The notes under the pieces were generated by a model, which worked only from the letters and a program-made list of their open reading frames with translations, did no database searches and was not told where the DNA came from. Of a stretch of DNA of 7,589 bases, positions 1 to 7,589 are shown one piece after another. The translations under genes and the position numbers were made by a program. This DNA comes from a virus. Its lineage: Duplodnaviria > Heunggongvirae > Uroviricota > Caudoviricetes. Within the stretch, counting starts at the first letter, position 1. Each line of letters begins with the position of its first letter. Location of the stretch: the IMG/VR virus record IMGVR_UViG_2681813321_000012, positions 1-7,589 of that record. One strand, 5' to 3'.

Positions 1-532
1 GTCGGTCCTGCACGAACGTCAGCGTCTGCCCGTTCCATACCGGCATACAGCGCATCGCCGAGCAGAAATCACTGAGCACATCCCACGCCTTGCGCTGTGT
101 GGTCAGGTACGCATTACAGGTAATGCGCGGCTCCGTGCCGCCAAAGCCATCCGGCACTGACTGGTCGCAGTACTGGCCGATGACATACAGCGCCCATTTG
201 TCCACATCCGCCGCACCAAGACGTTTCCCCATGCCGTAGCGTGGATGGGTCAGCATATCCCACAGACACCAGGCCATGTTGTTGCTGTATGCCGGTTTAA
301 ACGTTCCGTCCCAGATACCGCTGTATTGCCGCGTCTGCGGGTTATAATTCGACGGCACCTGCAGAATACGCCCGCGCAGATGATAATTACGGCTCACCTG
401 CTGGCTGCCGAACTGCTCCGAGTCCACCTGCACGCCGACCAGTGCCGTGTTCGGGTAGCCCTGTTTCACATCGATGATTTCGGTGTATGACGACCAGAGC
501 GTTTTGTTCTGCAGCTGGTCTGTGGTGCTGTC
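1..532 (-). CDS. J: Tail tip host-specificity protein J, internal fragment (partial at both ends); diverged second copy of 703-1234
   Basis: Seen in sequence: 1-532 aligns base for base with 703-1234 (offset 702, a multiple of 3), with scattered mismatches (e.g. 65 g vs 767 a). The minus-strand J frame stays open to the window edge, which is why no stop-bounded ORF is reported. Interpreted as the end of a separate contig or paralogous copy. Confidence 0.6.
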
Positions 533-542
533 NNNNNNNNNN
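533..542. other. Run of 10 N (assembly or scaffold gap placeholder)
   Basis: Ten consecutive n characters; the flanking sequence is duplicated elsewhere in the window. Confidence 0.95.
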
Positions 543-1792
543 ACAAGCTCTGTCGCCGTCTCCCAGCCGTTATTCGGGTCAATCCAGTTCACCTCAACGG
601 CATTATGGCGGTCCTTCAGGGCGCTGAAGCTGTAGCGGAACGGCGCGCCATCATCCGGCATCACCACATTACTGCGGTTATAGGTCCACACCTTATCTGA
701 TGGTCGGTCCTGCACGAACGTCAGCGTCTGCCCGTTCCATACCGGCATACAGCGCATCGCCGAGCAAAAATCACTGAGCACATCCCACGCCTTGCGCTGT
801 GTGGTCAGGTACGCATTACAGGTAATGCGCGGCTCCGTGCCGCCAAAGCCATCCGGCACTGACTGGTCGCAATTCTGGCCGATGACATACAGCGCCCATT
901 TATCCACATCCGCTGCACCAAGACGTTTCCCCATGCCGTAGCGCGGATGGGTCAGCATATCCCACAGACACCAGGCCATGTTGTTGCTGTATGCCGGTTT
1001 AAACGTTCCGTCCCAGATACCGCTGTATTGCCGCGTCTGCGGGTTATAATTCGACGGCACCTGCAGAATACGCCCGCGCAGATGATAATTACGGCTCACC
1101 TGCTGGCTGCCGAACTGCTCCGAGTCCACCTGCACGCCGACCAGTGCCGTGTTCGGGTAGCCCTGTTTCACATCGATGATTTCGGTGTATGACGACCAGA
1201 GCGTTTTGTTCTGCAGCTGGTCTGTGGTGCTGTCCGGCGTCATTCTGCGCATCCGGATATTAAACGGGCGCGGCGGCAGGTTATCCACCACCACCGAGGC
1301 CAGATACTGCGAGGTGGTTTTGCCCTTAATGGTGATGTCTTTTTCCGTCACCCAGCCACCGTTACGCTGTATCTGAACCAGCAGGCGGACTTCCGACGGA
1401 TTCCGGTCCCCCTTTGAGGTGGTTTCCACCAGTGCCTGCACACCGAAGGTAAAGCGCAGACGGTCGATGTTTGCCGACGTGATGGTCCGGGTGATCGGCG
1501 TGTCATATTTCACTTCCGTACCCAGCACCGTCTCGGAGCCGGAGGATTCAAATCCCTCCGGCGGTGTCTGCTCCTGCTCACCTGCCCGGAACACCACCGT
1601 GACACCGGATATATTGGTATTCCCCTCACTGTCCAGCACCGGCGTACTGTTCAGCAGCACGCTTTTTAATCCGTCCACCGGACCTTCAACCGGCCCTTCG
1701 CTGATGGCATCGATCACACTCAGCAGCTGCGTGGACTTCAGGTTGTCCCTCGCTTCGCGCGGGGTATGCCCCTTACTGCTTCCTTTACCCAT
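543..1792 (-). CDS. J: Tail tip host-specificity protein / central tail fibre J, N-terminal ~416 codons (3' end interrupted by the N run)
   Basis: Manual translation of the minus strand from the ATG at 1792-1790 gives MGKGSSKGHTPREARDNLKST, matching the lambda gpJ N-terminus as I recall it (MGKGSSKGHTPREAKDNLKS). A purine-rich GGAG/GAGGA motif lies just upstream (1793-1804). The ORF track shows no minus-strand ORF here, consistent with an open frame lacking a stop in the window. Gene order after I matches lambda. Confidence 0.9.
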
Positions 1793-1804
1793 TCCTCACA
1801 CTCC

Positions 1805-1833
1805 ATAAACAACAAAGCCGCCCAAAAGGCGGC
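1805..1833 (-). terminator. Rho-independent terminator downstream of the lipoprotein gene
   Basis: Minus-strand reading: GCCGCC-TTTTG-GGCGGC hairpin (plus 1817-1833, 6-bp all-GC stem, 5-nt loop) followed directly by the U-rich tract TTTGTTGTTTAT (plus 1816-1805). It sits about 25 nt after the lipoprotein stop codon. Confidence 0.55.
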
Positions 1834-1858
1834 TCATGAGTTACGACAGGATTAACTA

Positions 1859-2197
1859 TTATTTACATGCATTAACACTATCAGCAAAAATTTTTGGCGT
1901 TAATGCTGGTACACGTTCATAAAGAGTAAAACTACTGCCATTTCCTGCTTTTTTGATATCAAGCACAACATCATATCCCCCCATAGCCTGTGGAACTAAA
2001 AGGCTTACCCCATTCTCAATAGGAAGGGATGTTATAGGTGTTCCATTACCAGCCCATTGTCTGGATATGCAGCCTGACAATTCATCAATATTTTTTAATG
2101 AATTACCTTCCATTACAGGTTTTCCGGATTTTACGTAATCCAAAGATTTACATCCTGTTAAGGCAATAATCGTGCAGAATAAAATCGTTTTGTTCAT
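1859..2197 (-). CDS. Predicted outer-membrane lipoprotein of unknown function (moron between I and J), 112 aa
   Basis: The ORF track gives 1859-2209 with a TTG first codon; I prefer the in-frame ATG at 2197-2195, which yields MNKTILFCTIIALTGC... This has a typical lipoprotein signal peptide: basic N-terminus, hydrophobic core and lipobox L-T-G-C. The residue after the lipidated Cys is Lys, not Asp, so Lol sorting to the outer membrane is expected. Hand-counted GC is about 33-37% against roughly 60% or more in the neighbouring tail genes. I do not recognise the protein family. Confidence 0.75.
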   Translation of the reverse strand: MNKTILFCTIIALTGCKSLDYVKSGKPVMEGNSLKNIDELSGCISRQWAGNGTPITSLPIENGVSLLVPQAMGGYDVVLDIKKAGNGSSFTLYERVPALTPKIFADSVNACK

Positions 2198-2270
2198 ATA
2201 GCTAACCAATAGAATAATTATCAGTGTTCGATATAAATATTAAATCAGTTAGAACATGAGTAAAATAATA
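2198..2270 (-). promoter_or_regulatory. AT-rich intergenic region upstream of the lipoprotein gene; possible moron promoter
   Basis: 73-nt AT-rich spacer between the I stop (2271) and the lipoprotein ATG (2197). On the minus strand it contains a GATAAT (-10-like) hexamer at plus 2217-2222, preceded by TG two bases upstream. I found no convincing -35 or Shine-Dalgarno motif. Speculative. Confidence 0.2.
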
Positions 2271-2912
2271 TTACCGCCCAATTACCACAACCTGACCACC
2301 ATCCCCTTCATCTGCCGTGCTGATCTCCTGAGATGCCACACGTGACCCCACGCGCATTTCACCGTACAGAACAGGCAGGACATTGCCCTGGGCAACCATG
2401 TTATCCAGTGAGGAGAAATAGGTGTTCTGTTTGCCGTTATCCGTTGTCTGTGTACGGGGAGTTCTGGCTTTCGGTGCCAGCATCTGCGCCACACCACCAA
2501 GCGTCATCGCCGCACCCATTGAAAAGAGAATGTCACTGAAAGCGATACTGATCCCCGGCATCCAGATTGCCGTAGCAATCAACGCCGCACCCAGCACCGC
2601 CTGAAACACACCGCCACTTTTTGCTCCCGCAAGACGCGGCACGATGTGGATCACGGCACCATTTGCCAGCGGCTCATTAAGACGGGATGATAATTCGGTT
2701 TCTCCTGCATCCCGCCCGGCAATCCGTACCTGATACCAGCCATCGCTCAGTTTCTGACGAAACGCCGGGAGCTGTGTGGCCAGTGCCCGGATGGCTTCAG
2801 CCCCCGTTTTCACACGAAGGTCGATGCGGCGGCCAAATCGTTGCAAATCCCCGTAAAGGCAGATGCGTGCCATGCCCGGTGACGCCAGAGGGAGTGTGTG
2901 CGTCGCTGCCAT
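2271..2912 (-). CDS. I: Tail tip assembly protein I, 213 aa
   Basis: The translation MAATHTLPLASPGMARICLYGDLQRFGRRIDLRVKTGAEAIRALATQLP... matches lambda gpI as I recall it. It has a central hydrophobic Gly/Ala-rich segment and a C-terminus ending ...DEGDGGQVVVIGR. ATG at 2912 with GAGAGG about 12 nt upstream. The 5' end overlaps the 3' end of K by 103 nt in a different frame, the same overlap I recall from the lambda map. Confidence 0.9.
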   Translation of the reverse strand: MAATHTLPLASPGMARICLYGDLQRFGRRIDLRVKTGAEAIRALATQLPAFRQKLSDGWYQVRIAGRDAGETELSSRLNEPLANGAVIHIVPRLAGAKSGGVFQAVLGAALIATAIWMPGISIAFSDILFSMGAAMTLGGVAQMLAPKARTPRTQTTDNGKQNTYFSSLDNMVAQGNVLPVLYGEMRVGSRVASQEISTADEGDGGQVVVIGR

Positions 2913-3553
2913 TTGTCGGTATACCTCTCTCGTTTGCTCAGTTGTTCAGGAATATGGTGCAGCAGCTCGCCATCACCACAGTAAATAGCGGCATGATTCG
3001 GCACCGATGAACCAAAGCAGCACAGCAGCACATCGCCCGGCTGCGCCGCTGACAACGGCACCTGATACAGCCCCGTTGCCTCCAGATTATCCAGATAGAG
3101 ATTCTGACCGTGACGCCACCAGTCATCCTCACGATGAAAGTCCGGCATCTCAATCCCCGCCAGATGGTAAGCATCCCGGAACAGTGTGTAACAGTCCGTC
3201 ACCCCGTACTCAAAGCGCCGCCCGGTGAGATGCGGCACACAGCGGAACTTGTGAATCGCCCCCCGGCAGACCAGCCACCACGGCAAATCGCTCTGCACCT
3301 GTAGCCGCCGGTCAGCCTCACTCAGCCAGGGCAGACCACCGGGGTGGCTGTGGACCAGCGCCACAATCTCACCCTGCATCTCTGCCTGCAGCCAGTCCTC
3401 CGGAGCCATCCGGAAATAATCCTCCGGCTCACCGGAAATATTCACGCCGGGAAAATATCTTTCCCCCTCCGGCGTTCTCACCACGAAGCCGCACGACTCC
3501 GCTGGCGCACATCGCCGGGCGTGCGCCAGAATCGCTGATTCTGTCTCTGTCAT
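2810..3553 (-). CDS. K: Tail tip assembly protein K (MPN/JAMM-like plus NlpC/P60-like domains), 247 aa as called from the first ATG
   Basis: Translation contains H-S-H-x7-S-x2-D (HSHPGGLPWLSEAD), a JAMM/MPN metalloprotease signature, and a downstream Cys/His region (TDCYTLF ... NHAAIY) typical of NlpC/P60. The ATG at 3553 is 5 nt after the L stop. An alternative internal ATG at 3409, preceded by GGAGGA, would give the 199-aa form annotated for lambda K. Confidence 0.85.
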   Translation of the reverse strand: MTETESAILAHARRCAPAESCGFVVRTPEGERYFPGVNISGEPEDYFRMAPEDWLQAEMQGEIVALVHSHPGGLPWLSEADRRLQVQSDLPWWLVCRGAIHKFRCVPHLTGRRFEYGVTDCYTLFRDAYHLAGIEMPDFHREDDWWRHGQNLYLDNLEATGLYQVPLSAAQPGDVLLCCFGSSVPNHAAIYCGDGELLHHIPEQLSKRERYTDKWQRRTHSLWRHRAWHASAFTGICNDLAAASTFV

Positions 3554-3558
3554 GGGAT

Positions 3559-4257
3559 TTACTGCGAAAGTTTGTTAATGGAAAGGAAGCCGCCAAAGTT
3601 GCCGACGTTATTGCGAAACTTACAACCGCTCAGGCATTTGCTGCATTTATCCTTCGTGATATCGGACGTTGGCTGGTCATATTCATCCGCGACCGCCGGA
3701 CCGTGATAACCGCACTCATCGCCGCGATAGGTCCAGGTGCAGGTGTTGGCCAGCATGATACGTCCCGGAAAAACAGCGCCGTCCGTTTCCGTCGGCGTGG
3801 ACAGTACAAAGGAGGCACTGACCGCGCTCAGTTCGCTGCACTGCTCGATGCGCCAGCGGCTGATCACCTCCTGCTCCGGATCGGCGTCGCTGTTTCCGTT
3901 GACGAAATTCACCGCATCCAGAAAACGGGCGTAAACCTTACGCCTGACCACCGTTCCGCCGACCAGACTCTGCATATCTTCCGCCATGCCGGTGACCATA
4001 CCGTACAGGTTAGAAACCGTCAGCGTGGGGCGCGTACTGGTGCCTTTGCCATTCAGTTCAAAACCACTCCCCTGAATGGGATACGGCTGATACTGTCGCC
4101 CCTGCCAGGTGACCGGCTCACCTTTTTCGTTCTGCTCATTACAGAAAAAATAACGTTCTCCACCGACCTCTGTCAGGTCGATTTCCCAGAGCACCACGCT
4201 GGCAGACTGCTCCGCACGGGTGCATTCATTCAGTGTTTCCTGTCGGATATCCTGCAT
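3559..4257 (-). CDS. L: Tail tip complex protein L, 232 aa
   Basis: The translation MQDIRQETLNECTRAEQSASVVLWEIDLTEVGGERYFFCNEQ... has the same length as lambda gpL. The C-terminus carries clustered cysteines (CTWTYRGDEC ... CSKCLSGC). The start ATG overlaps the M stop (TGATG at 4259-4255). Confidence 0.95.
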   Translation of the reverse strand: MQDIRQETLNECTRAEQSASVVLWEIDLTEVGGERYFFCNEQNEKGEPVTWQGRQYQPYPIQGSGFELNGKGTSTRPTLTVSNLYGMVTGMAEDMQSLVGGTVVRRKVYARFLDAVNFVNGNSDADPEQEVISRWRIEQCSELSAVSASFVLSTPTETDGAVFPGRIMLANTCTWTYRGDECGYHGPAVADEYDQPTSDITKDKCSKCLSGCKFRNNVGNFGGFLSINKLSQ

Positions 4258-4586
4258 CAGTTCACCACCTGTTCAAACTCTGCGCTGAACTCAACACGCA
4301 GCATACTGACCCGCGACGACCATTTTGCGCAGGTCACCTTTATCTGCCGGTAGCCATAAGGCGGCGTCCACAGAAAGGCCTTCCAGCCCCCGTGCTCAGC
4401 CAGAAACGACTCCAGCGCCGCGGCCTCCCAACGGGGAACAGAAAGCGTCACGCTGTACGTTTTCAGGTCAGTGTTCAGCCCGGCAGGCGCTCGCTGGGAA
4501 TAGCCATCACCAAAGCGCACCTTTCTTACGGAAGGGGCAGAAGCCACATCCATACCGGGTTTCACTTTCCAGCGGAAGGTTTTCAT
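4257..4586 (-). CDS. M: Tail tip complex protein M, 109 aa
   Basis: The translation MKTFRWKVKPGMDV...EFSAEFEQVVN has the same length as lambda gpM. The start overlaps the stop of the upstream H fragment (ATGA at 4586-4583). Confidence 0.95.
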   Translation of the reverse strand: MKTFRWKVKPGMDVASAPSVRKVRFGDGYSQRAPAGLNTDLKTYSVTLSVPRWEAAALESFLAEHGGWKAFLWTPPYGYRQIKVTCAKWSSRVSMLRVEFSAEFEQVVN

Positions 4587-5182
4587 CGTCCACCTCCGGA
4601 GAACAGACCACCATCGCGCATCTGCCCGGTCACAACATCCATTGCCGCCTTACGGGCTACGTCATAAACAGCCTTCAGTGCCTGTGGCCCTATCTGACCG
4701 TTCGTGCCGTCGTTGTTAATCACCACATGGTTATTCTGCTCAAACGTCCCGGACGCCTGCGACCGGCTGTCCGCCATGCTGCCCGGTGTACCGACATAAC
4801 CGCCGGTGGCATAGCCGCGCATCAGCCGGTAGAGATTCCCCACGCCAATCCGTCTGGTTGCCTCCTTCGTGAAGACGAATTCACCGCGGTGAACAATTCC
4901 CGCTGGCTCATATTTGCCGCCGGTTCCCGTAAATCCTCCGGTTGCAAAATGGAATTTCGCCGCAGCTGCCTGAATGGCTGTACCGCCTGATGCGGATGCG
5001 CCGCCACCAACAGCCCCGCCAATGGCGCTACCGATACTCCCGACAATCCCCACCATTGCCTGCTTAAGCAGAATTTCTGTCATCATGGACAGCACGGAAC
5101 GGGTGAAGCTGCGCCAGTTCTGCTCACTGCCGGTCAGCATCGCTGCCATATTCTGTGCAATACCGTCAAAGGTCTGCGTGGC
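4583..5182 (-). CDS. H: Tape measure protein H, C-terminal 200 codons (5' end interrupted by the N run)
   Basis: Translation ATQTFDGIAQNMAAMLTGSEQNWRSF ... MRDGGLFSGGGR is a diverged copy of the C-terminus of the H ORF at 5952-7589. It includes a Gly/Ala-rich hydrophobic segment. The track fuses it to the L fragment on the other side of the gap as a 347-aa ORF with XXXX, which I treat as an artefact. Confidence 0.85.
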   Translation of the reverse strand, partial: ATQTFDGIAQNMAAMLTGSEQNWRSFTRSVLSMMTEILLKQAMVGIVGSIGSAIGGAVGGGASASGGTAIQAAAAKFHFATGGFTGTGGKYEPAGIVHRGEFVFTKEATRRIGVGNLYRLMRGYATGGYVGTPGSMADSRSQASGTFEQNNHVVINNDGTNGQIGPQALKAVYDVARKAAMDVVTGQMRDGGLFSGGGR

Positions 5183-5192
5183 NNNNNNNNNN
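5183..5192. other. Run of 10 N (assembly or scaffold gap placeholder)
   Basis: Ten consecutive n characters; the flanks are duplicated elsewhere in the window (offset 1369). Confidence 0.95.
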
Positions 5193-5626
5193 GCGCTCAG
5201 TTCGCTGCACTGCTCGATGCGCCAGCGGCTGATCACCTCCTGCTCCGGATCGGCGTAACTGTTTCCGTTGACGAAGTTCACCGCATCCAGAAAACGGGCG
5301 TAAACCTTACGCCGGACCACCGTTCCGCCGACCAGACTCTGCATATCTTCCGCCATCCCGGTGACCATACCGTACAGGTTAGAAACCGTCAGCGTGGGGC
5401 GCGTACTGGTGCCTTTGCCATTCAGTTCAAAACCGCTCCCCTGAATGGGATACGGCTGATACTGTCGCCCCTGCCAGGTGACCGGCTCACCTTTTTCGTT
5501 CTGCTCATTACAGAAAAAATAACGTTCTCCACCGACCTCTGTCAGGTCGATTTCCCAGAGCACCACGCTGGCCGACTGCTCCGCACGGGTGCATTCATTC
5601 AGTGTTTCCTGCCGGATATCCTGCAT
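5193..5626 (-). CDS. L: Tail tip complex protein L, N-terminal 144 codons (3' end interrupted by the N run); second copy
   Basis: Translation MQDIRQETLNECTRAEQ ... RIEQCSELS is identical to the N-terminal part of L at 3559-4257 except for one residue (Y vs D in VNGNS[Y/D]ADPEQ). Confidence 0.85.
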
Positions 5627-5955
5627 CAGTTCACCACCTGTTCAAACTCTGCGCTGAACTCAACACGTAACATACTGACCCGCGATGTCCATTTTGCGCA
5701 GGTCACCCTGATCTGCCGCCAGCCATAAGGCGGCGTCCACAGAAAGGCTTTCCAGCCCCCGTGCTCAGCCAGAAACGACTCCAGCGCCCTGGCCTCCTCG
5801 CGGGAGACAGAAAGCGTCACGCTGTACGTTTTCAGGTCAGCATTCAGCCCGGCAGGCGCACGCTGGGAATAGCCATCACCAAAGCGCACCTCCCTGACGG
5901 AAGGAGCCGATGTCACATCCATCCCGGGTTTCACTTTCCAGCGGAAGGTTTTCAT
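5626..5955 (-). CDS. M: Tail tip complex protein M, 109 aa (second, diverged copy)
   Basis: Same length and start/stop overlaps as the M gene at 4257-4586. The two proteins differ at 9 of 109 positions by my hand alignment. Confidence 0.95.
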   Translation of the reverse strand: MKTFRWKVKPGMDVTSAPSVREVRFGDGYSQRAPAGLNADLKTYSVTLSVSREEARALESFLAEHGGWKAFLWTPPYGWRQIRVTCAKWTSRVSMLRVEFSAEFEQVVN

Positions 5956-7589
5956 CGTCCACCTCCGGAGAACAAGCCACCATCACGCATCTGTGCCTGA
6001 ATTTCATCACGGGCACCCTTGCGGGCCATGTCATACACAGCCTTCAGCGCCTGTGGTCCAATCTGCCCGTTCGTGCCGTCGTTGTTAATCACCACATGGT
6101 TATTCTGCTCAAACTTCCCGGACGCCTGCGACCGGCTGTCCGCCAGACTGCCCGGTGTACCGACATAACCGCCGGTGGCATAGCCGCGCATAAGCCGGTA
6201 AAGATTCCCCACGCCAATCCGGCTGGTTGCCTCCTTCGTGAAGACAAACTCACCACGGTGAACAATCCCCGCTGGCTCATATTTGCCGCCGGTTCCCGTA
6301 AATCCTCCGGTCGCAAAATGGAATTTCGCCGCAGCTGCCTGAATGGCTGTACCGCCTGATGCGGATGCGCCGCCACCAACAGCCCCGCCAATGGCGCTAC
6401 CGATACTCCCGACAATCCCCACCATTGCCTGCTTAAGCAGAATTTCTGTCATCATGGACAGCACGGAACGGGTGAAGCTGCGCCAGTTCTGCTCACTGCC
6501 GGTCAGCATCGCTGCCATATTCTGTGCAATACCGTCAAAGGTCTGCGTGGCCACGCTTTTTACCTGCGAAAAACTGTCCGTCGCACTTTCCGCCCACTCA
6601 CCCCAGCCGGACTTCATCCCGGCCATCCAGCTTCCACGAAGCTGCTCCTCCGCAGACCAGGTGTTCTTCAGTGCAGATGTGGCCTTCGCCAGCGCATCCG
6701 GATTATCACCGTACACCTCACGAAGGCGCTGCTCTTCCGACTCCCGCTGCGCCTGACGGTCGGTGAGTCCGCGGGCTTTTGCGCTGATTGCCGCCTGCTT
6801 CGCACTCTGCTGCTGTTCAAACCGCGCCGCCTGCTGTGCCAGCTCATTCAGCCGTTTCTGGTGTTCAACCTTGTCGCCCAGCTCAGCCAGCTGGCGTTTG
6901 TACTCCAGCGTCTCTTTCTCATGAGCCAGCAGGGATTTTTCCTGCTCAGATAACTGCCGTTTCGTGGCGGCCTCTTTCAGGACCACATACTGATTTTCCG
7001 CTTTCCATAAATCCCGGCGCTGCTGGCTGATTTTTTCATTCGCACCGCTGTGCTTCTCCAGCGTCCTGAGCTCAGTTTCAAGCGACAGCATGGCTGCATG
7101 CGCCCGGTCTTCCTGGCGCTCACCGGCAGACACCTTCACACCTGACGGCTTTTTCTGCGTCGATTCATAATCCTTTTTTGCCGACGCCATCAGCGTGTTG
7201 TAATCCGCCTGCAGGATTTTTCCGTCTTTCAGGGCCTTATTCAGCTCTTCCTGCCGGGCGGTATATTTCTCCAGTGGCGTCAGCAGGCGCTCATACGCCT
7301 TCTGCGCCTCTCCGGTATACTTCAGCTGTGACGACTCACGCTCAGCCCTGTCCCTTGCCGCCAGTTCACCGGCTTTTTCCATATCCGACTGCAGCGTGGC
7401 CGCTGCCAGACCCAGACGGGCATTTTCCCGGTCATCCCATGCGCCCTGAAGGTTGGCCCGGAAAGAGGAGGTTTTACCGCGGCGCTGGCTCCGGCTCTGG
7501 TACCACTGCCATTTTTTATCCGCCTCATCAAATGCCTTCTGCGCACTGGCGAGCATATCCGCTGAGGATTCCGGACGACCGATATCCAG
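5952..7589 (-). CDS. H: Tape measure protein H, C-terminal 545 codons (5' end beyond the window)
   Basis: The frame is open from the stop at 5952-5954 to the window edge. The Met at 7556 in the track is only the first in-window Met, not the true start (lambda H is about 853 aa as I recall). Translation is rich in E/K/Q/A/L heptad-like sequence (coiled coil) with a Gly/Ala-rich hydrophobic segment near the C-terminus and the ending ...MRDGGLFSGGGR. The gene order H-M-L matches lambda. Confidence 0.9.
   Translation of the reverse strand: MDIGRPESSADMLASAQKAFDEADKKWQWYQSRSQRRGKTSSFRANLQGAWDDRENARLGLAAATLQSDMEKAGELAARDRAERESSQLKYTGEAQKAYERLLTPLEKYTARQEELNKALKDGKILQADYNTLMASAKKDYESTQKKPSGVKVSAGERQEDRAHAAMLSLETELRTLEKHSGANEKISQQRRDLWKAENQYVVLKEAATKRQLSEQEKSLLAHEKETLEYKRQLAELGDKVEHQKRLNELAQQAARFEQQQSAKQAAISAKARGLTDRQAQRESEEQRLREVYGDNPDALAKATSALKNTWSAEEQLRGSWMAGMKSGWGEWAESATDSFSQVKSVATQTFDGIAQNMAAMLTGSEQNWRSFTRSVLSMMTEILLKQAMVGIVGSIGSAIGGAVGGGASASGGTAIQAAAAKFHFATGGFTGTGGKYEPAGIVHRGEFVFTKEATSRIGVGNLYRLMRGYATGGYVGTPGSLADSRSQASGKFEQNNHVVINNDGTNGQIGPQALKAVYDMARKGARDEIQAQMRDGGLFSGGGR

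Follow-up and report, generated by a model that had tools for sequence, protein, structure and literature searches.

Apparent duplication within gene J of an Escherichia coli lambdoid prophage scaffold, very probably produced by overlapping contig ends that were spaced instead of merged

The tail-tip module of phage lambda is arranged in the order H-M-L-K-I-J and includes gpJ, a protein of 1132 aa. The homogeneous lambdoid prophages of EHEC and EPEC, for their part, are known to break contigs in short-read assemblies of E. coli (PMC7175801), and runs of at least 10 N serve as the conventional marker of contig breaks, as in QUAST (PMC10091225); our search of the literature on 10-N spacers yielded only this general convention of 10 N or more. 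The stretch analysed here—the first 7,589 nt of the IMG/VR record IMGVR_UViG_2681813321_000012, hereafter the window—agrees with the lambda module in its Pfam domains and in the order of its genes, and its J exhibits about 97% nucleotide identity to that of lambda over the first ~1250 nt; unlike lambda, however, the relatives of the window possess a J of 1159 aa and an extra ORF of 112 aa between I and J. With the false duplications that arise at scaffold joins in drafts of multi-prophage E. coli, the window shares the copies that stop at N runs, the overlapping coordinates on the references, and the colinearity upon collapse, and in addition lies in the homogeneous lambdoid tail region documented for contig breaks (PMC7175801). 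We noted no substantive difference from those cases, the overlapping ends of the window being non-identical (98.9% and 94.7%) and having remained unmerged presumably because they come from different alleles or paralogs.

All the genes of the window are on the minus strand and constitute the tail module J-I-K-L-M-H, whose coordinates are collected in Table 1. For the comparisons we divided the window into three pieces (1-532, 543-5182, and 5193-7589) and took as the reference, L001, a prophage in the complete genome FDAARGOS_1059. The identity of J was supported by two Pfam domains in its N-terminal part (FNIII-A_GpJ, aa 86-207, E 2e-42; Phage-tail_3, aa 330-415, E 5e-20), by PHROG 31 "central tail fiber J" (E-value 9e-265), and by the annotation of the matched regions as J in lambda (J02459) and as gpJ in the complete genomes of E. 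coli. Its position downstream of H-M-L-K-I follows the Pfam calls in the window, and that order is identical in the relatives. The window contains only the J codons up to 363 in piece 1 or up to 417 in piece 2. Among the remaining genes, K encodes a protein that was found identical in at least 24 contigs.

Table 1. Features of the window, placement of its three pieces on the reference prophage L001, and effector-gene regions in related loci (coordinates are those of the window unless a locus is named)
Feature	Position	Strand	Remarks
Piece 1, probable right end of the left-hand contig	1..532	-	J codons 187-363; wholly redundant with 703-1234
10-N spacer, putative scaffold join 1	533..542		
Start of piece 2, overlapping piece 1 and its unseen continuation	543..1234	-	692 nt; J codons 187-417
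Tip of piece 2, with a different J haplotype	543..944	-	7 diagnostic sites, E200139 type, by column-by-column comparison
290-nt stretch identical to 243-532	945..1234	-	haplotype switch inside, before 1031
J, tip attachment/host specificity protein, N-terminal 416 codons	543..1792	-	start codon 1792-1790; Pfam, PHROG, annotation
112-aa ORF between I and J	1859..2197	-	lipoprotein-like N-terminus MNKTILFCTIIALTGC; phrog_914, unknown function
Tail assembly protein I	2271..2912	-	Pfam Lambda_tail_I
Tail tip protein K, JAB + NlpC/P60	2810..3553	-	Pfam
Minor tail protein L, piece 2 copy, complete	3559..4257	-	Pfam Phage_tail_L, E 2e-101
Minor tail protein M, piece 2 copy	4257..4586	-	Pfam Phage_min_tail
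Right end of piece 2	3824..5182	-	overlaps piece 3; 100% identical to L001
10-N spacer, putative scaffold join 2	5183..5192		
Start of piece 3, putative paralogous copy of 3824-5182	5193..6551	-	94.7% identical, ORFs intact
Tape measure protein H, piece 3 copy	5952..7589	-	Pfam Tape_meas_lam_C; open to the window end
Piece 1 (1-532) on L001	L001 9001-9532		100% identity
Piece 2 (543-5182) on L001	L001 8841-11720 and 14425-16192		99.7% and 100%
Piece 3 (5193-7589) on L001	L001 14834-17230		97.0%
Effector-gene regions in relatives	L001 1-1374; L003 1-500; L006 17771-18241; L014 18264-20330		

The 112-aa ORF, for which a Pfam search gave no match, occupies the same place in the prophages having the 1159-aa J and is absent from the lambda-type relatives whose J has 1131 aa. 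That ORF could be a moron—for example, a surface or exclusion lipoprotein adjoining the receptor-binding gene; it is, in any event, context and no part of the artefact described below. The relatives also exhibit interruptions of the tail module by IS66-family elements: an IS679 lies inside K in FDAARGOS_1059 (L001 11806-14394), and in UGBS01000001 (L004 11446-13962) another IS66-family element separates I from the 112-aa ORF, the window being devoid of either insertion. Furthermore, effectors of type III secretion (tccP2, nleB2, an EspF-like gene, and an OspG-like kinase) are encoded downstream of the tail-fibre genes in related prophages, which places the window among the lambdoid prophages with effector cargo that occur in E. 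coli of the EPEC/EHEC type.

When the window was compared with itself, positions 1-532 were found to be repeated directly and without gaps at 703-1234, with 526 of the 532 bases being identical (98.9%), a similarity far beyond chance. The six substitutions are located at 65/767, 170/872, 172/874, 200/902, 212/914, and 242/944 (copy 1/copy 2), and hence all within 65-242, while 243-532 and 945-1234 constitute an identical stretch of 290 nt. The first copy terminates at base 532, and the first N run, with exactly 10 N—a fixed minimum used by several scaffolders and submission tools—covers 533-542; indeed, each of the three repeat boundaries visible in the window (532, 5182, and 5193) abuts one of the N runs, 533-542 or 5183-5192, exactly. 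Since the offset of 702 nt between the copies equals 3 x 234, both are in a single reading frame on the minus strand, which strand is that of J. A preliminary description of this DNA, according to which 1-532 repeats 703-1234 in the same orientation and frame and ends at a 10-N run, was thus confirmed; the substitutions that it termed scattered do exist, but are clustered as specified above and not evenly distributed. The repeat is truncated by the edge of the window: piece 2 begins at 543, so that the full overlap expected is 543-1234, of 692 nt, and the 160 nt that match 543-702 would lie to the left of window base 1, outside the visible sequence.

On the reference, the placements listed in Table 1 amount to a tiling of a locus present in single copy, in which neighbouring pieces overlap by 692 nt and 1359 nt; only the IS679 insertion of the reference separates the blocks of piece 2. 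The segment 543-1234 fell as one ungapped block on the single-copy J in all the references; on L001 that block corresponds to 8841-9532 and encloses the match of piece 1. The same overlap layout was obtained with ten contigs encoding the identical K protein (L004-L013) and with L023. The 692-nt J segment was present in one copy in each of the 13 loci tested, and the 23 gap-free related loci possess a single copy of the J segment; J itself is in those loci one gene, 1131 or 1159 aa in length, with the exception of L020, where the gene is split into several ORFs. With respect to phages, 252 records matched, lambda included, and every match listed places 1-532 and 543-1823 on one and the same J stretch of 1281 nt; nothing in the phage collection was closer than 98.2% to the window.

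We then obtained a collapsed sequence by deleting 533-1234, so that 1-532 was joined to 1235-5182. Alignment of the resulting 4480 nt required no gaps and gave 2 mismatches to L011, a draft contig free of gaps (99.96%), and 3 to L023; the J frame remained open, and colinearity was restored almost perfectly. Piece 2 by itself, uncollapsed, had 9 mismatches to L011. Compared with the references of the piece-1 type, 543-1234 contained 7 mismatches, all of them at 572-944.

These data bear directly on the possibility that the repeat might be a genuine in-frame tandem duplication of some 234 codons (J residues 187-417) whose junction the assembler failed to bridge, which event would give rise to a tail-tip protein longer by about 234 residues. 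Consistent with such a duplication are the divisibility of the 702-nt offset by 3 and the open frame in both copies, a coincidence that would occur by chance in 1 of 3 instances, along with the circumstance that the junction itself is hidden by N. The duplication is nonetheless absent from the 23 loci, from every match listed among the 252 phage records, and from the junction searches in four collections. In those searches, the 532/543 junction with 0-30 intervening bases was found in none of the viral, genome, or metagenome contig collections; and a 54-nt probe of the junction (27 + 27 nt) gave, in 5,426 complete E. coli genomes, only half-matches to the normal J, a weak test in that a real junction could differ from the plain concatenation. 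Moreover, the unit would cut both Pfam domains, as residue 187 is inside FNIII-A_GpJ (86-207) and residue 417 corresponds to position 85 of the 164 in the Phage-tail_3 profile; and a unique tandem junction would normally be assembled, rather than coincide with the ends of both contigs. The second gap presents the same pattern, yet would there require a frame-breaking duplication of L'-M-H', while the collapsed form agrees at 99.96% with contigs that have no gaps. We accordingly consider a genuine duplication to be extremely improbable.

With regard to the origin of the six differences, four of the five affected codons contain a synonymous third-position change only, whereas in the fifth TAC is replaced by AAT, a double change resulting in Y307N. 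The haplotype of copy 1 (1-532) was found at 100% in the J of FDAARGOS_1059 and of two other complete genomes, plus 9 further loci; that of copy 2, over 740-970 and with all six sites included, was found at 100% in the other complete genomes E200139, E400634, and E500002. Both haplotypes are therefore of natural origin. In a column-by-column comparison, piece 1 was purely of the FDAARGOS_1059 type, while piece 2 was of the E200139 type from 572 to 944 and of the FDAARGOS_1059 type from 1031 rightwards, 1031 being the first site after 944 that separates the two reference types. These patterns show the six differences to be real natural alleles and not errors, and the tip of piece 2 to belong to a different J allele linked through the identical 290-nt stretch; that tip is a chimeric contig end or else, and less likely, a natural recombinant.

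The comparison of the two haplotypes also permits an evaluation of whether the overlap might stem from one and the same locus, with the six differences representing sequencing or consensus errors, as a divergence of only 6 bases in 532 might in principle suggest. All the differences, though, are substitutions confined to 65-242; their distribution is structured by codons, with four of five being synonymous at the third position and the fifth having two coordinated changes; and both haplotypes are exactly reproduced in independent complete genomes. The second overlap, in turn, contains 72 substitutions with all the ORFs intact. We thus rejected sequencing error as the source of the six differences, in view of the codon structure and the verbatim presence of both haplotypes in other genomes, and regard this explanation as scarcely credible.

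A similar configuration, on which the preliminary description of the repeat is silent, being confined to the first gap, surrounds the second N run, where 3824-5182 and 5193-6551 form an ungapped repeat of 1359 nt having 94.7% identity, with 72 substitutions and no indels, the copies abutting the run on either side and being identical over the last 239 nt before the gap. The repeat spans codons 1-144 of L, the whole of M, and the C-terminal 200 codons of H, with the ORFs open in both copies. In this instance the offset, 1369 nt, is not a multiple of 3, and the join is consequently out of frame: a literal reading across the gap generates an ORF of 347 aa at 4583-5626 on the minus strand, in which the N-terminus of the L of piece 3 is fused to the C-terminus of the H of piece 2. 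An exact look-up of that chimeric ORF found no record. Two independent gaps at which the copy boundary coincides with a contig end are what an overlap artefact would predict, in contrast to two unrelated biological duplications. An attempt to infer the k-mer size was dropped: piece 3 starts 64 nt before its first difference from piece 2, and the other contig ends fit no single k.

As to its provenance, piece 3 (5193-7589) has 97.0% identity to the prophage matched by pieces 1 and 2 at 99.7-100%, and a slightly higher identity, 97.8%, to a second prophage in the same complete genomes, which also encodes exactly the M protein of piece 3. The sequence after 5192 thus probably derives from a prophage other than the one before 5192, in which event the scaffold would be a chimera of two prophages. 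Furthermore, the exact M of piece 3 and the exact K of piece 2 were located in two prophages some 280 kb apart, both in CP066032 (4.44 and 4.72 Mb) and in UGBS01000001 (3.15 and 3.43 Mb), which finding establishes that the two allele types of the second join are co-resident in the same genomes. For the first join, the co-residence of two J alleles in one genome is inferred.

These observations bear as well upon the alternative that the overlap was indeed left unmerged, but that the second haplotype came from another strain, as might happen with a metagenome or with a sample that was mixed or contaminated, and not from a paralogous prophage of the same genome. In accordance with that alternative, the three genomes that match copy 2 at 100% (E200139, E400634, and E500002) and the three that match copy 1 at 100% have no member in common, and we identified no single complete genome having both exact J alleles. 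Several J-bearing prophages per genome are nevertheless typical—the number of J-bearing places per E. coli genome had a median of 3 and a maximum of 14—and the allele types of the second join are demonstrably co-resident in single genomes. In addition, the agreement of pieces 1 and 2, apart from the tips, with a single prophage type is almost perfect, as would fit a single genome with internal paralogs. On balance, we judge an origin in a second strain to be unlikely.

A sibling assembly contains the same break. Within the public draft scaffold CYBY01000050.1 (GCA_001285845.1, L023), whose identity to pieces 1 and 2 is 99.7-100%, a contig starts at exactly the first base of piece 3 (GCGCTCAGTTCG...) right after a single-N join, with a different sequence on the other side of that join. 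That two assemblies break at one and the same base indicates the end of a node in the assembler graph and not biology. As in the window, L023 contains a redundant block, G'-T-H-M-L', with an "L-G" fusion among the gene calls (7091-14980; joins at 9644 and 10764), which block is a similar artefact of unmerged paralogs. In contrast to the window, the joins of L023 are of a single N, and its J is contiguous, forming a single 1159-aa gene of the piece-1 haplotype, so that the J artefact is absent.

Taken with the evidence above, the duplication in J is, we conclude with high confidence, an assembly artefact in which two contig ends that overlap, and that stem from lambda-like prophages of near-identical sequence, were linked by a 10-N spacer instead of being merged. 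The window would be a scaffold of three contigs covering the tail module J-I-K-L-M-H of E. coli lambdoid prophages, and the source DNA would have contained no fewer than two versions of that module, almost identical to each other and most likely present as paralogous prophages in one genome. The contigs may have ended inside stretches common to those versions, whereupon a scaffolding or ordering step would have put them in the correct order, but with ends that the few differing sites made unmergeable, so that the minimal spacer of 10 N was introduced. At the first join, piece 1 would represent the J allele belonging with the rest of piece 2, whereas 543-944 would come from another J allele. 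That tip is connected via the identical 290-nt stretch; bases 533-1234 or, equivalently, 1-542 are therefore redundant, and J is single and unduplicated. The duplication is not a real feature, and nothing new is present.

The explanation offered in the preliminary description—contigs overlapping without merger and joined by a spacer—accordingly finds agreement in the overlapping placement on a single-copy J, in the colinearity after collapse, and in the like behaviour of the second gap. Its view of J as one gene without a true internal tandem repeat is likewise upheld by the single copy in every gap-free relative examined. Where that description left the differences to either a second J-bearing prophage or sequencing errors, the former—an allelic or paralogous J, which for the first join is an inferred origin—is favoured, and the latter falls away on account of the codon structure and the haplotypes found verbatim elsewhere. 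The total length of J, which had been called uncertain, can be narrowed, inasmuch as the relatives with the same module have 1159 aa and the window contains only codons 1-417; by analogy with those closest relatives, the length of J is probably 1159 aa.

The gene calls that extend across the two gaps are false, J being inflated by 234 codons and the L'-H' ORF being a fusion. That the false repeat in J stays in frame is simply because 702 happens to be divisible by 3. Taken literally, the scaffold would encode a J with a false internal repeat of 234 residues and a stretch of X, together with the 347-aa L'-H' fusion ORF (4583-5626) and duplicated fragments of L, M, and H; and, since the sequence after 5192 probably comes from a different prophage, the window is unfit for use as a single phage haplotype. 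The significance of the finding is limited to data hygiene: through calls of this kind, protein databases and analyses of phage host range can acquire "novel tail fibre variants" or "tandem duplications" that are spurious.

Follow-up and report, generated by a model that had tools for sequence, protein, structure and literature searches.

Here we show that many lambda-like tail operons have a resident terminator-like hairpin abutting the J ribosome-binding site, whether or not a further gene has been inserted beside it, as has happened in the stretch of viral DNA analysed here (7,589 nucleotides, hereafter the window). The reading we favour, with a probability of about 0.65, is that the hairpin is a Rho-independent terminator, which would stop non-antiterminated polymerase before the J ribosome-binding site and be read through in late transcription. 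It would then be this lineage's version of the hairpin retained by lambda-like siphoviruses in the short I-J spacer, immediately 5' of the Shine-Dalgarno sequence of J. In this prophage lineage an AT-rich segment of ~430 bp, encoding a phrog_914 lipoprotein, lies between the I stop and the hairpin.

All genes of the window lie on the minus strand, in the order 3' part of the tape-measure gene H, M, a 347-aa hybrid ORF, a second M, L, K, I, the lipoprotein gene and J, and the hairpin is read 5' to 3' on that same strand. The features discussed below are, in window positions:

1..1792, minus strand: J, tail tip / host-specificity gene, 5' part (Pfam FNIII-A_GpJ and Phage-tail_3), running off the window
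1793..1804, minus strand: J ribosome-binding region, with GGAG at 1804-1801, TGT, and GAGGA at 1797-1793
1805..1814, minus strand: T-rich tail TGTTGTTTAT, which together with two stem-base T reads UUUGUUGUUUAU on the RNA
1815..1835, minus strand: predicted terminator hairpin, GAGCCGCC / TTTT(G) / GGCGGCTT, called from a terminator scan, the fold and homology with the lambda I-J region
~1840..2270, minus strand: inserted DNA of ~430 bp, replacing ~15 nt of the 60-nt lambda-type I-J spacer
1859..2197, minus strand: moron cargo, a 112-aa lipoprotein with lipobox L-T-G-C, phrog_914 (ATG at 2197, stop at 1861-1859)
2198..2270, minus strand: AT-rich spacer of 73 nt from the I stop to the lipoprotein ATG, 28-36% GC
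2271..2912, minus strand: tail assembly gene I (Pfam Lambda_tail_I), its 3' 300 nt being a distinct allele

Along the minus strand the region runs GAGCCGCC-TTTT(G)-GGCGGCTT-TGTTGTTTAT-GGAG-TGT-GAGGA-ATG. The 5' arm (G1835 A G C C G C C1828) pairs with the 3' arm (G1822 G C G G C T T1815) around a TTTT(G) loop at 1827-1823, 3-5 nt in size, so that a G/C-only core of 6 bp (1833-1828 with 1822-1817) is lengthened by A-U and G.U pairs to 8-9 pairs (stem 1835-1828 with 1822-1815). Of the 12 bases that follow the G/C core 9 are T, with two interrupting G (UUUGUUGUUUAU), a U tract weaker than the U6-7 of the HK97-type counterparts described below. The whole element sits in the 66-nt spacer that separates the stop codon of the lipoprotein gene from the start of J (ATG at 1792-1790); it is non-coding, on the coding strand, 24 nt past the stop and 22 nt ahead of the ATG, and its T tract directly abuts the GGAG, whose equivalent in Lambda imm434 is annotated as the J ribosome-binding site. 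The features by which intrinsic terminators are recognised are thereby present, namely a G+C-rich stem, a short loop, a 3' U-rich tract and a place on the transcribed strand after a stop codon. A first-pass annotation of the sequence had already described, at 1805-1833, a GC-only 6-bp hairpin and U-rich tract in the interval from the lipoprotein stop to the start of J, with the tract ending just before GGAG/GAGGA, and had read it as an intrinsic terminator; its interval proved accurate, and the anatomy, the strand and the end point at the J Shine-Dalgarno sequence were all borne out. A bidirectional terminator was considered and rejected, the plus strand having no T tract after the stem, so that the element is one-directional.

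Folding energy, the check proposed in that annotation, came to -15.4 kcal/mol for a 32-mer (z = -3.7, with 0/200 dinucleotide shuffles as good). The hairpin was the first entry in a terminator scan of the window, and in our own scan it was the sole coding-strand hairpin with a T tail at or below -12 kcal/mol, the runner-up reaching -8.0. Dinucleotide shuffles of the whole strand (n=200) yielded on average 0.10 sites at <= -12 kcal/mol and 0.02 at <= -14.9 kcal/mol, and the chance expectation within the 66-nt spacer is ~0.0009. The hairpin is not a chance feature. An Rfam 15 scan of the window returned no RNA family at gathering score; a GcvB match at 1807-2032 (19.6 bits, where the gathering score is 42; E = 0.59) was judged to be chance, and a REP or other repeated element was judged unlikely by eye from the sequence.

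The same hairpin is found in lambda-type loci that lack the lipoprotein gene. Alignment with Lambda_2E9 and mEp460 resolves the lambda-type 60-nt I-J spacer as AAACCGCC-T(C/G)CG-GGCGGTTT-TGTCGTTTAT-GGAG, and lambda, Lambda_2E9 and mEp460 carry a homologous hairpin whose place relative to the J ribosome-binding site is unchanged (in lambda at 15461-15484, within the spacer 15445-15504, at -15.2 kcal/mol). We assembled from IMG/VR a set of 83 loci in which the N-terminus of J shares 99-100% identity with that of the window. In 76 of them the spacer is short and without a lipoprotein gene, and all 76 have the homologous hairpin; the other 7 have the lipoprotein gene together with the window's hairpin allele, bringing retention to 83/83.

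Variation within the element is placed as pairing would demand. Stem pair 3 shows a compensatory change, A-T in lambda and G-C in the window, and across lineages it is A-T, G-C or G.T, while pair 6 is G-C, A-T or G.T; even distant prophages keep the pairing, pair 6 being G.T in a Shigella locus and A-T in Edwardsiella, and pair 3 being G.T in Lonsdalea. Among 14 lambda-type alleles, 0/16 stem positions vary as against 9/32 non-stem positions, that is, loop, tail and leader (one-sided Fisher p = 0.017), and the tail is more variable than the stem. Pairs were tabulated by hand in a script; the MAFFT pre-J alignment had the 5' arm out of register in three sequences. Taken together, the hairpin is conserved with compensatory changes and is present without the moron, and its occurrence in empty loci implies that a terminator would stand there with or without one. 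The first-pass annotation had regarded a terminator at this place as typical of morons and as support for independent expression of the lipoprotein gene. The homologous hairpin in 76/76 empty loci and in lambda itself does not support that inference, nor the view of the terminator as a hallmark of the moron; likewise HK446, with no moron between I and J, has its pre-J hairpin in common with the moron-bearing HK97 and HK022.

The latter group extends the pattern well beyond lambda-type phages. A hairpin and T run ending at the ribosome-binding site of the J homologue were found in HK446, HK97, HK022, Cronobacter phiES15, Serratia Swain and the Stx-type phages 2851 and PhiR12_2*, and a hairpin in the matching place also in Edwardsiella and Lonsdalea prophages, so that the position recurs against unrelated sequence backgrounds; a T tract follows the stem in every lineage examined. 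In a search for related loci with a 4-sequence J alignment, many of the matches were lambda DNA in unrelated assemblies. The 52-nt I-J spacer of HK446 contains GGCCACC-TTCG-GGTGGC-T6, and HK97 and HK022 have that hairpin with the annotated morons gp22 and gp23 upstream. In the HK97 record (NC_002167) the label 'putative terminator' is given to 15107-15129, which immediately precedes gene 24 (homologous to J) and lies downstream of the 'moron product' Gp22 and the 'reverse moron product' Gp23; HK022 is similar. Among HK97-type IMG/VR loci (n=80) the spacer measures 51-56 nt in 72 and 501-1497 nt in 6, and the hairpin is intact in 79/80, the exception having an IS element in the loop. In that locus (IMGVR_UViG_2916446609_000005, ~1020-2480) an IS3-family element of ~1.44 kb lies exactly in the pre-J hairpin loop, with orfA/orfB on the opposite strand and the order AAGCCACC-TTCG, IS, TTCG-GGTGGC-T7, the TTCG being duplicated at both ends. 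No hairpin was found where I and J abut or overlap, in Proteus, Providencia, Morganella and Xenorhabdus, where the two genes are translationally coupled (TAAATG, TAATG), so the element is dispensable for such tail operons.

The I-J gap is, moreover, a recurrent and recognised cargo slot in both lambda-type and HK97-type phages. In three Stx-type loci it measures 200-340 nt and holds no annotated gene:

952-1200 of locus L085: I-J gap of PhiR12_2*
942-1200 of locus L086: I-J gap of 2851
841-1182 of locus L087: I-J gap of PPompW_699

There an opposite-strand terminator-like hairpin adjoins the I stop and a strong forward terminator precedes J, an arrangement that could be a reverse-oriented small unit. 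Rfam scans of the I-J regions of 2851, PhiR12_2*, PPompW_699, HK022 and HK97 matched no RNA family. The EHEC prophage sRNAs AgvB and AsxR were rejected as elements of the gap, both lying near pR', and Pas sRNAs were likewise set aside, no link having emerged; Pas genes are described as next to capsid or tail genes. Further coding-strand hairpin-plus-T sites occur in the late operon of lambda imm434 at 6098-6115, 7162-7179, 18920-18935 and 19612-19633, following D, E, J and lom, respectively, none of them annotated as a terminator in the record.

The cargo of the window was correctly recognised in the first-pass annotation as an inserted moron. It is extra DNA between I and J, genes that are adjacent in relatives, and its base composition is foreign: I and J stand 478 nt apart, where lambda-type loci have 60 nt, and the insert has 28-47% GC against 52-60% in the flanking I and J. 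A 701-nt query across the junction matched at full length in 334 of 5,426 complete E. coli genomes, nearly all at 99-100%, whereas 103 phage records matched at its two ends only, spanning 282-283 nt; by this nucleotide query the lipoprotein insert is absent from all 50,697 phage records. Among the strains with the locus are E. coli ATCC 11775 (= DSM 30083) and O104:H4 FDAARGOS_349, in which the segments searched are 99.9-100% identical to the window. In E. coli FDAARGOS_1059 the I-lipoprotein-J segment (window 1700-2400) is 100% identical, and an IS66-family element splits K (L001 8136-10983), which marks that prophage as defective.

The ORF is evidently a real gene, judging from its relatives. 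It matches phrog_914 (E = 7e-33) and has homologues 49-62% identical in Klebsiella, Enterobacter, Kluyvera and Jejubacter, in which the lipobox cysteine is invariant and two more cysteines are conserved. Pfam and PADLOC gave no match for it, and NCBIfam nothing beyond a weak match to VirB7 lipoprotein, which at E = 0.08 falls far short of the cut-off; an AlphaFold2 model (pLDDT 84) had as its only fold match Francisella Flpp3, weakly (TM ~0.52, E = 5e-3). Members of phrog_914 occupy three tail-operon junctions in Enterobacteriaceae prophages: I-J; K-I, in phage Fraca and Klebsiella prophages; and tail chaperone (Phage_tail_T)-tape measure (T-H), in an Enterobacter prophage. The homologues at K-I and T-H are each followed by a hairpin and T7 and then by the Shine-Dalgarno sequence of the next gene, and in Fraca the phrog_914 gene is preceded by a second small lipoprotein ORF. 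The homologues elsewhere lie at:

2501-2836 of locus L157: phrog_914 homologue
3001-3339 of loci L158-L161: phrog_914 homologues
3001-3342 of locus L162: phrog_914 homologue

It could be argued that the moron owns the terminator, the hairpin having arrived with the lipoprotein transcription unit, as its 3' end, and serving that unit. What lends this some weight is the distribution of alleles: the window's version, GAGCCGCC-TTTTG-GGCGGCTT followed by the tail TGTTG and by GGAGTG, occurs in 7/7 moron-bearing loci and 0/76 empty loci, and differs from the empty-site allele at ~8 positions, so that it could have come with the moron from a diverged lineage. The lipoprotein homologues at other junctions, each with a terminator directly downstream, are in keeping with this, as is the local mosaicism: the 3' end of I in moron-bearing loci is at most 87% identical to that of empty loci, against 98% for the 5' end of J, which is of lambda type, and this places a mosaic joint near the hairpin. 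Nevertheless, we consider ownership by the moron unlikely, given that empty lambda-type spacers have a hairpin at the matching place and with the same 8-pair layout, that occupied and empty sites of the HK97 group share one hairpin, and that the closest moron-less I allele (89% identical) is itself followed by a pre-J hairpin, of lambda type. At most the hairpin would be a hybrid or an orthologue and not a moron-specific addition; the best description appears to be that it is orthologous to the resident hairpin, or possibly recombinant with it, and sits in a left-hand module that has diverged.

An equally doubtful proposal is that the terminator and TTTATGG Shine-Dalgarno cassette found before J or before I forms the conserved right-hand joint of the cargo slot, in which case morons and host-range modules would be swapped by recombination within or beside the hairpin. 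The pre-I and pre-J cassettes of HK97-type phages are closely alike, and such a joint would explain why near-identical cassettes (AAGCCACC-TTCG-GGTGGC-T7-ATGG) occur at different junctions and in different phages. It would also account for the divergence of occupied and empty alleles leftwards from the outer 5' stem bases and for the rise in identity from I to J with the hairpin in between.

Under the preferred reading of the hairpin as a resident terminator, polymerase without the late antiterminator would release at ~1810-1805, and so would any polymerase initiating within or close to the moron in a lysogen. The released transcripts would include the lipoprotein gene and stop short of the J ribosome-binding site, whereas in the lytic phase polymerase modified by Q would come from pR' and continue into J. 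The two G that interrupt the U tract suggest that termination may be partial. We infer termination itself, a moron promoter and Q read-through, the first and the last by analogy with lambda biology. A consensus promoter scan detected no minus-strand site upstream of the lipoprotein gene, and a relaxed scan of the AT-rich 73-nt spacer gave only sigma-70-like matches of 8-9/12 (GATAAT at 2222-2217 with TTTAAT or TTAATA; TTTACT-N16/17-TAATAT); with no convincing promoter upstream, the lysogen transcripts that the element would stop are hypothetical. A promoter-like site on the plus strand at 1862-1891 (TTTACA-18-AAAAAT, 9/12) runs antisense to the lipoprotein gene, heading into its 3' end; the site is weak and in an AT-rich context.

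The window holds neither Q nor pR'. In an E. coli prophage carrying the I-lipoprotein-J locus, a DUF1133 gene, which we take to belong to a Q-type antiterminator family, lies after rusA and before tRNAs, holin and lysozyme, a placement that by analogy fits lambda-style late control. Q-modified polymerase is known to pass terminators in late transcription (PMC7547250). Our literature search found no described terminator between lambda I and J, no paper on termination at the site in the window, and no 3'-end map of the lambda late operon.

Somewhat less probable than ownership by the moron, although not mutually exclusive with the terminator reading, is a post-transcriptional role, either as a 3' stem-loop that would guard the upstream late mRNA against exonucleases after processing or as a structured spacer and U-rich leader allowing J to be translated independently of I. 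Points in favour of such a role are the translational coupling of I and J where the hairpin is absent, and the T tract abutting the next gene's Shine-Dalgarno sequence in every lineage (TTTATGGAG, TTTTTTATGGG); lambda, too, has the hairpin although it has no lysogen-expressed gene upstream of it, and in the lambda late operon similar intergenic hairpins follow D (6098) and E (7162), both of them abundantly expressed head genes. Yet the T tract found in every lineage examined is the terminator consensus, for which a stabiliser hairpin has no need, and I is a low-abundance protein, leaving no obvious rationale for stabilising its message. That the hairpin is a chance or non-functional relic, as its absence from some lineages and the imperfect U tract might suggest, is highly improbable in view of the 0.02 equally stable sites expected per strand, an invariant stem beside variable loop, tail and leader with compensatory changes across lineages, and retention in 83/83 lambda-type and 79/80 HK97-type loci.

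The window also holds two duplications. Inside J there is a tandem duplication (1-532 against 703-1234, spacing 702, 98.9% identity), which is absent from the complete E. coli genomes searched. A direct duplication of 1,360 nt (3824-5182 against 5193-6551, spacing 1369, 94.8% identity) gives rise to the order H, M, the 347-aa hybrid ORF (5626-4583), second M and L. It was found in no complete E. coli genome, the best matches covering ~5.7 kb of the 7.6-kb window in three pieces, and the 5% divergence between the copies points to a join of two related prophages, by mis-assembly or recombination, and not to a fresh duplication. Separately, low-coverage contigs in many GTDB species-representative assemblies of unrelated bacteria encode a J N-terminus with 98% protein identity to that of the window (for example in Neobacillus, Kitasatospora, Bradyrhizobium and Leeuwenhoekiella; L095-L117 and others); these most likely represent contamination with lambda control DNA.

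From a practical standpoint, a terminator beside an inserted gene in a lambdoid late operon is not evidence of an autonomous, lysogen-expressed unit, because the same terminator is present without the insert. A conserved hairpin guards the I-J cargo slot in lambda-type and HK97-type phages, and the phrog_914 lipoprotein family moves between at least three tail-operon junctions in Enterobacteriaceae prophages.

The nearest known counterparts are HK97 and HK022, which, like the window, have a terminator hairpin and T tract ending ~10-20 nt before the start of the J homologue and moron genes between the I homologue and the hairpin, the hairpin being present also in the empty-site HK446. HK97 differs in its stem (GCCACC/GGTGGC), its perfect U6-7 tract and its cargo, gp22 and the reverse-oriented gp23/srb in place of a lipoprotein, and the HK97-type J is only ~33% identical to the window-type J. 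The lambda I-J hairpin is homologous, matches that of the window in its 8-pair layout and in the TTTATGGAG junction to the ribosome-binding site of J, and has a comparable -15.2 kcal/mol, but no gene separates it from I; relative to its stem, that of the window has G-C for A-T at pair 3 and G.U at pair 1, with a loop of 5 and not 4 nt. In the Lambda imm434 record the ribosome-binding site alone is annotated there, and no terminator.

Morons have been described as extra DNA between late genes with their own promoter, their own terminator and a deviating GC content (PMC3594210). The classical examples, lambda lom and bor and HK97 gene 15, resemble the moron of the window in being extra late-gene DNA of deviating GC with a terminator at the 3' end (PMC3594210), a putative one in the window, lom being followed by a strong hairpin and T5 at 19612-19633, and HK97 gene 15 lies at the tail chaperone-tape measure junction (PMC3594210), as does the Enterobacter homologue of the window lipoprotein. 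For the classical morons, expression from the repressed prophage has been demonstrated experimentally, whereas the moron of the window is known from sequence and shares its terminator with empty sites. Lambda tR' shares the proposed logic of an intrinsic terminator passed only by Q-modified polymerase (PMC7547250); it lies directly after pR' as a regulated switch, however, while the pre-J hairpin lies deep inside the operon. To this known architecture the window adds a new cargo, the phrog_914 lipoprotein, and a new hairpin allele.

Follow-up and report, generated by a model that had tools for sequence, protein, structure and literature searches.

A low-GC lipoprotein moron between tail genes I and J of a tailed-phage genome and its possible role in the cell envelope

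We analysed a window of 7,589 nucleotides from a tailed phage (IMG/VR record IMGVR_UViG_2681813321_000012, positions 1 to 7,589) and found that the spacer between tail genes I and J of this lambda-like E. coli prophage very probably holds a moron, a mobile low-GC cassette of about 430 bp encoding a lipoprotein that would be processed by Sec and Lsp and is predicted to reside in the outer membrane. Judged from its sequence and its relatives, the gene is a real one and belongs to the uncharacterised family PHROG 914. The explanation that best fits the observations as a whole is that this moron lipoprotein acts at the level of the envelope as a factor of exclusion or conversion, independently of the receptor-binding domain of the phage that carries it, and we put this reading somewhat short of an even chance.

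The features described here all lie on the minus strand of the window, which is a scaffold with runs of ten N at 533–542 and 5183–5192; the insert is well inside the contig 543–5182. The tail assembly protein I gene (2271–2912) matched Pfam Lambda_tail_I (PF06805, E = 4.4e-24), and its homology to I of lambda and mEp460 reaches the stop codon at 2273–2271, which marks the left edge of the insert. The host-specificity or tail-tip gene J starts with an ATG at 1792–1790; its 5' part occupies 543–1792, the 3' side being broken by the assembly gap at 533–542, and the 416-aa N-terminus differs in 2 residues from J of the prophage in ATCC 11775. The preliminary description of this DNA had estimated an I–J gap of about 480 bp as compared with some 60 bp in lambda, and a GC content of about 35% for the insert against about 60% for the flanking genes. 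Both estimates proved accurate: the spacer (1793–2270) is 478 bp long, while it is 60 bp in Lambda_2E9 and mEp460, and GC was 0.337 for 1855–2270 against 0.577 for the flanks, with 0.363 for the open reading frame and 0.219 for the 73-bp spacer upstream of it. Alignment with the I–J spacers of mEp460 and Lambda_2E9 delimited an inserted cassette of about 432 bp (1839–2270), oriented like the tail genes, which takes the place of about 17–20 bp of the lambda-type 60-bp spacer.

The preliminary description had further regarded the insert as a horizontally acquired moron and had suggested a comparison of I–J junctions across lambdoid phages. We found the insert to be variable at this junction, as 103 phage records among the matches listed match both flanks and in none of them does the middle match. 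The longer I–J spacers of the PPompW phages (342 bp) and of phage 204576 (240 bp) were considered as deletion derivatives of the cassette and rejected, their sequences being unrelated. Relatives with 50–60% identity occupy other tail slots, namely the one between K and I in Klebsiella and Kluyvera and the one between T and H in Enterobacter, and among the matches listed we counted 57–59 loci in the I–J slot, 6 in the T–H slot and 3–4 in the K–I slot. The GC deficit recurs in the copies of Klebsiella, Enterobacter, Kluyvera and phage Fraca. Morons of the HK97 and HK022 tail operons were reportedly described by Juhala and colleagues in 2000, and the records of both phages carry annotated morons in the same three slots, with gp15 of HK97 between T and H, gp20 of HK022 between K and I, and gp22 and gp23 of both phages between I and J. 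The likeness extends to the presence of extra DNA relative to related phages, to its lower GC and to a terminator-like hairpin ahead of the tail gene that follows; moreover, HK022 gp20 resembles HK97 gp15, so that there too one family is spread over more than one slot. At the sequence level, however, none of these proteins (gp15, gp22 and gp23 of HK97; gp20, gp22 and gp23 of HK022) showed similarity to the lipoprotein. Because the insert is absent from phages that share its flanks, is low in GC in every host, occurs in three tail-operon slots and sits in a slot annotated for morons in HK97 and HK022, we assign it to the morons, in agreement with the earlier proposal.

The lipoprotein precursor gene (1859–2197) encodes 112 aa and a stop, and its product corresponds to RefSeq WP_001332187.1, which is labelled 'hypothetical protein'. 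It matched PHROG 914, annotated as 'unknown function', over residues 1–112 and profile positions 1–118 of 118 (E = 7.3e-33). The program-made list of reading frames places the start at a TTG 4 codons earlier; the homologues favour the ATG. The precursor begins MNKTILFCTIIALTG-CKS, in which residues 1–15 form the signal peptide (2150–2197, with the lipobox L13-T14-G15-C16), and the lipobox LTG-C fits the consensus [LVI][ASTVI][GAS]C. This bears out the lipoprotein signal with Lys at +2 that had been read from the letters alone. A lipobox was found in nearly all of the 141 relatives retrieved, and its Cys is invariant in the 63 family members aligned. Under the Lol sorting rule, a lipoprotein goes to the outer membrane unless Asp at +2 retains it in the inner membrane. 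Here the +2 and +3 residues are Lys and Ser, and Asp at +2 occurred in no relative with a recognised lipobox, so that sorting to the outer membrane by Lol is predicted from the sequence. Cys16 would thus be lipidated at the N-terminus, and the mature domain of 97 aa (about 10.3 kDa, computed pI 7.9) would do its work in the cell envelope rather than in the phage particle.

The two further cysteines mentioned in the preliminary description are Cys43 (codon 2069–2071) and Cys111, the penultimate residue (codon 1865–1867), and together with the lipobox Cys they make up the only invariant columns across the 63 members, whose mean identity is 26%. In the AlphaFold2 model (pLDDT 83.7, pTM 0.76), which predicts a compact alpha+beta domain with the order beta-alpha-beta4-alpha, Cys43 lies in helix 37–50 and Cys111 in the C-terminal helix 103–111, and a disulfide between them probably staples the mature domain. 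The conserved residue types of the family are Cys, Pro, Trp and Gly alone; since no catalytic residues are conserved, the protein would be a binding protein and not an enzyme. Two E. coli alleles differ at 6 nucleotides, 5 of the differences being synonymous and 1 a conservative change, which, along with the length-conserved homologues in other genera, argues that the reading frame is not a chance one.

Profile search gathered about 125 sequence clusters of about 105–125 aa. In E. coli the gene was present in 337 of 5,426 complete genomes (~6%), among them UTI89, NU14, O104:H4 C227-11, O55:H7 CB9615 and the type strain ATCC 11775; UTI89, NU14, O104:H4 and APEC isolates are carriers of ExPEC, APEC or EAEC-STEC type. 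The gene neighbours lom, another conversion gene. The locus tag in UTI89, UTI89_RS29190, does not follow the numbers of the adjacent tags, a sign that the gene may have been added at a later re-annotation. Adjacency to J was confined to the E. coli clade, the relatives being at K–I, at T–H or outside tail clusters; distant members turned up in the early region of a phage, on a genomic island and, in antisense orientation, inside a head cluster. The family extends to environmental metagenomes and a Nitrosomonadales MAG, and a profile scan of genome contigs with a narrow alignment gave one Kluyvera locus. In Pfam the protein found no family at E ≤ 1 and the 63 relatives none at E ≤ 0.01, and NCBIfam, PADLOC and PDB-sequence searches with the protein and the 63 relatives likewise returned no family, the sole match being to a VirB7 signal peptide (E = 0.08). 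Literature searches by accession, PHROG identifier and keywords found no paper on the lipoprotein.

Profile and Foldseek searches, which had been suggested earlier for this protein, recovered no conserved tail protein family. The best fold analogue was Flpp3 (DUF3568), a functionally uncharacterised Francisella tularensis lipoprotein (PDB 6pny, 2mu4 and 9nlt), with a weak match (Foldseek E = 5e-3, TM 0.52), an identity of 6–9% and no Pfam match; DUF302, KA1 and BamC-N domains scored similarly in the fold search. The match to Flpp3 may therefore be no more than a resemblance at the level of the modelled fold. Flpp3 has been deposited as a Francisella 'virulence determinant'.

As to signals for expression, the 73-bp leader (2198–2270, GC 0.22) is AT-rich and may be a promoter region. 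A sigma-70 consensus scan of the gene strand gave no site with 9 or more of 12 positions matching, and the best candidates, with 8 of 12 and hexamers read by hand, were TTTACT-17-AATATT (2264–2236) and TTTAAT-16-GATAAT (2244–2217). The Shine-Dalgarno sequence of the lipoprotein gene is weak. In one genome an IS66 element is lodged in the leader, and in the K–I copies of Klebsiella and Kluyvera about 30 bp separate the lipoprotein gene from K. A match to GcvB in Rfam stayed below threshold, with 19.6 bits where the gathering score is 42, and was taken as chance. Downstream of the gene, immediately before the ribosome-binding site of J, scanning and folding detected a GC-rich hairpin followed by a T-run, resembling an intrinsic terminator (1805–1835); the hairpin itself, at 1835–1815, has a 9-bp stem with 6 GC pairs, and it folds with -16.7 kcal/mol (z = -3.65). 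The preliminary description had taken this hairpin for a dedicated terminator that accompanied the insert. This part of the claim did not hold, because the insert-less spacers of lambda and mEp460 carry a homologous hairpin at the corresponding site ahead of J, its stem showing a compensatory change from A:T to G:C; by this alignment the hairpin belongs to the ancestral I–J spacer and did not arrive with the gene. A terminator-like hairpin stands downstream of the lipoprotein gene in all slots. During lytic growth, the Q-antiterminated late transcript would read through the lipoprotein gene, while for a repressed prophage to express it the AT-rich leader would have to contain a promoter, and this is plausible. 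A paper on the LF82 prophage transcriptome does not include the lipoprotein gene among the expressed morons, but LF82 may lack the gene.

The preliminary description had put forward as a hypothesis, from the position next to J and by analogy with Llp and Cor, a role of the lipoprotein in superinfection exclusion or in masking the receptor of the phage. Cor of phi80, N15 and HK022 and Llp of T5 are superinfection-exclusion lipoproteins that block FhuA. The T5 llp gene adjoins pb5 and the HK022 cor gene lies downstream of J, and the lipoprotein shares with their products the class of phage outer-membrane lipoprotein, cysteines in the mature part and a location in or near the tail or receptor-binding-protein region. 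Their mature proteins are smaller, with 61–62 aa as compared with 97 aa here. At the sequence level the analogy failed: with HK022 Cor, in BLASTP and against the family profile, the signal peptide aligned and the mature domain had no similarity, and with T5 Llp the signal peptide alone aligned and no Llp chain was among the best PDB fold matches. T5 Llp provides a precedent for exclusion by a phage lipoprotein (PMC9586334). Exclusion has also been demonstrated with plasmid-expressed Lpp021 and Lpp010 (mEpimmI), whose genes belong to the structural cluster of temperate coliphages and which exclude by receptor type, their alleles tracking the receptor, OmpA or LamB (PMC11893012). These proteins, unlike the lipoprotein here, have 72–82 aa and are encoded downstream of J in the opposite orientation, and comparison with Lpp of mEp021 and mEp010 gave no homology past the signal peptide.

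If the lipoprotein masked the receptor of its own J in the manner of Cor and Llp, it would prevent superinfection and the loss of progeny on cell debris; an outer-membrane lipoprotein adjoining J in E. coli and cotranscribed with tail genes is what such a role would lead one to expect, and besides the precedents of Llp, Cor and Lpp021/Lpp010 a like speculation has been published for the K–I lipoprotein of Pseudomonas phage AH14a (PMC4936722). However, one and the same lipoprotein, with a change of 0–1 aa, is encoded ahead of at least 4 classes of J C-terminus with pairwise similarities of 6–71%, one of them unrelated to the others. In CB9615, for instance, the lipoprotein differs by 1 aa, whereas the last ~360 residues of J have 39–75 identities per 100 alignment columns, well under the N-terminal part. 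The main J C-terminus was present in 4,015 of 5,426 genomes and is thus about twelve times commoner than the lipoprotein gene, and the gene is missing from phages whose J C-termini are 96–99.8% identical. This ruled out that the gene travels with one J receptor-binding domain, and it sets the lipoprotein, whose allele does not covary with the receptor-binding protein, apart from the functional class of Cor, Llp, Lpp021 and Lpp010, which are tied to receptor specificity. The relatives that are not beside J and the dissimilar mature domain add to this. Since one lipoprotein fronts at least 4 J C-termini, the J type is so much commoner, and relatives occur in other slots and phage types, masking of the cognate receptor is argued against, and we regard it as quite unlikely; the positional case made for it earlier does not stand.

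A different role, which we consider unlikely, would be that of a conversion factor for host fitness or virulence, like lambda Bor/Iss or plasmid TraT, conferring serum resistance, adhesion, envelope stress tolerance or vesiculation with no direct part in exclusion. The bor gene adjoins the lysis genes and not the tail operon. In size and class Bor/Iss, a prophage outer-membrane lipoprotein of about 100 aa acting in lysogenic conversion (PMC3594210), is similar to the lipoprotein here, and the neighbouring lom, the ExPEC, APEC and EAEC-STEC carriers, the 'virulence determinant' entry of the fold analogue Flpp3 and the independence from the J receptor-binding domain all agree with this role; on the other hand, Pfam gave neither Lambda_Bor (PF06291) nor any other family, the spread over strains may merely track an ompW-integrated prophage lineage, and the occurrence in environmental metagenomes and in the Nitrosomonadales MAG fits a phage-centred role better. 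It is very unlikely, in our opinion, that the protein is a helper of the lytic cycle, expressed from the late operon only and silent in the repressed prophage, which modifies the outer membrane as the infection ends, for instance to block re-adsorption of progeny or to tune lysis. Its place inside the late operon in the orientation of the tail genes, the lack of a convincing promoter of its own and the distance of only ~30 bp to K seen in Klebsiella and Kluyvera would suit such a helper, but most lambdoid phages dispense with it, distant members that are reversed or outside late operons require promoters of their own, and the terminator-like hairpin after the gene in all slots fits a moron layout. 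That the frame encodes a tail structural or assembly protein, or is spurious in AT-rich junk DNA, is hardly conceivable: the position between I and J speaks for a tail protein, yet the Sec/lipobox signal would export the product from the cytoplasm, where tails are assembled, and lambda and more than 100 relatives do without the gene, which also makes it dispensable for tail assembly; against a spurious frame stand the conservation across genera, the invariant cysteines, the purifying selection and the confident predicted fold.

Exclusion at the envelope, the reading we prefer, would proceed as follows. The lipoprotein, as a binding protein, would convert the envelope of the lysogen or the infected cell in such a way that incoming phage is excluded, a proposal that we make tentatively and hold to be possible. 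Its target would more likely be a shared step or component than a receptor-binding domain, the candidates being a common envelope protein or the step in which the tail tip or tape measure crosses the outer membrane and periplasm. Interference with this step has been proposed for Ltp and for HK97 gp15. The latter and HK022 gp20 are inner-membrane helices of about 60–75 aa, not lipoproteins; HK97 gp15 shares with the present family the T–H slot alone, through the Enterobacter relatives, and differs in protein class. For HK97 gp15 an exclusion phenotype has been demonstrated (PMC3594210), whereas no phenotype is on record for the lipoprotein. It is also conceivable, though somewhat unlikely, that PHROG 914 represents a new class of envelope exclusion factor that intercepts the conserved penetration step of the siphophage tail tip or tape measure at the periplasmic face of the outer membrane. 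Such interception would explain why the gene is sited in the tail operon, why it has moved among the T–H, K–I and I–J slots and why it is identical before different J domains. The observations agree alike with exclusion and with a contribution to host fitness of the Bor, Iss or TraT kind.

Roughly 6% of complete E. coli genomes carry the gene, heavily studied strains among them, and yet its annotation is just 'hypothetical'; if UTI89_RS29190 was a late addition to the annotation, earlier functional screens could have missed it. The locus offers a clean case of one moron family in all three classic tail-operon slots, and it warns against reading receptor masking from gene position alone. Should the lipoprotein alter the envelope without excluding phages, it would be a further conversion factor of the Bor/Lom type in ExPEC. 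Should it exclude phages, it would place a receptor-independent lipoprotein among the exclusion factors, with a bearing on host range in phage therapy and on competition among prophages.

As proposed in the preliminary description, a long gap separates I from J: J starts 478 bp after the stop codon of I, and the same junction measures 60 bp in Lambda_2E9 and mEp460. Within it a 339-bp ORF on the minus strand (1859–2197) encodes MNKTILFCTIIALTG followed directly by CKS…, which reads as a textbook lipoprotein precursor whose +2 residue is not Asp. The low GC reported earlier was also found, 0.36 in the ORF against 0.58 in the flanks; it falls to 0.22 in the 73-bp leader upstream, and the deficit of the gene was seen again in every host examined. 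The insert is bounded by the I stop codon on one side and by a point just upstream of a hairpin on the other. In E. coli GCA_900449155.1 an IS66-family element with three transposase ORFs (locus L017, 7377–9893) sits in the AT-rich leader between I and the lipoprotein gene, which it cuts off from the upstream late operon. An Rfam match to GcvB (1807–2032, minus strand), overlapping the hairpin and the ORF's 3′ half, scored 19.6 bits (E=0.07), short of the gathering score of 42, and was taken as chance.

The surrounding lambda-like tail genes all lie on the minus strand: H (5952–7556), M (4257–4586), L (3559–4257), K (2810–3553, JAB and NlpC/P60 domains), I (2271–2912, Lambda_tail_I) and J (start at 1792). 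The listed I ORF, a mechanical call of 213 aa, shares 103 nt with K (2810–2912); its start is uncertain, since RefSeq and gene-caller annotations place it later (191 or 200 aa). The window is not contiguous, being a scaffold of three contigs with N10 linkers at 533–542 and 5183–5192, and the chimeric L–NNN–H ORF at 4583–5626 is artificial. Segments of J, L/M and H occur a second time at 94–98% identity (1–300/703–1002, 3824–4123/5193–5492 and 4648–4947/6017–6316); these copies presumably derive from a second, similar lambdoid prophage in the draft assembly. The lipoprotein gene lies within the middle contig, and the scaffold joins leave the finding unaffected.

That the ORF is a protein-coding gene was confirmed by a full-length match to PHROG 914 (E=7e-33), a family without known function. 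Identical or near-identical genes, annotated as hypothetical protein WP_001332187.1, occur in 337 of 5,426 complete E. coli genomes, including UTI89, NU14, O104:H4 C227-11, O55:H7 CB9615 and the E. coli type strain; comparison of two E. coli alleles showed five synonymous substitutions and a single Leu/Ile replacement. Homologues of the same length (50–62% identity) were noticed in Klebsiella, Enterobacter, Kluyvera and Jejubacter, and remoter ones in Yersinia, Hafnia, Shimwellia, phage Fraca, a Nitrosomonadales MAG and many metagenomes. Across 63 members, with a mean identity of 26%, the lipobox Cys16, Cys43 and Cys111 are the sole invariant columns, and sequence comparison found no conserved catalytic residues in the family. 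AlphaFold2 gave a confident model of a compact alpha+beta domain (pLDDT 83.7, pTM 0.76) with Cys43 and Cys111 placed in its two helices.

The insert had been described as a moron, and this was substantiated, as both flanks are matched by 103 phage records, none of which has a match in the middle; only two phage records matched the lipoprotein in tblastn, at ~30% identity. Among 69 IMG/VR loci carrying the family, the E. coli allele invariably sits at the I–J junction (57–59 loci), while Enterobacter-type relatives occupy the gap between T and the tape-measure gene (6) and Klebsiella/Kluyvera-type relatives that between K and I (3–4); more distant members were found in the early region of a phage, on an integrase/transposase island and in antisense orientation inside a cluster of head genes. 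The founding moron annotations in HK97 and HK022, gp15, gp20 and gp22/gp23, occupy exactly these slots, T–H, K–I and I–J. Lambdoid I–J spacers of 60, 240, 342, 478, 506 and 698 bp were observed, with unrelated contents. The unrelated inserts at this junction in PPompW phages (342 bp; L026, 1785–2126) and phage 204576 (240 bp; L025, 1786–2025) are apparently non-coding, with GC about 0.43 and hairpin-like inverted repeats, and their presence makes the I–J junction a general insertion hotspot. The gp15 family uses two slots too: HK022 gp20 at K–I (L013, 6749–6973) visibly resembles HK97 gp15, the exclusion protein at T–H (L014, 2204–2392), and in the HK97 K–I spacer (L014, 7514–7835) a gp20-like frame is broken by a stop codon, which implies that members of this family, too, move from one tail slot to another and degenerate where they sit. 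In phage Fraca a 90-aa ORF without lipobox (L002, 4725–4994) stands immediately upstream of the lipoprotein homologue, making its K–I slot a two-gene insert. Sequence and comparison show the lipoprotein gene to be a mobile accessory cassette that tail assembly can do without.

The terminator, a GC-rich 9-bp hairpin with a T-run (1835–1805, minus strand) just before the J ribosome-binding site, proved not to be dedicated to the insert, as a homologous hairpin stands at the same distance from J in the insert-less lambda and mEp460 spacers. The stem arms (AAACCGCC/GGCGGTTT with insert against GAGCCGCC/GGCGGCTT without; L004, 445–470, and L003) differ by a compensatory A:T to G:C change, which suggests a conserved, selected structure inside the late operon. 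A hairpin with T-run lies 3′ of the lipoprotein gene in every slot, and in the HK97 annotation a putative terminator directly precedes each of H, I and J; thus the hairpins are a feature of the slots themselves. No promoter is evident: a consensus scan of the coding strand found no site of at least 9/12, and in K–I copies the gene is only about 30 bp from K.

Its position beside J had suggested, by analogy with Llp and Cor, that the lipoprotein might mask the phage receptor. On comparison across loci this positional analogy fails, as identical or one-residue-different lipoproteins lie upstream of several J C-terminal classes. Among 46 E. coli loci with complete J, the J behind the gene is of 1159 aa (n=33), 1137 aa (n=6), 1132/1160 aa (n=4) or 1084 aa (n=2, C-terminus unrelated), a lone 993-aa J being probably truncated; pairwise similarity between C-terminal classes is 6–71%. 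In CB9615, where the lipoprotein is one residue off, J matches far less well over its last ~360 residues (39–75 identities per 100 alignment columns) than over its N-terminal part. In the other direction, the most frequent J C-terminus occurs in 4,015 of the 5,426 genomes against 337 for the lipoprotein gene, and PPompW phages and phage 204576 have J C-termini 95.8–99.8% identical, yet lack the gene. The J genes that follow the lipoprotein gene (L015–L024, L034–L092) are mosaic, the N-terminal ~800 aa being 92–100% conserved and the C-terminal 300–360 aa falling into at least four classes, which places recombination break-points within J and thus downstream of the lipoprotein gene; in L022 the same lipoprotein–J–lom block is joined to a different, Gifsy-2-like head module. 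The receptor-masking proposal is weakened, not confirmed.

Searches of Pfam, NCBIfam, PADLOC and PDB sequences returned no family match, and only the signal peptide could be aligned with HK022 Cor, with T5 Llp and with Lpp021 and Lpp010, the exclusion lipoproteins of mEpimmI phages that have been tested by experiment (PMC11893012). The sole significant BFVD match was an uncharacterised protein of Pseudomonas phage phiAH14a, for which a Cor-like role of a K–I lipoprotein was guessed without experiments (PMC4936722); literature searches by WP_001332187 and phrog_914 found no paper mentioning either. By established pathways, the protein would be exported by Sec, processed by Lgt/Lsp/Lnt and delivered by Lol to the outer membrane, DsbA would form the C43–C111 disulfide, and the gene would obligatorily be transcribed with the Q-antiterminated late operon; the product might perhaps bind something in the envelope. 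Mostly, tested tail-cluster morons and phage lipoproteins act in superinfection exclusion, as do HK97 gp15 (PMC3594210), Llp (PMC9586334) and the tail-cluster lipoproteins Lpp021 and Lpp010. On this precedent we tentatively take as the most likely reading a role in exclusion or conversion that does not depend on the J receptor-binding domain. A Bor/TraT-like contribution to host fitness ranks next and seems rather unlikely, masking of the cognate receptor is more doubtful still, and a helper acting only late in infection is improbable; a structural protein or spurious ORF is effectively excluded.

The lipoprotein feature is real and as originally described, an uncharacterised gene of a well-known type, namely a moron for an envelope lipoprotein, placed at a hotspot of lambdoid tail operons. 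A specialist would not be surprised that it exists or where it lies; it is a common gene among important E. coli strains and easily tested.

Follow-up and report, generated by a model that had tools for sequence, protein, structure and literature searches.

The lambda-type tail assembly gene K as a 247-codon reading frame: a predicted JAB/JAMM domain and a nucleotide missing from the lambda reference sequence

Among the closest described systems are those of Iyer et al. (2006), who placed a JAB plus NlpC/P60 protein, TAPK, beside a ubiquitin-like partner, TAPI, whose C-terminal glycines are conserved, and predicted that TAPK processes TAPI (PMC1779556). In its passages on these proteins, that paper offers processing as a prediction and is silent on the lambda start codon and on an error in the reference. 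In phage lambda, gpK is required for tail assembly (PMC12617516); mass spectrometry and cryo-EM did not detect it in virions, where cryo-EM resolved no more of gpI than residues 135-223 (PMC10721106). The lambda reference records NC_001416 and J02459, whose sequence dates from 1982, annotate K at 14276..14875 as a protein of 199 aa (NP_040598 / AAA96551 / UniProt P03729 TIPK_LAMBD) that begins at MSPEDWLQ.

In this study, we have analyzed gene K in a 7,589-nt stretch of caudoviral DNA (IMG/VR record IMGVR_UViG_2681813321_000012, positions 1 to 7,589), referred to here as the window, the DNA of which is approximately 96 to 97% identical to that of lambda-group phages. Its K protein is an orthologue of lambda gpK, with approximately 96% protein identity over residues 49-247; MSPEDWLQ corresponds to the window protein from residue 49 onward, and the lambda database entry is without the first 48 residues. 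By comparison, the corrected K of LC730321 and PV340536 (744 nt in the latter record) has 247 aa and is collinear with the window protein. The architecture is the same as that of the 2006 system, with nothing that differs structurally from what is described there, and the literature on K and I referred to in a preliminary description of this DNA agrees with that account as far as it sets out the two proteins.

The 247-codon open reading frame on the minus strand (Table 1) very probably encodes the ordinary full-length, 247-residue lambda-type tail assembly protein K. The preliminary description had reported a frame open for 247 codons from an ATG 5 nt past the L stop, and all of its coordinates agree with the open reading frame list and with the sequence. 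The gene order H-M-L-K-I-J is the same in the window and the identical Escherichia coli locus as it is in lambda: L, K, and I follow one another on the same strand, and J lies downstream in the E. coli locus. A 247-codon frame with an ATG start is present in 110 of 111 full-length homologous loci. The feature is already known, since RefSeq annotates the exact locus at 247 aa (PGAP entry WP_001300322.1, a C40 family peptidase, in the identical E. coli locus) and the architecture was published in 2006.

At the upstream junction, a gap of 4 to 5 nt separates the L stop from the K ATG in virtually all related loci, among them the divergent loci L137 and L138, an arrangement that suggests that K is translationally coupled to L. 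Because no Shine-Dalgarno sequence is present before the K ATG, initiation at this codon would probably proceed by termination-reinitiation coupling. At the downstream end, dS in the K frame drops from 0.21 to 0.047 in the overlap with I, and divergent loci retain the first Met of I; in the profile used to locate the start of I, synonymous variation along the 3' end of K was already low from codon 196 onward. A small lipoprotein-like gene lies between I and J in the window, and none is found there in lambda.

Table 1. Positions in the window of gene K, its neighbors, and the parts of its product
Feature	Position	Strand	Basis or remarks
L open reading frame	3559..4257	(-)	
L stop codon (3561-3559) and 5-nt spacer to the K ATG	3554..3561	(-)	Sequence
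K coding sequence	2810..3553	(-)	247 codons plus stop, ATG start (3553-3551); tail tip assembly protein K (JAB + NlpC/P60)
N-terminal extension relative to the 199-aa lambda annotation, 48 codons	3410..3553	(-)	Helix 1 (3-15) and strands 1-2 (20-27, 30-36) of the JAB domain
JAB/MPN domain, residues about 4-105	3239..3544	(-)	Pfam, PDB profile matches, Foldseek
E19 (codon 19, GAG), Glu of E-x(n)-H-S-H-x7-S-x2-D	3497..3499	(-)	Inside the extension; absent in the 199-aa form
Internal Met49 ATG (3409-3407) and GGAGGA (3425-3420)	3407..3425	(-)	Spacing 10 nt; start of the 199-aa lambda annotation
H68-S69-H70 ... S78 ... D81, assigned zinc-binding part of the JAMM motif	3311..3352	(-)	Translation
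NlpC/P60 (MEROPS C40) papain-like peptidase domain, residues 111-224	2882..3223	(-)	Pfam PF00877
C121; H187; H199	3191-3193; 2993-2995; 2957-2959	(-)	Conserved NlpC/P60 residues
K 3' end (codons 214-247) overlapping the 5' end of gene I, 103 nt	2810..2912	(-)	Open reading frame list
Gene I, ubiquitin-like tail assembly protein I	2271-2912	(-)	Pfam Lambda_tail_I match

The N-terminal half of the protein matches Pfam PF14464 (Prok-JAB) over residues 4-98 and profile positions 4-103 of 114, with 50.8 bits (E 1.8e-13) against a gathering cutoff of 25 bits. The 199-aa form scores 22.9 bits, which is under the cutoff, and covers only profile positions 63-103 of 114. The JAMM motif is defined as E-x(n)-H-S/T-H-x7-S-x2-D (PMC300881), and its exact spacing is reproduced by E19, H68-S69-H70, S78, and D81. 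E19 aligns with the Glu of "PnEaCG" in the solved JAB proteins 2kks, 2kcq, and 5lda and is present in all 90 unique sequences of the close set. In the distant set, which comprises 104 cluster representatives with 31 to 65% identity, it is kept in 99, and the remainder of the motif is similarly retained (H68 in 101, S69 in 95, H70 in 100, S78 in 95, and D81 in 101 of the 104). The expectations that the H-x-H would lie near residue 68 of the long form and that a conserved Glu would precede it were therefore borne out, the latter by a residue that lies inside the extension.

An AlphaFold2 model of the long form places helices at residues 3-15, 51-60, and 79-88 and strands at 20-27, 30-36, and 62-69, so that the first helix and the first two strands of a JAMM1-like fold come from residues 1-48. 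The mean pLDDT was 79.6, and residues 1-40, at 92 to 95, were the most confident part; the input alignment, of 31 sequences with at least 67% identity, was shallow, and the pTM was only 0.63. The best Foldseek match was Pyrococcus furiosus JAMM1 (5ld9), with an rmsd of 2.6 A over 110 columns; the matches ranked in the order JAMM1 (5ld9, 5lda), MepS, Rpn11, and CSN5. The family profile also matched 2kks, 2kcq, and 5lda, and the alignments to 2kks and 2kcq began at profile positions 2-4. The view that a full MPN fold needs the extension is thus supported by the failure of the short form against Prok-JAB and with the position of helix 1 and strands 1-2 in the model. As one part of an overall explanation in which we have high confidence, residues about 1-105 are predicted to form a complete JAB/JAMM (MPN+) domain with metalloprotease activity.

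The minimal JAB fold of K and its E...HSH-x7-S-x2-D motif recur in the archaeal JAMM1 desampylases (5ld9/5lda) and in the stand-alone bacterial JAB proteins 2kks and 2kcq; structurally, K is matched best by JAMM1, and the profile alignment already starts at the N-terminal helix. Unlike these proteins, K carries a fused NlpC/P60 domain and is encoded in a phage tail operon, and its presumed substrate is gpI rather than SAMP. Against the NCBIfam desampylase model K scores 26.9, far under the cutoff of 130, and it is therefore not a desampylase equivalog.

The 48 codons upstream of Met49 could, in principle, be an untranslated leader that happens to be open, with a real product of 199 aa. Such a reading has the lambda reference annotation and UniProt TIPK_LAMBD on its side, as well as the strong Shine-Dalgarno-like sequence ahead of Met49; furthermore, an open stretch of 48 codons is not improbable by chance (about one in seven, a rough estimate from stop codon frequency). 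Since the extra open codons alone are within chance, their significance derives from the domain match, the substitution pattern, and conservation. The pattern of substitution is that of purifying selection in the K frame only: dN/dS in the extension was 0.26 (bootstrap CI, 0.09 to 0.62), against 1.34 and 2.35 for the two alternative frames, and it ranged from 0.26 to 0.29 for codons 2-48 across the K-frame estimates. The minimum numbers of changes at codon positions 1, 2, and 3 were 33, 24, and 61, respectively, so that the third position dominates.

Conservation points in the same direction. In a 31-sequence alignment that spans 67 to 97% identity, 14 residues of the extension are invariant (I8, L9, A12, A16, P17, E19, C21, G22, V24, Y33, P35, N38, S40, and F47), the catalytic Glu among them; in the distant set, C21 is kept in 94, G22 in 101, and N38 in 100 of the 104 sequences, and the N termini of 98 of them lie 0 to 14 residues ahead of the position aligned with I8. 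The extension carries no frameshift or stop in 110 of the 111 full-length loci, and frame breaks at codon 45 occurred only in the lambda reference and in three further records of identical sequence. Together with Pfam and PDB profile matches that start at residues 2-4 and a short form that falls under the Prok-JAB threshold, these comparative data already contradict the notion of a leader, which we regard as having a negligible likelihood. They confirm that the extension is coding and forms part of the predicted JAB/JAMM domain. The proposal that the gene is really expressed in its long form is thus upheld by the Pfam matches, the dN/dS values, the intact frames, and the structure model alike.

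Three apparent homologues of 45 to 65% identity (L047, L048, and L050, from E. coli ECMA0423 and Shigella SFBU1023) proved to be indel-ridden assemblies with 61 to 87 gap openings against lambda and were excluded. For more divergent DNA, a related-locus search with the distant representative P0155 returned no loci, and one with P0119 returned 3 loci only; a scan of genome contigs yielded mostly lambda contamination and close relatives.

The C-terminal half of K matches Pfam PF00877 (NLPC_P60) over residues 111-224 and the full profile (1-105 of 105), with 50.4 bits (E 2.3e-13) against a gathering cutoff of 23 bits. Both Pfam families thus lie above their cutoffs, as expected from the earlier suggestion that the protein joins JAMM-like and NlpC/P60-like motifs. 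Of the 104 sequences of the distant set, 99 have C121 and 100 each have H187 and H199, and from conservation and position we assign these residues as a putative catalytic triad. Foldseek and a profile search matched this domain to E. coli MepS/Spr, to which it is similar, with a conserved Cys and His. Unlike MepS/Spr, K has no signal peptide or lipobox and is a cytoplasmic, nonvirion protein (PMC10721106); a role as a cell wall hydrolase is therefore doubtful.

The reason for the shorter lambda annotation lies in the reference sequence. One G is missing after position 14266 of NC_001416/J02459 (GAGGC[G]TATTTCC): in alignment, the reference reads GAGGC-TATTTCC, the window reads GAGGATTATTTCC, and other lambda records read GAGGCGTATTTCC; GAGGCTATTTCC denotes the form of the lambda site without the extra G. 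The missing G puts codons 1-45 in another frame, and the K frame of the reference contains a TGA at 14255-14257. The first start that is then left to K is Met49, with an apparently fortuitous GGAGG; once the G is put back, lambda K has 247 aa. It had been assumed, implicitly, that the extension is in frame with the annotated K in the lambda reference, which is wrong on account of the missing G and this TGA. Likewise, the preliminary description correctly identified Met49 as the start of the 199-aa annotation, but this start was forced by the missing nucleotide and was not a mere choice among start codons.

Lambda stocks and derivatives that have been resequenced carry the G. Matches of 302 nt, rather than 301 nt, were found in LC730321, PV340536, OM418625-7, DE3, KT232076, HK629/630, and others, and the G is present in three hybrid phages. 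It was found in 20 of 20 lambda-like contigs (at least 99.5% identical) from de novo assemblies of unrelated bacteria, and the exact 247-residue lambda K sequence occurs on at least 1,000 contigs. In the MutaMouse lambda-gt10 transgene, the site is listed as the variant "14266 C>CG" (PMC6760142). It can be envisioned that the deletion is nevertheless real in the sequenced cI857 S7 stock, where K would then be a 199-aa protein, be made as two fragments, or depend on ribosomal frameshifting near codon 45. The deletion is seen in J02459/NC_001416 and in two further GenBank records, OR474059 and OR974322 (the latter from cloacal swabs), and a real frameshift is known elsewhere in lambda laboratory strains, in stf (PMC10721106). 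However, OR474059 is marked UNVERIFIED, OR974322 does not differ from the reference in the stretch examined (100% identity), and both records appear to derive from the reference. Moreover, GGCG belongs to the G+C runs that cause compressions in sequencing gels, which counts against a real deletion, as do the independent contigs, LC730321, PV340536, the three hybrid phages, DE3, and the MutaMouse transgene, all of which carry the G. The 76-aa product of the frameshifted reading frame of the reference was absent among 15 billion proteins. We therefore consider a real deletion very improbable.

Within the overall explanation favored here, the 199-aa lambda K (J02459/NC_001416 and UniProt TIPK_LAMBD) is, in all likelihood, an annotation artefact, the entry being short by 48 residues because the G is missing after 14266. 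The truncated annotation has been copied onto correct DNA in DE3, HK630, and lambda imm21, and Pfam reports only NlpC/P60 for these three entries. No explicit statement of a correction to K was found in the literature searched; the nearest were a remark on "9 differences" (PMC9119081) and the variant table of the MutaMouse study.

Met49 is also chosen often by automatic gene callers of the Prodigal type, because the true start is without a Shine-Dalgarno sequence and Met49 has a GGAGG at 10 to 11 nt. For example, the 199-aa Logan gene call in locus L009 sits within an open frame of 247/250 codons. The 199-aa clusters P0057-59 and P0066, with thousands of members, could be taken to mean that truncated K genes are common, but the DNA behind one of them, that of L009, is fully open, and the 199-aa length of that cluster is thus the start choice of the gene caller.

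That codon 49 is an ATG at 3409, preceded by GGAGGA, and forms the start of the 199-aa lambda K was confirmed by sequence and alignment, and the preliminary description had raised the alternative that both forms are made. Lambda has nested in-frame pairs, C/Nu3 and S107/S105, to which such a pair may be likened: K-247 would start at the coupled ATG, and a nested K-199, with an intact NlpC/P60 domain and a crippled JAB domain, would start at Met49 via the GGAGG. In the close set, residue 49 is encoded by ATG in 85 of the 90 unique sequences, jointly with the upstream GGAGG in 81, the spacing of 10 to 11 nt is within the usable range, and gene callers select this start. This spacing is, however, longer than optimal, and a fragment from residue 49 would be without helix 1 and two strands of the modeled JAB domain. 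The GGAGG is also found in 2 of the 5 close sequences without ATG49 (L029, with CTG, and L034, with ATC), and the coding sequence for Glu-Pro-Glu could account for it. In the distant set, residue 49 is mostly Ile (62 of 104) and is Met in only 14, Leu in 13, and Val in 6. Synthesis of both forms consequently has no comparative support in the distant set, a second, shorter product does not appear to be a conserved feature, and we judge the dual product unlikely. It is similarly unlikely that, within the lambda-like clade, Met49 and its GGAGG constitute a genuine second start, in which case a K-199 without the JAB Glu could regulate or scaffold the processing of I. A weaker version of this unlikely reading concerns K-247 alone, which would be a bona fide deubiquitinase-like enzyme that cuts the Ubl domain off gpI and leaves only residues about 135-223 in the tail tip.

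Returning to K as a single 247-residue protein, we postulate that it is a nonstructural assembly factor, in which the JAB domain, perhaps with the NlpC/P60 domain, would process the ubiquitin-like protein I during assembly of the tail tip. This function is suggested by the domain content, by the hypothesis of Iyer et al. as set out for TAPK and TAPI, and by the cryo-EM data on gpI.

These results matter for curation, since the lambda entries are without 48 residues that include the predicted catalytic Glu of the JAB domain. Cloning, modeling, mutagenesis, and proteomics searches that use the 199-aa sequence have an incomplete domain in use. With a corrected entry, the processing of the ubiquitin-like protein I by a JAB peptidase, as predicted in 2006, would become directly testable with the right construct.

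In the window, K lies between L and a ubiquitin-like I that Pfam Lambda_tail_I recognises, and the K frame opens 5 nt past the L stop. Lambda K in NC_001416 and J02459 (14276-14875, 199 aa) starts MSPEDWLQ, that is, at window residue 49. The 247-codon frame, its spacing from L and the equivalence of Met49 to the 199-aa lambda start, all proposed in the preliminary description, were borne out by the ORF listing, the sequence and the lambda records. In PGAP, the identical chromosomal locus of E. coli carries a 247-aa C40 family peptidase (WP_001300322.1); the feature is therefore already known.

Features of the K region and neighbouring ORFs, in window coordinates
Feature	Position	Strand	Source
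K ORF, ATG start, 247 codons	2810-3553	-	ORF listing
L homologue	3559-4257	-	Pfam Phage_tail_L, E 2e-101
K codon 49 ATG	3409-3407	-	window sequence
GGAGGA upstream of codon 49	3425-3420	-	window sequence
I ORF	2271-2912	-	
K/I overlap	2810-2912	-	
116-aa ORF between I and J	1859-2209	-	PGAP hypothetical protein WP_001332187.1
347-aa ORF joining L N-terminus to H C-terminus across Ns	4583-5626	-	

The K translation carries H68-S-H70-x7-S78-x2-D81. Residues 4-98 match Pfam Prok-JAB (50.8 bits against a cut-off of 25; profile positions 4-103 of 114), and residues 111-224 match NLPC_P60; the form starting at Met49 (K-199) matches Prok-JAB only at profile positions 63-103, with 22.9 bits, below the cut-off. 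In an AlphaFold2 model built on a 31-sequence alignment, confidence was highest at residues 1-40 (pLDDT 92-95), where a predicted helix (3-15) and strands (20-27 and 30-36) precede the strand ending in H-S-H. The best Foldseek PDB match of the model was Pyrococcus furiosus JAMM1 (5ld9, 5lda; rmsd 2.6 Å over 110 columns), followed by MepS/Spr, Rpn11, CSN5 and AMSH. Furthermore, when a profile of distant K homologues was aligned with the JAB structures 2kks and 2kcq, the match began at profile positions 2-4 and the 'PnEaCG' Glu of the K family was paired with theirs. The earlier proposal that a complete MPN/JAMM fold, with a Glu ahead of H-x-H, needs the long form is upheld by the extent of the Prok-JAB match, the JAMM1-like model and the presence of E19 in the extension, the first 48 codons.

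Among 31 homologues of 67-97% identity, 14 residues of the extension are invariant, including P17, E19, C21 and G22. Searching 1.84 billion cluster representatives yielded 2664 matches, from which 104 two-domain representatives at 31-65% identity were used; in these, the catalytic-site positions are kept (E19 in 99, H68 in 101, H70 in 100, S78 in 95 and D81 in 101). The proteins themselves begin 0-14 residues ahead of the I8-aligned position in 98 of the 104, and the family-wide N-terminus therefore corresponds to window Met1. Frameshifts, stops and noncoding-like evolution had been named beforehand as signs against the extension; instead, a 247-codon ATG ORF is present in 110 of the 111 loci with a full-length match, changes fall predominantly at third codon positions, and the dN/dS of codons 2-48 is 0.26 in the K frame (bootstrap CI, 0.09-0.62; 86 close unique sequences) against 1.34 and 2.35 for the same nucleotides in the other two frames. 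With four divergent loci added, the extension had a dN/dS of 0.29, compared with 0.19 in the remainder of the JAB domain and 0.10 in NlpC/P60.

In the lambda reference, the codons upstream of annotated K are out of its frame: a 76-codon ORF from the ATG at 14134, 6 nt past the L stop, reads MTQTESAILAHARRCAPAESCGFVVSTPEGERYFPCVNISGEPEA and then leaves the frame, and a TGA lies in the K frame at 14255-14257. Alignment of the window with lambda records showed one base to be absent from the reference, which has GAGGC-TATTTCC versus GAGGCGTATTTCC in the window and the other lambda records. This G is present in Lambda_AGU (LC730321, 48,503 bp), PV340536 (lambda from an MG1655 lysogen), OM418625-7 (lambda imm21/imm434/h434 imm21), DE3 from BL21(DE3), KT232076, HK629/HK630 and others, each named record giving a 302-nt match to the 301-nt query. 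A one-genome-per-species scan gave many contigs of lambda DNA in de novo assemblies of unrelated bacteria; the 20 that cover the site with ≥99.5% identity to lambda each have exactly one gap, the extra G, and 15 of them have no mismatches. For the MutaMouse lambda-gt10 transgene, a published variant table gives '14266 C>CG' for every copy (PMC6760142). At least 1000 contigs of the protein collection carry the exact lambda K-247 protein, and none carries the 76-aa frameshift product. The G is absent from just four records, namely J02459, the RefSeq copy of J02459, OR474059 (UNVERIFIED) and OR974322, a cloacal-swab 'isolate' identical to the lambda reference over the stretch examined. It is very likely that the G is missing through a sequencing error and that this forced the 199-aa annotation. 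GGCG, found at the site, is the kind of run that compresses on sequencing gels.

The short annotation is copied into the records of DE3 (EU078592), HK630 (JQ086376) and lambda imm21 (OM418625), which have correct in-frame K DNA yet carry a 600-nt lambda-style K. KT232076, also in frame, has another start (636 nt), and PV340536 and PGAP have the full 744-nt K, so at least three K starts are in circulation. The precomputed Pfam domains of short K forms in the protein database comprise NlpC/P60 only. A useful by-product is a documented reason for the 48 residues missing from K in the lambda reference and the UniProt-derived entries.

Lambda DNA was also seen in species-representative assemblies and MAGs (loci L014-L025, L032, L033, L035, L036, L039, L041, L045 and L051) of many unrelated bacteria, among them Neobacillus, Pseudomonas, Shewanella, Chromatium, Bradyrhizobium, Paenibacillus, Leeuwenhoekiella and Kitasatospora. 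Part of it forms nearly full-length contigs (about 48.4-48.5 kb), some of them with ~1x coverage. It is most probably laboratory carry-over, and it accounts for the names 'MULTISPECIES ... [Bacteria]' and 'Staphylococcus aureus' on lambda K. In 'complete' E. coli and Shigella chromosomes [L047, L048 (CP178302) and L050 (CP182556)], the K homologues have 61-87 gap openings versus lambda over ~2.7 kb, which suggests uncorrected long-read assemblies, not real pseudogenes.

No Shine-Dalgarno sequence precedes the first K ATG in the window; this ATG lies 4-5 nt past the L stop in essentially all relatives, a position that would fit translational coupling to L. The preliminary description had held that the long form is the true product or that both forms are made. 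The coding pattern, domain match and conservation support the first part. The second, a lineage-specific shorter product made in addition from Met49, might draw on the GGAGG 10-11 nt upstream of that codon, which is why gene callers often choose Met49 (the source contig of one 199-aa cluster representative in the protein database has a fully open K frame). However, of the 104 distant homologues only 14 have Met at position 49, against 62 with Ile, 13 with Leu and 6 with Val, and GGAGG is present in two close relatives that have CTG or ATC as codon 49, so that the Glu-Pro-Glu coding sequence could explain it; we consider such a product improbable.

Records disagree on the start of I: in lambda it is the first Met, so that I overlaps K by 103 nt, in PGAP it is 66 nt further in (191 aa), and in PV340536 it coincides with the K stop (190 aa). 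Every divergent locus examined keeps that first Met, whereas E. albertii (L034) has lost Met14, and K-frame dS falls from 0.21 to 0.047 in the overlap. First-Met conservation and the drop in dS favour a long I whose overlap with K is dual-coding; either later start would cut off the first strand of the ubiquitin-like domain. Between I and J, where lambda has only a 60-nt spacer, the window has a 116-aa ORF whose N-terminus is lipoprotein-like (…LFCTIIALTGCKS…) and which looks like a moron inserted in the tail operon.

The window is a scaffold: it is interrupted by two 10-N gaps (533-542 and 5183-5192) and has near-duplicate segments (1-532 versus 703-1234, 98.9% identity; 3824-5182 versus 5193-6551, 94.8%), and it contains M twice, L once in full and once in part, and the C-terminus of H twice. 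It probably joins contigs from two related prophages, and because of the gaps and near-duplicate segments the 347-aa ORF is a scaffolding artefact.

K consists of two domains; its JAMM motif is intact, and its NlpC/P60 Cys and His residues are conserved. It is orthologous to lambda gpK and belongs to the published TAPK family. Iyer et al. (2006) describe the JAB plus NlpC/P60 architecture and propose that JAB releases the Ubl domain of I at the C-terminal glycine of that domain (PMC1779556); the earlier description of such a K with a ubiquitin-like partner agrees with that paper and with the Pfam matches. gpK is required for tail assembly and is not found in virions (PMC12617516, PMC10721106), and only gpI residues 135-223 are resolved in the tail tip (PMC10721106), which is compatible with loss of the N-terminal Ubl domain but no proof of it. 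About 45% of the JAB fold would be missing from K-199, as would the catalytic Glu, and K-247 may be a cytoplasmic processing or assembly enzyme acting on I.

What the first reader, a model, noticed from the sequence alone, without database searches (positions are those of the whole stretch)
3824..6551. Second N gap: about 1.36-kb L-M-H segment present twice, creating a chimeric 347-aa L/H ORF
5193-6551 is colinear with 3824-5182 (offset 1369). As a result the window appears to encode M twice, plus an L N-terminal fragment and an H C-terminal fragment. The reading frame is preserved across the 10 N, so the ORF track fuses L N-terminus and H C-terminus into the 347-aa protein at 4583-5626 containing XXXX. 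That is not a real protein. As with the first gap, the geometry (the end of one block overlaps the start of the next) points to an assembly join, probably caused by two similar lambdoid prophages.
Basis: seen in the sequence. Interest (0 to 1): 0.55.

Follow-up and report, generated by a model that had tools for sequence, protein, structure and literature searches.

The report
Scaffold join duplicating prophage tail genes
The apparent 1.36-kb duplication of phage tail genes, and the 347-aa "L/H fusion protein" it creates, come from joining two draft-assembly contigs across 10 Ns; the two copies belong to two different lambda-like prophages, so this is an ordinary assembly artefact and not biology.

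Summary
Window 3824-5182 and 5193-6551 are colinear without gaps at offset 1369 (1359 nt, 72 mismatches, 94.7%). They are separated only by the N run 5183-5192. The 347-aa ORF at 4583-5626 (minus strand) is L residues 1-144 + XXXX + the last 199 residues of H.

In one closed genome (E. coli FDAARGOS_1059, NZ_CP066032.1), copy 1 is 100% identical to a prophage at 4.44 Mb ("A"). Copy 2 is 100% identical to a different prophage at 4.72 Mb ("B"), about 280 kb away. Right after copy 2, the window returns to A-type sequence (6552-7589, 1 mismatch). Deleting 5183-6551, and likewise 533-1234 at the first gap, leaves 5518 nt that match prophage A with 3 mismatches and an open H frame.

No junction of this kind occurs in 5,426 complete E. 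coli genomes or 50,697 phage records. Closed relatives all carry single-copy J-I-K-L-M-H. The contig to the right of the gap looks chimeric (B then A, switching inside a 248-nt stretch identical in both prophages). No closed genome matches the switch region at 99% or better.

Verdict: not a real feature. Interest is low.

The parts
3824..5182 (-). Copy 1 of the 1359-nt segment (A allele). It holds the 5' 434 nt of L (the N-terminal 144 codons of the full L gene 3559-4257), M, and the last 200 codons of H, and it ends block 2.
   Evidence: 100% identical to L003 9994-11352, prophage A of NZ_CP066032.1. Ungapped 94.7% identity to 5193-6551.
5183..5192 (.). Run of 10 N marking the scaffold or contig join.
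5193..6551 (-). Copy 2 of the segment (B allele). It holds the L N-terminal fragment, M, and the H C-terminal 200 codons, and it starts block 3.
   Evidence: 100% identical to L002 5001-6359, prophage B of NZ_CP066032.1, about 280 kb from prophage A. Only 94.8% identical to prophage A.
6552..7589 (-). Rest of block 3, an internal part of H. It is A-type sequence and is the true continuation of block 2's end at 5182.
   Evidence: 99.9% identical (1 mismatch, at 7398) to L003 11353-12390, which directly follows L003 11352. Only 94.9% identical to prophage B.
6313..6560 (.). A 248-nt stretch identical in prophages A and B. Block 3 switches from B-type to A-type inside it, and block 2 ends within the same stretch (4944-5182).
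   Evidence: A/B mismatch list (no differences at offsets 1120-1367). Identity profile.
4583..5626 (-). Artefactual 347-aa ORF made of L(1-144, B allele) + XXXX + H(last 199 aa, A allele).
   Evidence: Translation. Pfam domains are truncated at the gap. No gene with exactly this product is on record.
5193..5626 (-). L N-terminal fragment (B allele), cut off by the contig start.
   Evidence: Pfam Phage_tail_L, profile positions 1-115 of 206, E=8e-58.
4583..5182 (-). H (tape measure) C-terminal fragment (A allele), cut off by the contig end.
   Evidence: Pfam Tape_meas_lam_C, profile positions 29-75 of 76. Reads open into 6552-7589 when 5183-6551 is removed.
4257..4586 (-). M, minor tail protein (A allele), 109 aa.
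   Evidence: Pfam Phage_min_tail, E=3.5e-38. PHROG 14 and 21806, minor tail protein. Annotated as phage tail protein WP_000847355.1 in L001 and L003.
5626..5955 (-). M, minor tail protein (B allele), 109 aa. It differs from the A allele at 27 nt (12 synonymous and 9 non-synonymous codons).
   Evidence: Pfam Phage_min_tail, E=1.8e-39. Codon comparison.
3559..4257 (-). L, minor tail protein, full length (A allele), 232 aa.
   Evidence: Pfam Phage_tail_L, positions 1-206 of 206, E=2e-101. Annotation in L001.
5952..7589 (-). H tape-measure gene as written in block 3: B-type for the last 200 codons and A-type upstream. It is cut by the window end.
   Evidence: No closed E. coli genome matches the switch region 5960-6960 at 99% or better (best 98.9%).
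533..1234 (.). First N run (533-542) plus 692 nt of a variant J allele. The geometry is the same as at the second gap.
   Evidence: 1-532 is 100% identical to prophage A. All 9 mismatches between block 2 and prophage A lie at 572-1244. Removing 533-1234 restores colinearity with prophage A.

Best explanation
The window is a piece of a draft E. coli scaffold covering the tail module of one lambda-like prophage. On the minus strand the gene order is H-M-L-K-I-(small lipoprotein ORF)-J. Three contigs have been strung together with 10-N spacers. The source genome carries at least two lambdoid prophages whose tail genes are about 95% identical, interrupted by stretches of exact identity. Contig 2 (543-5182, prophage 'A') stops inside a 248-nt stretch that is identical in both prophages. 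Contig 3 (5193-7589) starts in the paralogous prophage 'B', runs through that same identical stretch, and leaves it on the A-type path. Because contig 3's distal part is the true continuation of contig 2, the two were placed next to each other. Because their overlapping ends differ at 72 positions, they could not be merged, so a minimal N spacer was inserted. The result on paper is a tandem repeat of L(N-terminal)-M-H(C-terminal), a second M gene, and an ORF that runs by chance in frame through the Ns.

What is shown: the allele assignments, the restored colinearity, and the absence of any such junction in closed genomes.

What is inferred: how the assembler and scaffolder behaved, and whether contig 3 is a mis-joined chimera or ends in a collapsed two-copy repeat.
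For: (1) The repeat is a suffix-prefix overlap. Both of its ends coincide with block ends flanking the Ns.
(2) Copy 1 is 100% identical to prophage A (L003), and copy 2 is 100% identical to prophage B (L002). Both prophages lie in the same closed chromosome NZ_CP066032.1, at about 4.447 and 4.726 Mb.
(3) Window 6552-7589 is A-type (1 mismatch in 1038) and directly follows the end of copy 1 in the closed genome (L003 11352 to 11353).
(4) The sequence 1-532 + 1235-5182 + 6552-7589 (5518 nt) matches prophage A, with its IS679 insertion removed, at 3 mismatches. H reads open across the 5182|6552 join.
(5) The closed relatives L001, L002 and L003 have single-copy J-I-K-L-M-H-T-G.
(6) A 300-nt junction query without Ns finds no single-piece match in 5,426 complete E. 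coli genomes or 50,697 phage records. The only two full-coverage places are L'/H' deletion remnants in the normal order. The junction pattern also has 0 hits in IMG/VR, where the normal H junction 5182|6552 has 4.
(7) No closed genome contains block 3's B-to-A switch region at 99% or better, whereas block 2 has full-length matches at 99.5-99.8%.
(8) Block 3 starts exactly one base after an A/B variant position, and block 1 ends exactly one base before a variant position (1235). This is what is expected when contigs end at branch points of an assembly graph.
(9) The differences between the two copies are mostly synonymous and both M genes are intact, so these are real paralogous alleles and not sequencing errors.
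(10) Homologous prophage tail regions of about 97.7% identity, and the failure of short reads to resolve them, are documented for E. coli (PMC10925052).
Against: No reads, coverage data or assembly metadata are available, so the artefact is inferred from comparative evidence and not observed directly. The reference strain is not the source strain: its prophage A carries an IS679 in gene K that the window lacks. The source strain could therefore differ structurally. Block 2 ends 9 nt before the end of the A/B identical stretch and not exactly at it. The variant J allele at 543-1244 has no 100% match in any closed genome (best 99.0%), so the origin of that allele is not pinned down.
Confidence: 0.94

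Rival explanations
1. Both contigs are individually correct. They come from two different prophages of the source strain, and one of them is a natural recombinant carrying B-type L-M-H(3' end) and A-type H(5' part). They were placed side by side by reference-guided contig ordering or by scaffolding. The 10 N stand for an unknown, possibly very large, distance. In this reading the H 5' region is a collapsed two-copy repeat and not a mis-join.
For: Lambdoid prophages are mosaics, and the A and B alleles share a 248-nt identical stretch in which homologous recombination could occur. One closed genome (H83) comes within 98.9% of the switch region, so partial recombinants exist. E. coli genomes carry a median of 3 and up to 15 copies of this tail module.
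Against: No closed genome has the exact B-to-A configuration (none at 99% or better), while each half occurs at 100% and 99.9% in separate prophages of one genome. For the finding itself the consequence is the same: the tandem duplication and the fusion ORF are still not real.
Confidence: 0.3
2. A genuine tandem partial duplication in the source genome. The order on the minus strand would be H-M-L' followed by 'H-M-L-K, created by illegitimate recombination between two prophages or sister chromosomes. The Ns would hide a short unresolved junction, and a real L-H fusion gene might exist.
For: The sequence as written shows exactly this arrangement, and the frame is open across the gap. Natural rearrangements of the L-M-H region do exist, for example the L'/H' deletion remnants in strains E2 and Z1323CEC0010.
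Against: The two copies differ by 5.3%, and each is 100% identical to a separate prophage in a closed genome. A recent tandem duplication would give near-identical copies. The junction would have to fall exactly at both contig ends. No such junction is found in 5,426 complete genomes or 50,697 phage records. Both domains are cut mid-fold. Removing the insert restores a known sequence at 99.95% identity. The open frame is a 1-in-3 coincidence.
Confidence: 0.02

Closest known systems
Repeat-induced contig breaks and scaffold joins at paralogous lambdoid prophages in short-read E. coli assemblies
   Same: Two or more prophages carry about 95-98% identical tail-gene regions. The contigs end inside stretches of exact identity, an N spacer sits at the join, and the overlapping ends are left unmerged. 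PMC10925052 describes 10-kb tail-gene regions of 97.7% identity between prophages of one chromosome, and the loss of prophage context with short reads.
   Different: Here the second contig appears to cross from one prophage to the other, so the scaffold contains both alleles in series instead of a plain gap. The software that produced the join is unknown.
Bacteriophage lambda tail-tip module H-M-L-K-I-J
   Same: Gene order, sizes and Pfam families match: Tape_meas_lam_C, Phage_min_tail, Phage_tail_L, Prok-JAB + NLPC_P60, Lambda_tail_I, and the GpJ domains. Lambda itself (J02459) matches the L arm at 99.3%.
   Different: Lambda and all closed relatives examined have one copy each of L and M. 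This module also has an extra low-GC 112-aa lipoprotein ORF between I and J.
Natural L'/H' deletion remnants in degraded prophages (E. coli E2 NZ_CP104509.1 and Z1323CEC0010 NZ_CP148445.1)
   Same: They involve truncated L and H genes lying next to each other.
   Different: There the order is the normal one, M is deleted, and both genes are annotated as pseudogenes. That is the opposite of a duplication.

Membership tests
Assembly or scaffold join artefact (unmerged paralogous contig ends) | A run of N sits exactly at the junction of the two copies | tested here: met
   The 10 N at 5183-5192 lie between copy 1's last base and copy 2's first base.
Assembly or scaffold join artefact (unmerged paralogous contig ends) | Suffix-prefix geometry: the repeat is bounded on both sides by contig ends | tested here: met
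   3824-5182 is the last 1359 nt of block 2, and 5193-6551 is the first 1359 nt of block 3. The first gap has the same geometry.
Assembly or scaffold join artefact (unmerged paralogous contig ends) | The two copies map to different loci in a closed genome, and removing one copy restores a known contiguous sequence | tested here: met
   Copy 1 is 100% identical to prophage A and copy 2 is 100% identical to prophage B of NZ_CP066032.1. The de-duplicated 5518 nt has 3 mismatches to prophage A.
Assembly or scaffold join artefact (unmerged paralogous contig ends) | Read evidence: abnormal depth, or no reads spanning the junction | not testable with these tools
   No reads or assembly metadata are available.
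Genuine tandem segmental duplication | A sequenced novel junction (end of the unit joined to the start of the unit) | tested here: not met
   The junction consists of Ns in the window. No single-piece match to the inferred junction is found in 5,426 complete E. coli genomes or 50,697 phage records, and there are 0 pattern hits in IMG/VR against 4 for the normal junction. The genome-contig scan was uninformative because its positive control also found nothing.
Genuine tandem segmental duplication | The copies derive from one another at the same locus | tested here: not met
   The copies are 5.3% divergent, and each is identical to a different prophage.
Lambda-like tail module (gpH, gpM, gpL) | Family-specific domains in lambda gene order | tested here: met
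   Pfam hits are above the gathering scores for H, M, L, K, I and J. RefSeq annotation of near-identical loci agrees.
Natural L-H fusion protein | An uninterrupted coding sequence with whole domains, found in independent genomes | tested here: not met
   The ORF contains XXXX. Phage_tail_L is cut at profile position 115 of 206, and Tape_meas_lam_C starts at position 29 of 76. No gene with exactly this product is on record. No junction is found in closed genomes.

The most novel reading that the evidence does not exclude
The source strain really carries a tandem partial duplication of L-M-H, produced by illegitimate exchange between two resident lambdoid prophages. This would give a second functional M gene and an L(N-terminal)-H(C-terminal) fusion gene, with the true junction hidden under the 10 N.
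Probability: 0.02. Interest if true: 0.3.

Novelty: not a real feature. Interest (0 to 1): 0.06.

Why it matters
It matters only as quality control. If taken at face value, the scaffold would add to gene catalogues a spurious 347-aa "L/H" protein, a spurious extra M gene, and truncated L and H genes. It would also suggest a tail-gene duplication that does not exist. Block 3 seems to hop between prophages inside a 248-nt identical stretch. That is a reminder that contigs in prophage-rich E. coli drafts can be chimeric even away from the N gaps. Allele-level analyses of tail genes from such drafts, such as host-range or mosaicism studies, should rely on closed genomes.

Tried and rejected
(a) I looked for a real H-fragment/L-fragment junction with a 150+150-nt query without Ns. 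There was no single-piece hit in complete E. coli genomes or in phages. The two full-coverage places turned out to be deletion remnants in the normal gene order.

(b) I scanned for an exact junction pattern allowing a 0-30-nt gap. It gave 0 hits in genome contigs and 0 in viral contigs. The positive control, the normal 5182|6552 junction, gave 4 viral contigs but 0 genome contigs. The genome contigs negative therefore carries no weight.

(c) I tried to identify the source record by looking up the 347-aa product. No gene with exactly this product is on record.

(d) I looked for the donor of the variant J allele at 543-1244. No closed genome matches at 100% (best 99.0%), so its origin stays open.

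(e) I looked for a closed genome carrying block 3's B-to-A configuration. None matches at 99% or better.

(f) I considered sequencing error as the source of the 72 differences. I rejected it because the differences are mostly synonymous, both M ORFs are intact, and copy 2 matches a real prophage at 100%.

(g) I did not run the large protein-database searches or structure prediction, because the DNA-level evidence had already settled the question.
Full report
**Observation**

The window contains two runs of exactly 10 N, at 533-542 and 5183-5192. They divide it into three blocks: 1-532, 543-5182 and 5193-7589.

Window 3824-5182 and 5193-6551 align without gaps at offset 1369. The alignment covers 1359 nt with 72 mismatches (94.7% identity). 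The first 64 nt and the last 239 nt are identical, and the most divergent patch is at 4606-4660.

The repeat is the last 1359 nt of block 2 and the first 1359 nt of block 3. Both of its boundaries are therefore set by block ends.

All genes lie on the minus strand and were confirmed by Pfam and by RefSeq annotation of near-identical loci:
- H (tape measure), 5952-7589, cut by the window end
- M, 5626-5955
- L N-terminal fragment, 5193-5626
- the 10 N
- H C-terminal fragment, 4583-5182
- M, 4257-4586
- L, 3559-4257
- K, 2810-3553
- I, 2271-2846
- a 112-aa ORF, 1859-2197
- J, from 1792 downwards

The 347-aa ORF 4583-5626 translates to L(1-144)+XXXX+H(last 199 aa). The frame is kept because 444 nt separate the L start from the first base of the H fragment. 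The Phage_tail_L domain is cut at profile position 115 of 206, and Tape_meas_lam_C starts at position 29 of 76.

**What it is**

Megablast against 5,426 complete E. coli genomes shows that this tail module is extremely common and usually present in several copies. It occurs in 4,537 genomes, with a median of 3 and up to 15 places per genome.

The best closed relative is E. coli FDAARGOS_1059 (NZ_CP066032.1). It carries the module in several prophages. I fetched two of them:
- prophage A, around 4.44 Mb (L003)
- prophage B, around 4.72 Mb (L002), about 280 kb away

Base-by-base comparison gives a clean picture:
- Block 1 (1-532) is 100% A-type.
- Block 2 is 100% A-type from 1245 to 5182, apart from an IS679 insertion that the reference has in K and the window lacks. 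All 9 of its mismatches to A lie at 572-1244.
- Copy 2 (5193-6551) is 100% B-type and only 94.8% A-type.
- The remainder of block 3 (6552-7589) is A-type again, with 1 mismatch in 1038. It is only 94.9% B-type.

In the closed genome the base matching 5182 (L003 11352) is followed directly by the base matching 6552 (L003 11353). I cut out 533-1234 and 5183-6551, that is, each N run plus the variant allele that follows it. This leaves 5518 nt that match prophage A, with the IS removed, at 3 mismatches. H is an uninterrupted open frame across the 5182|6552 join.

The window is therefore the prophage-A tail module with two paralogous-allele segments spliced in behind N spacers.

**Is a real tandem junction possible?**

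I joined the 150 nt before the gap to the 150 nt after it and searched with that query.
- No complete E. coli genome and no phage record contains it as one piece.
- The two records with full coverage in two pieces (strains E2 and Z1323CEC0010) have the L part upstream of the H part, in the normal order, with M deleted. Both genes are annotated there as pseudogenes. These are deletion remnants, not duplications.
- An exact pattern for the junction, allowing 0-30 intervening bases, has no match in IMG/VR. The normal 5182|6552 junction has four.
- The same scans of the species-representative genome collection found nothing for either pattern, so they are uninformative.
- All closed loci inspected have single-copy J-I-K-L-M-H-T-G.

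**How the artefact probably arose (inference)**

Prophages A and B are about 95% identical in this region, with interspersed stretches of exact identity.
- Block 3 begins exactly one base after an A/B variant position, at the start of a 64-nt identical stretch.
- Block 1 ends exactly one base before a variant position (1235).
- Block 2 ends inside a 248-nt identical stretch (4944-5182 plus 9 nt).
- Block 3 changes from B-type to A-type within that same stretch (6313-6560).

This is the behaviour of contigs that end, or are mis-threaded, at branch points of an assembly graph built over paralogous repeats.

The distal part of contig 3 is the real continuation of contig 2, so a scaffolder using read pairs, or a reference-guided contig orderer, would place them next to each other. 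Their overlapping ends differ at 72 sites, so they could not be merged, and a minimal N spacer was written instead.

No closed genome contains the B-to-A switch region (5960-6960) at 99% or better; the best is 98.9%. Block 2, in contrast, has full-length matches at 99.5-99.8%. This favours a chimeric contig 3. A strain-specific natural recombinant, with the 5' part of H collapsed from two copies, cannot be excluded without reads. That is rival 1, and it does not change the verdict on the duplication.

The 72 differences are real allelic differences and not sequencing errors:
- L fragment: 7 synonymous and 1 non-synonymous codon
- M: 12 synonymous and 9 non-synonymous
- H fragment: 18 synonymous and 10 non-synonymous
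- Both M ORFs are intact.

**Comparison with what is known**

The module is a standard lambda-type tail-tip gene set. Lambda itself matches the L arm at 99.3%.

The difficulty of resolving homologous lambdoid prophages with short reads is well documented for E. coli, as is the presence of about 10-kb tail-gene regions of 97.7% identity between prophages of one chromosome (PMC10925052).

Several assemblers and scaffolders write a short fixed N run when contigs are linked but cannot be merged. That statement is from my own recollection and was not verified here.

**Verdict**

The duplication exists in the sequence as written, but it is not a biological feature. The second M, the truncated L and H, and the 347-aa L/H ORF are by-products of a scaffold join across paralogous prophage sequence. 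Novelty is "not a real feature" and interest is low. The only residual novel reading, a genuine tandem partial duplication with a real L-H fusion, has a probability of about 2%.

Noticed in passing
window 1-1244 (N run 533-542): The first N gap has the same geometry as the second. Window 1-532 matches 703-1234 at 98.9% (offset 702). Block 1 is 100% prophage-A type. Block 2 begins with a variant J allele whose 9 differences from A all lie at 572-1244. No closed E. coli genome matches that variant at 100% (best 99.0%), so its donor prophage is unidentified; it may be a consensus of several paralogs.
   Followed up: partly
window 1859-2197, minus strand (low-GC region about 1800-2270): A 112-aa ORF lies between I and J in a 35% GC island, against 58% for the rest of the window. 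Its N-terminus MNKTILFCTIIALTGC looks like a lipoprotein signal peptide with a lipobox. It has no Pfam hit and matches PHROG 914 (unknown function, E=7e-33). Closed genomes annotate it as hypothetical protein WP_001332187.1. It looks like a moron-type insertion in the tail module. Prophage B (L002) lacks it.
   Followed up: partly
window 4606-4660 and 5975-6029 (H C-terminus), and the M genes 4257-4586 / 5626-5955: The A and B alleles differ most in a short patch near the C-terminal end of H. Seven of the ten amino-acid changes fall at residues 175-186 of the last 200. They also differ in M (9 amino-acid changes in 109), while the flanking L and the upstream part of H are nearly identical. This is a localised mosaic patch. 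It might reflect co-variation of interacting tail-tip parts.
   Followed up: no
window 3415-3422; L003 6881-9592: The closest closed relative (FDAARGOS_1059, prophage A) has an IS679 (IS66 family) inserted in gene K at the position matching window ~3415-3422, with an 8-bp overlap of the two alignment pieces (target-site duplication). The window has K intact. The source strain is therefore close to, but not the same as, that strain.
   Followed up: partly
L004 3737-6642 (NZ_CP104509.1); also NZ_CP148445.1: Two poultry E. coli genomes carry a degraded prophage in which M, the start of L and the end of H are deleted. This leaves adjacent L and H pseudogenes.
   Followed up: partly
window 2271-2912, minus strand: The mechanical ORF list gives a 213-aa ORF for gene I starting at 2912. 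RefSeq annotation of identical loci starts I at the position matching 2846 (191 aa), overlapping the end of K by 37 nt. The true start was not examined.
   Followed up: no
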